Of a stretch of 64,000 nucleotides of DNA, positions 1 to 64,000 are shown piece after piece (within the stretch, counting starts at the first letter, position 1; each line of letters begins with the position of its first letter). Under the pieces are notes generated by a model. That model worked only from the letters and a program-made list of their open reading frames with translations, did not search any database and was not told where the DNA came from. The stretch is from an uncultured virus (IMG/VR IMGVR_UViG_3300031802_000001) (taxonomy: Duplodnaviria > Heunggongvirae > Uroviricota > Caudoviricetes). A program made the translations under genes and the position numbers. The stretch lies in IMG/VR virus record IMGVR_UViG_3300031802_000001; one strand, written 5' to 3'.

Positions 1-94
1 TAAATGTTTCTTCTTATTAGTAAGAAAATAAAAACGACTATGCTCAAATATAAAGTCATCTGTTACACATATTGCAGGACTTGTCATACTATAA

Positions 95-292
95 TCAATC
101 CCAACTAGCTTCTTCGTGTTCATTTTCACTTACCTCTTCTTCCTGTTCATCTTCATCTTCAAGTTCATAACTACAAAACGGACACACCGTCACTCGTTGT
201 TCTGTTTTATCTTCATCATAAACAATAGTAAACCTTGTATTACAATTACCACAATACCTTTTATATTTTTTGGTTAAATCATCTAAATCCAT
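95..292 (-). CDS. Small zinc-ribbon protein with acidic tail
   Basis: CGNC...CPFC pairs and an E/D-rich C-terminus; follows nrdB. Confidence 0.6.
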   Translation of the reverse strand: MDLDDLTKKYKRYCGNCNTRFTIVYDEDKTEQRVTVCPFCSYELEDEDEQEEEVSENEHEEASWD

Positions 293-306
293 AATAATAT
301 ATTCAA

Positions 307-1410
307 TTATAATTTAAATTTTTTAAACTGGTCTTTTTGTACATCTTGTTTAATTCCACCTATAACATAACTTTCAATTTCTGTTTCTTGCGGTGCATTT
401 TGTAATGACCTACTATTTAACCAATGGTCTACCCAAGGTAATGGGTTTGTCTTTTGGTCATATTGTGGGTCTAATCCAATTGCTTTCATCCTACGATTTG
501 CCATATACTCTATATATTTGTGTAACAATTTTTCTGATAAACCTATCATAGAACCTTTTGAAAACAAATAAGTTGCCCAACGTTTCTCTTGTCCTACTCC
601 GTGTTCATACATTTTATAAACTTCTTTTTCTGAATCTCTCATCACTTTGTTCATAGTTTTATCGTGTTCTAGTTCACGATAGTTATTAAGTATTCTTTGT
701 GTTATTAATAAATGTAAACTTTCATCCCTTGCAATTAATGAAAGTATTTTAGCAGAACCTTCTAACATCTTTAATTCACCAAATGCAAATGAACAAGCAA
801 AAGAAACATAAAATCTTAAACCTTCTAATATATTAACTGTCATTAACGTTAAATATAATTTCTTTTTTAACTCATACATATCAACACTATCAGGTTTTAA
901 TATCCATTTATATCCTAAATGCATTAAATCATCATACGTTTGTGTAATACTATTTGCCCTACTTTCAATCTTTTCATCTGTAATAATAGTATCAAAAACT
1001 TCACTAGGGTCGGAATATAAATTCTTAATAATATATGTATAAGAGCGACTATGAATACTTTCCATAAAGTCCCAAGCGATTATACAACTTTCTAATTCAG
1101 GTATAGATACAAATGGTAAAAATGCCAAACAAGGACCTCGTCCTTGCACACTATCCATCATTGTTTGATATTTTAAATTAGATGTAAATATAAATTTACC
1201 TTGTTCAGATAAAACTTTATAATCTGCCATATCTTTTTGCAAAGATATTTCCTCTGGTCTCCAAAAATAACCTAATTGTCTTTGACAAAGTTTATCAAAG
1301 ATAGGATACTTCATATTATCATATCTTTGTACTTGTAAACTCTTACCAAAAAACATAGGTTGTTTTGTAAAGTCTAAATTCTTTTCTGTATTAAATACAC
1401 TTCTAGTCAT
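307..1410 (-). CDS. nrdB: Ribonucleotide reductase class Ia beta subunit
   Basis: FWRPEEI, ESIHSRSY, LEGLRFYVSF and RDESLH di-iron motifs; APQETEIESY tail. Confidence 0.97.
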   Translation of the reverse strand: MTRSVFNTEKNLDFTKQPMFFGKSLQVQRYDNMKYPIFDKLCQRQLGYFWRPEEISLQKDMADYKVLSEQGKFIFTSNLKYQTMMDSVQGRGPCLAFLPFVSIPELESCIIAWDFMESIHSRSYTYIIKNLYSDPSEVFDTIITDEKIESRANSITQTYDDLMHLGYKWILKPDSVDMYELKKKLYLTLMTVNILEGLRFYVSFACSFAFGELKMLEGSAKILSLIARDESLHLLITQRILNNYRELEHDKTMNKVMRDSEKEVYKMYEHGVGQEKRWATYLFSKGSMIGLSEKLLHKYIEYMANRRMKAIGLDPQYDQKTNPLPWVDHWLNSRSLQNAPQETEIESYVIGGIKQDVQKDQFKKFKL

Positions 1411-2074
1411 TTATCGGTTCCAATTGTTCTTGCATTCTTTCTGATTCTGTTAAATCATAATGGTGTTTATCACTATCACCTGCTGTCCACTTACTTATAT
1501 TATCTACACTAAACTCTCTAGTAGATGTTTTATAATCTGGTTTAGTTAATTTACTAGGTGTTAATGATTTATCATAAAATAAAACTCTATTGTTGGGTTG
1601 GGCAGCAAAATGACCATTATCTAGCTTTATTATATTAAATGATTTATGTTGACTTGGAGTTTCACTATAACCTACATTGTTTTCTTTATTCGTTGCACAA
1701 CAACTATCTATACTAAACATATAATTTCCTTCATATACTTTCTTATTTGGTGATAGATAACTACATCTATTACCACTTATCACTTGTTTTTCAATAACAG
1801 AAATATCATAATCAAAACAATCCCATAACTGTAATTCTGCTAATGATAAATCTTCTTTAGTTTTTTTCCAAGAAAACGCTGATATAGGAAGTTTATCATA
1901 TAAGGCACCTGATTCATATAGATATGTTTCAAAATATAATGCTCTGCCTTGAATACTCTTAACTGTACACCATATACCTGGTACAAATTCTCCATATCCT
2001 TTTTCTAAATCATACAGGTATTGTTTTTTAACTAATACTTCCGTGTGTGGAAGATTTGCACATAAAAACGCCAT
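1403..2074 (-). CDS. Hypothetical protein between nrdA and nrdB
   Basis: 223-aa ORF overlapping the nrdB start; no function recognised. Confidence 0.7.
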   Translation of the reverse strand: MAFLCANLPHTEVLVKKQYLYDLEKGYGEFVPGIWCTVKSIQGRALYFETYLYESGALYDKLPISAFSWKKTKEDLSLAELQLWDCFDYDISVIEKQVISGNRCSYLSPNKKVYEGNYMFSIDSCCATNKENNVGYSETPSQHKSFNIIKLDNGHFAAQPNNRVLFYDKSLTPSKLTKPDYKTSTREFSVDNISKWTAGDSDKHHYDLTESERMQEQLEPIND

Positions 2075-2083
2075 ACGCTTCCT

Positions 2084-4384
2084 TTATATTACGCAAGTTT
2101 CACAGTCCTCCGTGTCTTGTTTTGTTTCTTCTACATTATCCTTCCAACCAACTGGATGGACAGGTTCATCAAAATCTTTCTTACTATCATATGTATTTTG
2201 ATAATAAGAAGTCTTCCAACCTAACTTATAAGTATTTAGCAAATCCTGTGCCATAATAGATAATGGTACTTGTCCTTCATCATAATGTTCAGGATTATAT
2301 GACCAGTTACCACTTATCGCCTGGTCAAAATACTTTTGCATTACAGCTACTATGTTTATATATCCTTCATTTGATTTCATATCCCATAGTAACGTATAAC
2401 TATTTTTCAACCTTTTGTAATCAGGTACAACTTGTTTTAAAGTTCCCTTTTTACTTTTCTTTACTGAAAGATAATCTCTAGGTGGTTCAATGCCGTTTGT
2501 AGCATTACAAACCACACTAGAGCTTTCAGATGGCATTTGAGCCGAGAGTGTGCTATGTCGTAGCCCAAATTCCTTAATATCTTTTCTCAATTCTTCCCAT
2601 TTATAAGATAATTTACGAGATACAATCTCATCAACTTCTTTTTTATAGGTGTCTATTGGTAAGATACCGTCTGAATACTTTGTTTTATTAAAGTCTTTAC
2701 ATTGACCTTTTTCTTTTGCTAATTGATTACTTGATTTTAATAGATAATATTGGAATGCTTCTGTTAACTTATCAACTTCTTTCCAAGCAGTTTTCGTTTC
2801 ATAACTATATCCTAATGTTGCTAGATAATGAGCAAGACCAATATACCCAACTCCTAAACTTCGTCTATTTCTTGTAGAAATTTCTGCTGCCTTAACTGGA
2901 TATTTTTGATGGTCTATAATTTCATCTAACGACCTTACAATTAAATCACATAATGGTTCTAATTCATCTAAATCTTTTATAAGTCCTACATTAACTGCTG
3001 ATAAAATACATAATGCAATTTCACCTTTTCCATCTATGTGACTTATAGGTTCTGTTGGTAATGTTATTTCTTGGCACAAATTAGACATTGTTATTCTATC
3101 TTTAAAAGAAGAGTGAGTATTACAATGGTCAATATTCATAATGTAAATACGACCTGTTTCTGCTCTTTCTTTCAATATTGACATAAACAAACTTTGTGCT
3201 TTAACTTTCTGTTTCCATATTGATAATTTTCTTTCTGCTACTTCATACAACTCATCAAATTCTGGCGTACCCCAACTATCAACTAATTCTGGTACTTCGT
3301 GTGGTGAAAATAATGTTATATCTCCATCATTAATAAATCTTTCATAAAATAGTTTTGATAACTGAATTGAATAATCTAATTTTCTAACTCTATTATCTTC
3401 ACTACCTTTATTGTTTTTAAGTACAAGTATATCTTCTATTTCTTTATGCCAAATTGGAAAATGAACAGTTGCTGAACCACCACGTACACCATTTTGTGTA
3501 CAACATTTAACAGTTGCTTCAAACTTTTTAAGAAAAGGAATAACACCTGTGTGTTGTACTTCTCCACCTCTTATTTTAGAATTAATTCCTCTAATACGTC
3601 CTGCATTAATACCAATACCTGCCCTTTGAGCAACATATTTACCAATTGCCATATCACTAGAAAAAATTGAAGATAATGTATCTGCAACATCAACTAGTAC
3701 ACAACTAGCATACTGTTTAATAGGAGTTCTTACACCTGCCATTACTGGAGTTGGTATATTAATTTTAAATCTTGAAATTGCGTCATAATATCTTTTCACA
3801 TAACTCATCCTTTTATTTTTTGGGTAATGTGCAAAGATAGTAGCAGCAATCATCATATACATAAATTGTGGAGTTTCAAAAATATCACCTGTGCTTCTAT
3901 CTTGTACAAGATACTTGTCAATAACTTGTCTTAAACCTGCATATGTAAAAGTATAATCTCTTTCGTGAGTTAACCAATTTTCCATTCTATCAAAATCATT
4001 TTTGTTATACCATTTTAAAATATCAGGATCATATACTCCTTTTTTTACACTATCATTAACGTGAGTGTAAATGTGTGGGTGATCCCATAATTTGTGAAAT
4101 AATTGTTTTCTTAAACTATAGAGTAATAGTCTAGCGGCAACATATTGATAATTTGGATTGTCTAGTGAAATTAAATCATTTGCCGACTTGATTAAAATTT
4201 GTTGAATTTCATTTGTGGTAATTCCATCATAAAATTGTAGACCACTACTCATTTCAACTTGTGATGAAGATACACCTGTAATATCTTCTGTTGCATACTC
4301 TACCATTTCGTGAATCTTCTCAATGTTAAGAGCTTCCTTACCCCTACCATTTCGTTTCACGACACTTATGTTTTCATTTACCAT
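2084..4384 (-). CDS. nrdA: Ribonucleotide reductase class Ia alpha subunit
   Basis: N-terminal ATP-cone (VVKRNG), ASCVL, SNLCQEI, MPSESSS, C-terminal CETCVI. Confidence 0.98.
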   Translation of the reverse strand: MVNENISVVKRNGRGKEALNIEKIHEMVEYATEDITGVSSSQVEMSSGLQFYDGITTNEIQQILIKSANDLISLDNPNYQYVAARLLLYSLRKQLFHKLWDHPHIYTHVNDSVKKGVYDPDILKWYNKNDFDRMENWLTHERDYTFTYAGLRQVIDKYLVQDRSTGDIFETPQFMYMMIAATIFAHYPKNKRMSYVKRYYDAISRFKINIPTPVMAGVRTPIKQYASCVLVDVADTLSSIFSSDMAIGKYVAQRAGIGINAGRIRGINSKIRGGEVQHTGVIPFLKKFEATVKCCTQNGVRGGSATVHFPIWHKEIEDILVLKNNKGSEDNRVRKLDYSIQLSKLFYERFINDGDITLFSPHEVPELVDSWGTPEFDELYEVAERKLSIWKQKVKAQSLFMSILKERAETGRIYIMNIDHCNTHSSFKDRITMSNLCQEITLPTEPISHIDGKGEIALCILSAVNVGLIKDLDELEPLCDLIVRSLDEIIDHQKYPVKAAEISTRNRRSLGVGYIGLAHYLATLGYSYETKTAWKEVDKLTEAFQYYLLKSSNQLAKEKGQCKDFNKTKYSDGILPIDTYKKEVDEIVSRKLSYKWEELRKDIKEFGLRHSTLSAQMPSESSSVVCNATNGIEPPRDYLSVKKSKKGTLKQVVPDYKRLKNSYTLLWDMKSNEGYINIVAVMQKYFDQAISGNWSYNPEHYDEGQVPLSIMAQDLLNTYKLGWKTSYYQNTYDSKKDFDEPVHPVGWKDNVEETKQDTEDCETCVI

Positions 4385-4391
4385 TTAACCC

Positions 4392-5387
4392 CTAAACTTT
4401 TTTATAATAACTTAATTTTTCTAATGCTTCTAATTTTCTAAAAGTATTTTTATCTATAATATTTTTTATTTCAGCCACACTTATTCCAGACACAATCATT
4501 TCATTTACATCTTTCAGTTGAATATGATTTGGCCAAATAACTACATTGTAATCTTTTTCAATCACAGTGTACATACGCTTTATGATTTCTTTATTACGAG
4601 GTTCATTGTCAAATATATATGTAACTTGGTCATTAGGCATTCTCAATGTTAAGTCTGCTCCACCTGCTGCCAAACAATTATCTAAAAACAAACTATCAAG
4701 TGGACCTTCTACAATGTAAACGTGTTTTTGGAAATTTACACGTTCAAGTCCATAAACTTTTTGTTTTGTTTCATCAAGTTTAATAGTAATATATTTAGGT
4801 TGTTCTTTTCCAAATGCTCTGCCTTGGAAAGCAAACAACTCTCCAGTTACATCAAAGAAAGGAATAATTAATCTTGGGTGTTCATATCTCTCTTTGAATA
4901 TACCTGGTTTCACCTTGTTAGCAAAATTATGAAATTTATTAACAAGATATAATTTCTCATAATATTTGGTAGGTATCAATCTCTTTTTAATATAATCCTT
5001 TACAGGATGGTCGTCTTTCAAATTACTTATTTTAATACAGTTATCAAGTAAATTTGTTTCTTTAAATTTTGTTGGTTTAAAGTCAAATTTTGGCTGGGGC
5101 GTGGAAGGTGCCGATCCTTTATAACGTTCTAATAAGTATTCTCCATATTTCTTGGGATCCAAGAATTTTATAAAATTTGATAAATTTTGTCCTTGACCAC
5201 AATTGTGGCATTTGAAGAACATATCATTTTTTACTCTATAGAGATATGCTCTTGCTTTTGTTTTACTCTTTTGTGAGTCTCCACAATGTGGACACCTAAA
5301 GTTAAAAAGATAATCATTCTTCTTTTTAAACTGATCCAATCTTGACGAAATTTCATTAATATACTTTAAATCTATATAACTTGACAT
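4392..5387 (-). CDS. gp61: T4-like DNA primase
   Basis: Zn finger CPHCGDS...CHNC; TOPRIM motifs VEGPLDS and FDNEPRN; KDVNEM. Confidence 0.95.
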   Translation of the reverse strand: MSSYIDLKYINEISSRLDQFKKKNDYLFNFRCPHCGDSQKSKTKARAYLYRVKNDMFFKCHNCGQGQNLSNFIKFLDPKKYGEYLLERYKGSAPSTPQPKFDFKPTKFKETNLLDNCIKISNLKDDHPVKDYIKKRLIPTKYYEKLYLVNKFHNFANKVKPGIFKERYEHPRLIIPFFDVTGELFAFQGRAFGKEQPKYITIKLDETKQKVYGLERVNFQKHVYIVEGPLDSLFLDNCLAAGGADLTLRMPNDQVTYIFDNEPRNKEIIKRMYTVIEKDYNVVIWPNHIQLKDVNEMIVSGISVAEIKNIIDKNTFRKLEALEKLSYYKKV

Positions 5388-5400
5388 AACACTATCTCAT

Positions 5401-5429
5401 AATATACTATAAATCACTCAAAAAGTCAA
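5401..5429 (-). promoter_or_regulatory. Sigma70-like promoter for primase/nrdAB
   Basis: TTGACT-N17-TATATT on the minus strand, just upstream of the gp61 ATG. Confidence 0.7.
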
Positions 5430-5503
5430 GTCTGTTTAGAAAAAAGTTCCACGAAAAAAAATAGCCACCGCACTTTTCCCCACTAAAAGAGGATAAAAAA
5501 ACT

Positions 5504-5932
5504 CTACTTTAACAGTTGCACTATTTCCCCAAAATTCACAGATAGTATCCATCCAATAGCTACTATCACACCAATTATAATCCAACGGTGTTTTTCTAAT
5601 ACACCTACTCTTTGACCTATATCTATTCTGATATTCTTAATCTCTATTAACAGTCTTTTTTCAATTGATTGTATCTCTCTGGACAATTCTAAGCGAATAC
5701 TATCTATTTTATCTGCTCGTTCTTTAAGTTTATCAAATATGATTTCATCAACTTGTTCTTGCCTACTTATCTTTTCAGCGTGAACAGCCAACATTGATTT
5801 GATTGATGTGGATACGTCTGTTAAACGTTCAATAGCAACGTTTAATCTTTCTGCTATATTTTGTGTTAACTCAACATCTTTTTTGAGTTTAGCTATGTCT
5901 ATTTTTGTTTTAATATTATTTTCTTCTGGCAT
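5504..5932 (-). CDS. Coiled-coil protein with C-terminal membrane anchor
   Basis: Heptad-like helical body followed by WIIIGVIVAIGWILSV. Confidence 0.7.
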   Translation of the reverse strand: MPEENNIKTKIDIAKLKKDVELTQNIAERLNVAIERLTDVSTSIKSMLAVHAEKISRQEQVDEIIFDKLKERADKIDSIRLELSREIQSIEKRLLIEIKNIRIDIGQRVGVLEKHRWIIIGVIVAIGWILSVNFGEIVQLLK

Positions 5933-6004
5933 TAGAATTCTCTATCTATCCATTTCCATATGGAGTAACACATCCAACCTAAAAGAAACATTATTAAAAA
6001 AAAA

Positions 6005-6148
6005 TTAATCATCCCCATTGTATCTCCATTGAGTTGGCAACCACCATTCAGTATACCAATGTCTAAACTGTGTTGGGTGTCTTCCTATGATAAAAATATG
6101 CCAAAAACCTTTTGTTAATTCCATTAGTGCTATGATTTTCTTACACAT
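6005..6148 (-). CDS. Small Trp-rich protein (47 aa), not in the ORF track
   Basis: Hand translation MCKKIIALMELTKGFWHIFIIGRHPTQFRHWYTEWWLPTQWRYNGDD; starts 3 nt after the FecR gene stop. Confidence 0.45.
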   Translation of the reverse strand: MCKKIIALMELTKGFWHIFIIGRHPTQFRHWYTEWWLPTQWRYNGDD

Positions 6149-6151
6149 ACC

Positions 6152-8278
6152 TTAATCGGTTTGAATAATTGTTATATTTTCTTGGCTAGAACTACTGCCA
6201 ATATCAAAATGTTGAGCTTCTTGGTCTTGTAAAATTTGGATGTCTGCTTCGTCAGCAGTTTCAATTTTTAGATATGTTCTATGACTATCATTATATCTAT
6301 TTATAATTGAGTACCCGCTAACGGATGTATCAACATCAGCGTCATAAGTATTGCTACCTGTTGTATATCTTCCTGTTAATGTTTCGGAACTAGTAACCCC
6401 ACCACTTGTTGTTACTGTTGTTTGAGTAATGTTTCCTGTAGTATAATTTAAAATTTCTCCACTTGTTGTTATTGAAGTTTCTGATCCACTATTGTCAACC
6501 CATTCTGTACCACAAGCAGAATTAGCATTGTCCCAATAATATCCCCAATTAACACAATCATTTTCGTTATCTATATCTGCTAACCATAATTCTAATTCAG
6601 CGTCTATATCATAATCATCCTCATAACCATATTCATCTTCCAATGATGTAGAATCATCTCCTGTATCTTCATATGAACCTGTGTACCACCAACTAGATGT
6701 ATTGTCATAAAATTTTTGCCAATCTGAATTAGACCATTCGGCAACATATTTGTCTTTTAAACTTGCCATCTTCCAAGGTTTAGGTTGTCCAGAACACCAC
6801 TTTGGATTATCCCAAGTGCCACACCAACCATACCATTTTTTAAATAATTTTCTAGCATCTTTTTCCCAACTAGTATAATCTTTAAACAATGACCAATCAT
6901 CTTTATACCACAAATTTAAATAATCTAAATATTTTTGGTCGCACCAAGAACCATATCCATTATAATCACAATAGTTTTGTATTGTTAATTCAGGTGGACC
7001 GCCTGCCGCTATGTAATCTGAATTAGCATAATAACTTGTTGATAAATCAAAATCTTCCCAAGAGTATCCAACAACCGTTGATGTAGCTTCATCTTCAACA
7101 TCTCCAGTTATATCTTCTTCTTTTACATCATAAGAAGTTAATCCATATTTTTCTAACGTATCATTATACTCATCATAATAAGCATCCCAATCAACTTTAT
7201 CCCAATCAACCTCATCCCAATTAATAGTATCCCAAGTACAATCTGAGCAACCTATTGCGTCAAAATATGCTTGGTCCATTTCAGAATACATAGTCTTAGC
7301 TGTATCCCAATCCATTTTCTGTTCACCTTCAGCATCCCATACTGATATTTGATTATCTTCATCAATATAACCCAAATCTTTTAAATCTTCTTCCCATTCA
7401 TCATAATAAGAAGTATCAACTTCCGCTTCTTTTACTGCTTGGTCTACTGCGGATTCTTCAATTGATTTTGTATCTAATATTGTTTCTGTTCCAGAAGTAC
7501 CTAAATCGGAAGTAGCGTCATATGTATCTGCTGTTTCTGTAATGGTAACTTCTTCACTAATAATTGCCTCTTCCATTTGTTGTAGTTTTTCATTGTTTTC
7601 TTTTCTATCATATTGTTGGTCGTGCTTGTCTTTTATATCACCATCAACACTATCAATATCAAACAAATTCTTTTTCTGGTTATTATCCAATGCTGATGGA
7701 GTTTTAATCATAACATCTGAACCAACTACGGTTACGGAAGTATATACATTTGTTAATATTTGAGAACCTGCTTCATTGGTTACAGTTACTTGCCCTACCT
7801 CACCTTGACTATCTGGAAGTAATGTAATTGTTGTTTGACCTGAAGTGTCTACCGTACCTGAAAAAGCAGTACCTTGTACGGTGATTGTTGCTGTTGGGGT
7901 GAACATATTAACCTCACCACCTAATGCCTTTATTGAACCTGACTCGTATGTAAATGTACCAACATTAATTGATATGTTCATTGCAATTTCAATTGGTATA
8001 ACAGATGTATCAAAAGCAAATTCATCAATGATTAATTCTGTATTAGGACCCATTGTAAATTTAGTTTCATCTTTATAATGTAAAATCATACCACCATCTT
8101 CTCCTGTTTGGAGAAAATCGTTCATCTCTAAAAGATAACCTTTGATTACTTCTTGGGTATGTCCATCTCTCTCATTCCAAGTTTGACCCATTTTATCTGC
8201 AACCGAACCAATAGTAACCGCTAATGCTTGTGTAGTAAATAGTATCAAGAAAGATACTATAAATAAAAGTTTTTTCAT
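6152..8278 (-). CDS. Secreted FecR-domain protein with long acidic/aromatic extension
   Basis: Signal peptide; FecR-like motifs DFLQTGEDG, GPNTELIIDEF and TPTATITVQGTAF; D/W/Y-rich middle region. Confidence 0.8.
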   Translation of the reverse strand: MKKLLFIVSFLILFTTQALAVTIGSVADKMGQTWNERDGHTQEVIKGYLLEMNDFLQTGEDGGMILHYKDETKFTMGPNTELIIDEFAFDTSVIPIEIAMNISINVGTFTYESGSIKALGGEVNMFTPTATITVQGTAFSGTVDTSGQTTITLLPDSQGEVGQVTVTNEAGSQILTNVYTSVTVVGSDVMIKTPSALDNNQKKNLFDIDSVDGDIKDKHDQQYDRKENNEKLQQMEEAIISEEVTITETADTYDATSDLGTSGTETILDTKSIEESAVDQAVKEAEVDTSYYDEWEEDLKDLGYIDEDNQISVWDAEGEQKMDWDTAKTMYSEMDQAYFDAIGCSDCTWDTINWDEVDWDKVDWDAYYDEYNDTLEKYGLTSYDVKEEDITGDVEDEATSTVVGYSWEDFDLSTSYYANSDYIAAGGPPELTIQNYCDYNGYGSWCDQKYLDYLNLWYKDDWSLFKDYTSWEKDARKLFKKWYGWCGTWDNPKWCSGQPKPWKMASLKDKYVAEWSNSDWQKFYDNTSSWWYTGSYEDTGDDSTSLEDEYGYEDDYDIDAELELWLADIDNENDCVNWGYYWDNANSACGTEWVDNSGSETSITTSGEILNYTTGNITQTTVTTSGGVTSSETLTGRYTTGSNTYDADVDTSVSGYSIINRYNDSHRTYLKIETADEADIQILQDQEAQHFDIGSSSSQENITIIQTD

Positions 8279-8406
8279 CTTTTAAATTTCTTCTCTTTTT
8301 CTTTTCTCTTCCATTTTTTTGGCCAATAATTGTAGATAAGTGTACATATTACACCACCTGTTAAGCATATTGCTCCAAACCAAAAAACAAAAATTAAAAA
8401 TTGCAC

Positions 8407-9495
8407 CTAGCAACCGCCAGTTATGGTCGTATTATAATCCGATGATTGGGTGTTTCTGTTATATGAATAAGTACAACTATCATTACCGTCCTGAACAACA
8501 GATAAAGTATAATCGTATATTGAATCACCTGATACATAAAGGTAAGCATAGTTGTTATCATTAGTTTGTTTAAGGTTAACATATGCGTCATCTGTATAGA
8601 TATAAACTTTTGCTACATTATCTTCACCATTTGCATAGTAAGTAAATGTATTATCATCTCCAATAGTAACTGTTTTCATCCAATTATCGTCACCTCTTTG
8701 TACCATTCTTACGTGGCTATTTGTGCAACAAGAGTGAACATCTAAAATGTTTGAATTACCTATGACATCGTGGACTTGGTAATTATTGTGTCCCCAGGAT
8801 GCTGTATGCACTCTATTAGAATTTCCTACAATGTAAAAATCTATTGTTGCACCTTCATCTCCTGAATCGTCTGCAAAGATACCGTGAGAAGCAACATTTG
8901 GACCTATCATTTTATTTGCATAAGAAGAAGCAACCATACCTTTTGATTCGGATCCATTACTATAAAATTCAGCGTCATTTGAATCTCCATTAATCAATAC
9001 ATATAAGAAGTGACCATCACCTCTACTAAACATCCAAAAATCATTTCCGTCTCCTACTATATCTAAATCAAGGTGTGTGTCCTGTACATTATCACTGTAA
9101 TGAGTATCTATTTCTACTATATTTGAATTACCTGTAATATCAATATCATAATAATGTCCGTCTGCATCTATGTCATCCAAATCTAATCTTAATACATTAG
9201 AATTACCTGTAGCAACATAATCAAAGGTCATATTGGAACCTCTAAAAGACCTATGGTTGCTATCGTTAGCAACATTATTATTGCCTATTTGTTTAATGAT
9301 AAGAGTAAGGTTAGGTCCATTGATTAAATAAGGCTTTGAGGTGCTTAGACCAACCATATTACCAGTTCCATCTTGTTTAATGTAGATAGAACCATCATCA
9401 TCTTGGTTAATTTGCCAAATATAAACTGAATTTCCTGCCCAACAGCTAATCGTTGTTGCTAGAAGAATCACTAGTGCCATCATTAATTTCTTCAT
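8407..9495 (-). CDS. Curlin-repeat (CsgA/CsgB-like) secreted beta-solenoid protein
   Basis: Signal peptide; about 12 repeats ending in (Q/x)xGxxN, often ~22-25 aa apart (KQDGTGN, KQIGNNN, ATGNSN, IVGDGN, VQRGDDN); downstream of csgG. Confidence 0.75.
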   Translation of the reverse strand: MKKLMMALVILLATTISCWAGNSVYIWQINQDDDGSIYIKQDGTGNMVGLSTSKPYLINGPNLTLIIKQIGNNNVANDSNHRSFRGSNMTFDYVATGNSNVLRLDLDDIDADGHYYDIDITGNSNIVEIDTHYSDNVQDTHLDLDIVGDGNDFWMFSRGDGHFLYVLINGDSNDAEFYSNGSESKGMVASSYANKMIGPNVASHGIFADDSGDEGATIDFYIVGNSNRVHTASWGHNNYQVHDVIGNSNILDVHSCCTNSHVRMVQRGDDNWMKTVTIGDDNTFTYYANGEDNVAKVYIYTDDAYVNLKQTNDNNYAYLYVSGDSIYDYTLSVVQDGNDSCTYSYNRNTQSSDYNTTITGGC

Positions 9496-10597
9496 TTGTG
9501 TTCTCCTTTTCTAATTCTTTTTCTTTCCATTCTATAAGTAATTTAGCTTGAATTTCTAATTTACGTTTTTCTTTTTCAACTTCTTTTGCTTCAATTGCTG
9601 CTAATGTTTTTAAGTGTGTTTGATATTCATCCCAAGTTTTAAACTTTGTATTATTTTCTTTGTTATAATTTTTTACTTCAAGTTTTTGTGCTTTCTTTAA
9701 TTCTTTTTTAGCTTTCTTTTCTGCTTTGTAATCTTCGTATGTTTTCTCTACATTAGGTTCTTGTTGCTCTATTATTACTTTATCAGGTATATCTTCACTA
9801 CTTTCAAAACCACTAGTGACTTCTTCAACTTTCATTTTCCATACACCTTTTTCGTCACCTTCTTTTATTAATTCTACTATACCTTTTTCTATTGCTTTTC
9901 TTACTGCAAAAGTAACAGGTTCATTTCTTGCTACGCCAACTTCTACTTCTAATAACAATGTATCAGCGTCAAAATATTTGAATACATCTCCACCAGTTTC
10001 ACCTGAAATTATAGTTTTCTCAACTACTATTGATAATACTACCTCACCACTTTGTACATTAACTAATCTTAAAATAACAGTAACTACATCTTGTCGCCAT
10101 TGTTTATGTGCTTGAATACCTAAAATTCTTGCACCATAACCGCCTGACTTTACATCACTATCATAACCTATAATACCACCTGTAAGATATGCACCTGCAA
10201 ATAATAGTGGCGGTAAAGGTTCTGCTTTATCACCATCAACTTGTTGTCTTGTAGAACGTATTAATTTTCTTTCTTGTAATAAACTTGGTAAACTTGCTCT
10301 TTCAACAACTCTAAACCATTTGCCATCACCTGCGTCTTGTAATGCTTTTATTAATATTTGATATGCACCTTGGGTTACTGCCGTACTCATTGTAGCATAA
10401 TTGCCTCCAGGTTTTTTCTGACCAGTTAAATCAATAAAATCATACACAGCAATTACAATAGATTCACCTTCTGGTGGTTGTATTGTAGTTAAAGTTTTAA
10501 CTGCTGGTATTTGTTTTCTAACATCAAAGTCTGGCTTACCTACACAACTAACTAAAAATAATGTTGCTAAAAATATGATTACTAATTTTTTAAACAT
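9446..10597 (-). CDS. csgG: Curli secretion channel lipoprotein CsgG
   Basis: Lipobox LVSC; AVYDFIDLTGQKKP, STAVTQG, WFRVVER, ERKLIRSTR, GGIIGYD and NEPVTFAVRKAIE. Confidence 0.93.
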   Translation of the reverse strand: MFKKLVIIFLATLFLVSCVGKPDFDVRKQIPAVKTLTTIQPPEGESIVIAVYDFIDLTGQKKPGGNYATMSTAVTQGAYQILIKALQDAGDGKWFRVVERASLPSLLQERKLIRSTRQQVDGDKAEPLPPLLFAGAYLTGGIIGYDSDVKSGGYGARILGIQAHKQWRQDVVTVILRLVNVQSGEVVLSIVVEKTIISGETGGDVFKYFDADTLLLEVEVGVARNEPVTFAVRKAIEKGIVELIKEGDEKGVWKMKVEEVTSGFESSEDIPDKVIIEQQEPNVEKTYEDYKAEKKAKKELKKAQKLEVKNYNKENNTKFKTWDEYQTHLKTLAAIEAKEVEKEKRKLEIQAKLLIEWKEKELEKENTNEEINDGTSDSSSNND

Positions 10598-10599
10598 TA

Positions 10600-11052
10600 T
10601 TAGTCTTCCTTCGGCATTGTAAATGTTGTTACAGTTCCATCAGTTTCAGTTATGGTAACAACTACGTTACCTGTTCCTGAAGGTGTTGTCCATTCAACAA
10701 GTTCACTTCCTATTGGTGATGTAAATGATCCTGTATCTTGTTGTAAACCATCAGCACCAAATATGTTTGTTGTAATTTGTTTTGCTAATGCTGTATAAAA
10801 TCTTGATTCTAAATTTGCTTTAAATTTTGCAACTGCTGTATTCTTAGCATCATCTATGACTTTATCAGCCGCAGCTTTTTCAGCGGCCTTTACAGCGTCT
10901 TTACGAGTTTTCTCAATATTCTCTACTGTTAAATAGTGTGATGACTTTCCTTGTCCTGAAAATGATGGACTTCCAAATTGGAAATTCAATTCACTAGCAT
11001 AAACATTAGAAATTAATAAGAATAGTGGTAAAATTATAGTGATATAGCGCAT
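10600..11052 (-). CDS. csgF: Curli assembly factor CsgF
   Basis: Signal peptide followed by ASELNFQFGSPSFSG, resembling the CsgF mature N-terminus; adjacent to csgG. Confidence 0.85.
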   Translation of the reverse strand: MRYITIILPLFLLISNVYASELNFQFGSPSFSGQGKSSHYLTVENIEKTRKDAVKAAEKAAADKVIDDAKNTAVAKFKANLESRFYTALAKQITTNIFGADGLQQDTGSFTSPIGSELVEWTTPSGTGNVVVTITETDGTVTTFTMPKED

Positions 11053-11076
11053 TGTCCTTCTCTCTTCTTATGTATA

Positions 11077-11084
11077 TATTTATA
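11077..11084 (-). promoter_or_regulatory. T4-type late (gp55) promoter of the csgF operon
   Basis: TATAAATA on the minus strand, followed by GAAGGA RBS and the csgF ATG. Confidence 0.75.
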
Positions 11085-11094
11085 CTAAATCACA

Positions 11095-11102
11095 ACTAAA
11101 TA
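11095..11102 (+). promoter_or_regulatory. Possible late promoter variant for the cyclase gene
   Basis: ACTAAATA 6 nt before the ATG at 11109, implying a near-leaderless transcript. Confidence 0.45.
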
Positions 11103-11108
11103 GAGTAT

Positions 11109-12764
11109 ATGTTTAAACTATTTACGAAAACGTGGGCAGTTTATTTAACTTTAACTATACTAATTGGTATCTATATATTAAATCCAATTCTATTACAGTC
11201 AGCAAGACTTAATACTTTTGATTTCTACCAAACCTTTAGTAAAAATTATGAATCTAAAAGTATAATCCTATTAGACATATCAGATAAAGCATTAAACAAA
11301 CAAGGACAATGGCCGTGGAAAAGAGATTTACTTGGTCGTACTATAGTTAATGCATATCGTAATGGTGCTGCTCTTGTAATTCTACAAGTTGTCTTTCCTC
11401 ATAAAGATAGATTAGGTGGTGATGAAATATTTTTAAAAATGATTTCAAAATATCCAGTCATACTTACTGAAACAAATGATGTTAAAAATCTTATTAGTAT
11501 CTCACGTAAAGCATTAGCAATAGGCAACGTAAGTGTGCCAGTTGATATAGATGGCACTATAAGAAAATTACCTCTTGACAAATCTATACCTGAAGTTATA
11601 TTAAAAGTTCTTAATTCGGAAACTTTAGCAAAAGATACTATCTGGATTGATTTCAGACATAATATTCCTAGAATAGATTACACCGATAAAGATTGGTCAT
11701 CTGTAAAAGGTAAAATAGTTTTCATAGGTACAACATTCCAAGGTTCAACATTTGTTACTACTCCTGATGGATTAAAAAACACTCACGAAATTATGGCAAT
11801 CAGTACAGAAACTTTGTTGTCAGGTAATTATATTAGTAGACCTTATTGGTTACCATATGGTGAATTTGCTTTTATAATATTAGGTGCTCTATTCTTTCTT
11901 ATAGTTATACCTAGATGTGGTGTAATGTGGTCTGCAATTTGGTATGTAGGTTACTTATTTGATATCTCACTTGCAAGTTCTTATCTATGGGTCAATCATT
12001 TATACTTAACTGATTGGTTCAGTCCACTTGTAATAGGGTCTATAATATGGGGTCAGTTAACATACAATAACTATTCAAAAGAAAATAAATTAAGACTACA
12101 AATTAAAAAACAATTTGAACACTATCTATCTCCAGATATGGTTAAGAAACTACAAAAGAATCCATCTCTATTAAAACTAGGTGGTGAAAGAAAAGAATTA
12201 ACGTTTATGTTTTCAGACATTAGAGGTTTTACTCCCATATCAGAATCTATGAAAGATAATCCAGAAGAATTAACTCGTTATGTTAATAAGTTTTTAACTG
12301 CAATGACTACTATTATATTAAAAAACGGTGGAACTATTGACAAGTATATGGGTGATTGTATAATGGCATTTTGGAACGCACCAATAGATTGTAAAAATCA
12401 TAGAGAGTTAGCAGTTAAATCAGCAATAGAAATGAAAACAAAATTAGACCAAATGAATAAAACTGCTGAGTTTGATCCACCTTTAAAGATTGGCATTGGT
12501 CTTAATACTGGTGATTGTCTTGTAGGTAATATGGGTAGTGAACAACGATTTGATTATTCTGTAATAGGTGACGCTGTTAATTTGGCAAGTAGATTAGAAG
12601 GTGTGAGTAAATATTATGATACTACAATTATAATTAGTGAAAAAACTGCTGATGGTATAGACTATATTCCATTATCAAGACCAAAAGGATTTAAGTTTTA
12701 TAAAGTAGATAATACTTTTGTTAAAGGTAAAAAGGAAAAGGTATCTATTTTTTCCGTTCGTTAA
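11109..12764 (+). CDS. CHASE2-domain membrane class III adenylate cyclase
   Basis: N-terminal TM; CHASE2 motifs (GQWPWKR, DIDGTIRKLPL, GKIVFIG); 3 TMs; catalytic FSDIRGFT, IDKYMGD and YSVIGDAVNLASRLEG. Confidence 0.93.
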   Translation: MFKLFTKTWAVYLTLTILIGIYILNPILLQSARLNTFDFYQTFSKNYESKSIILLDISDKALNKQGQWPWKRDLLGRTIVNAYRNGAALVILQVVFPHKDRLGGDEIFLKMISKYPVILTETNDVKNLISISRKALAIGNVSVPVDIDGTIRKLPLDKSIPEVILKVLNSETLAKDTIWIDFRHNIPRIDYTDKDWSSVKGKIVFIGTTFQGSTFVTTPDGLKNTHEIMAISTETLLSGNYISRPYWLPYGEFAFIILGALFFLIVIPRCGVMWSAIWYVGYLFDISLASSYLWVNHLYLTDWFSPLVIGSIIWGQLTYNNYSKENKLRLQIKKQFEHYLSPDMVKKLQKNPSLLKLGGERKELTFMFSDIRGFTPISESMKDNPEELTRYVNKFLTAMTTIILKNGGTIDKYMGDCIMAFWNAPIDCKNHRELAVKSAIEMKTKLDQMNKTAEFDPPLKIGIGLNTGDCLVGNMGSEQRFDYSVIGDAVNLASRLEGVSKYYDTTIIISEKTADGIDYIPLSRPKGFKFYKVDNTFVKGKKEKVSIFSVR

Positions 12765-12912
12765 TCTTATTAATTAATTCAAATACTACTTTAACTTTCT
12801 CTTCTAATACTTTAATTCTATAATGTGATTGTGCTAAAGTTACAATCAATAATATAAATGCCACAAACATTGGCCATAATTTAGTTAATATTGTTATAAT
12901 TTCTAGTTCCAT
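12745..12912 (-). CDS. Small membrane protein (55 aa), not in the ORF track
   Basis: MELEIITILTKLWPMFVAFILLIVTLAQSHYRIKVLEEKVK...; coupled to the upstream ORF; overlaps the cyclase 3' end. Confidence 0.6.
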   Translation of the reverse strand: MELEIITILTKLWPMFVAFILLIVTLAQSHYRIKVLEEKVKVVFELINKINERKK

Positions 12913-13055
12913 TATTGTATCGGTTTCTCATATTTAATCTTACTCAACCTCTCACAGGCAGAGCAATCACATTTCTTACAAATCTTATCACCAGTTTTAT
13001 CGTACAATGGCTCTGGACAATGAGCTTCAAAACCACAGTTCTTACATTTTTCCAT
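12912..13055 (-). CDS. Small Cys-rich metal-binding protein (47 aa), not in the ORF track
   Basis: MEKCKNCGFEAHCPEPLYDKTGDKICKKCDCSACERL...; TAATG overlaps on both sides. Confidence 0.6.
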   Translation of the reverse strand: MEKCKNCGFEAHCPEPLYDKTGDKICKKCDCSACERLSKIKYEKPIQ

Positions 13056-13318
13056 TACTCTTCTCTTATAATATACTTAATCGTATGTTCTGCTTTAACA
13101 ACAACGTGTTTCTTTGTATCTTCATTTGTAAATATAATATGATTAGGTTTAACTTCTCTAAATCTTCTCACACGTACTTTAATTTCAGCACCTTCCCACC
13201 AATAAATAAGCTCAGCGGGGTGGCCAATTATAAAAACCCAAATGGCTTTTAAAACTGACCATATACCTTTAAAAAAATTCTTTATCATTTTTTCAATTCC
13301 CCACCTGTGCATTTCCAT
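13055..13318 (-). CDS. Hypothetical protein
   Basis: 87-aa ORF in a translationally coupled run. Confidence 0.55.
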   Translation of the reverse strand: MEMHRWGIEKMIKNFFKGIWSVLKAIWVFIIGHPAELIYWWEGAEIKVRVRRFREVKPNHIIFTNEDTKKHVVVKAEHTIKYIIREE

Positions 13319-13482
13319 TATTTTTCTTTTTTACTAAATGGATTTAATTTTTTAACTTTATCTACAGAACCTTTACTAATATTTTTAGCACTTGTTCCTA
13401 TACCTTTACCAACACCAACAACCTTTGATCCAACTATTGATATTGTTTTTTCAGTAAATCTTTTTATATTTGATAGATTCAT
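13318..13482 (-). CDS. Small basic protein (54 aa), not in the ORF track
   Basis: MNLSNIKRFTEKTISIVGSKVVGVGKGIG...; stop/start overlaps on both sides. Confidence 0.5.
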   Translation of the reverse strand: MNLSNIKRFTEKTISIVGSKVVGVGKGIGTSAKNISKGSVDKVKKLNPFSKKEK

Positions 13483-13841
13483 TATTGTTTCTCCTTCTTT
13501 TCTGGTTCATAGTATTCTTTATATTGTTCCAATAAATTGTTAGTAACTTTTAAATGTGCTCTAATTTGAGCAAAATTCTTTGCAATTAATTGAAAGTCTT
13601 TATCACTTAATCCAAATAGAACAGGATCAAGTCCTTGTTCTTCCATTTTTTGGAAGACTTCATCTGCATTATCAGACGTGATAATAATCCATCTCAATTT
13701 TTCCAATTGAGGCATAGTAGGCACTTCTAAATTTAAATTTGCTCTAGGTTCTTCCAACTTAAATATTTTAAGTTTCTTTTCCCCTATAGAACAACCTGTT
13801 AAAAGTCCTATAACTAATATGCTAATTATTATACGGTACAT
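13482..13841 (-). CDS. Lipoprotein, candidate o-spanin
   Basis: Lipobox LTGC; overlaps the 3' end of a TM/coiled-coil gene. Confidence 0.6.
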   Translation of the reverse strand: MYRIIISILVIGLLTGCSIGEKKLKIFKLEEPRANLNLEVPTMPQLEKLRWIIITSDNADEVFQKMEEQGLDPVLFGLSDKDFQLIAKNFAQIRAHLKVTNNLLEQYKEYYEPEKKEKQ

Positions 13842-14298
13842 AATTTGGGTTCGCTATACTTGGACATTCTCTATTGATTTCAGATTTCTTTGTCGCTGCT
13901 ATTTCTTCAGCAGTAAGTGGTGACCCACCTGCAATTTCTACACAACGCAATGCTTTATTACTTGCACTATTAATAATTCTTTCAATTACTTTTGTTTTTT
14001 CTATTGCAAGTTTACCAAAATCACGTCCTTTTTTATTAAACCTTTTATCTAAATCGTCTAAATCTTTTTTCATAGCATTAATAAGTTCGTTCATCTTATT
14101 ATTTGCCTTTAAGATTTCTACAAAATCTTCCTTTTGTTTTTCAATCAGCACCTTTTGAGTGCTGACTGATTCTTCTAGTTTGATTTGATTTATTTTTAGA
14201 ATTGCATTATCTCGTTGTAATTTCATCACATACATTCCAGCGCCAGCAATGCCGGCAATCATTATAACAGCAATCATCATTTTAAAATAACCAAACAT
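13822..14298 (-). CDS. N-terminal TM plus coiled coil, candidate i-spanin
   Basis: Single N-terminal TM, long coiled coil and two C-terminal Cys. Confidence 0.6.
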   Translation of the reverse strand: MFGYFKMMIAVIMIAGIAGAGMYVMKLQRDNAILKINQIKLEESVSTQKVLIEKQKEDFVEILKANNKMNELINAMKKDLDDLDKRFNKKGRDFGKLAIEKTKVIERIINSASNKALRCVEIAGGSPLTAEEIAATKKSEINRECPSIANPNYVPYNN

Positions 14299-14307
14299 AA
14301 TTTTCTT

Positions 14308-14466
14308 TTAGTCTTTCTTTAATACTGCCCAAGCGCCGTAAGCAATTGCTGCCCAAGCAGCAATTTTAGCAATGGGGCTGAAAAACAACACTACAACGCC
14401 TAATCCTATTAATACTCCACCGTGTAATGATGTTAGTTCTTTTAGTCTTCCTGTTATAAAACCCAT
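14308..14466 (-). CDS. Two-TM small membrane protein (52 aa), holin candidate, not in the ORF track
   Basis: MGFITGRLKELTSLHGGVLIGLGVVVLFFSPIAKIAAWAAIAYGAWAVLKKD with AGGAGA RBS. Confidence 0.6.
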   Translation of the reverse strand: MGFITGRLKELTSLHGGVLIGLGVVVLFFSPIAKIAAWAAIAYGAWAVLKKD

Positions 14467-14486
14467 ATTTGTCTCCTTTTTTTTTG

Positions 14487-15083
14487 TTAAATCTTGGCAC
14501 CAACTTTACGGTGTTTTCTCCAAGCCAAAAACCCACCTAGTCTTAACGAATAGTATGCTAGTTGGTTCATCAAGTAGAAACCATTTATCTCTATGTTAAT
14601 ATCTCTAAAGATTTGGTCTGCTTTCTTTTGAGTTAGTACTCCCATAGTTTCTGCCTTGTTTATTTTTAATAAGGTCTCATACTTATAAGCATAATCGTGT
14701 ACAAGTCCACCCATTAAAAGCACCCCTACTGGTGATAAAAAAGTATGCAAGAACTTTGGTATACTTGCACCGTCAAATTTAAACCCAGCGGGTATGACAA
14801 ATTTTTCTCCGTTTATTTCATAATTAAAATCTTCTGCAATTTCCCAATGTCTAACACCGAGTAACCACATTAATATCATTCTAAAAAAACCTTTACCTTT
14901 AGTTGCTATTCTTAAAGGTTTCATTAACGGATATTCTTTATACTTAAAATTAATCTCATTAATTTTCTTCTTATCAAATAAATTAATAATTAATCCTGTT
15001 ATTACTACTAAAATTAATACCGTCCACATCCAGAATTTCATTGCTAAACTTACTAAAATTGATCCTACTTGACCTATTTCCAT
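14487..15083 (-). CDS. DUF1353-like protein with N-terminal TM
   Basis: IPAGFKFDGASIP...GLVHDYAY...ADQIF signature. Confidence 0.75.
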   Translation of the reverse strand: MEIGQVGSILVSLAMKFWMWTVLILVVITGLIINLFDKKKINEINFKYKEYPLMKPLRIATKGKGFFRMILMWLLGVRHWEIAEDFNYEINGEKFVIPAGFKFDGASIPKFLHTFLSPVGVLLMGGLVHDYAYKYETLLKINKAETMGVLTQKKADQIFRDINIEINGFYLMNQLAYYSLRLGGFLAWRKHRKVGAKI

Positions 15084-15084
15084 A

Positions 15085-15450
15085 TTATTTCTTTCTATTT
15101 CTAGTACTCATACTAGCAGTTGCTTGTGCTCCTCTTACGTGAACCATTCCACCCATAGCTTCTTTCTTTGCTTTATTTTTAGGTTCTTTATGCGGATCAG
15201 CAGTAGGTCTTGGATCCATATAAAATTCTTTCTTTTCTTTCTTTTTAGGTTCTACTTTTGGATCAGCAGATTTAAAAGGATGTTGATTTAATGCACCAGT
15301 ATAACCTGCGTGTAATCCAACACCTCTAGCATTTTTACCACCTGGTCTTTTCTTTGGCGGTGTATCACCTAAACTTGCAATAGGTTGAACATTTGAATAG
15401 TTTCCTATTCTAACTCCTGTTGTACCTATAAATTCTTTTAATGTTTTCAT
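15085..15450 (-). CDS. Hypothetical, possible internal head protein
   Basis: N-terminus MKTLKEFI; basic low-complexity sequence. Confidence 0.55.
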   Translation of the reverse strand: MKTLKEFIGTTGVRIGNYSNVQPIASLGDTPPKKRPGGKNARGVGLHAGYTGALNQHPFKSADPKVEPKKKEKKEFYMDPRPTADPHKEPKNKAKKEAMGGMVHVRGAQATASMSTRNRKK

Positions 15451-15782
15451 ACTCTAGCCTTTTCTTTAATCGTTTTCTTTTTTACAGGAGTTTCTATTGT
15501 AATTTCTTCTTTTACAACACCACTTATTTCATCAATCTTATTTTCAAGTTTAGTTAATTGACTATAAACTCCTTTCAATACAACATTGTTATTATCATCA
15601 CTCTCTTGTACTTTTCTTTTTAAAGTACCTAGTACAACATCTTTCTTTTTCTTTTTATCTACACCTGGTTCGTGTTTAGGAGGTAATGCAACATTACTTC
15701 CATCACCAACTGCATTTGTTGGAGCATCCTCATCTACTTTATTGATGAGTTCGTCCATCATATCTTTATAATGTTTTGGCAT
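15447..15782 (-). CDS. Hypothetical T4-like late protein
   Basis: EDAPTNAVG...PPKHEPGV motif; coupled ORF. Confidence 0.6.
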   Translation of the reverse strand: MPKHYKDMMDELINKVDEDAPTNAVGDGSNVALPPKHEPGVDKKKKKDVVLGTLKRKVQESDDNNNVVLKGVYSQLTKLENKIDEISGVVKEEITIETPVKKKTIKEKARV

Positions 15783-16245
15783 ATTCCATCTCCGATATTA
15801 ATTTATTATCTTTCTCATACATATCTAAACCTAAGCAAGTCATTACTGGTTTATCTTCTATGTCTGGTATCTCTCTTACCTCATTTAAAAAACTATCATA
15901 TTGATTTGTTTCTTTCAAATAAGAAATAACACCTGCTTCTATAGCGTTTTTATGCGCCATTAATCTTTTATCTTCTCTAAGCACCATAGCTAAACCACCT
16001 GCAAAGGACCCAAATCTACTACCCAATCCAACTTTTTGAAATAATCTTTTCATATTAAAAACAAATCTATGTAAATATGTATAAGCTTTCTTATCTTTCA
16101 TAAGTCTTAATGTTTTAGCTCTTCTTAATACCTTACCTTTTTTATCAATGATACCTTGTTTAAAAGCTTCGTGCTTTTCCCAAGGCGTAACCAATAATTT
16201 AATTACTCGGTACGTTATCAATAAATCTATTGCTCTACTTGCCAT
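15766..16245 (-). CDS. Conserved T4-like hypothetical protein
   Basis: YRVIKLLVTPW...GIIDKKGKVL...AYTYLHRFVFNMKR. Confidence 0.7.
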   Translation of the reverse strand: MASRAIDLLITYRVIKLLVTPWEKHEAFKQGIIDKKGKVLRRAKTLRLMKDKKAYTYLHRFVFNMKRLFQKVGLGSRFGSFAGGLAMVLREDKRLMAHKNAIEAGVISYLKETNQYDSFLNEVREIPDIEDKPVMTCLGLDMYEKDNKLISEMEYAKTL

Positions 16246-16607
16246 TAAAGTTCCTTTAGTAATTGTTTAATCTTATCATCTTCATCCACGTCTCCTAATT
16301 CGTGTGAATAAAGAAATTTAAGATAGTTCAATATTGTTTTTAATGCTGACCAGTATTCTCTATCTATCTTAAATAATAATAAGGTTACAGCTACATCTGC
16401 TCCAAAAACATTTTGTAATACTACAATATGGTTTATAATTAACCTTACTTTAACATCACCTGTTGTTCTGTACTTACGAAATAACCTTTTCAGATATTTA
16501 AATCGCTTTATATCCTCAAAAAATTCTACATTAGTTTCTAACGTAGGGTTAGTATAATTCCTTTGAGCGAATAGCAACCAATTATCTTTGGTTATCTCTT
16601 CAAACAT
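16245..16607 (-). CDS. Conserved T4-like hypothetical protein
   Basis: YTNP...FEDIKRFKYLKRL...LIINHIVVLQNVFG. Confidence 0.7.
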   Translation of the reverse strand: MFEEITKDNWLLFAQRNYTNPTLETNVEFFEDIKRFKYLKRLFRKYRTTGDVKVRLIINHIVVLQNVFGADVAVTLLLFKIDREYWSALKTILNYLKFLYSHELGDVDEDDKIKQLLKEL

Positions 16608-16615
16608 TTGGTCTA

Positions 16616-17041
16616 CTAAACTAATTTAGCGTAGACCTTGGAAGCACCGTTCTTTAAAGTTTCATAACTAACTTCTAAATTAAGACCGCCTGCTTTTTTA
16701 TGTGATATATTATCATCATTTAAATCAGTACCATCTGTGTCTTTCCCAAATCGTCCACCAAACTGTGTTACCTTTGCACTTATTTTTCCACTAGTACCTT
16801 CCATTGCAACTGGAGATATATTTAAACCAATTCTGTTTAGTTTTTCTCTTAAACTATCTACAGCTTGTTGTGGTTTAATATATTCCATATCGCCTACAGA
16901 ACCTACAAAAGCATTAACTCTATTTAATACTTCTGGATCGTGGATATTATGAGCGCCTAATTTACCATCTTCAACTGCATTAGATGTGGCTGTGCCAACC
17001 ATCTTACCGTCTTCGGTTATATGTTGTTTAAATGTTCTCAT
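16616..17041 (-). CDS. Hypothetical late protein (start reassigned to 17041; an in-frame start near 17158 is possible)
   Basis: GAGGAG RBS precedes MRTFKQHITEDG. Confidence 0.6.
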   Translation of the reverse strand: MRTFKQHITEDGKMVGTATSNAVEDGKLGAHNIHDPEVLNRVNAFVGSVGDMEYIKPQQAVDSLREKLNRIGLNISPVAMEGTSGKISAKVTQFGGRFGKDTDGTDLNDDNISHKKAGGLNLEVSYETLKNGASKVYAKLV

Positions 17042-17141
17042 TTTCTCCTCTTTTATTTCCTTTTCTGAATCATCCTCTTTAGGACAATCTGCTATAACAT
17101 CCTCTTCAAAATCATCCAAGTCTTTATCTTCTTGAAATTTT

Positions 17142-17453
17142 TTAAACTTTGTTATCATTTTCCCTTTGTTGAGCAGCTCTATTTTCTGCTTCATAAACCT
17201 TGTCATAATGACCAGGCTTATTGCTAGTTATATTTACTCCTGCCTCTTTAGGTTTGTTTTCAGGATCAAGTTGATTTTCAACCAAACCTATTAACTTATT
17301 TACTTCTTGAATTGCCCCATTAATTGCGTTCAAGTTTGCTTTCATCTGTCCCAAATCAATTTCAACTTGTTTAACTTGTATTCCCAACTTATTAAAATCT
17401 TCTTGTAGTTGAGTCTTCTCTTTTTGGAGCGTATCAATTCCTAATGTAACCAT
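17142..17453 (-). CDS. Coiled-coil hypothetical protein
   Basis: Heptad pattern; AGGAG RBS. Confidence 0.6.
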   Translation of the reverse strand: MVTLGIDTLQKEKTQLQEDFNKLGIQVKQVEIDLGQMKANLNAINGAIQEVNKLIGLVENQLDPENKPKEAGVNITSNKPGHYDKVYEAENRAAQQRENDNKV

Positions 17454-17472
17454 TATTATCTCCTATAATATA

Positions 17473-17934
17473 TTATGCAACTACGTATCCCTGACCTGCA
17501 ATTACATTCCAATTTGAATTTTTATACAACAACGTAACTGTTTCACCTTCAGCATCCAAAGTGATAGTTCCGTAACCCCTTAAACTTGCTGGTGTAATTG
17601 TTACTGCGTTAGTACCAGCTGTTGATGTATTTAAAAATGTTTTTATTTGACCATTTGCACCATCTGGTAAAGATACTGCTCCTGTTCCAGTGGTTGCGTT
17701 TATTTCTGTAACCGCACTTGTTACATCAGCAATTAATGCGTCAACACCATTTGCTGTTAAGCTTTGAGATATTTGAGCAACACCTAGCCACGTGGGCATA
17801 TTGTTGAAAACATCTTCTGCTGCTATTTTTTTATTGATTGGTGTTCCAGCGGGATCATCTATTACGTGGAACAAATCTACACTTGCTAATGCGTTACCTA
17901 AATCGGTAAGCTGTGTAACCTTTTTATCTGCCAT
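17473..17934 (-). CDS. Putative virion structural protein
   Basis: MADKKVTQLT start, A/T/G-rich beta structure, late promoter upstream. Confidence 0.65.
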   Translation of the reverse strand: MADKKVTQLTDLGNALASVDLFHVIDDPAGTPINKKIAAEDVFNNMPTWLGVAQISQSLTANGVDALIADVTSAVTEINATTGTGAVSLPDGANGQIKTFLNTSTAGTNAVTITPASLRGYGTITLDAEGETVTLLYKNSNWNVIAGQGYVVA

Positions 17935-17998
17935 TTGTTTCTCCTGTTAACCTCTTACGAGGAATGCTACTGTAGGTAATTCCTACATCATACTATAT

Positions 17999-18006
17999 TA
18001 TTTATA
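17999..18006 (-). promoter_or_regulatory. Late promoter
   Basis: TATAAATA. Confidence 0.7.
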
Positions 18007-18030
18007 AGGGCACTCTAAAGAATGCCCTTA
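18005..18030 (-). terminator. Stem-loop after the 18042..18323 gene
   Basis: TAAGGGCATTC-TTTA-GAGTGCCCTTA; no clear U-tract. Confidence 0.55.
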
Positions 18031-18041
18031 TAGTGTGATTA

Positions 18042-18323
18042 TTAAGCAGCGTTTGTTAATGCTACTATAGTTTCGTACTGTACTCTTGTAGCTCTACCAC
18101 CAGAACCAGTTGTTTTTAAGTTCCAACCTGCGTGAGCAGCACCTGCTGGTACTTCTCCATCTGCATAGTTAAATAAACCTAAAGTGATTCCTGTAATAAA
18201 GTTATCAGCAGTTGCGTCTTCAAATAAATTTGTTCTATTTGAGGAAGTAAAAGCTAATCTAGCAGCAGCACAAGCCCATAATGGTGCTCCAGCTGCCGAG
18301 TCTGCACTTGAATGTGATGACAT
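18042..18323 (-). CDS. Putative small virion protein
   Basis: AHAGWNLKTTGSGGR..RVQYETIVA; strong RBS and late promoter. Confidence 0.65.
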   Translation of the reverse strand: MSSHSSADSAAGAPLWACAAARLAFTSSNRTNLFEDATADNFITGITLGLFNYADGEVPAGAAHAGWNLKTTGSGGRATRVQYETIVALTNAA

Positions 18324-18376
18324 AGTATTCTCTCCTTTAATTAATTGTTAAAGTACTCAATTCTTAATATATGTTA

Positions 18377-18384
18377 TATTTATA
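18377..18384 (-). promoter_or_regulatory. Late promoter
   Basis: TATAAATA. Confidence 0.7.
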
Positions 18385-18471
18385 AGAAAAAGGATATGAT
18401 AATTGCGAATAAAACAGCAACAGCCACAGCACAAGCTATAAGACCTGCAATTGTATATATGGTGTTAACCA

Positions 18472-18963
18472 TTAATATCCTAACTTTTTTAATTCCCTTA
18501 TTGAATTAGACGCTGATGTATGATGTATTCCTATACCACCACGTCTTGTAAATTGTTCTACATTTGGTCTGTAATCATCAATAAGTACAGCAGGACTTTT
18601 ATATCCTGTCTGAGCATAATGTTGTTTGTTATTTCTCTTCACTAGAGCAAGTCTGTTTGGACCTAAACCTAAATTTCTTCTTGCCCATTTTTTTTTACCT
18701 GATATACAATTAGGGTCTACATCTGTATATGCGGATAAGATATGTGGGTTATGTTTTTTGATATAATTCCATAAAGATTTACCATCGGATATCCAAGGTA
18801 ATGTTTCCCAAAAATCTCTTTTATTTTTTATTGGGTTCCATTTTTCTGATTTTGTGGAATTTTGCCATTGTGTTAGGGGAAGTCCTGTAATTTTTTCAGC
18901 AGCCTTTTTAAAGTCTGCTAGTACTCCATCCATATCGCAATAAAGCATTGGTAGGGATTTCAT
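18472..18963 (-). CDS. HAD-superfamily 5'(3')-deoxyribonucleotidase-like protein
   Basis: DMDGVLADF motif I; LIDD motif. Confidence 0.8.
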   Translation of the reverse strand: MKSLPMLYCDMDGVLADFKKAAEKITGLPLTQWQNSTKSEKWNPIKNKRDFWETLPWISDGKSLWNYIKKHNPHILSAYTDVDPNCISGKKKWARRNLGLGPNRLALVKRNNKQHYAQTGYKSPAVLIDDYRPNVEQFTRRGGIGIHHTSASNSIRELKKLGY

Positions 18964-18974
18964 ATTAATGTCTC

Positions 18975-20816
18975 CTACATAGTATATGATATTTGAGGCT
19001 TTGTATCAACTTTAGTAGCAGGTTCACCTGTCATAGTTCTACCTTTAGTAGGTTCATCTTTTTTCTTAGCAAGTTTTTCTTTTTCTGCTTTTTCTTTAAG
19101 TCTAGCTCTTAATGTTTCATATTTTAATTTGTAAGGACTAACAGATTCTTTTTTAACTTCTTTTTTATCTTCATCATTTTCTTTTTCAGCTTTATCTCTT
19201 AAAAGTTTACTTGCAAGACCAACTGTTAAAGGAACTTGTCCTGTTTCTTTATTTGCAACAGGTTTCATAATTTTATGTTTCTCATTTTCTAATTTAGCTT
19301 TAAGAACATTAATTTGACCTGTTAAAGTTAAGATTTGTTTCTCTTGAGCTGCTGGATCTTTTGTTCCAGAACCTTCCGCACCATCCATCTTATCTCTTTT
19401 CAATCTAATCTTTGCAATCTTAACACCAGGTTTATTATCTTTCTTAATTGCTGGTACTTTAGAAGTTGAAGCACCTTTTTCATCTTTTTCATCTGCTTCT
19501 TGTTGTATATTTTTACTAGGTAAAAGTTTAGAATCTCCTCGGTTTTCTGTATCACTTACAGCTTTACCCCAAAGTTGGTGACCAACATTTTCATTAGCGA
19601 CTTCGTGTAGCCATACGTCAACATTATGTGCTTCAAAATGACCAGGTCCTCGGCTTTTTTTATTAGCTTTATCAGCAAATTTATCTGCTAATTTTTCTGC
19701 TTTATTTTGTGCGTCTTTTTCACTAGAAGCACTTAATGTACCTCCGTCAGACTGGTTGTTGCCATCATCTCCGTAATCGGATGTTATCTCCAATTCATAA
19801 CGATATGTTGCTTCTTTTATAAAATTTTCATTTGCTGCTAATAATGCAGCTAATACAGTTGGATTTTTTGATAAACCTTTTTTAAGTGCTTCTATTGCAT
19901 TTGTAGCACCTGTATAATTGTTTGCCATTTTCTTAGCAATCTCAACTGCTTTCTTAACTAGCTCACTTGCGCCTTCTTCTATATCATTGCCTTTAGGTTG
20001 TTTTTCAGCAACTCTATAACCAAATCTATATTTTTTCTTAGCGTTTCTTGAAGCACTACCTGTTGTAGTTGAAGTATTAGCACCATCTTTTTCTTTTAAT
20101 TCTCTTTCTTCTTTTAATTTCTTTTGAGCTGCACGTACTATTAATTTGTTGCCTTGAAAATTTCTTTTACCTATTGGAATATTTTGTACTTTTCCACCTT
20201 TAGTAATAAAATCTTTCATCAATTTATCGTGTTCTTTTTGTTTTTCTGGAGCAAGTGCTTCTGCTTGTACAAATTCTTCTTTGCTTAATTGTTCATAACT
20301 TTTTTTATTAAATCTGGAAATTGTTCTGTTAGCTGGGTCTGCTTTGCTTAATTGTCTATCTTTTTCTTTAACTTCTCTCTCCATCTTAGCAATTTTTGAT
20401 TGCCAACCAGATTCTTTTTCCTTTTTCAATTGACTTATTACATCATTAAAACCAACTACTCTACCGCTTCTTCCAGAAGCTTTTACCGCTATTTTAGCTC
20501 TTCGCATAAAGGCGTTATTGGATTTATGGTCATAACCGTACTTCTTCAGAACGTATTCCAGAGCAGACGAATAATTATCATCATCTTGATAGGATTCTTC
20601 TACCTTATTAAAAAATATTGTCTTTTCTTTAGGCGTCATTGAACCGATACCTCTACCAGCTTTATCTAATTCTTTTTTAAACTTGTCTTGATAAGCAGAC
20701 TCTTGATATGGTGATTGCTGTTTAGCAATTACATCTTCAAGACTACCAGGTTTTTGTTTTAAATATGTCATATATCTATTTATCTCCCCTTTTATGTCCA
20801 GACCACAATCTTTCAA
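18975..20816 (-). CDS. Large charged protein, likely internal head protein (true start may be ~20771)
   Basis: K/E-rich modular sequence with many (L/I)xE segments. Confidence 0.6.
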   Translation of the reverse strand: MKDCGLDIKGEINRYMTYLKQKPGSLEDVIAKQQSPYQESAYQDKFKKELDKAGRGIGSMTPKEKTIFFNKVEESYQDDDNYSSALEYVLKKYGYDHKSNNAFMRRAKIAVKASGRSGRVVGFNDVISQLKKEKESGWQSKIAKMEREVKEKDRQLSKADPANRTISRFNKKSYEQLSKEEFVQAEALAPEKQKEHDKLMKDFITKGGKVQNIPIGKRNFQGNKLIVRAAQKKLKEERELKEKDGANTSTTTGSASRNAKKKYRFGYRVAEKQPKGNDIEEGASELVKKAVEIAKKMANNYTGATNAIEALKKGLSKNPTVLAALLAANENFIKEATYRYELEITSDYGDDGNNQSDGGTLSASSEKDAQNKAEKLADKFADKANKKSRGPGHFEAHNVDVWLHEVANENVGHQLWGKAVSDTENRGDSKLLPSKNIQQEADEKDEKGASTSKVPAIKKDNKPGVKIAKIRLKRDKMDGAEGSGTKDPAAQEKQILTLTGQINVLKAKLENEKHKIMKPVANKETGQVPLTVGLASKLLRDKAEKENDEDKKEVKKESVSPYKLKYETLRARLKEKAEKEKLAKKKDEPTKGRTMTGEPATKVDTKPQISYTM

Positions 20817-22485
20817 ATGTAGCTTTGGCGCCTACGTGTTCATCTTTTTTCATTGCTTTAGCAATTTCGTGCCCTTTTACTATCGTTGATTTCTTTAACG
20901 GCGACCCATAGTCCTTTTTAATTTCTTTTGCCTTTGACATTCCTATTGCAAAGTTAGAATCATCATCACCAGAATCAGCATTTTCTATGAATTTTTTTGT
21001 ATCTGGTTCTACTTCAGCAGCAATAGGTGTTCTTCCTTTTAAATCTTGTAATTCTTTATCTAATTTTTGCTTTCTTACCATTACAGCAGTTTTCATTTGA
21101 GAATCTATTTTAGGATCATTTTGAATATCTTGTAATGCTTTTCTTTTAGCCTTATAATCTTCCATATCTTTTAAAGCTTCTACTAATTTTGATAAGTGTG
21201 GAATGTCCGCTTGTTTAATTGCTAATTGTGTAGGTATATCCATTTTCTTAATCATATCTTTAACAGTTTGAGTAACGTCTGAAGCTTTTTTATTCTTCCA
21301 TACGTTCTTAATGTTGGCAAGTTGTGTAGCGTTCATCTTACTTGCTAAATAATCAGCAGGCACAGCAGATTCATCTAATCTTTGTGGTCTATCTGTTTCT
21401 AATCCTGCAATATTAAATCCTGATTCATCATCATCACCCTCTTTAATTACTTTAACTGATTTAGTATGACTCATATTACCTGTTTTATACCACTTAATAT
21501 ATTTTTCTGCTTCAGCAGGTGTCTTATATTTACCAATAACTAATTTACCACCATCTTTTTTTGTAATCTGTACTGTATATGTTTCTTTAAAATTTAAATC
21601 GTGTGTTGTAATTGAAACATTTTTTGCACCATCTTTTTTCAATTGAGCAGCTTTATCATCTGCGTCTTTTTTTGTTTTAAGTGGTACTACAAATCTTTTT
21701 CCATTTTTAGGGTCTAAATATCTTACTGCAAATCCTGATTCAAACTTTTCTTCCAATTCTTCTTTTCTCATTCTTGCCAATTGGGAAGCGTTTGCTCCGT
21801 ATTTTGATATTAACCTTGATGAAGCCATCATTGACAAGAATGGAATATCAGCTTTCAGTAAGTTTACCAAAGCTGTTTTACTCTTGTCTATCTTATCAAA
21901 TATTTTTCTTAACTTGTCAGCACTTGGTCCACTAATAGTTTTACCTCTTAACCCTTCGTAATCTTTTTTAAGATTTGTTATTTGAGTATTTGTGAATTCG
22001 TTTAATACTTCTTCACCTAAAATACTTTTAACAGTTGATACTTTAAGATTTAAATGATTTGCTATTTCTTTAGCTGATTTTCCTTCTTGGTCCATCGTAT
22101 AGATATCTTTCATACGACCTTCGTCAAACACTTCTTCTTTATGTTCAACAGGTGATTGACTCATCAACCACTCTTTATGTGTTTTATTTGGATGTACTTT
22201 AGTACAATCGTGTTCTTCACCTAAAATTGATTTAGGCATAATTTGAACATCACCATCAACAAATTTATCAGTTTCTTTTTTTAATATTTTTTTAATTTGG
22301 TCTAGGTCTTTTTTTGGAACGTATAAGTTACCATATGAAAATCTAATATGACCGAATCCATTTTTCTTTAAAAAAGATAAAACGCCACTCTCATAGCCTT
22401 CTTGCATTTTCTCCAATGTTTCTCGCATTGGCTGTCTGTAGCGACTCAGCTTCCACTTTTCCATTTGTTCTTTTAAATCTCCCAT
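20776..22485 (-). CDS. Large charged modular protein, likely internal head protein
   Basis: Repeated KSILGEE and ADIP(F/H)LS segments; HTH-like GKSAKEIANHLNLKVSTVKSIL. Confidence 0.6.
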   Translation of the reverse strand: MGDLKEQMEKWKLSRYRQPMRETLEKMQEGYESGVLSFLKKNGFGHIRFSYGNLYVPKKDLDQIKKILKKETDKFVDGDVQIMPKSILGEEHDCTKVHPNKTHKEWLMSQSPVEHKEEVFDEGRMKDIYTMDQEGKSAKEIANHLNLKVSTVKSILGEEVLNEFTNTQITNLKKDYEGLRGKTISGPSADKLRKIFDKIDKSKTALVNLLKADIPFLSMMASSRLISKYGANASQLARMRKEELEEKFESGFAVRYLDPKNGKRFVVPLKTKKDADDKAAQLKKDGAKNVSITTHDLNFKETYTVQITKKDGGKLVIGKYKTPAEAEKYIKWYKTGNMSHTKSVKVIKEGDDDESGFNIAGLETDRPQRLDESAVPADYLASKMNATQLANIKNVWKNKKASDVTQTVKDMIKKMDIPTQLAIKQADIPHLSKLVEALKDMEDYKAKRKALQDIQNDPKIDSQMKTAVMVRKQKLDKELQDLKGRTPIAAEVEPDTKKFIENADSGDDDSNFAIGMSKAKEIKKDYGSPLKKSTIVKGHEIAKAMKKDEHVGAKATFERLWSGHKRGDK

Positions 22486-22908
22486 TTAAGTAAAAATCTT
22501 TCTCTTTTTAAATATATAAGACAAACTATGTCTGCTATATAAATGTCCTCCGTGAACATCAAAATTTCTTCTTAACTGATCCATATAAATTCTATCTAGT
22601 ACATTACCACGAGCACCTTTTGCTGGAGCATTAACACCAGCAGGTTTAAGAATATCTCCTGATACTTTATCTATAAAAGCAGCAATGGATCGTTTCTGAC
22701 CTCTCTCGGTATCCCAAATCTTAATATACTTTGGTCCTGTAGTTTGAGAAAATTCTCTACCCATTTTCTTAAACATATCTCTAAATGATGGATGAGTTCT
22801 AATCTTATCTGCCCCAATTTTTATATACTCTCCTACACCTTTTGCAACATTAGGGTTAGCCATAGCTTCGTATATAGATTGGACGTAGTCCTTATATGTT
22901 TTTGGCAT
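22486..22908 (-). CDS. Conserved phage hypothetical protein
   Basis: KYIKI...AFIDKVSGDILKPAGVNAPAKGARGNV; N-terminus MPKTYKDY. Confidence 0.65.
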   Translation of the reverse strand: MPKTYKDYVQSIYEAMANPNVAKGVGEYIKIGADKIRTHPSFRDMFKKMGREFSQTTGPKYIKIWDTERGQKRSIAAFIDKVSGDILKPAGVNAPAKGARGNVLDRIYMDQLRRNFDVHGGHLYSRHSLSYIFKKRKIFT

Positions 22909-22916
22909 TTCTCTCT

Positions 22917-25670
22917 CTAAATTTTTTCAATCATCTTAGCGACTACTTCATTTAGTTTTGCTTTCCACTCTTCTTTATAACGTTGCTTATATTTATCTAT
23001 TACTGTATCTTGGGCAGCCCATTCACTAACTTCTTTTTTTGTTAGTGTATCTTCTCCAACTTTAGCATCCGTTGCCTTACCTGGATGAGATATGTACTTA
23101 TCTGTAGGTTTTCCTCGGTCTTTTGCGTCAACTGGTTTCTCATCTGGCGTTTCTAAAGGCGTCATTTCCTTACAATGATTAGCATAATCAGCACCTATTT
23201 CATAACTATCTTTAAATGTTTTGTATGATTTCTTTTGTAATGGTGCTGTAGGTTTAGGCATACTCGGTACTGCTGTAAATCCATAATCAACGTCAAGATT
23301 ATACTCTCTTAACATTGGTTCTTTATTAGCAGCAATTGGAACACAATCCCAAATCCAGCATTTGTGTAAATTATTATTCGTATCTTCTAGTACAACATAG
23401 TTCGTACCTCTTCGTACTACTTTACCTTGTTTATCTTCTTTAAGATACTTGACCTGGTCTCCCAAATTGAATATCATCTCCCTAACGTATAGGTCTCTTA
23501 CTTGTTTCTGTTCAAACTGTCCCAATGTCATAACTGGTTTTGAATCATCTGATTTATACTCTTCTTTTATACCCATACCTTTTCTTATAGATTTAAACAG
23601 TCCTTCAACATCTCTAAATTGAGATGGTAGTCCTCTCTTAAATGTCTTTATATCATCATTTTGAGCAGCATCCCTCATCTTACTCGCACTCATACCAGAA
23701 GCGCCGTCTGCGTCAGGATCCCTCTCTCCAGCAGATATAACATCTATGTTTTTAAAGTTATAGTGTCCGTGTCTGCTCTTAATATCATTATACTTTTTAA
23801 GTATATTGTCAAACTCTCTTACTCTATCACTACCTACAACCATTTTAATAGCATTGTACCCTTGTTTATATAACATAGTAACAATATCTAAAATCATATT
23901 CGTTGTATTAATTTCAATGTTTCTAGCGTATTGTGGAAACATTTGTTTCATATACTTTAACTTATCTCTAACAGATAATGGATTCTTTTTACTATCTTCG
24001 GACCTACTAATATAAATTTTATAATTTCTGTCTGCTCTTGCAACTTTATTAATAAGTTTTTCGTGACCTATTGTTGGTGGATTAAATCTACCAAATGTAA
24101 ATGCAATAGACTTACTAGCAACTGCTTCTGATTTCAAACTTTTTATTTCAGCATCTGTTACCTTTTCATCTTCTAAAATAGCTTTACACTTATCAAAGAA
24201 TTTTGTATAATGGAATTTCTCCAAATACTTATAGACAACATTTTTAGGTAACTTATGAGCGATACCATATTTTTTAATCTCTTCTGGTGTCAAAGGTCTA
24301 TTAAATAAATCCCTTCTTGCCTGCATAAGGTTATCTCCCATTTCGGAAAATTTCTTTATAGCATCCTCTATCTCTTCTAATTTCTCAGCAGTTTTTAAAT
24401 GTAAATCTAATACATCATTTGGTTTTAATTCTTTTAACTCTTCATAGTCAACTATATCTCTTTGTAATTCTCCTTTAACTACATCTATTTCTGCAACTTT
24501 CTTTTGAAATCCTGCCTCATATACTTTAGGATCAAACGTTTGTTCTTTAGGTCTCTTATCAAATTTCTGTTTAAGTACATCATAAACACCTGTAGCAGTT
24601 TTAAGATGAGCGGTATTTACTCCAGGATCAGTTTGAACATAATAATTAATCGGGTGTTGTGTTCCTGGTATAAGTTTACCATTTAATGTTCCTACAGATT
24701 GTCTTGCTTCTAAACCAACTGTTTCTCTTTTCTCTACTGGCAGGTCTATCAATACATCAATATCTAAATCTGCGTCATTTCTATATCTCTTTCCAATAAT
24801 AGAACCTATTAATTTTATTGATATAACAGGACCAAATTTTTCAAAAGTCTTTGCACCAGCTTTAATCATATCTAAAACTTTTGGTTTTAATTTTGGATTT
24901 TCTGTTTCAGCGTCATCAAATATGCCTACAGCATATCTACCTTTAGGCACATCTATAATACTTTCAGGAAGCATTCTACCTACATTAAACAATGTATTCT
25001 TATACATTTTTTCTTTTGTCATCCAATCTTTTGCTATATGACTTTTAACAGGTGCTCTTAAATATTGTCTTACAATTTTATCACAATTTGATAAAGTTTG
25101 TGTTACTAATTCTTTATCTGATTTATTATTATCTACTATAATAAAATTTGATTGACCAAATAATCTTTGATACTTACCTATATTTCCTTGTACACCTTTC
25201 CAAGATTGTACTACAACATACTCTGGTATGTTTCTTGTTCTTGTTTTATTTCTTTCTATTGCTACATCTAAAGTTGTGTTAACAAATACCATATAACAAT
25301 CATAACCTAAATTATATAATTTTCTATACTCCTCATTAATTCTACTATAATCTCTACCTGTAGCGTCAACAACTAATCCTAATCTACCAAAAAGATACTG
25401 GTCTAATTGTTTATACATAAGAGATTTTGCTTTTTCTCTCATTCTATCTCTTATTTGTTTTTCACTTTCAGGCATAGTTGCTTTCAATCCTGCATTTTTT
25501 AATGCCCTTTCAAAATGACTATCTGAATTTACAAATCTTAATCCTGTACCTGCAAAAGCACTAGAGGCGATAAACGTTTTACCTGAACCAGGTCCACCTG
25601 CCATAAAGAAAGCTTTAAATATACCTGGGTCATAAAGTCCTTCTTGTAATAAAAATTCTTTAAATTTCAT
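22917..25670 (-). CDS. Multidomain protein: P-loop kinase + Pol-beta-type nucleotidyltransferase + HIGH-family cytidylyltransferase
   Basis: GGPGSGKT and VVDATG; GSIIGKRYRNDADLDID; FTFGRFNPPTIGHEKL, VVGSDRV and MSASKMR. Confidence 0.8.
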   Translation of the reverse strand: MKFKEFLLQEGLYDPGIFKAFFMAGGPGSGKTFIASSAFAGTGLRFVNSDSHFERALKNAGLKATMPESEKQIRDRMREKAKSLMYKQLDQYLFGRLGLVVDATGRDYSRINEEYRKLYNLGYDCYMVFVNTTLDVAIERNKTRTRNIPEYVVVQSWKGVQGNIGKYQRLFGQSNFIIVDNNKSDKELVTQTLSNCDKIVRQYLRAPVKSHIAKDWMTKEKMYKNTLFNVGRMLPESIIDVPKGRYAVGIFDDAETENPKLKPKVLDMIKAGAKTFEKFGPVISIKLIGSIIGKRYRNDADLDIDVLIDLPVEKRETVGLEARQSVGTLNGKLIPGTQHPINYYVQTDPGVNTAHLKTATGVYDVLKQKFDKRPKEQTFDPKVYEAGFQKKVAEIDVVKGELQRDIVDYEELKELKPNDVLDLHLKTAEKLEEIEDAIKKFSEMGDNLMQARRDLFNRPLTPEEIKKYGIAHKLPKNVVYKYLEKFHYTKFFDKCKAILEDEKVTDAEIKSLKSEAVASKSIAFTFGRFNPPTIGHEKLINKVARADRNYKIYISRSEDSKKNPLSVRDKLKYMKQMFPQYARNIEINTTNMILDIVTMLYKQGYNAIKMVVGSDRVREFDNILKKYNDIKSRHGHYNFKNIDVISAGERDPDADGASGMSASKMRDAAQNDDIKTFKRGLPSQFRDVEGLFKSIRKGMGIKEEYKSDDSKPVMTLGQFEQKQVRDLYVREMIFNLGDQVKYLKEDKQGKVVRRGTNYVVLEDTNNNLHKCWIWDCVPIAANKEPMLREYNLDVDYGFTAVPSMPKPTAPLQKKSYKTFKDSYEIGADYANHCKEMTPLETPDEKPVDAKDRGKPTDKYISHPGKATDAKVGEDTLTKKEVSEWAAQDTVIDKYKQRYKEEWKAKLNEVVAKMIEKI

Positions 25671-26885
25671 TTACTTCCATCCTTTGGGCAACGTAAAGTT
25701 CGCCCTACTAAATTCTAATCTATCTACTAATTTTACTGCACCTGCTACTCTATCTACTGCAACAAATCCTTCTGGTGCTGTTACTCTATATCCTGTTCCT
25801 GTTTTAATATAGTGTCCAATTTGTTGTATCTGATTCATCTTTTGTATCAATGTAGTCTTCGCATTTGCTAACGTTACGTGACTTGCAATTGCAAAATACA
25901 AAGAAGATTTGTTTTGATTGATAAATCTTAAACCATTTGCTAATATATCTCTATATTTTTGTTTTGCTTTATCTGTTTTTCTTGCGTCTATTTCCATCTT
26001 TAAAATATTTTCATAGTAATCTCTAAACATATCTTGCAAAACTTTAACCTTTCCCATACCACCTTTATTACTCTTAATATAATAATTGAAAAAGGATTTT
26101 AATCTAAACCCTACAGACAAAGGATTACTAGCACTACTTTGCATTTCATCTAATATCTTTGCACCCTTATGCAATGAACCTTCTGCCATTCTTATTTGAG
26201 CGTCAAACTTACTTAATTCTGATTTAGTAAACATAATAGAACCAGAATCGTCCCTATAAGCAGCACTCGCTACCCACACTCTTGAATTGCCTGAACCTCT
26301 AACGTTACCAAAATTTGCGTTCAAAGCTTTTATAGTCTTACCTGTGTACATTGTATGGAAAACTATACCCATTTTAGCACGAGCAATTTTCTTACCAATA
26401 CCACTACTTGCTTGTACTGCATATGTAATTGTATTAGGTGTAAAGGAAATCATTTTCTCTCCATCTATTGATACTGATTTCGTATCGTTAGTGAATAGTA
26501 AATCACCTTGTAAAATTTGTTTAATGTTTAAAGTAGATAGATGAGAAAGACATACTGATAGTTTTTGAGCAACGGCACCTGAATGGTTCCGTCTTATGTC
26601 TGCTGTTGTATAGTTTATTTTTGGAGTGACGTTGAATACTGATTTAGTTCCAACAAAGAATTTACCGTTTTCAGGATTGACACCACATATAATAGCAGGT
26701 GCTCCATCCCATTTAACAGTTGTATTGATTTTTGTACCAGAGTGGCCTGCCAACATATCTCTTACTGACTTTAAGAAATTGATAGCGTTTACTCCGCCTT
26801 TAGAACCTCTATTGATGATATCATCTTCTAGGTGTTCTAGGTGTGTATTTTTATCGTTTGTGAAAAAACCTTTAAAACTAAACAT
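25671..26885 (-). CDS. Conserved T4-like protein with ligase-like KxDG motif (DUF6267-like)
   Basis: NTHLEHLED, TVKWDGAPA, QGDLLF, PEGFV and KLVDRLEFS. Confidence 0.7.
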   Translation of the reverse strand: MFSFKGFFTNDKNTHLEHLEDDIINRGSKGGVNAINFLKSVRDMLAGHSGTKINTTVKWDGAPAIICGVNPENGKFFVGTKSVFNVTPKINYTTADIRRNHSGAVAQKLSVCLSHLSTLNIKQILQGDLLFTNDTKSVSIDGEKMISFTPNTITYAVQASSGIGKKIARAKMGIVFHTMYTGKTIKALNANFGNVRGSGNSRVWVASAAYRDDSGSIMFTKSELSKFDAQIRMAEGSLHKGAKILDEMQSSASNPLSVGFRLKSFFNYYIKSNKGGMGKVKVLQDMFRDYYENILKMEIDARKTDKAKQKYRDILANGLRFINQNKSSLYFAIASHVTLANAKTTLIQKMNQIQQIGHYIKTGTGYRVTAPEGFVAVDRVAGAVKLVDRLEFSRANFTLPKGWK

Positions 26886-26948
26886 TGTTCCTCATATTGT
26901 CCATTAATATACTATAACTATCACATACCCATTAACAAATCATATTAC

Positions 26949-26956
26949 TATTTATA
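26949..26956 (-). promoter_or_regulatory. Late promoter
   Basis: TATAAATA. Confidence 0.7.
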
Positions 26957-26959
26957 TAA

Positions 26960-28336
26960 TTATTTAGCTATAACAAATCTGGACGACATAGGACTCCTTG
27001 AGGTCATAACTTGAAACATTAATCTAACAAATAAAGTCTTTTTAGTTTTACTTGATGTATTAAACCAATCCCTTATACCTCCAGTTTGCCCTATTATCTT
27101 ATTGGTAATATTTTCAGCACTTGCAATTGCCATATAATGGTCATATTCAGTAATCTTTTTATTTGATGGCATTTTATTATTTCTAAGCGCTGTTTTAAGT
27201 TTGGGTGTTATAAGACTCTTTTCTTTATCAAATGCTTTATCACCTTTTTCATATGCTGTTTTAAATTTACCAGCGGCTGTTGGATCAATACTTCCCCATA
27301 TTAAAGCAAATTGTTTATGGGATGCTATAGAACCTGCTTTAGCTTTAGCTCCACCATATTTAATTTCAGATACAAACCTTCCTGAATCAGAAGGGTCGTG
27401 TCTTATTTGTATTTCACCTTTACCAACTATTTTAGATTCAAAAAATATTTGTATAGCTCTTGTTTCAGTTGTTCCTTTTTTATCTGAATATAAATCCCAA
27501 GATACTCTTTTATTTTTATGTAATCTTTTAAATGGTTTCCAATCAGACTTACCATTATATTTTATACTATCTAGCAATGCATTTTTTGTATCTTCTACAA
27601 AATTTACAGGTCTTAATGTTACCGTGCCTGTTTGTTTCTTTAATGACAATGGTAATAAATCTCCTCCATCAATTAATCTTGCTATAAAAACATTTAAACC
27701 ATCACCGTCTTCAGGTTTTTTAATTGTACCTTCTTTAAGATTGCCTCCAGAAAAACCATAAAGTTTATCATTAGCTAATCCTCCTGCTTTAATTAGTTCT
27801 GTTTTTATTGCGTCTTTAGCAATCTTATTAGCATAATATATATCTGCAGGATTCCATTTATTAACATTTGCATATCCATAAAAAGTTGAAGATGTATTAC
27901 CCTTACCCCAAAGAGCAGTCATAGTACTACTAGCTTTATTTGCTATTTTATATAATGCTTCAATGCCACCCATTACTTCTTTATCACCTCTAAACCAATG
28001 AAAACCTGTACCTTCATATCCTTTTTTCTTTACATTAAAATCTGGATCAATTTTAGTTAAATCAGCAACTATTTTATTTGCAATTTGTATTGAAGATATA
28101 TACCACGAATCACTTTTTAATAAAAAATTATAAATATTTTTAGGAGATTCAGTTACATTCGCTTGCTTTAATGCTATGTTAATAAGCTTTTGATTAGCTT
28201 TTTGAAAATCTGAAAATGTAGGATATCCTTTTTTTGGATCTGTATTTAAAACTTCTTTTGATTTTTTTGCACCTAAACTATCTGCTATTGAGCAAAATAG
28301 TGCTTGGGCACTTTCAAATAATGATGTTTCTGACAT
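26960..28336 (-). CDS. Putative PD-(D/E)xK-type endonuclease-like protein
   Basis: N-terminal LFESAQA, KWNPADIY and PLSLKK. Confidence 0.5.
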   Translation of the reverse strand: MSETSLFESAQALFCSIADSLGAKKSKEVLNTDPKKGYPTFSDFQKANQKLINIALKQANVTESPKNIYNFLLKSDSWYISSIQIANKIVADLTKIDPDFNVKKKGYEGTGFHWFRGDKEVMGGIEALYKIANKASSTMTALWGKGNTSSTFYGYANVNKWNPADIYYANKIAKDAIKTELIKAGGLANDKLYGFSGGNLKEGTIKKPEDGDGLNVFIARLIDGGDLLPLSLKKQTGTVTLRPVNFVEDTKNALLDSIKYNGKSDWKPFKRLHKNKRVSWDLYSDKKGTTETRAIQIFFESKIVGKGEIQIRHDPSDSGRFVSEIKYGGAKAKAGSIASHKQFALIWGSIDPTAAGKFKTAYEKGDKAFDKEKSLITPKLKTALRNNKMPSNKKITEYDHYMAIASAENITNKIIGQTGGIRDWFNTSSKTKKTLFVRLMFQVMTSRSPMSSRFVIAK

Positions 28337-28343
28337 AATGCTA

Positions 28344-28351
28344 TATTTATA
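28344..28351 (-). promoter_or_regulatory. Late promoter
   Basis: TATAAATA 7 nt before the ATG. Confidence 0.7.
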
Positions 28352-28357
28352 TAGCAG

Positions 28358-28681
28358 TTAGAGCGTTTTTAAATCTGATTTAAAACATAAATGTTTGACA
28401 ATGCCACCGTTCTCTTGCCATACTTTATTTTTATTTTGAAACTTTGCTAATTTATCTGCGTCTTCTTCAAAAAAGAATTCTGAAACTATCTGATTGGTTG
28501 GTTTCTCAATGACGTGCCAAAGTATTTTTCTATCTTTCTTAACTAACTTCTTCTCATAAGAAAGTTTATACTTGTAGATAGCAGGTCTTTTATCACCTCT
28601 ACTAAACCTAACTTTTTGTTTTCTCATTTTTTTTTCTTTCATTTTTCTTTTTCTTTTTACCAAAGATATGATTCCAACCAT
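28358..28681 (-). CDS. Basic hypothetical protein (start uncertain)
   Basis: ORF; true start is probably one of the internal Mets. Confidence 0.55.
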   Translation of the reverse strand: MVGIISLVKRKRKMKEKKMRKQKVRFSRGDKRPAIYKYKLSYEKKLVKKDRKILWHVIEKPTNQIVSEFFFEEDADKLAKFQNKNKVWQENGGIVKHLCFKSDLKTL

Positions 28682-28748
28682 CTTTGTATTTTTTATTTAC
28701 TGGTCTCCAAAAACCGTCCCATTGCTTTCCTTTAACACCTGACCTCAT
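28608..28748 (-). CDS. Small basic protein (46 aa), not in the ORF track
   Basis: MRSGVKGKQWDGFWRPVNKKYKDGWNHIFGKKKK... Confidence 0.45.
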   Translation of the reverse strand: MRSGVKGKQWDGFWRPVNKKYKDGWNHIFGKKKKKNERKKNEKTKS

Positions 28749-28759
28749 TATAATATGTA

Positions 28760-29851
28760 TTACACTTCTACGCCTTTAACAAAGTTACTTGTTAACTCAC
28801 GTGCCATACTATCACGATACTGCACTGGAGGAGTTTTCATATAGTATGATGAAGCACTATTGATAGGACCTCCTAATCCACGTTCTCTAGCGAGTGCCAC
28901 ACACCTAACAGCGTCAATAACTACACCTGCGCTGTTTGGTGAATCTTGTACCGACAATCTCATTTCAAGTTCTATTGGTGAACCACCAAATCCTTCACCT
29001 TCTATTCGTATAAAGGCAACCTTGTTATCTTTTTGCCAAGGAACATAATCCGATGGACCAATATGTATATTTTTATCATCTAAAGGAACATCCAATTGTG
29101 ATTGTACAGAATTTGTTTTTGAAATCTTTTTAGATTTTAGTCTTGACTTTTCAAGCATATTTAAAAAGTCAGTATTCCCACCAGTGTTTAACTGATAAGT
29201 TCTTAATATCTTACAACCTCTATCGTTAAATAAACGACTTATAACTCTATGAACAATGGTTGCACCAACTTGACTTTTGATATCATCTCCAATTATTGGT
29301 ACTCCTGCTTGCCTAAATTTATTTGCCCATTTTTTATCCGAGGCAATAAAAACTGGCATACAGTTAACCATTGCGACTTTAGCCTTCAAACAAGCTTCAG
29401 CATAAAACTCAACCGCCTTTTGTGAACCTACAGGTAGATAACAAACTAAAGCTTCTGCTTTAGTTCTTTTCAATTCTTCAACAACATCTACTGGTTTTTC
29501 ATCTGAAACTCTAAACGATTGAAAGCTAGGATAGTCTTTCATATGACCAGCTATTCCATCTAATACTGGACCCATTTTTACCCTAACTCCATTAGTTTCA
29601 GCAAATTCTTGAAAAACTTTTGTACAATTAGGTTTTCCAAAAATTGCTTCTTCAATTGGTAACCCTACTTTTCTTCTATCAATATCAAAAGCTGCCACAA
29701 CTTTTATATCTTGTGGTCTCCATCCATTAATTTGCGTCTGCATAATACCATCAACCTCTTCATTATGATGACGTTTATAATATTCAATCCCTTGTACTAG
29801 TGAGCTGGCACAATTACCTACTCCTACAATTGCTAATTTAACTTTCTTCAT
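28760..29851 (-). CDS. ino1: Myo-inositol-1-phosphate synthase
   Basis: AIVGVGNCASSLVQG, GDDIKSQVGAT, NTGGNTDFLNM, GPSDYVPW and DSPNSAG. Confidence 0.93.
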   Translation of the reverse strand: MKKVKLAIVGVGNCASSLVQGIEYYKRHHNEEVDGIMQTQINGWRPQDIKVVAAFDIDRRKVGLPIEEAIFGKPNCTKVFQEFAETNGVRVKMGPVLDGIAGHMKDYPSFQSFRVSDEKPVDVVEELKRTKAEALVCYLPVGSQKAVEFYAEACLKAKVAMVNCMPVFIASDKKWANKFRQAGVPIIGDDIKSQVGATIVHRVISRLFNDRGCKILRTYQLNTGGNTDFLNMLEKSRLKSKKISKTNSVQSQLDVPLDDKNIHIGPSDYVPWQKDNKVAFIRIEGEGFGGSPIELEMRLSVQDSPNSAGVVIDAVRCVALARERGLGGPINSASSYYMKTPPVQYRDSMARELTSNFVKGVEV

Positions 29852-29880
29852 TCTTATTTCCTTTCATATTATTCTTCCTT

Positions 29881-31269
29881 TCACACTTTAAAATCAGAAA
29901 ACTTATCGTAAGCAGTTTTCTCTTCTTTTGTTTCCTTTTGATTAGAGTCAACTATGTTTTGTGCTTGTTGCCCTACATCATACAATCTCATTTTTGACCT
30001 ATCAACACCTATGATAAATGACCGATTGATTGCTAAATCATTATATCTATTCTTTAATTGTTTGATTTTCATTTGACCTAATGCTTCTAAATCATCATTA
30101 GTAATTAAAGCAAACATAAAGTCTGCTGTTGCAGGTAATCCAAAACTTTCTGCTGTATCTTCTAAACCTATATCTGTACTAACAAATCCAGTTCTTGTTG
30201 TTTGTGTAGCAGAAAACAAAGGTACATTAAATTCTACTGCAAGTCCTCTTAACTCTTCAGCAATTGCCTTGATATAAAAATAAGAACCTATATTGCCACC
30301 TTTAAATCTACTTGACGCACATATATTTAAATAATCTATGAATACTACATCTGCTTTAAAACTTTTCTTTAATGCAAGTTCATTAAACAATGCCCTAAAA
30401 TGTCCTGAATGAGCAGAAGCAGTTGGATATTCTTTAATAATTAATGTCCCACCAGTTTTCTTTCGTAATTTTTCCATTTTATTTTCATATAAATCTTTTG
30501 GCATTGTATGTAAATCATCTATAGTTACATCTAAAAGATTTGCGTCTATTCTTTCTGCAATTCTTTCCTCCGCCATTTCTAAAGTTATGTATAAAACATT
30601 TAAACCTTGCGTTAAATATGCACTCGCACAATGACACATAAACAAAGATTTACCAACACCTGTTCCTGCCAATGCAATGTTCAAAGTCTTACTAGGAACA
30701 CCCCCTTTGGTAATTCTATTCATATAATCTAAATCAAATTGATATTTTGTTTCTTTTGTATGATACCATTTAAATCTCTCTTCGTGGTCACCTATATAAT
30801 CGTGCCCTATATGTTGGTCAAATGATACTGCTAATGCGTCTGCTAATATACCAGGAATAGATTCTGGAGTTCTCTTACTATCTTTCTTATCTAAAATTCT
30901 AATACCACTTAATACAGCATTATGTACTGCTCTATCTTTACAAAACTTTTCAGTTGTATCTAACAACCATTGTGGATCAGAATTTAATTTAGATATAGAA
31001 TTAATATTTTCTTTTAATACATTATGTTCATCTTCATTAATATCTTTTCTTTGAGATAATTCAATGATGATTGCTTCTTTTGTTGGAAGATTATTATATT
31101 TTTGAACAAACTTATTTATTTCTGAAAATAAAATCTTTTCAGTTCTTAATGGAAAATAATCTTCTTTTAAAAATGGTATTACTTTTCTAGTATAATCCTC
31201 TTCATAAAAAAGATTACTTAAAATTGTAGTTTCAATTCTTTCAAAATTAGTTAATGATTGCTGTACCAT
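29881..31269 (-). CDS. gp41: T4-like replicative helicase
   Basis: AGTGVGKS, ITLEMAEE, IDYLNIC, ESFGLPATAD and QLKNRY. Confidence 0.96.
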   Translation of the reverse strand: MVQQSLTNFERIETTILSNLFYEEDYTRKVIPFLKEDYFPLRTEKILFSEINKFVQKYNNLPTKEAIIIELSQRKDINEDEHNVLKENINSISKLNSDPQWLLDTTEKFCKDRAVHNAVLSGIRILDKKDSKRTPESIPGILADALAVSFDQHIGHDYIGDHEERFKWYHTKETKYQFDLDYMNRITKGGVPSKTLNIALAGTGVGKSLFMCHCASAYLTQGLNVLYITLEMAEERIAERIDANLLDVTIDDLHTMPKDLYENKMEKLRKKTGGTLIIKEYPTASAHSGHFRALFNELALKKSFKADVVFIDYLNICASSRFKGGNIGSYFYIKAIAEELRGLAVEFNVPLFSATQTTRTGFVSTDIGLEDTAESFGLPATADFMFALITNDDLEALGQMKIKQLKNRYNDLAINRSFIIGVDRSKMRLYDVGQQAQNIVDSNQKETKEEKTAYDKFSDFKV

Positions 31270-31271
31270 CT

Positions 31272-31604
31272 TTATTCTTTACTGTTGATAATTGAGAATT
31301 TTCCATCTTTCAATTGTTCCTCCATAACCTCAACTAATATATCTCCAATTTTATTTCTAAAATTTTCACTTTTTGTATCTACGTTTTTGAGATTTTTCAT
31401 AACTTCATAATTAAAACGCAAAGGCATTTTACCATCTGCTGTTTCTTCACTTGCGAATTGTACTTTTCCATACTTATAAATTACATCTTTAAATTCACCT
31501 TCTGTAATTTTAATACAGGAAAAATCATCACCTTCTCTTTGAGCAAAGGTGTAACTTTTACTCTTCGTCTGATCCGTATGTGAATTTTTTGTTTGCGAAT
31601 TCAT
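31272..31604 (-). CDS. Hypothetical protein between uvsX and gp41
   Basis: ORF in the position of T4 gp40; homology not confirmed. Confidence 0.55.
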
Positions 31605-32589
31605 CTATTTTTTTTAATACTTCCTTTGTAAAATACTTATCTGGATTATCATTAATTTGTTTACCAAATACTTTAGAACCATCTGGCATTTCAAATCTAG
31701 TTGATACTTTCTTAAAGATACCTGCCTCTTCTCCTAGTTCTAATAGTCCATAATGCTTATCCAAACCGTGTTTATAAGTTAACTTAACATCCACTTTAGC
31801 ATTTTCTTTAGTAATTCTTGATTTATATATTTTACAATGAATAATATTTCCAATAATCTCGGTACCCAATTTCTCTTTTCGTTTACCAAGATAGATGATT
31901 GTTGAAGCAGCGTATTTCAATCCTGAACCGCCACCCATTTCTTTTTGTGGGAACATAGAACCAATCACATCATAAGTATGGTTGGTCATTAACAAAGGAA
32001 CATTTGCTTGTCCTAGTTTAAGTGTTAAAACTCTAAATGTAGATTTGACAATTTGTGCCCTTGTCATATCTCTTGTTTCTTTACCTTCTGCTGTGTCTTC
32101 CATTTCTTTTGTAGTAGATAACATTCCTAAACTATCTAACACAAACATTAAAGGTTGTCTGTCTTTTTCTTCTTGTTCTAAATATTTGTCAAGTATTTTT
32201 ATTGATTGACTTCTAAATTCTTGTACAGTTGATACTGGTGCTACTACTACTCTTGTACTATCAACACCTCTATTTTCAATCATTTCCTTTGATACAGCAT
32301 TTTCTGATTCAAAGAATATAACTCCTGAATTTTTATCTTTATCTAAAAAGTGTTTGATTATTCCTAATGCGAAAAATGTTTTACCTGTAGCAGCTTCTCC
32401 TGCTATTGCAGTAATACGATTGCCTGGTAACCCACCGTGAATTGAACCTGAAAGAAGAGCATTAAAAGAATAGGAACCTGTATCTATATATGAAACAACA
32501 TCACCTGCTGTGATACCTTCACTCGCTAAAGCAGCATATTCATTTCCAGTTTCTTTAATAATTTCTTTTAAAAAGTCTTTCATACTCAC
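31558..32589 (-). CDS. uvsX: RecA-like recombinase
   Basis: [21 protein letters not shown] and [12 protein letters not shown]. Confidence 0.95.
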
Positions 32590-32728
32590 TCATTTCCTGT
32601 TCTGTATATGATAATACATAAAATTTTATACCATTAATATAACATAATTCCTTTACCAAGTCAAGTCCCTTTGGCAAAAAATTATGACTAATATACTCAT
32701 CTGATTGTCTATATATCGTTATTCTCAC
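32555..32728 (-). CDS. Small hypothetical protein (57 aa), not in the ORF track
   Basis: GTG start; [41 protein letters not shown]... Confidence 0.4.
32636..32664 (-). promoter_or_regulatory. Sigma70-like promoter for uvsX
   Basis: TTGACT-N17-TATATT. Confidence 0.65.
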
Positions 32729-32905
32729 AATTCTCTATCATTAATACCCAAGCCATACTATAATTAACATTATAATTAAAACAACTACTAGACCCATAAA
32801 AAAATTAAATAACATACTCTAACATCCAAGTAATAAAAAAGAATATTGCTAGTATAGTTAAGCTGCTTATTATTATTTTAATTATATAATCTCCCATCCA
32901 TATAT

Positions 32906-34144
32906 TTATCCTATAAAGTCTTCTAACGTTCCTAATCTACTAGTCTTAAATAAATCAATTTTCTCTCCAAAGCACCAAATATTTTCAATAAAAGTCATTG
33001 CCATAAAAATATTTAACTCTTCTTTAGTTTTAAATTTTTTAGTACCTTGAGGACGTTGCATAATTCTCATACCAACTTGACCTAAAAACTTATCTTTAAA
33101 TCTATCAACTAGTTCATCACTTGACTTGTATCTTACTGTCTTAATTTTTGGATCCATAATATTAACAAACATATATTTTGATTTACTTAAAGTCTTTTCT
33201 GCAACTGGAAGATAAAAACTATCTCTCCATTTTTCATACTCATTAAATTTACTCCACGATTGGTCTTCTTCATACTCTCCACCTTTATTATATTGTTCAG
33301 TAGAAAAATATGGTGGACTTGTAAATGCACAATCTATATCTGGTAATTCATTATAAGGTAAATCTTCTGCACCACATCTCCATATCTTAACAGTTTTATT
33401 TGGAAAGAATTTACTATACTCTTCTATCTGTTTCTGATATATCTTATATGTATTTGGATTAGGATCACAACCATAATAATGTGTTGCCTTACTAGCAAAA
33501 AACCCAGCAAGTCTATCTCCCCAACCACAACTCGTATCTAATACTGTTTCTGCATTGGTCATATCATATATTGCTTTTGCAACAACTGGTTTAAATTGTG
33601 TTGCAATATATGTACCTAATCTTGTTACTTCTCTATAACTATTTGGTGATAAATCTTTGGAGCTATTTACACCTCTCCATAATGCACCTAAACACTTCCA
33701 TATATCTCTTGCATTACCATTTTTCCAAACTTCTATCGGTGCTCTAAACCCATAACTTGAACAGTTTAATCTTAACTCTTGATGAAAATAATTACTGCAT
33801 TTATTATATATTGCAGGAGCGTCAATTAATCCTAAACCATATTTTGAATATGGATACTTATAGTCATCATATTTTTCAAATATATCTTTATCACTTTGTT
33901 CTTTAGGTGTACAAATTCTTCTAGTATCAAATTTACTTAATTTTATTATATTGTCTTTCATATCTTCGTATGAAATATGATTTAAAGGAAACTTTGGTCT
34001 AAACGTAGCAATATATTCTGCTAGTACTTCTCTAAATCTTTCCTTACCTAATTTTTCAGTCCATCTTTCAAACTGAATTGTATCCATAATAGGTAGACCA
34101 TCTTCATTAGCAAACTTTTTTAAATCTATTGTATATAAATCCAT
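32906..34144 (-). CDS. Amino-type DNA methyltransferase-like protein
   Basis: Motif I LDTSCGWGDRL precedes motif IV FTSPPYF. Confidence 0.8.
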   Translation of the reverse strand: MDLYTIDLKKFANEDGLPIMDTIQFERWTEKLGKERFREVLAEYIATFRPKFPLNHISYEDMKDNIIKLSKFDTRRICTPKEQSDKDIFEKYDDYKYPYSKYGLGLIDAPAIYNKCSNYFHQELRLNCSSYGFRAPIEVWKNGNARDIWKCLGALWRGVNSSKDLSPNSYREVTRLGTYIATQFKPVVAKAIYDMTNAETVLDTSCGWGDRLAGFFASKATHYYGCDPNPNTYKIYQKQIEEYSKFFPNKTVKIWRCGAEDLPYNELPDIDCAFTSPPYFSTEQYNKGGEYEEDQSWSKFNEYEKWRDSFYLPVAEKTLSKSKYMFVNIMDPKIKTVRYKSSDELVDRFKDKFLGQVGMRIMQRPQGTKKFKTKEELNIFMAMTFIENIWCFGEKIDLFKTSRLGTLEDFIG

Positions 34145-34683
34145 TATATTTCATTTCCCCAAGCATCCCAACCATCAATTTTATGTCTGGCAAATAATTC
34201 TATTCTAGGTAAATCACCACATAGATTAACTATATCATTTCTAATTCTATCTGGTTTTCTACTATGCTCTCTACGTTCACTCACTACTAATCTATCTATA
34301 TTACCACTTATTCTTTTTGGGTGTCCTCTAGTTGCTAAAATACATATCTCTGGATTTGCTCTAGTCCATAACCCAGGTCCTTTAAAAAAATAATTTTTAA
34401 TTCTCTTCTTGTTCATCTTCACCCAATAAAAAGCAACCGTCTTGTACGTAAATCCCCACTTCTCTACTATAGGAATCTGTTTATGTAATAATGGATCTGT
34501 ACACCACATAAACAATGCACAATCTTTTTTTGCAATATCTCCAATTGGTAAATCTTCAATCTCTTTCATTGTCATTGTTTTATAATGATGAATAGGATTT
34601 GTTTGTGCCTTAGCATTATTCCAGTTCTGGAAATGCCAAGGTGGATCTGCATAAATTATATTATATGTCTTATCAATATCCAT
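34144..34683 (-). CDS. MT-A70 family adenine methyltransferase
   Basis: IYADPPW, REHSRKP and RIELFAR...GWDAWGNE. Confidence 0.9.
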   Translation of the reverse strand: MDIDKTYNIIYADPPWHFQNWNNAKAQTNPIHHYKTMTMKEIEDLPIGDIAKKDCALFMWCTDPLLHKQIPIVEKWGFTYKTVAFYWVKMNKKRIKNYFFKGPGLWTRANPEICILATRGHPKRISGNIDRLVVSERREHSRKPDRIRNDIVNLCGDLPRIELFARHKIDGWDAWGNEI

Positions 34684-34800
34684 ATGCCTTACCTAAAAAT
34701 CTAATTAGTAATAAGAATAAAATAAACTTCCAAACAGGTATGTTAGTATTCTGCCCCAAGAAACCTCCAAACAACACGGAGAAAAACATTATAAAATTCA

Positions 34801-37287
34801 TCATCCGAAAAATGCCTCCAGATTTGCTCTCTTTTCGTGTTCCCAACCTATTGAGTTTAATATAAATCTCATAGGGTCTAGGAAAGTTTTCTCAAATTGT
34901 ATTTCATAATCAATATATTTCTGTAGATTAAACTCTTTTGGTAATTGTGTTACATAACTAATCACATCAAACTTAAATGGATTTGCCTCTAACAATTTAA
35001 TAAATTTAATCTTATCTCCTTCTTGTATATAAGGATACTTATTTTGTAATTGAAATTCTTTTATTTGGTGATTATAAATCAACGCACCTTTAACGTGTAT
35101 TGGTGTACCTTTAATAAACACATCTTTACTACTGCCATATTTTCTCATATTATTACAAGACCTTGGAAATGATATCTGCTCAGCAGACATATTCATAAAT
35201 TCTTTTTTAAAATCTGCAATGAAAATATGTAAATCTGATTCTTGTTTTGACATTATAATTTTAATTGCCTCTTTAATTTTACCACGGCACACTTGTGGTG
35301 TTGAAGATTTAATTGCTTCTATACCCATAATCTTTAATTTAGGAATAGAAAGTCTAACACCTTCCTCATCTAAAACATTTAACATATATCTTTTCTTAGC
35401 AACCCATATACCTTTATTCGCAATCACTTCACGTGCCATAACCATTGCGTTCTTAAATGCGTTAGTATAATCTGATAACTCTTTAAATTGTTTTGCAATA
35501 AAAGGTTCTAATTTGTTATCACATACCTTAGCAAGAAAATCACATACTTCATCATCTGACTTGCCATTACAAACTTGTTTTACTAATGGTTCTAAACATA
35601 CGTAAATAGAATCTGTATCAGACGCTATAACATAATCTATATTTTCAGTTTTTAATATCTTATTTAAATAATCATTTACTTTATTTTCAATAAATCTAAT
35701 AATAAATTGTCCTGCTGTTGTGATACCACTCGCCTGTCTTACATCATAATATCTAAAATACTGATTACCAATTGCACCATAACAACTATTCAATGCAATC
35801 TTTCTTGCCCATTGTATGTTATGACACCTTGCAATTTCTTTTGATAATTCTTTCGTTGGTTCTTTTTGATATAGTTTTTTCGCTTTCAACTCACGATTTT
35901 TATAAACAATACGGTCTTTATATATCTTCTCTACCATTTCAGGTAAGAATCCTTGACTATCTCTTTTAAACATTGCACCATTTGGTACAATACAAGCGTC
36001 TTTATCTTTTAAAAACTCTAGGGGTGTCTTCTTACTCAACATTTTATTCACAGAAACACCAGATGAATTAACACCTAATATTTTTTCGGGAGAAATATTA
36101 TATTGTACAATAATATGTGGATAAAGAGAGTTGATATCAAAAGACACCACCCATTTTTGCATACCAAGTTTAGGCTCTTTTACATAAGCTCCTTCATACT
36201 TTGTATCCTTGGAATGTTCTTCCCTAGGAGGTACACAAATATTTTTTTTCATCAAGTGGTTTGCGATTAAGGTATCCCAAACTCTAACCTGTGAGAAAAT
36301 ATCGTTATAATTTACTTTAGTTTCATATGCAAACGTTAAAGATAAATCAATTAAACCTAATTTATCTTCTAATGCGTCAACAATTTCTACGTCTTGGATA
36401 TTATATTCTACGAATTTTTGAAAATCTTTTGTATAAAAATCTTTAAAAATACCATATGGATTTTCACGTTTAGTTTCTCCTAATTCAACTTCACCTATAA
36501 AACCTAATCTATAACTTTCTTGTCTTGCTGGTATAAACCATTTATACAAATCAAGATAATCTAACATAGCAATACCATACAAAGTATAATATGTATTAGT
36601 TCTACCACGTATAATAATTTGTTCACTAGTTATTAAATTCCAAGGTGACATACGATTTGCAACTTTAGGACCTACAAGTAATTTTATTCTATTCATTAAA
36701 TAAGGTAAGTCAAAAAATTTAGTATTCCAACCTGTAATAACATCTGGATAATTCTTTAACCAAAATTTCATAAACTCCATTATTAAATGTTTTTCATCTT
36801 TACATTCAATGTAAGTTACATCTGTACGGTCTGTTGTGAATTTACCAACACCCCAAGTTATAATCTGTTTATTAGATTGATTCTTAACACTAATACAAAG
36901 TAATTCTTCTATAGGATTATCTACTTCTGGAAAACCATTTTCACAACCACACTCTATATCTAATGTAAATATTTTAATTAAATCTTTTGACCATTTAACT
37001 TGTTTTGGAAATTCTTTATTGATATATTGATAATGATATCTTTCAAGTCCATAAGTAGGTGAGTTTTGAGTTGCAATATCTTTTCTAAATCTACGAGCAG
37101 CGTCAATAGATGTAAAGATAATTGGTTTTAAATTTTGACCTTGTAAAGTTTTAAAATCTGTTTGTTGTCTTGTTAATGAATATAATGTTGGAGAAAAATT
37201 AATCTTCTCTTTATACTCTTTGTTATCTCTTACTCCTCTAACAAGTAGTTTGCCTTTATATTCTATTACATTTTTATAAAAGTTCAT
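34801..37287 (-). CDS. gp43: Family B DNA polymerase
   Basis: Exonuclease LDIE; FDINSLYPH, KIALNSCYG and ASDTDS. Confidence 0.97.
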   Translation of the reverse strand: MNFYKNVIEYKGKLLVRGVRDNKEYKEKINFSPTLYSLTRQQTDFKTLQGQNLKPIIFTSIDAARRFRKDIATQNSPTYGLERYHYQYINKEFPKQVKWSKDLIKIFTLDIECGCENGFPEVDNPIEELLCISVKNQSNKQIITWGVGKFTTDRTDVTYIECKDEKHLIMEFMKFWLKNYPDVITGWNTKFFDLPYLMNRIKLLVGPKVANRMSPWNLITSEQIIIRGRTNTYYTLYGIAMLDYLDLYKWFIPARQESYRLGFIGEVELGETKRENPYGIFKDFYTKDFQKFVEYNIQDVEIVDALEDKLGLIDLSLTFAYETKVNYNDIFSQVRVWDTLIANHLMKKNICVPPREEHSKDTKYEGAYVKEPKLGMQKWVVSFDINSLYPHIIVQYNISPEKILGVNSSGVSVNKMLSKKTPLEFLKDKDACIVPNGAMFKRDSQGFLPEMVEKIYKDRIVYKNRELKAKKLYQKEPTKELSKEIARCHNIQWARKIALNSCYGAIGNQYFRYYDVRQASGITTAGQFIIRFIENKVNDYLNKILKTENIDYVIASDTDSIYVCLEPLVKQVCNGKSDDEVCDFLAKVCDNKLEPFIAKQFKELSDYTNAFKNAMVMAREVIANKGIWVAKKRYMLNVLDEEGVRLSIPKLKIMGIEAIKSSTPQVCRGKIKEAIKIIMSKQESDLHIFIADFKKEFMNMSAEQISFPRSCNNMRKYGSSKDVFIKGTPIHVKGALIYNHQIKEFQLQNKYPYIQEGDKIKFIKLLEANPFKFDVISYVTQLPKEFNLQKYIDYEIQFEKTFLDPMRFILNSIGWEHEKRANLEAFFG

Positions 37288-37612
37288 CTGGTCTCAAATG
37301 TAGGATTAAACCATCAAGTTCTGGTGTAAGAGATATCTGACAAGATAATCTACTAACACCTGGTTTATATCCTTTTTCATATTCTAATTGTTCTTCTTCA
37401 ATGGAATTAGCATCCATCCTTGGTACTTTATCTACCCATTTTTCATCTACATATACGTGACAAGTACAACACATACAATTGCCACCACAATCTGCAGGTA
37501 TTTCAGGAATATCTACTGGTGATTCAAATTTGGCTGCCTCCATTGCGCTCAACCCTTCTTTGACTTGAACACGAATTTTGGATCCGTTTCTTACAAAATA
37601 TACGTCTATCAC
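37274..37612 (-). CDS. fdx: 2Fe-2S ferredoxin (adrenodoxin/ISC type)
   Basis: DCGGNCMCCTCHVYV and SRLSCQ. Confidence 0.9.
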   Translation of the reverse strand: MIDVYFVRNGSKIRVQVKEGLSAMEAAKFESPVDIPEIPADCGGNCMCCTCHVYVDEKWVDKVPRMDANSIEEEQLEYEKGYKPGVSRLSCQISLTPELDGLILHLRPDELL

Positions 37613-37938
37613 TTATCTAATGATGGCAAACCTGTTTCAGTTATTAACTGTTTTTTAGGTGCTAGAATAGATGACGTATTTGTAATATAATTCTGTTTGA
37701 TTTTTTCTTTTGGTTTTGATATTGACATAACCTTATCTGCTCTAATTTCAATTGAGTCTCCATCTGAATATGGAGCATAAGGGGTCATCATTAATTGGAC
37801 TGGTTTACCTGGTGCTTGTTGCGTAGGTATGATAACAAATCCTTTTATGATTGTAACTGTCTTTGATCCTTCTGTAATTTTTCCAATAACATCTTCTCCT
37901 GTTACCAATCTACAGACTAATATTTCATCACTTGCCAT
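37609..37938 (-). CDS. Conserved T4-like small protein upstream of the polymerase
   Basis: RLVTGEDVIG beta-rich fold. Confidence 0.65.
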   Translation of the reverse strand: MASDEILVCRLVTGEDVIGKITEGSKTVTIIKGFVIIPTQQAPGKPVQLMMTPYAPYSDGDSIEIRADKVMSISKPKEKIKQNYITNTSSILAPKKQLITETGLPSLDK

Positions 37939-37957
37939 TATATTTCTCCTTAATTAT

Positions 37958-37986
37958 AATATACACCATTTCTCATCAATTGTCAA
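37958..37986 (-). promoter_or_regulatory. Sigma70-like promoter
   Basis: TTGACA-N17-TATATT. Confidence 0.7.
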
Positions 37987-38363
37987 TGCTTATATTCCTC
38001 ATCAATAAGTCCTTTTAATCTTTTTTCTTCTTCACTATCAAAGTCAGGAAATTCATTCTTTGGAATAAAAGGCTTATAACCCTTTTCTTCAGCTTTAACA
38101 TCATCTTCCCCTACAATTGCTTTGACTTCTGGAACATAATGTTTTAACATATCTTCTACACTTTGATGTAGTGTTTGTTTAGACATTGCACAACCTGAAC
38201 AAGCACCTGCCAGTTCTAATTTTGCCACACCTAAATCCATATCAAAATCTAAATAATTTATAAATCCACCGTGTTGAGCTACAGCAGGGGCTATTTTATC
38301 TTCCAAGATAAATTTAATATCCTTTGCTATATCTTCTTTACTTCTTGTTTCTTCATTTACCAC
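37983..38363 (-). CDS. NifU-C/NfuA-like Fe-S carrier
   Basis: IAPAVAQHGG, LAGACSGC and LKHYVPEV. Confidence 0.88.
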   Translation of the reverse strand: MVNEETRSKEDIAKDIKFILEDKIAPAVAQHGGFINYLDFDMDLGVAKLELAGACSGCAMSKQTLHQSVEDMLKHYVPEVKAIVGEDDVKAEEKGYKPFIPKNEFPDFDSEEEKRLKGLIDEEYKH

Positions 38364-38384
38364 TTGAAGTAGCTCCTTTCTGTT

Positions 38385-38588
38385 TTAGTTTTTTTGTAAA
38401 TTTACTGCTGAATTACCTTTTTCGCCTTCAGTAATTTCAAACGTTAATTCATCGCCTTCGTTTAACTCTAAACTTGCTGCTTGAGCAGCTGAAGAGTGTA
38501 CAAAAACATCTTTTTCATTGTCTTCTCTTGCTATGAAACCGTAACCTTTTGTTGGGTTAAACCATTTCACTTTTCCTTTTATACTCAT
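38385..38588 (-). CDS. csp: Cold-shock protein
   Basis: GKVKWFN, KGYGFI (RNP1) and DVFVH (RNP2). Confidence 0.93.
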
Positions 38589-38593
38589 CTTAT

Positions 38594-40000
38594 CTATTTT
38601 TCTCCTTTCTTGTCATCTAAACTATACTTTGTTGTTATTACATATTTTCTATTAGGGTTAACCATAACATTAAATCTATTCATAGTTTCCCTATCAAATA
38701 ATATTTTTGATTTTTCATCTCTATCATCAAGTGTAAATTCTACATCTTTATATTCTCCACCTGCAAAATCTACATTAAGTTTAATGACATATCTTTCTTC
38801 TTCATAATCTCTTAAACCACCTACACTAATTTTTTGCTTACGTACTATATCATTTGTAAGTGTTTTGCCTTTTAATGACCAAGTGATTTTACCACCGCCT
38901 TTTTTTATTTTATCAGCGTGTATAACAGACGTACCTGAATTACCTGTATCAAATTTGCCTACTATACGTCCAAATGGATGTATGTGGACAACTTCTTTAT
39001 ATCCACACTCACTAGGTACTTTCTTCCAAGTATCTCTATTTTCAAAATGTTGTACTATTTCTTTACTTAAATTTCTTCCTGTTGCCTCTTCAATACCTTC
39101 TGTTCCTGGTGATGAATTAACCTCAATAATAAATGGTGGGTCTTTCTTTCTATTTTTTGATGGGATAAAATCTACTGCAACCCATTGACCATCTACTGCC
39201 TTAGCAGCTTTTAAACTTTCTTCTACTTCTAATTCTGTTAGTTCTAATTCTCTTACCTCCGCACCTCTTGATACATTACTTCTAAAATCTCCTGGTACAA
39301 CATCCCTTCGCATTGTCGCTAAAACTTTACCTTGCAATACTAAAACTCTAGCATCCCAATCTGTTTTAATATATTGTTGTAATAATATATCAGAATCTTC
39401 ATCTTGTTTATTGAGTAATTGTACAATTGAATCTAATGATTTTTCTGACTCAATGAATAAGACACCTACACCTTTTGAACCTCTTAATGTTTTTAAAATA
39501 ACTGGAAATTTATCGTCTAATTGTTCAAAAGCTTCCATTGAATTTTCTGGATCAGTAACTAATACTGATACAGGTTGTTTAATTCCATAATCAGCAAGTC
39601 TTAATGAAGTTCTATATTTGTCAGCACATACGTTTATACATTGTCTGCTATTGACTACACACACTACGTGCTTTTCTAATCTTGATATTAAGTCTAACCA
39701 ACTATCTCTACGTACAACTGAACCTCTAACAATAGCAATTGAATCTCTTGATGATACTCTAAAACCTTTTTTATCGTCCTTATTATGGAAATATAACTCA
39801 CCATCTTCCTCGGTAGTTACATACCCACCAGTATTTCTATAGATATATGCCTTATGACCAAGCTTTAATGCTTGTTTCAATAAATTTTTTGCTGTATGGA
39901 AATTTAAATCATCTTCAGGTTCATCTGATATAATGATTAATCTGTATGGTCCAGAAATTTTAGCTTCTGTTATGTAATCTTTGAATTTTGGTATCTGCAT
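38594..40000 (-). CDS. RimK-like ATP-grasp ligase fused to a retropepsin-like (RimB-type) protease domain
   Basis: [21 protein letters not shown] and IEVNSSPG; C-terminal KFDTGN ... ILFDR. Confidence 0.85.
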
Positions 40001-40471
40001 TTATTCGCCATCTGTTACTGGACTTTCTTCAGGTTTTTTCTCTTCGGTTTTCTTTTTATCGTCAACCTTTTTACCTATATTATATTTAGCAGATAAAGTC
40101 CAGTCTTTTTTCTCTTTAAATGGTAATACCTTTATCTGACTCAACGGAGCTTTACTTTCGGTCATTTCTTTTTTAACCACATCTACTAAACTCCAGTCTT
40201 GTAATAATAAAGTAATTGTATTTCTTCTTTGAATATCGTTTTCCGATAGCGTTGATTTTTTACCATCTAAAGCAAATAATTCCTTGAAATGGACTATATA
40301 GTATTTGCCTTGTTTGTGTAGAATATGACAAGATTGGTATAAAGTTTTATCTTTTCTACTTGCTACACCAATTCTAGTTAATGTTTCTCGTACTTTAAGG
40401 AAATCGTCTGGTTGTTTAATGGTCACCTCTAACATATCTCCTTGTGACCAACTAATAATTTCTTCGCTCAT
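40001..40471 (-). CDS. regA: Translational repressor RegA
   Basis: DDFLKVRETLTRIG and QSCHILHKQGKYYIVHFKELF. Confidence 0.96.
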   Translation of the reverse strand: MSEEIISWSQGDMLEVTIKQPDDFLKVRETLTRIGVASRKDKTLYQSCHILHKQGKYYIVHFKELFALDGKKSTLSENDIQRRNTITLLLQDWSLVDVVKKEMTESKAPLSQIKVLPFKEKKDWTLSAKYNIGKKVDDKKKTEEKKPEESPVTDGE

Positions 40472-40866
40472 TTAAGCTTTCTCCCACCTTTTATAAGTTC
40501 TATTTTAATATTCTCAATTTGGTTTTTTGAAAGTATGTTAAGAGCTTCTTTTGCTTTTGAATTACTGTATCCATAATACTCTTTTACTAATGCTAAATTC
40601 TTTAACTTGGTTTGCGATAACCATTTACCTCCAAATCGCCTTTTCTTTCTTATACTATTTATGAAATAGTGAAATTGCATACGTTTTGGTAAGAAGTGTA
40701 AACCATTCATTTCATTACTATGCATTACAGTATCATAAAACATAGACATACATCTATTAATTACATATGGTGGGTATTTCTTTTCCCAAGTAATATCATT
40801 TGTATCTAATAGATTTTCCTTGGTTTCATTAATTGCTTTTAAATAATCTTTTAATTCGTACATCAT
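40468..40866 (-). CDS. gp62: Clamp loader small subunit
   Basis: YVINRCMS, VKEYYGYSNSKAKEAL; synteny. Confidence 0.9.
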   Translation of the reverse strand: MMYELKDYLKAINETKENLLDTNDITWEKKYPPYVINRCMSMFYDTVMHSNEMNGLHFLPKRMQFHYFINSIRKKRRFGGKWLSQTKLKNLALVKEYYGYSNSKAKEALNILSKNQIENIKIELIKGGRKLK

Positions 40867-41056
40867 TCCTCCTAAACCACCATCTCCATATAGCAGACCT
40901 AGTCATAGAAACTACTGTAAATATTAAAGCAATTCCTATACTGTCCAATATGGTTGGATACAATCCAAATAGTGGAAAAAGTAGCAACTGTATTAAAATT
41001 GCCAAAATAAAACCACTACCTACATCTATTATACTTTCAAATATATCTCTTTTCAT
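40829..41056 (-). CDS. Small two-TM membrane protein
   Basis: ESIIDVGSGF...SMTRSAIWRWWF. Confidence 0.6.
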   Translation of the reverse strand: MKRDIFESIIDVGSGFILAILIQLLLFPLFGLYPTILDSIGIALIFTVVSMTRSAIWRWWFRRNDVRIKRLFKSN

Positions 41057-41241
41057 TATTTAAACCATTGCATATACATTAAATATGGTACTAATATCGG
41101 CCAAACTATATGTTCAACAATTTCATACAGTACAGCAAGGCTTAATAATATTGCCCACCATTTTGATGTCTTTGCTTTTTCTGAAAGCTTTGTAAAAAGT
41201 TTAGTATGAAACCTTTGTATGCTTTGTAATAATGCGTTCAT
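41056..41241 (-). CDS. Small membrane protein
   Basis: Hydrophobic C-terminal half; AGGAG RBS. Confidence 0.55.
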   Translation of the reverse strand: MNALLQSIQRFHTKLFTKLSEKAKTSKWWAILLSLAVLYEIVEHIVWPILVPYLMYMQWFK

Positions 41242-41250
41242 TATTCTCCT

Positions 41251-42195
41251 TTATTTAAATTTACAATTTGCCATTACTTCGGTTAAACAAGCAACCATAT
41301 TAATCTCTTGGTCTGCTACAAAAGCAGCCTTGTATTGATACCCAGCAATAACTAAAACTGCTTGTGGTATAGATTGTGGTTGTAAATATTTGTATAGTAT
41401 TTCATATACATTTGAAAATAGTGCTGATGGTTCTTTATCTAGGTTTTGAATAACCCATTTTCTCATATCATTAAATCTTTTTTCTTTTAAAATTGCTATA
41501 AGTTGTTTAGTATCTGCTTCAGTTAAACTGAATAATATACCACTATCAATCTTACCTCTTACTGAATATCGTTGAAGTTCATTAATAGTTCTTCTAAAAT
41601 CTGGAAAGTATTTCTGTATTAATTCTGCAAGTACCTTCTTATCAAACTCTATCTTTTCTTCAATTAAGATATTACATAATCTATTCATAAATGCTGTTGC
41701 TGTTTTAACTTTATGTCCATTGCTAATCGCAAAATCAATAACAGTACAACGACTATGTAATGCTGGTAATATCTTATTCTTATAATTACAAGTAAAGATA
41801 AATCTACAATTTTTATAAAATGTTTCTATGAAATTTCTTAATGCAGGTTGAACAGAATCTGGATTCATATAATCCGCCTCATCAACTATAACAACTTTAT
41901 GACTTGCTGTTTCAGTTAAAGATACAGTTGACGCAAAGTTTTTAATCTTATGTCTTAACGTATCTATCTGTCTACCTTCATCTGATCCATTAATTATAAT
42001 GTAATCAGCACCTAACTCTTCACATAAGGCACGTGCTACAGTAGTCTTACCTGTACCACTAGTACCTGATAGTAATAAGTTTGGGAGTTCTTTTTGATTT
42101 AGAAACTGTTTAAAAGTTTCTTTTAATTCATTTATTAAAATACAATCTTCAATTTTTGTGGGTCTGTATTTCTCAACCCATAAATTTTCTGCCAT
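41251..42195 (-). CDS. gp44: Clamp loader large subunit
   Basis: WVEKYRP, GTSGTGKT, DEAD and SRC motifs. Confidence 0.96.
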   Translation of the reverse strand: MAENLWVEKYRPTKIEDCILINELKETFKQFLNQKELPNLLLSGTSGTGKTTVARALCEELGADYIIINGSDEGRQIDTLRHKIKNFASTVSLTETASHKVVIVDEADYMNPDSVQPALRNFIETFYKNCRFIFTCNYKNKILPALHSRCTVIDFAISNGHKVKTATAFMNRLCNILIEEKIEFDKKVLAELIQKYFPDFRRTINELQRYSVRGKIDSGILFSLTEADTKQLIAILKEKRFNDMRKWVIQNLDKEPSALFSNVYEILYKYLQPQSIPQAVLVIAGYQYKAAFVADQEINMVACLTEVMANCKFK

Positions 42196-42214
42196 AATAT
42201 TTTCACTTCTTTCA

Positions 42215-42343
42215 TTATATACTTAATCCTATCAATAATCCTATTACAATACCTTCTAACCAAAATGCCCACCTGTGTGAACCTCTTGCTGTATGTTTTT
42301 TAATGAAAGTAATTGTCCAATCTTTTGGTTCAGTTATTAACAT
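42215..42343 (-). CDS. Small membrane protein (42 aa), not in the ORF track
   Basis: MLITEPKDWTITFIKKHTARGSHRWAFWLEGIVIGLLIGLSI. Confidence 0.5.
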   Translation of the reverse strand: MLITEPKDWTITFIKKHTARGSHRWAFWLEGIVIGLLIGLSI

Positions 42344-42347
42344 ATAA

Positions 42348-43013
42348 TTAAAACTCACTATCTGGTTCTAATGCAATCCAATATTGTACTGGTTTAGTTC
42401 TATTAACAAAATGACTTATTCTTTTGCTAGAAATTGCAATGTCATAATCATCTGGTATTATCTTTAAATTTTCTGCCTTGAAGTATGCAACAAATTTTTT
42501 ATCTGTTGTTCCTATAATAGCAGAATAATCGTTAGATGATTTATTCTTTTTATCAGTTGCAACTATTGTAATATTTTTACCATCACCTTTTATTGCAATA
42601 TCTGGTAAATTCAATGTAAGAATTCCTTTATTTAAATCTGCAAGACAAGTTCTTTTTAATGTAAATGTCACATACTTATCAGGCATACTAATACCTTTTG
42701 TTGGTGCAACAATTACTGACTTATCTGCAAAGAAATATTTAACTGATTGTCTTGAATTGGAATCTGAAATAACCAAATTACTTGTGCCATTGAATTTAAT
42801 ATCTGATTTTGTAAACAATTCAATTGCCCTTAAAAATTCTGGCAAATCATATATCGCAAACTCTTGCTCAAACTTATTATCAATGTCCGCCTCGGCAAGA
42901 ATATTCTTTAAAGTAGATATTGTTTGTAATCTTTTTCCTGGTTTAACTAAAATATTTTTATTAATTTCAGAAAAGTTTTTTAAGATTGTAACTGTATTGG
43001 TTGATAAATTCAT
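42348..43013 (-). CDS. gp45: Sliding clamp
   Basis: LKNFSEIN, FAIYDLPEFL and YWIALE; synteny. Confidence 0.93.
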   Translation of the reverse strand: MNLSTNTVTILKNFSEINKNILVKPGKRLQTISTLKNILAEADIDNKFEQEFAIYDLPEFLRAIELFTKSDIKFNGTSNLVISDSNSRQSVKYFFADKSVIVAPTKGISMPDKYVTFTLKRTCLADLNKGILTLNLPDIAIKGDGKNITIVATDKKNKSSNDYSAIIGTTDKKFVAYFKAENLKIIPDDYDIAISSKRISHFVNRTKPVQYWIALEPDSEF

Positions 43014-43060
43014 ATCAAATCCTCCATAATTTATAATACTATACTATTTTATACTAAATG

Positions 43061-43588
43061 TCAATGTTGTATGAGTTTCAAAATATTCACTGGATCCGTA
43101 TCTCCATATGGGTCCATATCACTACCTCTATCATTAATGCCTGGCTCTTCAAACCATTTTTCAATCTTTCCATCGTTAGCAATGAAAGCATATCTCCACG
43201 CTCTCATACCAAACCCTAGGTGTGTCTTATTAATTAACATACCCATACGTCTAGTGAAATGACCATTGCCATCTGGCAACATCTTAACTTTGGTAACATT
43301 AAGTTCATCTGCCCAAGCGTTCATTACAAATGAATCGTTTACTGATAAACAATAAACCTCATCTATACCTCTTAACTTAAACTCTTCATAGAGTCTTTCA
43401 AAGTTAGGTAGTTGTTTTCCTGAACACGTTGGAGTAAATGCACCTGGTAATGAAAATACTAAAACCTTTTTATTACTAAAAATGTCTTTTGTACTTAAAT
43501 TTTTAAATTCACCATCGACTCGTTCCTTGAATACCACATCTGGTATTGTTGGAATATCTTGCCATCTAGTTATATCTCTAGTTGTCAT
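43061..43588 (-). CDS. Peroxiredoxin (Prx5/redoxin type)
   Basis: LPGAFTPTCS and SVNDSFVMNAW. Confidence 0.93.
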   Translation of the reverse strand: MTTRDITRWQDIPTIPDVVFKERVDGEFKNLSTKDIFSNKKVLVFSLPGAFTPTCSGKQLPNFERLYEEFKLRGIDEVYCLSVNDSFVMNAWADELNVTKVKMLPDGNGHFTRRMGMLINKTHLGFGMRAWRYAFIANDGKIEKWFEEPGINDRGSDMDPYGDTDPVNILKLIQH

Positions 43589-43594
43589 ATTACT

Positions 43595-43623
43595 AATATA
43601 ACATTAACCCAACAAAATGTCAA
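43595..43623 (-). promoter_or_regulatory. Sigma70-like promoter (near-leaderless peroxiredoxin mRNA)
   Basis: TTGACA-N17-TATATT 6 nt before the ATG. Confidence 0.7.
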
Positions 43624-43630
43624 TGTTGGT

Positions 43631-44020
43631 CTATTGTGTAACAGGACAATTAGGATTTTCTTGCAAATCTATAATAGTAGCATTTGCTGTAACCAATTGG
43701 TCTGCTAATTGAGTCACTACTGATTCTGTTGTCTGTAATTCAGCTTTAAATACCGCTAATTCATTATCGGATGCTTGTAATACATCACGAATTGAAACTA
43801 ATTCTAGTTCATATGTTTTTATAGTACCTTCAAATTCTGCAATAGTATTCAAGTATTCTGCTTCTACACCAGAAATACCTACTTCAGCATTATCAAGTTT
43901 TACTTGTAATCCATCTTTTTTATTTTTTAGGTCTATAGTAATAATCAATAACGCAACTATAGCAATAACTGCCGCTATAGCCGTTCCTGATATCTTATCT
44001 TTTAACTCTTTAAATTTCAT
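43631..44020 (-). CDS. N-terminal TM plus coiled-coil protein
   Basis: Hydrophobic segment followed by heptad repeats. Confidence 0.6.
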   Translation of the reverse strand: MKFKELKDKISGTAIAAVIAIVALLIITIDLKNKKDGLQVKLDNAEVGISGVEAEYLNTIAEFEGTIKTYELELVSIRDVLQASDNELAVFKAELQTTESVVTQLADQLVTANATIIDLQENPNCPVTQ

Positions 44021-44217
44021 TTCTTTTCCTCATTAATTAATTCGCAAGTAATCTCATCTGCTTGTAACCCAGCATTTCCATCAAAAATCCATACGTAAGA
44101 ATAGTGAACCTGGTCACCTTTTTCTACACATTTTTTTCCTAATGATATGCTTGGATTTTGTATGCTTGAACAGCCTATAAGAATCAAACTCATTAAAATC
44201 ACTAATATTTTATTCAT
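44017..44217 (-). CDS. Small lipoprotein
   Basis: Lipobox LIGC; two further Cys. Confidence 0.65.
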   Translation of the reverse strand: MNKILVILMSLILIGCSSIQNPSISLGKKCVEKGDQVHYSYVWIFDGNAGLQADEITCELINEEKK

Positions 44218-44250
44218 AATTTCCTCATCTATATTATTATATTATATACT

Positions 44251-44279
44251 ATTATATATTAATAGTATTTATATGTCAA
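44251..44279 (-). promoter_or_regulatory. Consensus sigma70 promoter with embedded late promoter
   Basis: TTGACA-N17-TATAAT whose spacer begins with TATAAATA (44266-44273). Confidence 0.8.
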
Positions 44280-44288
44280 GGGTGGGCC

Positions 44289-44321
44289 AAAAAAAATAGC
44301 GGCGGTTTTACCCGCCACTAT
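44289..44321 (-). terminator. Rho-independent terminator of hsp20
   Basis: ATAGTGGCGG-loop-CCGCCGCTAT followed by a T tract. Confidence 0.85.
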
Positions 44322-44335
44322 CTATGTCTATGTTA

Positions 44336-44785
44336 TTATTTAACTTGTATTGTTTTAAGTTTCTTTTCTTCTGGAATAATCTTCTCCATAGAAACTCTTA
44401 ACAGACCATCTTTCAGTTCTGCACCTGTGACATTTACATCATTGGCGATTGTGAAAGACCGTTTGAACATCCTTTTAGATATTCCTCTATAAAGAGTACC
44501 GTCATTGTCTTCTACCTCTTTTTCAGCCTCGTCTTTAACTGATTCGATAGTCAACATACCATCCTCTACATTTACATTAATGTCTTTTTTATTAAAGCCA
44601 GCTAATGCTACTTCAATATCGTAAGTATTCTTACCAGACTTAACTATATTGTATGGTGGGTAAGACGGTTGTATATCGGATATAAAATCGTCATCAAACA
44701 TTGATTGAAAATTATCAAACATTGAATCGAATCCAACCGATATTGGTCTTAACCTGTTAAAAATAGATAATGCTTTATTGGTCAT
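44336..44785 (-). CDS. hsp20: Small heat-shock protein (IbpA-like)
   Basis: YPPYNI, IEVALAGF, YRGISKRMFKRSF and AELKDGLL. Confidence 0.95.
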   Translation of the reverse strand: MTNKALSIFNRLRPISVGFDSMFDNFQSMFDDDFISDIQPSYPPYNIVKSGKNTYDIEVALAGFNKKDINVNVEDGMLTIESVKDEAEKEVEDNDGTLYRGISKRMFKRSFTIANDVNVTGAELKDGLLRVSMEKIIPEEKKLKTIQVK

Positions 44786-44843
44786 AAAAACCTCCTTTAT
44801 TAAGCAAAGTTATCTTTTTGTGAGCCCTTAATGGCACTCACTG
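44786..44843 (-). promoter_or_regulatory. ROSE-like RNA thermometer in the hsp20 5' UTR
   Basis: Hairpin GTGAGTGCC/GGGCTCAC, then CTTTGCTT-AATA-AAGGAG, placing UUGCU opposite the SD. Confidence 0.65.
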
Positions 44844-44851
44844 CACTACTT

Positions 44852-44879
44852 ATATATGTATTAATTTACAATATACAAG
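44852..44879 (-). promoter_or_regulatory. RpoH-like promoter
   Basis: CTTG-N17-CATATAT, resembling alphaproteobacterial sigma32 promoters. Confidence 0.5.
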
Positions 44880-45121
44880 TAGCGCTGGTAATTTTATTTT
44901 AGAGAGTTTGAAATTACCAAAATTTCTCCTCTTGAAGCAGCCCTAGGCAAAAACTAGGTAATCCACTTGGGTCGTAGGTTTTAGAGTCTCCCCAAACTCC
45001 TACAAAACTCTTAATTCATTGAGGTTTTGTTAAAGTAGACCTCAAACTACTACCAATTTTGATAAATTAATATCGGGATTGGCTATCCCTTCCACGCCCC
45101 AGGTCTTATGAATTGCCTGGT
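44880..45121 (-). ncRNA. Candidate structured non-coding RNA
   Basis: No ORF in the track, more GC-rich than its flanks, multiple hairpins and potential pseudoknots; AATAAATA late-like motif at 45128-45135. Confidence 0.55.
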
Positions 45122-45166
45122 ATAGTATATTTATTATCAAAGCACAGGCAAGGAATTGCATAAATT

Positions 45167-45370
45167 CTATATTCTATCTTGTATTAACTTCTGTTTCTTT
45201 TTCCAGTTCTTAATACCTTCTTTTTTCTTTTCACGTTTAATGAAAGATGGTTTTCTGTAATATTGTTTTTCTCTATATTCTTTCAATATGCCAGCTTTAA
45301 GTACTTTCTTTTTAAGCACTCTCATTGCCTTCTCTACATTACCGCCTCTTACTTCTACTGTTATTGTCAT
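45167..45370 (-). CDS. rpsU: 30S ribosomal protein S21 homologue
   Basis: VEKAMRVLKKK...GILKEYREKQYYRKPS. Confidence 0.88.
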   Translation of the reverse strand: MTITVEVRGGNVEKAMRVLKKKVLKAGILKEYREKQYYRKPSFIKREKKKEGIKNWKKKQKLIQDRI

Positions 45371-45612
45371 ATTTTATTACTATATTGTGTACCACATCTT
45401 TGACAAATACCCCACGCTGGAATGTGTGGTGTATTATCTAAACATTTGCTACATAAAATATACTTTCCTTCTTTTAAAAAATCTACATTTCCTGAATTAT
45501 ACTCTTCCTTACTTGGATGAGCCTCTTCTAATTTCTTCTCAATATCTGTAACTTTTCTAATCAAAAGTTTAATATCTTCTTTAAGCTCTCTAACAATATA
45601 TTGTTCTATCAC
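45367..45612 (-). CDS. Hypothetical protein with Zn ribbon
   Basis: CSKC...CQRC. Confidence 0.55.
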   Translation of the reverse strand: MIEQYIVRELKEDIKLLIRKVTDIEKKLEEAHPSKEEYNSGNVDFLKEGKYILCSKCLDNTPHIPAWGICQRCGTQYSNKI

Positions 45613-46019
45613 TATTTCCCTTCTTTATCATATTTGTAAATATCTTTCTTACCCATTTTCTTAACTCTTTTTTCTGCTTCATAGACAACCTTATGTGTAT
45701 CTGTTGTACCTTCTTCTTTCCAAGGTAACCATTCTTCTCTAATCTTTTCCATTTCTCTTGTAATCATTGTACCATAATCAGACGCTATCATAGAATCTTC
45801 CAATTCTTGTTTTTGTTCCTGAAACTGGTCTTTATTTTGTGCTATTCTTGCTGGTAATACTTTAGTTATATTACAATAGGTACAACATACATCACTATAT
45901 AATTGAGTTACTTTATCATCACTATCATTTTTTCCAAGTGGTGTTGGATTATGATAGTCCATACCATTATCAATTTCAATCTTGCATATACAACACTTCA
46001 TTTGTTCTGTAGCTATCAT
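45612..46019 (-). CDS. Hypothetical Cys-containing protein
   Basis: CCIC...HNPTPL...CCTYCN. Confidence 0.6.
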   Translation of the reverse strand: MIATEQMKCCICKIEIDNGMDYHNPTPLGKNDSDDKVTQLYSDVCCTYCNITKVLPARIAQNKDQFQEQKQELEDSMIASDYGTMITREMEKIREEWLPWKEEGTTDTHKVVYEAEKRVKKMGKKDIYKYDKEGK

Positions 46020-46174
46020 ATTAATTTCACCAAAATAATTACTTGTAATATTAGAATCGCAACTGGTAATATAGTTCTAATTAATTCCATTATATGATTA
46101 TACTCATCCAATTTTTGTTCTAATTTATTTCTTTTGTTTTGTTTTTGCATATATTCTGTATAAAAATCTTTCAT
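46016..46174 (-). CDS. Small membrane protein (52 aa), not in the ORF track
   Basis: MKDFYTEY...LIRTILPVAILILQVIILVKLI; coupled on both sides. Confidence 0.55.
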   Translation of the reverse strand: MKDFYTEYMQKQNKRNKLEQKLDEYNHIMELIRTILPVAILILQVIILVKLI

Positions 46175-46896
46175 TATGCGGCCGCCTCCTTTTTTTTAAA
46201 TCTGTTATTTTTCCATTTATAATCAGAATCTCTTCCTTTTAAATTTAATTGTTTTAATTTTATAGCAGATTTATCTAATTCTTTTTGTTCTGTATCATTT
46301 AATTTACCGATATTTGTAAGCAATAAACTATTATCAATATAATCATAACTTTGATAATATGGTTTATAATCGGTAACACCATTTCTTTTTAATTTAAAAT
46401 CTTCGGAAGGTAATCTAATAGTATATCTTCTATTAGGATTATTTCCAGGTAAACTATCTTTTTGTTTTAATGTATGCCGTGTTCTCATAAAATCATCAAA
46501 CATTAAAAGATAAAGCTGATAGTTATATGGACTATAAACTGATTGGTTATTATCATCATAAAATGGTTTAATTAAAAATACAACTGGAGGTACAAAAAGA
46601 CCTTTACTTTTCCTCTTCATTAATTTTACAGCAGCCCAATAATTAAATGATATAGAGTTAGCAGTTTTATAAACAGTTTGTAATTTTACTTCGTATCTAT
46701 CTTCTTCTTTTTCGCCTTGAATATCTATTGCAGGTGTATACCATTCCTCGTCAAGTATATAATTAGATTCAGGTCTTATTCTTTGAAAATATTTTAAACA
46801 AACATTTTCCGCAATTTCAGCATTTAACATATTAGCTTTTTCTCTATCACTATTAGTATTATTAAATGCCTTATCAAAATTTTTTCTTTTATTCAT
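46174..46896 (-). CDS. Putative PD-(D/E)xK nuclease-like protein
   Basis: AENVC ... IDIQG ... YEVK pattern. Confidence 0.45.
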   Translation of the reverse strand: MNKRKNFDKAFNNTNSDREKANMLNAEIAENVCLKYFQRIRPESNYILDEEWYTPAIDIQGEKEEDRYEVKLQTVYKTANSISFNYWAAVKLMKRKSKGLFVPPVVFLIKPFYDDNNQSVYSPYNYQLYLLMFDDFMRTRHTLKQKDSLPGNNPNRRYTIRLPSEDFKLKRNGVTDYKPYYQSYDYIDNSLLLTNIGKLNDTEQKELDKSAIKLKQLNLKGRDSDYKWKNNRFKKKEAAA

Positions 46897-47299
46897 ATGA
46901 AATCCATTTAATTCTTCCTTCTAACATCCGACAATCTGTTTGTTTGGAAATTGGTTTTTCAAACATTGTATTTGCGTTACCAGGTTTAAATGTCCTACTA
47001 TGTGATATTGTAATATGTGGTGAACCTTTATCAATTCTTTTTAATCTTTTATATGATTTAGTTAAATACATATCACTTACCCAAAATGCCTCTATATTTT
47101 TATTTGCTCTTATATGGTCAACATAAACATCAACTTTTTTATCAATCAATTTATTCAACTTGTTAAAAGTTTTATTGTCTGGTTTATATGCAAGTGTAAT
47201 ATGGTCGCTTACTTTAACATCCATTGTTGCTTTTCGTTTTACAACACCATAGGATTTCTTATTTAATACAACTGCATAATATCCGTTATTCATATTCAT
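46889..47299 (-). CDS. 2H phosphoesterase family protein
   Basis: Two HxT motifs: DHITLAY and PHITIS. Confidence 0.75.
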   Translation of the reverse strand: MNMNNGYYAVVLNKKSYGVVKRKATMDVKVSDHITLAYKPDNKTFNKLNKLIDKKVDVYVDHIRANKNIEAFWVSDMYLTKSYKRLKRIDKGSPHITISHSRTFKPGNANTMFEKPISKQTDCRMLEGRIKWISYE

Positions 47300-47317
47300 A
47301 ATTCTTTCTAGTGTAGA

Positions 47318-47343
47318 TGATGGAGGGCACTACCCCTCCATCA
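47318..47343 (-). terminator. Stem-loop downstream of the AAA ATPase gene
   Basis: TGATGGAGGG-GTAGTG-CCCTCCATCA; no clear U-tract. Confidence 0.55.
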
Positions 47344-47369
47344 AGGACGTACACTATGATTTGAGAGAT

Positions 47370-48611
47370 TTAGATAACATCATCTTTATCTTTTTCTTCG
47401 TCATCCGACTCACTCTCATTGTCTTTCACTTGTTCTGCTACTTCGGCTTTTCTAGACTCTTCGGCAATCTGCTCAGCAGTTGCCCCAGCGTCAACTTTAC
47501 CATATAACTCTACAAATGAATTCTTTGTATCATCATCAAATCTATTAGTACAAACTTCAATAGCTTTTTGTTTATCATTAAAGATAGTATATGCTTGTAT
47601 GATATGTACCAATCTTCTTGTTGAGATAATCTCATCAACACCGCCATCAAAATAAGTTTTTCTGATAACGTCTGCCCAAGTCACTAGTTTTTGGCAAAAA
47701 TCTTTATTCTTTTTACCACTTTTTTCCAGATTTTTAATTAAGATTTTTTCTTCTATCTTAACACTTGGATATTTTTGTTCAAATGTGATTGGAAATCTTT
47801 CCAAAAATGCTTCATTAAGAACATTAGTTCCGATAAACTTACCGTCTTCCGAACCTTGTCCTTTAGTGTTAGCAGTTGCTATCACATTGAATCCCTTTAA
47901 AGGTTTTATGTACTTATTAATCTTCTTAACAAAGATTCCAGACCCTTCAAGAATTGGTTGTAAACACATTATCTTATTACTTGCTAAGTCTATCTCATCA
48001 AGTAAAAGCATTGCGCCTCTTTCCATTGCTTCTATAACAGGACCATTTTGCCATACAGTTTGACCTTCTCTTAATCTATAACCGCCTAACAAATCATCCT
48101 CGTCTGTTTCTATTGTTACGTTAACTCTAATAAGTTCACGTCTGTTTTCGGCACACGCTTGAGTGACTCCCAAGGTTTTACCATTTCCTGACAATCCTGT
48201 AATAAAAACTGGATAAAACATTCCAGATTTTATAATAGATTTTAAATCAGGTTGATTACCAAATGATACAAATGTTGATTCCTTTTTAGGAACAATATCG
48301 CCTGTTAAAGATGAAACAATATAAGCAGCTTCGCTGACTTTATTATCCTTTTCTTCAACAACTTTAGGTTTAGATACTACTTCTTTTTTATCTACAACCT
48401 TATCATCTATGTTTGGTAATTTAAACAAACCCCTACCAATTTTGTAGTGTTTATTTTTTGTTAACCATTGTGGAGCATATGCATAACCAAATTCTTTATT
48501 GGCAGCTTTCAACTCATTTTTAGTTAACTCATCTTTGCCATACATTTTTAATGCGTGTATTACAAAGTCTTTTTGTTTTTGATTTAACATAGTGTTTTCA
48601 CGTCCTTTCAT
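47370..48611 (-). CDS. MoxR/CobS-like AAA+ ATPase
   Basis: GLSGNGKT, LLLDEID, ATANTKG and NEAFLERF. Confidence 0.9.
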   Translation of the reverse strand: MKGRENTMLNQKQKDFVIHALKMYGKDELTKNELKAANKEFGYAYAPQWLTKNKHYKIGRGLFKLPNIDDKVVDKKEVVSKPKVVEEKDNKVSEAAYIVSSLTGDIVPKKESTFVSFGNQPDLKSIIKSGMFYPVFITGLSGNGKTLGVTQACAENRRELIRVNVTIETDEDDLLGGYRLREGQTVWQNGPVIEAMERGAMLLLDEIDLASNKIMCLQPILEGSGIFVKKINKYIKPLKGFNVIATANTKGQGSEDGKFIGTNVLNEAFLERFPITFEQKYPSVKIEEKILIKNLEKSGKKNKDFCQKLVTWADVIRKTYFDGGVDEIISTRRLVHIIQAYTIFNDKQKAIEVCTNRFDDDTKNSFVELYGKVDAGATAEQIAEESRKAEVAEQVKDNESESDDEEKDKDDVI

Positions 48612-48625
48612 ATTGTTATAGGTAT

Positions 48626-48654
48626 ATTATAAAGGACTTTTTGATAAAAGTCAA
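48626..48654 (-). promoter_or_regulatory. Sigma70-like early promoter
   Basis: TTGACT-N17-TATAAT. Confidence 0.75.
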
Positions 48655-48694
48655 CCCATAAAATACCCTTATTTTTCAATGTTTTTTTCATTAT

Positions 48695-51037
48695 TTAAGC
48701 AACCTCCGCTATAAATTTGTTTAAAAGTACTCTTGAAACTAAACGATTCTTCATAGATTTTCCGAAGATTCTTTTTAGTTCGCCTTTTGTTCCTTGTTTG
48801 ATTTTTGCTGTTTGCAAATCAAAATTCTCTACTCTTAATGCTCTTCCGTCTAATAAGAAATACTTGTCATATCCTTTACTTGGAACATCAACACTTTTTT
48901 CTTTAGTCATTTGTTTTCTTAATTTGTGTATTCTATTTTCTTTGTCTGACCAATCTTTATAATCTTCAATAAATTTTTCAATATCCCAACGTCTAACTCT
49001 TTTAAGTATATAAAATCCTATATTTGTTACTCCCCAAGAATTTTTTAAAATTTCTAATAACATTGATGTAAGTTCTCCAGAATAACGACCAGGTATATAT
49101 CTTTTCTTTTTATGTTCTATAACTACTTGATTATCATAATCAATATGTTTAGGTGCCCAAGTTCTACCTTGTTTTTTCATTTGTTTAAGTTCTAATTTAT
49201 CAACTACATCCTCTTCCTTTAAATCTGCTATATCTACTATCTGATTATTTCTAAAACTGTTAGCACCGCCGTCTGTTAATGTTATAAACGTAAGTTTTTC
49301 AACAGCATATTTTTTCTGAAATCTAGGTATCAATGTATTACATAAAATTAATGCTTCATTTAATGGAGTATTTCCTAAATTATATTGGTCTGGCATACCG
49401 TAATTTGTTCCTTGTGATATTTCAAGCGAATCTCTTCTTGACCATCTAGTATCATAATCTTTTGCCATATGATATAAGTATGTTAATGATTCTTCTAATT
49501 CAGTTTTTGACATTCTATGACTAGCACAATTTACTAGTTTAAATTCATCAAAACATAAGTCACCTGGTTTATAATTCCAAAATGGTTTTTCTTTATTTTT
49601 TTCTTCTTGTGATTTTCTCCAACTTCTTTCACTTGTAAAGAAATAAACCTCATAAGGTATATTAACTTTAGTAACAAAATCTATAAGGTTAATTAATTGT
49701 TCTACAGTATTCATTAAACAATCACTCATTGAACCTGACCAATCAAGTAACATTATCATACCGTGGTTTTTACCATCTGGTATAATAGTCATCTTTTTAA
49801 ATATGTCTTCACTAAATTTATAATCTTTTAATTTTTGAGGATCAATAACTCCAGTTTTATCTGTACTTGCTCTTTTATAAGCAGTAGCAGCTTTTTTCAT
49901 TTCAAATTCTTTAACAAGATACATAACTGTCTTTTTATTTTTTTTTCTAAATGTTTTAAATTTATCTTTTATCCATAATTGATATTCTGGAACAGAATCC
50001 CATTGTTTTCTAGCAGTACTAATATGATTTCTAAAGTCTTTTAAAAATGTTTTATATGAAGTTAAACACATATCAAGATTAGGTTCTGGTAATTTACCAT
50101 AAAAATAACTTGTTTTTTTATCTAACAATGAATCTTTTTTCTGTTCAAAAGAATCATTAGTAATTGATTTTAATTTCTTTTTAGGGTGTTCACCGCCAGC
50201 ACCTTTAGCGTGTTTAGTTGGTTCTGCTTTTTTAATATCTGTATCATCTTTATCTTTTTTTTCATCACTATCAGCAGTATTATTTTGTTCATTTAAATCA
50301 TCTTTTTTCTTATCTTCTTCCGACTCTTTAGACTCACCATCACTCATTTCTTTTTCATTTGATTTGCCTTCACCTTCTGATTGGTCTTCAGGTGGTTTAT
50401 CATCTAAATCATAATTTACTGTTATTGGATGGTCATCAAAATTTGGTAATTTCTTCATTTGGTCTACTTGTTTTTTCTGCCAATTAAGCATTTCTTTAGC
50501 AACTCTAACAACATCTGTAAATGATTTAATTGCGTCAACTTTTTTCAACCATTGTTTTGCTTTATTATCAAATATAAATGGCAATCTATCACTTGATTTT
50601 GACCTAATATTAATCTTATCAATTATCATTAAATCTTTGTTTATATCTTTACCCTTTAAAGCAAAGAAGTTTTGTTTTTCTAATATATCAAATCCGCTGA
50701 TATAATTTCTAACAACTCCTGGGTATTTTTTTTGAATTTTTTTATCTATTCTTGTATCTTCTAATACATTAACGTAAGTTCTTAACTCATCATCATCTTG
50801 AATTTTTTTCCAACCACCTTGTGGTGTAAATAATGCGTGGGCACATTCGTGAGCAATCAACATATCATATACATCACCTGATTGTTCTTTAAATATAGGG
50901 AGAGTTAATACACGAGTCTTTGTATTAAAACTCGCTGTTGATACGTTGTTATGTTGTATGATTATATTTTCTGTTGCAAGTAGTTTTGCTAACTGACTTT
51001 TAGTGTCTAAATTAATTGTAGTGTGTCCCTTTGTCAT
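48695..51037 (-). CDS. CobT-like protein: HExxH domain, acidic linker and VWA domain
   Basis: AHECAHAL, NVLEDTRI; MIDAS DWSGS, NTPLNEA and LTDG. Confidence 0.85.
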   Translation of the reverse strand: MTKGHTTINLDTKSQLAKLLATENIIIQHNNVSTASFNTKTRVLTLPIFKEQSGDVYDMLIAHECAHALFTPQGGWKKIQDDDELRTYVNVLEDTRIDKKIQKKYPGVVRNYISGFDILEKQNFFALKGKDINKDLMIIDKINIRSKSSDRLPFIFDNKAKQWLKKVDAIKSFTDVVRVAKEMLNWQKKQVDQMKKLPNFDDHPITVNYDLDDKPPEDQSEGEGKSNEKEMSDGESKESEEDKKKDDLNEQNNTADSDEKKDKDDTDIKKAEPTKHAKGAGGEHPKKKLKSITNDSFEQKKDSLLDKKTSYFYGKLPEPNLDMCLTSYKTFLKDFRNHISTARKQWDSVPEYQLWIKDKFKTFRKKNKKTVMYLVKEFEMKKAATAYKRASTDKTGVIDPQKLKDYKFSEDIFKKMTIIPDGKNHGMIMLLDWSGSMSDCLMNTVEQLINLIDFVTKVNIPYEVYFFTSERSWRKSQEEKNKEKPFWNYKPGDLCFDEFKLVNCASHRMSKTELEESLTYLYHMAKDYDTRWSRRDSLEISQGTNYGMPDQYNLGNTPLNEALILCNTLIPRFQKKYAVEKLTFITLTDGGANSFRNNQIVDIADLKEEDVVDKLELKQMKKQGRTWAPKHIDYDNQVVIEHKKKRYIPGRYSGELTSMLLEILKNSWGVTNIGFYILKRVRRWDIEKFIEDYKDWSDKENRIHKLRKQMTKEKSVDVPSKGYDKYFLLDGRALRVENFDLQTAKIKQGTKGELKRIFGKSMKNRLVSRVLLNKFIAEVA

Positions 51038-51048
51038 TTTCTATACTA

Positions 51049-51077
51049 ATCCTATCACCATTCAATATAAAAGTCAA
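51049..51077 (-). promoter_or_regulatory. Sigma70-like early promoter
   Basis: TTGACT-N17-TAGGAT. Confidence 0.6.
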
Positions 51078-51112
51078 GCTCTAAAAAGCCTTGATTTATA
51101 AGGGTTTTTTGA

Positions 51113-52267
51113 CTATTTTTTCTGGAAAATGAAAACTGGCTCGTATTTTGCACCAGATTCTTGCGAGGATAACTGTAATTTATACGTATCCGTATGTTCA
51201 AATCCTTCTTCTACAGCGATTCGTACTGTATCATCTTCAAAGGTTTTATGTGTTTTAATGTTCGCTACATTTAACCCCATATGTCTACCTTTTTTTAATC
51301 CTATATATGCATTTTGTATTGTTGTTCTTAAAAATCCATTGTTCCACGCTTCAGCACCATCATATTGTTTAAATGATTGTCCATCTTCTTCACCATATTG
51401 TTCCCAATTAAAATAAGGTGGACTTGTAAATGCAAAATCTAAACTATTTTCTTTTGGAACAAATGTTTCACTACCACACTTGTTTAAAAAGTAGTGTCTA
51501 TTATCTCTACCAAAATCTTTCCTAATCTCTTTTAATCCTTTAAACGTTTTTTCTGCTGGATCAGTACCTATATAATTAATATCTGATATAATAGCACCTA
51601 ATATACGACCACCATATCCCATTGACATATCCCATACCATAGCACCTGGAAATGCAAAATGTGAGTATAAACACGCCGCCGCTGTAGGTCTAAAATTAGA
51701 TACACATTGAGTTCCTGTATATCTTCTTAATAAAGACCTCATTATACTTTCTGATTTATGTTTTGAATCACCACCTGCGTCTAAATCATTATCAAACAAA
51801 TTTGCCATAACAGGCATTAAATCATTAGGCTTGAATTTACCAAAGAAACTTCCTGTTAGTAATTTTTTAATACCTTTTTTAAAGTGTTCTTCACTTTCAT
51901 ATATCTCCATAGGAGTTTTCATCTTACCACATCTAATACCAAAACTATGTGGCATATATGACCACGCTAAAGATAGACCTGTTTGATTTGGTTTAATAAC
52001 TTTATCTTGCGTTAATAACCCTTTAAAATCTGTAGATTGTAATGTTTTAAATTGGGATTCTCTATACTGTTTATCTGTAGCATAATAAGGAAAACCTCTC
52101 TCTTGCCAATAAGAATATACCTCGTCTATATTAGATTGTAATTGTTCTTCATTTTCAATCACACCTTTTAGATTGCCCTTACTAGTAATATGTTCCTCTC
52201 CTAATACAGTAACACCAAATTGTTCTAAAGCATTTTTAGTATCAGTTCTATTTGTTAACTTTTTCAT
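51113..52267 (-). CDS. Amino-type DNA methyltransferase-like protein (same family as 32906..34144)
   Basis: SNFRP, WDMSMGYGGR and FTSPPYF. Confidence 0.8.
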   Translation of the reverse strand: MKKLTNRTDTKNALEQFGVTVLGEEHITSKGNLKGVIENEEQLQSNIDEVYSYWQERGFPYYATDKQYRESQFKTLQSTDFKGLLTQDKVIKPNQTGLSLAWSYMPHSFGIRCGKMKTPMEIYESEEHFKKGIKKLLTGSFFGKFKPNDLMPVMANLFDNDLDAGGDSKHKSESIMRSLLRRYTGTQCVSNFRPTAAACLYSHFAFPGAMVWDMSMGYGGRILGAIISDINYIGTDPAEKTFKGLKEIRKDFGRDNRHYFLNKCGSETFVPKENSLDFAFTSPPYFNWEQYGEEDGQSFKQYDGAEAWNNGFLRTTIQNAYIGLKKGRHMGLNVANIKTHKTFEDDTVRIAVEEGFEHTDTYKLQLSSQESGAKYEPVFIFQKK

Positions 52268-52851
52268 CTCTTACCAAACTTTGTTCTTTGCTCCCATACT
52301 TTAAAACTCTTCATTGCTTTCTTTTTTGCCATTTCTAATTTCATTTTACTTGCAAGTTCAGTAAAATTTCTACCTATCATATGGTCATATTCGTGTTGAT
52401 ATATCCTACTTATTTGACCATCTAAATTTCCTTCTTTCAAATCACCCTTTTCATCTGTATATTTTACTATGACTTTTCTTGGTCTTGCTAACGATAAAAA
52501 TAAAAAAGGATATGTTAAACAACCTTCTTTCATTAATACAGTTTCCATACTTGTTGATATAATCATAGGATTAAAACAAGTCATTTTTAAACCTTTTTCT
52601 ACTTGCATATGGTCACCTATTACAAACATATTAAAAGGTAACCCTACTTGATTAGCAGATAATCCTATACCACCATATCTTAACATTGTTTTAAACATAA
52701 GGTCAGATACTTCTTTTCTATCCTTAAAATTATGTTCTTTTAATAAATCATCCGTCCAAGGTGCTATAGATGACCTAACTCTAGGGTCATCTTGTGGTAT
52801 TAATCTTAATTCTCTTTCTTTCTTTTCTTCTTCTAATTTAAATTCTGCCAT
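52264..52851 (-). CDS. def: Peptide deformylase
   Basis: GIGLSANQ, EGCLT and QHEYDH. Confidence 0.95.
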   Translation of the reverse strand: MAEFKLEEEKKERELRLIPQDDPRVRSSIAPWTDDLLKEHNFKDRKEVSDLMFKTMLRYGGIGLSANQVGLPFNMFVIGDHMQVEKGLKMTCFNPMIISTSMETVLMKEGCLTYPFLFLSLARPRKVIVKYTDEKGDLKEGNLDGQISRIYQHEYDHMIGRNFTELASKMKLEMAKKKAMKSFKVWEQRTKFGKR

Positions 52852-52852
52852 A

Positions 52853-54568
52853 TTATATCCTATCTAACACTGTAAAGTTTTGATGTTTTTTATACTTAAC
52901 TATATTTGTAAATTTGTCAAACATAATATCTCCTTTATGTGAAATAATAAAAATATTTTCGTTAGATAATTTTTGTATTATCTTAAAGAAATCATCCGTA
53001 CCTGACATATCTAAACTTGAATCAAATATCTCATCCAATATTAACAAGTTAGTATTTGTACTGTTTTTTAAACGTGCAATTTCTCTCCACGTAAATAATA
53101 AAGAAAGGTCTATTCTCATCTTTTCACCTTCACTAAAATTATTATAATTAAATGTATCTCTAAATCTACTCTTTACTGTTTCATTAAACTCTTCATCTAA
53201 ATAGAATGATACATAAAAATCCATTGCCTGTAAATACTTATTAATTAAGCTATTCATAATAGGTATATACTTTTTAATAATTTGTGCCTTAGCTCCTTTA
53301 TCATTTAATACTTGTCTTAATACATCTTGATACTTTTTATCTTCAATAACTTTATCTAAATCTTCTTTACAAACCTTTAATGAATCTTTCATATCTTGTA
53401 AATCTTTTCTAATCTTTATTATATCAGCATCCTTATTTTGAAACACTTTTAAATCTTCTTCTATATTATCACTATGCAATTTTAAACTTTCTAATGAAGT
53501 TTCTACCTTTGATACATCAACATTTAACCCATATATTTTTTCTGATACTTTATTATATTCACCCACTTTACTTTCCATATTTACAATCTCTTGTAATAAT
53601 TTTTTCATACCTTCTTTTAATGTGTTAATTTTCTTTCTTTCTAGGTCACACTTTTGATGTTTAAAGGTTGGGTGTAATGGTTGTGTACAAGTAGGACACA
53701 CATCATTTTCTTCAAAAAATTTTAAAGATTTTCTATGTCTAGTTAAATTATTCTCAATCTTTGCTTCTAATTTAGATAATGTGGTTGTCTTCATATCAAC
53801 TTTATCTCTATCTTTTACACTCTCTTTTGATGAAATAATATCTTCATTAAGTTCTTTTATTTTCTTTTCAAATGCTAACCGATCCTCTTCATTTTTGTCT
53901 AACACCCTTTTTTTGTGTGTTTGGACGTCTATATCCTTATGGAGAAGAGTATCCAAGTACTTTGCTTCAGTCTGATACTTGGTTTCTATAAGTTCACAAT
54001 GATGGCGAACTTCTGTTATTTTATTCTGTAAATCACTTTGTTGTCCACGTAAGATGTGGTCCATTCTAGTAAATGCTCTTATGTCTAAAATCTCTTCAAC
54101 TACTTCTCTTCTAAAACTTGCTCTCATTTTCATAAATGGTTGATAGGAAGAAGACCCTAATAATACTACTTGACAAAATGACCTATAATTACACCTCATA
54201 ATATTTGTTTCAAGATATTTTTGATAATCAATAGTACTTGCGTCTTGACTTATTAACTCTCCATTACAATGTATTTCAAAAAAGTTAGGTTTAATTCCTC
54301 TTCTAACAATATACTCTTTTGGTCCTACACTAAAATATAATTCAACCTCACAACCACCATTATTAATAGTATTCACCATTTGGTCTTTCTTAATAATACG
54401 AAACGGTCTATTAAATAATGCAAAACATAAAGCGTCTAATAGAGTTGACTTACCACTTCCATTTGAGCCTATAATTAAAGTTAAATGAGATTTATTTAAA
54501 TCAATGACAATTGGAACATTGCCAGTTGATAAAAAATTCTTGTAAGATATTTTCTTAAACTGTATCAT
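52853..54568 (-). CDS. gp46: Recombination endonuclease ATPase subunit (SbcC/Rad50-like)
   Basis: GSNGSGKS, CPTC hook, FSEGEK and LDEIFD. Confidence 0.95.
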   Translation of the reverse strand: MIQFKKISYKNFLSTGNVPIVIDLNKSHLTLIIGSNGSGKSTLLDALCFALFNRPFRIIKKDQMVNTINNGGCEVELYFSVGPKEYIVRRGIKPNFFEIHCNGELISQDASTIDYQKYLETNIMRCNYRSFCQVVLLGSSSYQPFMKMRASFRREVVEEILDIRAFTRMDHILRGQQSDLQNKITEVRHHCELIETKYQTEAKYLDTLLHKDIDVQTHKKRVLDKNEEDRLAFEKKIKELNEDIISSKESVKDRDKVDMKTTTLSKLEAKIENNLTRHRKSLKFFEENDVCPTCTQPLHPTFKHQKCDLERKKINTLKEGMKKLLQEIVNMESKVGEYNKVSEKIYGLNVDVSKVETSLESLKLHSDNIEEDLKVFQNKDADIIKIRKDLQDMKDSLKVCKEDLDKVIEDKKYQDVLRQVLNDKGAKAQIIKKYIPIMNSLINKYLQAMDFYVSFYLDEEFNETVKSRFRDTFNYNNFSEGEKMRIDLSLLFTWREIARLKNSTNTNLLILDEIFDSSLDMSGTDDFFKIIQKLSNENIFIISHKGDIMFDKFTNIVKYKKHQNFTVLDRI

Positions 54569-54604
54569 AATATAATTTATTCACTTTTTAAAAATAATTA
54601 TTTA

Positions 54605-55396
54605 TTATTTCTTTGGACGACCTGCGTCAGCAGCGAGTCCAGCTATATCTTCGGATTCTTGCATTGGTACATCCTGAAGGTTAGGTAGTTCCGCTGTTGA
54701 TTTTTTAGTAGGGTGTATAAAATATAAATTACCAGATACACTTATTCTTTCTCCTGGAGATTTAAAAGGTATTACTTCGTGTCTTGTCTGAGCAGGAAAT
54801 ATCCACATATATCCTTCTTGAGGTAAATATCCGTGGGAATGTTCTGCCCATTGTGGATTAGAATGTTCGCCATAATGAAATAATACACCACCTGGAGCAA
54901 AACTTTTGCCTTCGTATTTTTTTCTTTCTTCATCTAAATTTGGTGTTTTTAAATATATAATCCAAGTTAACATTCCTTTATGTATGTGTTCAGTATTAAA
55001 ATCATTTGCTTTCATATAATTAATCCACAAACCCATTAATGCATATGATTTTGACCAACTTGGTTCTGAATATGTCTGCTTAACCCATTTACAAGTTCCT
55101 TCAACATATTCATTTACATAAGGTTGAAACTCTTGTACGAACCACTTTTTATCTTCCATAGTATAATCTCTTTGGTCAACCATTAAGCCTGCTAGGTGTT
55201 TATTAGCTGAACCTTTTGTTTTTTCTTTGCCTCTTTTTAAAAGTCCATTTATTAATTCTTTATGGGCTTTAAAATGTGCAACATATGGTCCAAAATTTAA
55301 AAATCCTAATGTTTCTATTTTCCTATCGCTACCTTCACCTTCATAAAGCGTGTGACTGCCACCACCACCACCAAAAGGTATATTATTAACTGCCAT
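54605..55396 (-). CDS. 2OG-Fe(II) oxygenase-like protein
   Basis: WINY...EHIH, IFPAQTRHEV and RISVSGN. Confidence 0.75.
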   Translation of the reverse strand: MAVNNIPFGGGGGSHTLYEGEGSDRKIETLGFLNFGPYVAHFKAHKELINGLLKRGKEKTKGSANKHLAGLMVDQRDYTMEDKKWFVQEFQPYVNEYVEGTCKWVKQTYSEPSWSKSYALMGLWINYMKANDFNTEHIHKGMLTWIIYLKTPNLDEERKKYEGKSFAPGGVLFHYGEHSNPQWAEHSHGYLPQEGYMWIFPAQTRHEVIPFKSPGERISVSGNLYFIHPTKKSTAELPNLQDVPMQESEDIAGLAADAGRPKK

Positions 55397-56453
55397 TTTC
55401 TCCTACCTCCGTATATAATTCTTTAGTATAATCTTTTAATTTCTGTTTGTCAAGGTTGGTATCAAGTTGGTCTATATATTTACCTAAAAACGTAAGTGTA
55501 TCTTCACCTTGTTCTAATATATCTTCTCTTACACTAGATGTTACATCTCCTGAATCTTCAAAAATATTTAACTCATATATGTTCAATGTATCATATAGTC
55601 TTGCAACAAACTTATCATACATATCATCATCTGTTTTTTGAGATATAAACATTTTAATAAAACTATTATCATATCTTTCTATATCTAATTTATTATAATC
55701 TGTTTTTGTATCATCATAAACTATTTTCTTAAATATTCTTAATGGGTTAGATATCCTTGTTAACTCTCTTGTTTGTGTATCAAAAATATGAAACCCTTTT
55801 GAGTCTTTATAATCATTCCAAGTTATTTCAAATTGTGTACCTAGATAATAAATATGACCGTCATCTGATTTTTTATGAAAATGTCCTGATATAACTTTTT
55901 CAAATCTTTTAAATACAGCTCTATCTAAACCTTGTTCGTTCATAAATCCTCGGTTCATTTCAAACCCTTTAATTTCTAAATGCCCCATTAAAATTTCAGA
56001 ATTACTATGTTCAATTGCGTGTATAGATTCATCATAAGTTTCATCACATATCCAAGGCATAAACAAAATATTTAAACCATCAAAGGTAACTTCTTTTGGA
56101 TTTGCATAAACCCAAGGTTCATTTACACCATCATATGTTGTACAAAGTTCTGTAATTGCATTTACTTGATTTGTATTCTTATAATATGTATCGTGGTTGC
56201 CTAATATAATATGAGTATCTACCTCTTCTTCCCACAATCGTTTCATAAATTTTTGCCTAAAAAAATTGGCAGTTTTAAAATTTATAAACTTACGTCTATC
56301 AACTACATCTCCTAAATGTATTAATGTTTTTATTTTATGTTTTTTTATAAAAGGAAAAAATATTTCATCATAAAACCTTTGTTGATAATGTGCAAAATGT
56401 GGACTATCATTCCGACAACCAAAATGTGTATCATTTAATAGTGCTATTTTCAT
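55386..56453 (-). CDS. gp47: Recombination endonuclease nuclease subunit (SbcD/Mre11-like)
   Basis: DTHFG, GDVVD, GNHD and SGHFH. Confidence 0.95.
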   Translation of the reverse strand: MKIALLNDTHFGCRNDSPHFAHYQQRFYDEIFFPFIKKHKIKTLIHLGDVVDRRKFINFKTANFFRQKFMKRLWEEEVDTHIILGNHDTYYKNTNQVNAITELCTTYDGVNEPWVYANPKEVTFDGLNILFMPWICDETYDESIHAIEHSNSEILMGHLEIKGFEMNRGFMNEQGLDRAVFKRFEKVISGHFHKKSDDGHIYYLGTQFEITWNDYKDSKGFHIFDTQTRELTRISNPLRIFKKIVYDDTKTDYNKLDIERYDNSFIKMFISQKTDDDMYDKFVARLYDTLNIYELNIFEDSGDVTSSVREDILEQGEDTLTFLGKYIDQLDTNLDKQKLKDYTKELYTEVGENGS

Positions 56454-58006
56454 TGATAATAATTTTCTAATATAAAGTCGTGATAACTTTGATACTTTTC
56501 AGCTGCTTTATTCCACATTTCTTTACGTTTATCTAATTTATTCATATACGGTTCCATAAATTCTTTTATTTCTTCTTCAGTCTTATGTGTAAGATATACT
56601 AAATTAGGTAAATCTTGTGGTGCCCAATTGAAACCAGCCGCTATATAATGTAATCCACTATTACCAGCCTTTTCAGGAGGGTCCACAGTATATTCCCAAT
56701 TAACAGTTCTTTGTAAAGCAATTGCTAAATATCCTTGCAAAATTTTAGCTTTCATAGTAACTAAACTTTCTTCCCAATCTCTATTGTTATTTGCTTTCCA
56801 ATATTCAGTATCATTTCTTGTTGATAAAGAATAATGCAACCCAACAAATTCAGCAAACCCATAATAGATAGTTTTACAGGCAAATGTGAAGTTGTCTTTG
56901 TCCCATTGTGTAATTTCACCTCTTCTTAAATTTCTTACAAGTGCTATTAAAAATTCGTGTATTGAAAACAAACCATTACTTTCTAATGGTTCAATAAATC
57001 CATTAGCTAAACCTATAGCAACAACATTTTTTACAAATAATCTATGGTATATACCACACTTCATTTTAATGTTTCTAAATTCGTGTTTTTCAGTACCAAA
57101 CCCAGGTCGTACCTTTGCTAAATGATTTTTAAATTCTTTTAAAGCAGTTTTATCATCTACAAATTTATCTGAATAAACATAACCTGCACCAACTCTACTC
57201 CACAATGGTATATTCCATACCCAGCCATTTTCTATTGCTGTGCAATTAGTAAAAGATTCCACTTCTTTAGTTTTATCTACATAAGGTATCTTGGTTACCC
57301 ACGCTTTATTATTTGGTAGTTTAGGGATAGGTTCAAAAGGTTCTTTTAATGCACCTCCTAAAAGCATTGATTTAAAACCTGTACAATCAACAAATAAATC
57401 TGCTTTATGTTTGTTTAAGGAAACAATACCATTTTCATCTTGTTTAATATCTTTTACATCTTCTTGAATATATTTGACACCTCTAGGGATACAATAATGA
57501 TCCTTTAACCATAGACCAAATTTAATTGCGTCAAACTGATAAGCAGAATCAGTTGATGTATCAAAACCATAGAATTTATTAGCACCCTTACTTTGATTAA
57601 CTAGTGCCATAACAGAAGAAAAACAATCAGCATAATCTGAAACTGGTGTTTTTGGATAAAATTCCTTTTTAATCCACCAATCATTATAATTTAATTTAGT
57701 TCCTTCTATGGCAGGAATACCAAAAGGATAGTGAAACGGCGCCTCGCCTTTTCCATTAAAGTCTGTAAACTTAATACTAAATTTAATAGTGCCATCTGTA
57801 TGTTTTAAAAATTCTTTATCATCTATTCCTAGATAATGTGTCCATTGTTTAACTTTTGATATTGTGCTTTCACCAACTGATATTGTAGGAACTTTAGGTG
57901 ATTCTAATACAGTTATATCTTTATCAGGAAAAGCTCTTATTAAAGTTGAAGCTGTCATCCAACCAGCGGAACCTCCTCCGACTATTAAAATCTTATCACA
58001 TTTCAT
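56450..58006 (-). CDS. Tryptophan halogenase-like flavoprotein
   Basis: GGGSAG, VGEST, WVWNIP and FIEPLESNG. Confidence 0.9.
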   Translation of the reverse strand: MKCDKILIVGGGSAGWMTASTLIRAFPDKDITVLESPKVPTISVGESTISKVKQWTHYLGIDDKEFLKHTDGTIKFSIKFTDFNGKGEAPFHYPFGIPAIEGTKLNYNDWWIKKEFYPKTPVSDYADCFSSVMALVNQSKGANKFYGFDTSTDSAYQFDAIKFGLWLKDHYCIPRGVKYIQEDVKDIKQDENGIVSLNKHKADLFVDCTGFKSMLLGGALKEPFEPIPKLPNNKAWVTKIPYVDKTKEVESFTNCTAIENGWVWNIPLWSRVGAGYVYSDKFVDDKTALKEFKNHLAKVRPGFGTEKHEFRNIKMKCGIYHRLFVKNVVAIGLANGFIEPLESNGLFSIHEFLIALVRNLRRGEITQWDKDNFTFACKTIYYGFAEFVGLHYSLSTRNDTEYWKANNNRDWEESLVTMKAKILQGYLAIALQRTVNWEYTVDPPEKAGNSGLHYIAAGFNWAPQDLPNLVYLTHKTEEEIKEFMEPYMNKLDKRKEMWNKAAEKYQSYHDFILENYYQ

Positions 58007-58539
58007 TGTCTACCTTTTTTTTTTAACTTCTTTTTCTTTTTTGGTATTTCTACTGGTGGGGTATTCTTCCTTAAAAATTCTGTAAATTGATTCTTAAACT
58101 CTCTATCTTCACCTGGTTGCAATGTCATATCATCATAATTTGCTTCTTGAATCATACGGTGTTTAATTGTAACTTGTTTTTTCTCTTTCTGTATTCTCCG
58201 TACAAAAGCATAATAGATAATTTGTGTAAAATATGCAAATGGATTAGTTGATTTTCTTGGGTTAAAATTGTCCAAATATTGTAAACAATTCTCTATACCA
58301 TCTGATATCATATCATCACGATAAGTATAGTTAATAAAATTTGGTCTATATGAGAGGTGATTCGCTATCTTTAAAAAACACTCGCCTATATAATCTGGTA
58401 CAGGCGGTTTAGTTACTTTTACTATCTTCGCTTTATTTACAGACCTTTTATACAATTTCATTGCCTGTAAAAATTCCTTATTATTTACATAATGTTCTGG
58501 TTTTTTCTTATATTTAATTTTTGTAGTCTGTGTATTCAT
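58003..58539 (-). CDS. gp55: Late sigma factor
   Basis: HYVNNKEF, DMISDGIENC and NPFAYFTQI. Confidence 0.95.
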   Translation of the reverse strand: MNTQTTKIKYKKKPEHYVNNKEFLQAMKLYKRSVNKAKIVKVTKPPVPDYIGECFLKIANHLSYRPNFINYTYRDDMISDGIENCLQYLDNFNPRKSTNPFAYFTQIIYYAFVRRIQKEKKQVTIKHRMIQEANYDDMTLQPGEDREFKNQFTEFLRKNTPPVEIPKKKKKLKKKGRQ

Positions 58540-58548
58540 AATAGGTAT

Positions 58549-58577
58549 ATAATACTACATTTTTTTTAGATTGTCAA
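58549..58577 (-). promoter_or_regulatory. Sigma70-like promoter for gp55
   Basis: TTGACA-N17-TATTAT. Confidence 0.7.
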
Positions 58578-58591
58578 TGCTCTAACCAACA

Positions 58592-58619
58592 TTGACTTTT
58601 CACATTTTTTGTGTATAAT
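58592..58619 (+). promoter_or_regulatory. Divergent sigma70-like promoter with no downstream sense gene
   Basis: TTGACT-N16-TATAAT. Confidence 0.6.
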
Positions 58620-58653
58620 GGACTATGTAGTCCTATGAGAAAGCTCCAGAGTG

Positions 58654-59088
58654 CTAGTGGAGAGTTCTCTTTGGTCCTCTAGATTCTTTAAATATTTCAT
58701 TTAATAGTTCGTTATCTTCATCATTCATCCGTTCTTGATGATAGATTTTTGTCTTGGACTTTTTAGGTGAATCTAACTGGTCATACTCTTTTGCAAGATT
58801 TAAATAGCTTTTTGATATATCGCCACCAGCAGTTGTTATAGTTAATATCTTATCTTTTGGGATAGTAATAATTTTGTCTGGTGTGTAATTTGTCCATTTT
58901 ATTAAAGCTATATAATCTCTCACTCCCATAGGTGTCATTTGTGGGATGTATTTAATTTGTAGAGGTTTATTTAATCTCATTAATGGTGATTTATCAGGCA
59001 ATTGTTTATCACCTAACGGCATATGAGTAACTATATCATCACCATTTGTAAGTTTAATAATTTTTATATTAGCTTGTATGTCTGCCAT
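58654..59088 (-). CDS. Conserved T4-like hypothetical protein downstream of uvsW
   Basis: IIKLTNGDDIV beta-rich fold; synteny. Confidence 0.65.
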   Translation of the reverse strand: MADIQANIKIIKLTNGDDIVTHMPLGDKQLPDKSPLMRLNKPLQIKYIPQMTPMGVRDYIALIKWTNYTPDKIITIPKDKILTITTAGGDISKSYLNLAKEYDQLDSPKKSKTKIYHQERMNDEDNELLNEIFKESRGPKRTLH

Positions 59089-60556
59089 TTCCTAACTCTA
59101 TGTTATGGATTTCATAATCAAAGTCTTCATCATTGTATATATTTATACGCTCCCTAAAGTGTTGTAAAGTGTAATTTTCCTTTTCCCCATAGGAAAGGTC
59201 GTCAGCAATATCATATAATGTTGCGTGTGATTTGTTATCTTTTAATCGTAATCCTCTTCCAATAGATTGTAAATTTCTTATACGAGATTTACTAGGGCTA
59301 CTAAAAACAATATTGTGTAAATTACGGATATTAATGCCAGTGCTGAACGTCCCATAAGAAGCGACAATAATCGCATTGTCAGACTTTTCGGTAATTGCTC
59401 TAACTTGTTCTCTTTCATTTGCTTCCACTCCTCCGTGGATATAGAAAATAGGTCGGTCACCTGCCTTTTCTTTTATTAATTGATATAATAGTTTACCGTG
59501 CTTTTCTACGTATTGAAACAAACATAAAGTGTTGCCGTGTAAATTAGTGGCCAAGTTCTTAATGTATTTATTCCTTTTTTCATTTGAAATTAAAAAATTT
59601 ATCTCTTCCTGATAAGATTTATTTTTTAAAAAATCTCTTTGTTGTTTGCTGTATTGTAAAACCAAACAAAAAATTTTGAGTTTGGCTAGTTGTTCTTTGT
59701 CTTGTAGTTCAGTAGTAGATATAACCTTGTTTACAGGACCAAAAAGTCCTTCTAAAACAAGCTTATGTGTCTTACTATCGTCTAAAGTTCCTGTACAACC
59801 AACCTTATATGGGCATTGCACCAACTTTGTACATATCTTGGTAAGTGAAACCGCCTTAAATAAATGTGCTTCGTCACCAACTATCATACCAAATTGTTTA
59901 AACCACGTCTTTGGAAGATTATATATTGATTGCCAAGTAGATATAATTACTTTCTTATCAGTATCTTTACTATGACCTTCATATATTCTATGGATATTCT
60001 TTTCATTATCCCAACCATAATCTTTAAAATCTTTATATAATTGTTCTACCAATGATGTGGTAGGTACTATAACTAATATCTTCTTATCTTTTAATCTTAA
60101 TAAGTTAAATCTTACTAATAGATAAACAATAAGTGATTTTCCACTAGCAGTTGGTGATAATAATAAACAACGTTTTTTCTTTATAGCGTGTATAAATGCT
60201 TCTTTTTGATAATCCCTAACCTCCATTGGTATCTTTAAGGCTTCAATAAATTCAGGAAGACATAAAGTATTTACTTTAGTATCTTCTATCTTGGTACCAT
60301 CAACAACTTCTATATTGTTTTCTTTACACCAATGTAAAATATAAGGATAAAGACCAACGTATATCTGTCCAGTTGCATATGAAAATAATCTTATCTTGCC
60401 GTCCCATACTCTCTTACGAAATTGAGGCATAAATCTAAAACCAGGTACTTGAAAAGTAAAATGTTCTCCAAGTTCTCGTCTGATAGATTCGTCTGCTTCT
60501 ATTTTTAAATAAACATCATCTTTTTTATCAATGATTAGGTATCTTAAAGGATTCAT
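59069..60556 (-). CDS. uvsW: SF2 helicase UvsW
   Basis: SPTASGKS, DEAH and QSIGRGLR. Confidence 0.95.
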   Translation of the reverse strand: MNPLRYLIIDKKDDVYLKIEADESIRRELGEHFTFQVPGFRFMPQFRKRVWDGKIRLFSYATGQIYVGLYPYILHWCKENNIEVVDGTKIEDTKVNTLCLPEFIEALKIPMEVRDYQKEAFIHAIKKKRCLLLSPTASGKSLIVYLLVRFNLLRLKDKKILVIVPTTSLVEQLYKDFKDYGWDNEKNIHRIYEGHSKDTDKKVIISTWQSIYNLPKTWFKQFGMIVGDEAHLFKAVSLTKICTKLVQCPYKVGCTGTLDDSKTHKLVLEGLFGPVNKVISTTELQDKEQLAKLKIFCLVLQYSKQQRDFLKNKSYQEEINFLISNEKRNKYIKNLATNLHGNTLCLFQYVEKHGKLLYQLIKEKAGDRPIFYIHGGVEANEREQVRAITEKSDNAIIVASYGTFSTGINIRNLHNIVFSSPSKSRIRNLQSIGRGLRLKDNKSHATLYDIADDLSYGEKENYTLQHFRERINIYNDEDFDYEIHNIELGNGRHTS

Positions 60557-60985
60557 TTAAATCGCTCCAGATGTAAATTTCTTCCAATCAATAGCGTTTT
60601 TTATTGTAAATGTTCTGTTTGATATTTGTCTAACCGTTCTATCTAAAAAGTCAACTACAGTATTAAGATAGTCCGATTTTTGTTTGAGTTTAATAATGTC
60701 TTCGTCTGAATCAATATACTTGTCAACATCTTGTCTTAATATTTTTAAGTTAAAAGGTTTTTCAGCATAAACACTAGGGTCTGCTTTACCTGTATAGTAT
60801 TCCCATTTCTGTTTTTTAATTATATGGAATTCACTTTCATTTCTGCTCAGCATTAACTTAAACTTTGTTAAAAGTTTCATATATTTGTTATGTATTTGAG
60901 GTGTTTTGATTGATTCTAAATCAAGTTCACTATCGTTAATTTTTAAGTCTTTGTCAACTAATTCTTGGATTTCTTCTAGATTCAT
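60557..60985 (-). CDS. uvsY: Recombination mediator UvsY
   Basis: WEYYTGKA and IKNAIDWKKF; synteny. Confidence 0.9.
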   Translation of the reverse strand: MNLEEIQELVDKDLKINDSELDLESIKTPQIHNKYMKLLTKFKLMLSRNESEFHIIKKQKWEYYTGKADPSVYAEKPFNLKILRQDVDKYIDSDEDIIKLKQKSDYLNTVVDFLDRTVRQISNRTFTIKNAIDWKKFTSGAI

Positions 60986-61026
60986 ATTAATAATATATCA
61001 TACTATAATGAAAAAGTAAAGTCTAA

Positions 61027-61653
61027 TTACGAGGTTGTTACAGTAGTTTGTCCACTTCCTGTTGCAAATTCATATATTTTGTATTGCATTGTTACAATTG
61101 CTGTTAAATATTGAACGTCTGTAGCTCCTGTGTCATATTGTAAACCAGTTAATGCTGTTGGGAATACGTCTGAAAATCTAACTTCAATATTTGGTGTATT
61201 TTTACTTGTTAAAATATTAAGTGTTGCGTCTGAATAAACACCACCTGTACTAGTTGCTTTATATTTAACTTTACCTGCGTCTGTTAATTGATTCGCTCCA
61301 GTAGATGTTGGAAATCTATCTGAACCACTACGTAATAGGTCTCTAAATTCTTTTCTATCACTAGGAAAACCTAAACCAACTAACCAACCGTGTATCTCTC
61401 TATAGTTTTCTAAATTTTCATCAACTAAAAAAGTCATTGAAAGAGGACTATAGTCAAGTTTATCTCCAGGAATAGGTATATCTTTTAATGGTGTTTCTTG
61501 TACCATTGCACCTCCTAAAGAAATTCCAGGCAAATTTACAGCAGTACAAAAGAATTCTACTTTTGGAAGTTTTGTAATATTAAACTTAAACTGCGTTGGA
61601 CTTGCATAATCAAATTTTGTAGGTTGTCTGTCTAGTGCTTTTGTAGTTGTCAT
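61027..61653 (-). CDS. gp3: Tail completion/sheath stabilizer protein (start reassigned to 61653)
   Basis: SPTQFKF, VEFFCTAVNLPGI and FLVDENLENYREIHGW; late promoter just upstream. Confidence 0.85.
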   Translation of the reverse strand: MTTTKALDRQPTKFDYASPTQFKFNITKLPKVEFFCTAVNLPGISLGGAMVQETPLKDIPIPGDKLDYSPLSMTFLVDENLENYREIHGWLVGLGFPSDRKEFRDLLRSGSDRFPTSTGANQLTDAGKVKYKATSTGGVYSDATLNILTSKNTPNIEVRFSDVFPTALTGLQYDTGATDVQYLTAIVTMQYKIYEFATGSGQTTVTTS

Positions 61654-61658
61654 AATAC

Positions 61659-61666
61659 TATTTATA
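61659..61666 (-). promoter_or_regulatory. Late promoter
   Basis: TATAAATA. Confidence 0.75.
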
Positions 61667-61679
61667 TGGGCTCCAGGCC

Positions 61680-61710
61680 AAAAAAAAGGGTGCCTAAAAA
61701 GACACCCTTT
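61680..61710 (-). terminator. Rho-independent terminator after gp23
   Basis: GGGTGTC-TTTTTA-GGCACCC followed by a T tract. Confidence 0.85.
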
Positions 61711-61745
61711 AAATCTGTTTGTTCTAAAAATGAACAACCAATATA

Positions 61746-63086
61746 TTACATCAAGTTCGCAACTTGAACCCTTTGGTAATATCTGTTAGAATTTGCACTT
61801 CCAGCGTCATTTACTGCCGTAGCAGCACCTGTTTGAGCACCAGTTTCAGCGAAAGGATTAGCAACTAATCCGTATCGTGTCTTGAAGCCAATTTTTGGTT
61901 GGAATGTGTCTTGACCAACAGCACGTACCATTTGTAAAGGTACATATGGGCAATAAAATAATCCTGCGTCATATGGTGAAGTACCTTTATATCCAACAAC
62001 ATAATACTGTTTAGCAGTACTATTTGCTGAGTATGGGTCAATGTAAACTTTGAATCTACCGTTAAGAACACCTGCAAATGTATTGCCTGTGTCATCAACA
62101 TTTAAATTGTTATTCAAAGCTGGAGTATAATCTAATACGCCTGCCATTTGAAGAGCCGAAGCTACGTCAGATGAACAAACAATTAAATTACCTTTTCCTC
62201 TACGAGTTCTTTGAGCGATTCTATTTGCGTCACGTTCCAATTGGAACATTAAGCCTTTAAATCTTTCAACAGACCATCTACCATTTGAGTCTGTATCTAA
62301 ATCAAAGATACCTGCAGTTGTTACGTTACCAGTTTGAGCACCAACTTCTGCATTTATGTAAATTGTTCTTACAACTTCTCGGTTAATTTCTGCTAAAATT
62401 TCAGCAGATAAGATGTTTGCAAGTTCTGTTTCAGCGTCTAAACCGTGGATTGCTTTTAAATCTTGAGCAAGTTCCATAGTATATTCCGCTTTCAGAGCAC
62501 GTGATTTAGCAGTTACAGTTGATTTCTCAATTGAAAATGCCATTTCAGCAAAAGCGTTTCCGCTTGCGTCTCCAAGTGCTTCAGCAGCAGCTGTTGTCAT
62601 TGCAGTACCTTTTGTGTAGGTACCTGGTGAACCATCATTTAGTACTGATGGATTTGCGCCAGCTTGTTCAGTCGTTGAATACCCGCCTGTTGCCGATCCA
62701 GCAGCATTTCTGCCTGAAAAATCGGAATCAGCTTCGTCAAAGAATGATTCTGCGCCAGCTTGTGAAGTATATCTACTTCTCATAGCGAAAATAAGTCCTG
62801 TTGGACCTGTCATTGGTTGCACACCTGCTATATCGTATGCGATTAGATTAGGCATAGCTCTTCGTACTAAACTAATTAGGATTGGATCCCAATTTGCTAC
62901 AGCACTACCTGTTGCGTTAGTCGGAGCTGCTTCTGCCAAGTACGAGTTATCTTCTTTAGAAGCTCTTTCTTGGTTTTCTAATATTACAGATGTTACGGCA
63001 CGTCTATAAGCGTCCTTAATTTTTGGTAAATCAGGATGCTCTAGTACTGGCTGCCATTTCTTTTCATTTGTTTCAGATAAGTACAT
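61746..63086 (-). CDS. gp23: Major capsid protein
   Basis: VQPMTGPTGLIFAMR, KAEYTMELAQDLKAIHGLDAE and FQPKIGFKTRYG. Confidence 0.98.
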   Translation of the reverse strand: MYLSETNEKKWQPVLEHPDLPKIKDAYRRAVTSVILENQERASKEDNSYLAEAAPTNATGSAVANWDPILISLVRRAMPNLIAYDIAGVQPMTGPTGLIFAMRSRYTSQAGAESFFDEADSDFSGRNAAGSATGGYSTTEQAGANPSVLNDGSPGTYTKGTAMTTAAAEALGDASGNAFAEMAFSIEKSTVTAKSRALKAEYTMELAQDLKAIHGLDAETELANILSAEILAEINREVVRTIYINAEVGAQTGNVTTAGIFDLDTDSNGRWSVERFKGLMFQLERDANRIAQRTRRGKGNLIVCSSDVASALQMAGVLDYTPALNNNLNVDDTGNTFAGVLNGRFKVYIDPYSANSTAKQYYVVGYKGTSPYDAGLFYCPYVPLQMVRAVGQDTFQPKIGFKTRYGLVANPFAETGAQTGAATAVNDAGSANSNRYYQRVQVANLM

Positions 63087-63108
63087 ATGTTTTTATCTCC
63101 CTTAATAT

Positions 63109-64000
63109 TTACTTAATAGACAATTTAATGTCTTTTGTTTTGCTTATAGCGGCGCTGTAAGCAGCCATAGCTTTTGATAAATCCTCGTTAGAAGATTCAC
63201 CTGCCGCCACATCATCTAGTGACTCTTTTGTTTCAGTTTTCTTTCCAAAATAAGAATCTTTAACAGTTTCTAATTTCTTCGTGTAGTCTGTAGCATTAGA
63301 GTATTCAATTTCTTCGGCAAGTTTAGCAAATTTTTCTTTTGATGTATCAGCAAGGTCTTCGGAAACTTTAGATTTAATTTCATCTTTAGTTTTTGATCCA
63401 ACTTCCTTGTTTAAATCAACATTTTTTTGAATTTGCTCATTGAGGTCTTTTTCCAATTTTTCAATTTTATCTGCTTGGTCTTCTAGCACATTATATTTTT
63501 CATCTGGAACATCAATGTAATGGTCTTCAAATAATTTTTTCAAACCATTAATAAAGTCTTCAGCAATTTCTCCCTTAATACCACGTTCAAGAGCGATTTC
63601 GTTTTCTTTCATCCACTCTTCAACAACATAAGAAAGGTAAGAATCAACTTTTTCAGTTAATTCAGCTTTTGCTTTAGCACTTTCTTGCTCAAACTTGTTA
63701 GTATAATCTGTTTCCATTTCTTCTTCAATTTCTTTTACTTTTGATTTAATTGCAGCTTCAAAAATGGTTGCAGCCTTCGTCTTAAATTCATCGGTTAAGT
63801 CTTTCTCTCCAGCGACAAGAGCGTCAACGTGTTCTTTTACGTCAATGTCTTTTTTCTTTTCATCTTTCTTTTCATCATCTTCTACTCTTACCTCAGCACC
63901 ATCAGATTTTTCTTTCTTCTTATCATCGCTATTTTCTTTTTTCTCTTTGCCTTTTTTAGCGTCAATAGCTTTCTGTAGAGCTGGTGGTAATTCGCCTTCC
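63109..64000 (-). CDS. gp22: Prohead core scaffold protein (5' end lies beyond the window)
   Basis: The frame stays open to the window edge (KAATIFEAA...VDSYLSYVVEEW); directly upstream of gp23. Confidence 0.9.
   Translation of the reverse strand, partial: EGELPPALQKAIDAKKGKEKKENSDDKKKEKSDGAEVRVEDDEKKDEKKKDIDVKEHVDALVAGEKDLTDEFKTKAATIFEAAIKSKVKEIEEEMETDYTNKFEQESAKAKAELTEKVDSYLSYVVEEWMKENEIALERGIKGEIAEDFINGLKKLFEDHYIDVPDEKYNVLEDQADKIEKLEKDLNEQIQKNVDLNKEVGSKTKDEIKSKVSEDLADTSKEKFAKLAEEIEYSNATDYTKKLETVKDSYFGKKTETKESLDDVAAGESSNEDLSKAMAAYSAAISKTKDIKLSIK

Follow-up and report, generated by a model that had tools for sequence, protein, structure and literature searches.

The question raised by this locus is what occupies the 381-nt gap between two minus-strand phage genes, rpsU (45167–45370) and hsp20 (44336–44785). 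The 64,000-nt stretch of DNA analysed here, called the window throughout, comes from a pelagimyophage, a T4-like phage infecting SAR11 bacteria, whose closest named relatives are the Pelagibacter phages Mosig EXVC030M and HTVC008M. In the sea, SAR11 bacteria rank among the most numerous cells. Of all carriers of a ribosomal protein encoded by a virus, their T4-like phages are known best. The initial annotation had placed in the gap a free-standing transcript of about 240 nt starting at 45121, with tandem pseudoknots and perhaps related to S21 or the ribosome, or serving as a protein sponge or defence decoy. A conserved RNA with tandem pseudoknots was indeed borne out, by compensatory changes for most of its stems in related phage DNA. 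Its extent is a different one: the RNA is about 270 nt long and spans 45155–44886, from the region of the S21 stop codon to just before the hsp20 promoter, since its closing helix P1 pairs past the boundary at 45121. It is the 3′ continuation of the phage rpsU message, beginning at the S21 stop and ending before the next promoter, and it represents a new, uncatalogued family of multi-pseudoknot RNAs.

Architecture of the RNA and its surroundings

The upstream gene, rpsU, encodes the phage ribosomal protein bS21 (67 aa; stop codon TAG at 45169–45167), and its start overlaps the stop of the ORF upstream according to the ORF list. A syntenic S21 is annotated in Mosig EXVC030M and in HTVC008M. On the other side, hsp20 encodes a small heat-shock protein of 149 aa and is the usual, non-obligatory downstream neighbor of the element. 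It is preceded by a promoter-like site (CTTGTA, 17 nt, TATATAAGT; 44844–44879, minus strand) that lies outside the RNA family; a −35-like box and a TATA(T/A)AAT box were kept at the same spacing before hsp20 in loci that otherwise differed, and a scan for late promoter boxes listed TATATAA at 44856. A 14-bp inverted repeat at 44884–44843 was considered as part of the RNA and rejected: its two arms coincide with the −35-like and −10-like boxes of this promoter, and other clades keep the boxes, not the complementarity. Between the RNA and its start codon, hsp20 has a short leader hairpin of its own. TTGCT (44807–44803) lies a few bases 5′ of AGGAGG (44796–44791). In ROSE-type RNA thermometers U(U/C)GCU stands opposite the ribosome-binding site; no ROSE family was retrieved for the hsp20 leader in an Rfam search of 44700–45300, even at E ≤ 10.

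All stems that had been listed initially were present on the minus strand, each at its given place. The RNA opens with the 5′ strand of helix P1 (TTCCTTGCC, 45147–45155), which begins 11 nt past the S21 stop and pairs with the 3′ strand (GGCGTGGAA, 45090–45098) with one U-U mismatch in the window copy. P1 encloses an AT-rich junction, J1 (45121–45146), which holds AATAAATA (45134–45127) and has a core, ATA(A/T)ATA, that was nearly invariant in 132 unique sequences. Then follows hairpin H1 (45099–45120), with the stem CCAGG/CCTGG and a conserved 12-nt loop CAATTCATAAGA (45115–45104); the P1 3′ strand lies directly 3′ of it. The H1 stem was invariant in the window clade, and four of its five pairs covaried in the wider family, where CTAGG/CCTAG, GTAGG/CCTAC, ACAAGG/CCTTGT and others occur beside CCAGG/CCTGG. 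The loop motif YCRTAAR was kept in 272 of 273 S21 loci, and a hairpin of this kind is unique on the minus strand of the window. A resemblance of the H1 loop with its joiner to the 3′ end of 16S rRNA was considered and dropped; the Rfam searches of the window and of 44700–45300 gave no small-subunit rRNA match to the element. We also discarded a pairing between the H1 loop and ATGAATT, 3′ of knot B: one subclade had lost it by deletion and another had mismatches.

Downstream of P1 runs a series of H-type pseudoknots, four of which (A to D) are backed by covariation. Pseudoknot A (45052–45089) combines hairpin H2, GGG at 45089–45087 with CCC at 45077–45075, and a pairing of its loop, GCCAAT at 45083–45078, with ATTGGT at 45057–45052. 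For the stem first described as GGGAT/ATCCC, the GGG/CCC core persisted, with two of three pairs changing on both sides in the wider family, but the full five-pair stem did not. The loop pairing is an additional pseudoknot, absent from the initial annotation and lying outside the search model; all five of its pairs changed on both sides, with the variants CCAAT/ATTGG, CCAGT/ACTGG, CCAGC/GCTGG, CCAAC/GTTGG and GCTTG/CAAGC. Hairpin H3 (45074–45061) sits inside pseudoknot A and likewise showed both-side changes in five of five pairs in the family alignment.

Pseudoknot B (45019–45051) is of the H-type and has an A-rich third loop. Its S1, AGTAG at 45051–45047 with CTACT at 45038–45034, was 100% paired in the window clade with two of five pairs changed on both sides, and in the family, where it lies outside the model, four of six pairs changed in this way. 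S2, TTGAGGT at 45045–45039 with ACCTCAA at 45025–45019, was invariant in the window clade, whereas across the wider family 7/7 pairs showed changes on both sides. In pseudoknot C (44974–45011), stem a pairs AGAGTTTT (45011–45004) with GAGACTCT (44990–44983); its inner six pairs were invariant, which is neutral evidence, and the outer two were not kept. Stem b, GTAGG at 45003–44999 with CCTAC at 44978–44974, was 100% paired in the window clade, two of its five pairs having changed on both sides and one on one side. Between C and D lies a variable region (44942–44971) in which other clades carry a GNRA-capped or another hairpin instead. Two pairings assigned to this part did not hold generally and belong to the window's own subclade: CCCAA (44971–44967) with TTGGG (44995–44991) forms in only 6–7 of 24 sequences, one of the five pairs being a wobble in the rest, and the hairpin CCTAG (44958–44954)/CTAGG (44946–44942) forms in only 6–7 of the 14 sequences not gapped at this spot (the other 10 of 24 are).

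The terminal pseudoknot D (44886–44930) is again H-type, with a U-rich first and an A-rich third loop, and ends directly before the hsp20 promoter. The proposed pairing of AGAGGAG with CTCTCT was retained as S1 in the register 44930–44926 with 44906–44902 (two of five pairs changed on both sides, 91% paired). S2, TGGTAATTT at 44919–44911 with AAATTACCA at 44894–44886, was 98% paired in the window clade and five of its nine pairs changed on both sides. A family-wide finder detected a D-like knot within the 75 nt preceding the next promoter in 56/99 sequences vs 143/990 shuffles (34/99 vs 17/990 at a stricter score), with 43 distinct stem combinations; the 43 tails of 99 that it missed were lost partly through the crude promoter-based cut. 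A scan for intrinsic terminators returned only the H2 hairpin (45089–45075), inside the RNA, and neither a U-tract nor a terminator was found after the last knot.

The view that the RNA belongs to no known family was upheld. With Rfam 15 (4227 models) the whole 64-kb window gave no match at the gathering threshold. At E ≤ 10, 44700–45300 gave four chance-level matches, the best of 21.2 bits vs a threshold of 90, and 12 loci with long relatives gave only three tRNA matches elsewhere and one noise match. The element is not a tRNA either, as had been stated: ARAGORN was negative for it in the window and in 18 related loci, with no tRNA or tmRNA in the window and no tmRNA in the 18 loci. A tmRNA or tRNA-like gene was rejected on this result together with the lack of a conserved tag frame among the 26 closest sequences and the presence of more than 200 nt of RNA after the P1 3′ strand. 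A description of the RNA was not found in the literature on pelagimyophages, on pelagiphage noncoding RNA or pseudoknots, or on S21-linked RNA motifs. The pelagimyophage survey (PMC7029224), the isolation paper of Mosig and Kolga (PMC8163748) and a study of ribosomal proteins encoded by viruses (PMC6375957) do not mention it in the portions of their text that were covered.

Covariation, strand and the closing helix

Searches with the hsp20 protein led to 80 viral loci, about 21 of which had a full-length homologue of the gap at 65–99% identity. An invariant block of 30–31 nt, used as an exact pattern, occurred in 27 stretches of viral contigs and in 96 of metagenome contigs (80 of the 96 were taken). 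Loci bearing the block numbered 146 in all, 111 of them with enough flank and 66 unique; L141, a GC-rich chimera, was omitted from later sets. The alignment of the window clade was made with plain MAFFT, was not fitted to structure and held 26 sequences (24 distinct). When the listed structure with its pseudoknots was laid on it, 89% of the cells paired, vs 36–50% with the partners slid, and none of 500 shuffles reached the covariation score. A covariance model of the 5′ domain (R1), built from seven seeds, found all 65 loci searched. In its alignment of 46 distinct rows 92% of the cells paired, 23 of 31 pairs changed on both sides and, again, 0/500 shuffles reached the score. Two pairings outside R1, the one of the knot B upstream strand and the one of the GGG/CCC hairpin loop with ATTGG, covaried too, and they did so in an alignment that had not been fitted to them.

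Since compensatory base changes occurred in relatives for most stems, the element is a genuine structured RNA on the minus strand. Many kept G-U pairs, which would be A-C mismatches in the opposite orientation, assign it firmly to the strand that also carries rpsU and hsp20; they are found, for example, in columns 117/135, 119/133 and 209/242 of the window-clade alignment and in P1 columns 21/107 and 27/102 of the P1-H1 alignment. Folding of the single sequence was only suggestive and not decisive: the 242 nt of the minus strand gave z = −1.71, with 12 of 200 shuffles folding equally well, the plus strand z = −3.39 and the whole 381-nt gap z = −3.78.

The closing helix P1 became visible in distant S21 loci. 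There the 12-nt loop of H1 was kept, the H1 stem varied, and the stretch 3′ of H1 was always complementary to 8–10 nt after the S21 stop, as can be seen by eye in the raw sequences. A covariance model of P1 and H1 (R2), built from 132 unique sequences, matched 99 of 100 S21 loci at E < 1e-3; the 100 had been picked from 116 unique loci by removing 16 near-duplicates of the commonest types, which made room for divergent ones. In the resulting alignment (99 distinct rows), which was fitted to the model and is so biased towards the structure, nine of nine P1 pairs and four of five H1 pairs changed on both sides, 91% of the cells paired (P1 alone 88%) vs 33–62% with slid partners, and 0/500 shuffles reached the score. 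We used this model-fitted alignment because the one made with MAFFT misplaces the P1 3′ strand, the H1 stems varying in length. Partner variants of P1 include GGCGTGGAG/TTCCATGCC, GGTATAGA/TCTATGCC, GCGTAGAAA/TTTCTACGC, GGTGTAAA/TTTACACC and CGTTGGAGG/TTTCCAACG, among others. The 5′ strand begins 0–5 nt past the S21 stop in 85 of 99 loci, within a full range of 0–13 nt. P1 was preferred to a long-range closing stem of GGCGT (45097–45094 region) with GCGCT after the last knot, which was invariant in the window clade and lacked its partner in other clades.

As P1 uses the nucleotides after the S21 stop, the promoter-like block lies inside the fold, and at least one functional form of the RNA is continuous with the S21 message. 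The promoter-like motifs that had been noticed just upstream of the element do exist as an AT-rich block, and AATAAATA could be a late promoter, but the block is part of the folded RNA and is enclosed by P1. AATAAATA sits 6–7 nt before H1 and is one base off TATAAATA, which we take to be the late promoter box of T4-like phages. TATAAATA occurs nine times on the minus strand of the window, and seven of the nine occurrences fall into the 8% of the window outside ORFs, 13–72 nt before gene starts. In other clades TATATATATTA replaces the J1 box. A scan for sigma-70-type promoters in J1 scored TTGCCT-16-TATACT at 9/12. J1 is therefore possibly also a promoter, and if its box is used, a shorter late form starting at H1 and devoid of the P1 5′ strand could exist.

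Linkage to S21 and distribution of the modules

In all 143 loci with enough flank, which had been found by sequence alone, tblastn placed S21 upstream of the element. For hsp20, 90 of 100 loci had the gene downstream within 481 nt, nine had none within 1030 nt and one had it at 1527 nt. The latter arrangement is that of Mosig EXVC030M, where the RNA stays with S21 and a 323-aa ORF lies between RNA and hsp20. Viewed from the protein side, an H1-type hairpin followed S21 in 272/273 phage loci, 270 of these hairpins lying 40–139 nt from where the protein match ends. For 54 additional S21 loci R1 gave 46 matches at E ≤ 1 and 31 at E ≤ 0.01, all on the S21 strand. The supposed relation to S21 is thus upheld by a strict genomic linkage, and judged by gene context it is S21, rather than hsp20, to which the RNA is tied. 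Since every member stems from a single phage lineage, the strictness of the linkage could partly reflect shared descent.

Some loci depart from the common arrangement. In HTVC008M and one relative a 111-aa ORF lies between S21 and the RNA; HTVC008M retains only H1-like hairpins and the terminal knot after this extra ORF, and its relative retains P1 (E 3.7e-6). The P1-H1 module was not found at the S21 genes of Pseudomonas phage PA5oct, Salicola phage SCTP-2 and the Pelagibacter siphovirus Kolga; in PA5oct the next gene begins 2 nt past S21. Since the S21 genes of PA5oct and SCTP-2 lack it, the module is not required by every phage S21. Nor was a credible R1 match found at 58 rpsU loci of a genome collection, none of them from SAR11, where the two weak matches were one in a phage-like contig of a binned genome (E 0.47) and one off-site (E 0.66).

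The family is modular and ranges from about 150 to about 480 nt. Its ends are P1-J1-H1 on the one side and the terminal H-type knot before the next promoter-like site on the other, with optional modules between them. One of these, which we call module C, consists of a closing stem and a hairpin, the hairpin loop AGACC being paired with GGTCT upstream. Pseudoknot C of the window shares its topology and a similar loop core with this longer module of relatives and looks like a reduced copy of it. Module C occurred in 41 distinct combinations of its two helices, and three of five hairpin pairs changed on both sides; a U-A pair of its pseudoknot was replaced by C-G in 4 of 64 sequences, and the closing stem is under-counted in the covariation as its register shifts by one column between groups. 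In Kolga it lies 260 nt after S21, behind a 69-aa ORF. A scan with an exact 14-mer of module C returned 120 loci, with the whole module in 65 and an S21 match in only 15. On contigs without S21 it starts at the stop of a homologous ORF of about 68 aa or of other genes, often before a TTGACA-type promoter. R2 matched 16 of the first 80 of these 120 loci, and all 16 carry S21 and/or hsp20. This confinement indicates that the 5′ module is specific to S21, whereas module C is not.

Parts of the stretch were also found in 12 runs recorded as RNA. In four metatranscriptome runs contigs cover the element together with hsp20 (44288–45093, 44348–44982, 44661–45168), and one contig from these runs covers the 5′ part of S21. 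No contig of the four runs bridges the S21 ORF and the element, 45169–45307 being uncovered, a gap that proves nothing. Assembled contigs reveal neither ends, strand nor level, and DNA carry-over is possible; they show presence in RNA libraries, nothing more. One contig ends at 45168, at the S21 stop, a single low-depth record to which we gave no weight.

Possible roles of the RNA

Our preferred reading, held tentatively and built on gene context and on analogy with known systems, is a composite element: the RNA would be a cis partner of phage S21, through protein binding or through sensing of translation termination, fused to pseudoknots that form the 3′ end. The 5′ module (P1-J1-H1) would act in cis with S21 in one of two ways. 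It may bind freshly synthesised S21, itself an RNA-binding protein, so as to give feedback or build an S21-RNA particle, or it may sense ribosomes finishing S21. A terminating ribosome covers a distance that reaches the P1 5′ strand, and each round of S21 translation would therefore have to open P1. The conserved H1 loop and J1 would be the candidate protein contacts. Pseudoknots A to D could serve as a compact, nuclease-resistant 3′ body closing the transcription unit, and the downstream knots, like module C elsewhere, would probably shape or protect the 3′ end.

Pseudoknotted sites bound by a message's own ribosomal protein are familiar from autoregulation, as in the rpsO leader with S15 and the alpha-operon leader with S4. 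The phage element shares with them pseudoknots in the message of a ribosomal protein, but these sites precede or span the ribosome-binding site of the regulated gene, whereas the phage element lies 3′ of the ORF and starts from the stop codon. A parallel as to the protein is OLE, a large structured non-coding RNA that bS21 binds at a specific helix, according to the parts of the reports considered (PMC12054373; PMC12286853, preprint 10.1101/2024.12.08.627333). In the part of PMC12054373 considered, this helix imitates a Shine-Dalgarno/anti-Shine-Dalgarno duplex with fixed G-C pairs. OLE of Bacillota is likewise a highly structured non-coding RNA tied to bS21 and offers a precedent for bS21 binding an RNA besides 16S rRNA; it differs, as far as the part of that report goes (PMC12054373), in being about 600 nt long, cellular and working with OapA/B/C, and the phage RNA has no Rfam match and a tie to S21 that is genomic only. 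Among the stems of the phage family we did not find a conserved imitation of the OLE helix: a GGAG-containing P1 and GAGG/CCTC-type stems occur in some clades, where they covary freely, and are replaced in others.

The strongest competitor, which we consider possible and less probable than the composite, is a generic 3′-end element that terminates, processes or protects the upstream message, by blocking exonucleases or insulating one transcription unit from the next, without being linked specifically to the S21 protein. A start at the stop codon and an end at the next promoter are what such an element would show, and module C is placed in the same manner after unrelated small ORFs and before TTGACA-type promoters in phages that lack S21. 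A U-rich first and an A-rich third loop are a design found in very stable H-type knots, and the terminal knot follows it. A simple block, however, would not need sequence conservation in a 12-nt loop and a junction, and P1-J1-H1 was found only adjoining S21. Such an element is missing from the other genes of the window, and no U-tract terminator follows the last knot.

The composite can also be taken a step further, to pelagimyophages that provide their own ribosomal protein with a dedicated RNA partner. The knotted 3′ domain of the S21 message would capture nascent S21, and the resulting RNA-protein particle, or the RNA on S21, would dock at the mRNA-exit side of the host ribosome and bias translation towards phage messages. 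We regard this as unlikely.

A small chance of being correct is also given to a free-standing small RNA, which would be transcribed from the late-promoter-like box in J1, start with H1 at about 45121 and act in trans, its target being the ribosome, a protein of the host or a defence system. The position of AATAAATA before H1 fits this idea, as does the strong enrichment of TATAAATA before genes in the window phage; H1 would then serve as a protective 5′-terminal hairpin and the conserved loops could be binding sites. The covariation of P1, however, needs a strand upstream of the box within the functional RNA, and the clades that carry TATATATATTA do without the box.

Still less probable, in our estimate, is that the element forms the upstream module of a long hsp20 leader regulating the heat-shock gene. 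Such a role would agree with the presence of hsp20 downstream in 90/100 loci, with the contigs from RNA libraries that bridge the two and with the lack of a recognisable terminator between them. The gene nevertheless retains its own promoter-like site and short leader hairpin, the closing helix of the element draws on sequence at the S21 stop, and in the ten loci where hsp20 is missing within 1030 nt (nine) or stands 1527 nt away behind an ORF (one), S21 is always there. That the gap holds no RNA element at all, only a small protein gene or DNA-level signals, can practically be dismissed: a 39-aa ORF (45042–45161) overlaps the region and the Mosig record annotates two tiny CDS (hypothetical proteins) over its copy, but the longest ORF falls into 12 place/frame classes among the 26 closest sequences, the 39-aa ORF is not kept, indels do not come in threes, and compensatory changes with G-U pairs fit RNA pairing and not coding or DNA sites.

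Several other structured RNAs invite comparison. RNA viruses carry pseudoknot arrays in their 3′ UTRs, such as the upstream pseudoknot domain and tRNA-like end of tobamoviruses and the exonuclease-resistant RNAs of flaviviruses. The phage element resembles them in its string of H-type pseudoknots right after a stop codon, and its stack of P1 on H1 has the strand order of the acceptor/T-arm stack of tRNA. Unlike them, it stems from a DNA phage of bacteria, has no CCA end and continues 3′ of P1; homology is not to be expected. With tmRNA, which phages also encode at times, it shares a succession of H-type pseudoknots and a connection with translation, but it has neither an ARAGORN or Rfam match nor a conserved tag frame, and its P1 3′ strand is not the end of the RNA. 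ROOL and GOLLD are, in the parts of the reports considered (PMC12286853; 10.1101/2024.12.08.627333), likewise phage-encoded, pseudoknot-rich and of unknown function; in contrast to them, the S21-linked RNA, without an Rfam match, is much smaller and fixed behind S21 rather than near tRNA islands.

In conclusion, phage S21 has a conserved neighbor that is invisible to gene-based annotation, and this neighbor offers a testable handle on the control or delivery of the protein. After OLE, it may be a second non-ribosomal RNA with which bS21 works. With four or more pseudoknots in a compact natural array, it also lends itself to structural work, and the widespread, separate module C is a reason for re-examining the 3′ ends of phage operons. 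If the reading of a particle with captured S21 were true, the RNA would be a phage-encoded RNA accessory of the ribosome.

Module C and copies of the RNA in relatives

Module C, an optional pseudoknotted module of the structured RNA, looks like a separate RNA family in its own right. It spans 75-130 nt, is pseudoknotted and keeps the cores CATTGGTCTT, GTTAG.ATAAT and GGGTGAGACCTACC. We located it in phage Kolga (L344, 1366-1480), in Mosig EXVC030M (L001, 1607-1687) and in loci L347-L466, and it was widespread among viral contigs without S21. There it frequently starts at the stop codon of an ORF of ~68 aa, a homologue of Kolga gp47, and is often followed downstream by a TTGACA-type promoter. 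An Rfam search of the loci holding module C returned no match.

The copy of the structured RNA in Mosig EXVC030M wholly contains two hypothetical CDSs, Mosig_00015 (39 aa, 1526-1645) and Mosig_00014 (38 aa, 1658-1774), which are probably mis-annotations. In HTVC008M (L002) a 111-aa ORF (2501-2836), also found in L273, has been inserted and separates S21 from the RNA. After this ORF, HTVC008M carries a tandem pair of hairpins, whose loops are H1-like (CTCGTAAAT), as well as a terminal pseudoknot; P1, the helix that starts just after the S21 stop codon, is absent from this copy. Metagenome record L141, where very G+C-rich sequence replaces the element after about 45 nt, is a probable assembly chimera, and the alignments leave it out.

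Leader and promoter-like site of hsp20

The short hsp20 leader (window 44841-44791, minus strand) opens with a conserved 5' hairpin, GTGAGTGCC...GGCTCAC, the stem of which covaries across loci. A TTGCT lies a few bases upstream of the AGGAGG ribosome-binding site, an arrangement reminiscent of ROSE-type heat-shock RNA thermometers; none of the ROSE models matched the leader even at E <= 10. The two boxes of the hsp20 promoter, -35-like and -10-like (44843-44884, minus strand), are mutually complementary in the window's clade and could pair there as an RNA hairpin of 12 contiguous pairs. Other clades retain the boxes without the complementarity between them.

Promoter-like sites elsewhere in the window

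A likely late-promoter box of this phage is TATAAATA, present in nine copies on the minus strand. Seven of them (at 61666, 44273, 28351, 26956, 18384, 18006 and 11084) fall in the non-ORF part of the window, which makes up 8% of it, and sit 13-72 nt upstream of gene starts. A good sigma-70-type site, TTGTCA-16-TATAGT (10 of 12; 45379-45406, minus strand), lies directly upstream of the S21 start. The S21 start and the stop of the 81-aa ORF before it overlap, so that S21 has almost no 5' leader.

Gene neighbourhoods of phage S21

The jumbo phages PA5oct (L345) and SCTP-2 (L346) both carry a ClpX-like gene directly upstream of S21, and in SCTP-2 a ClpS-like gene comes next after S21; here phage S21 has a different neighbourhood, one of proteostasis type. 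In some relatives tRNA genes occur 0.5-0.9 kb 3' of the element (L110, 965-1117; L177, 1946-2016), so that a translation-related neighbourhood can arise from S21, the structured RNA and tRNAs together.
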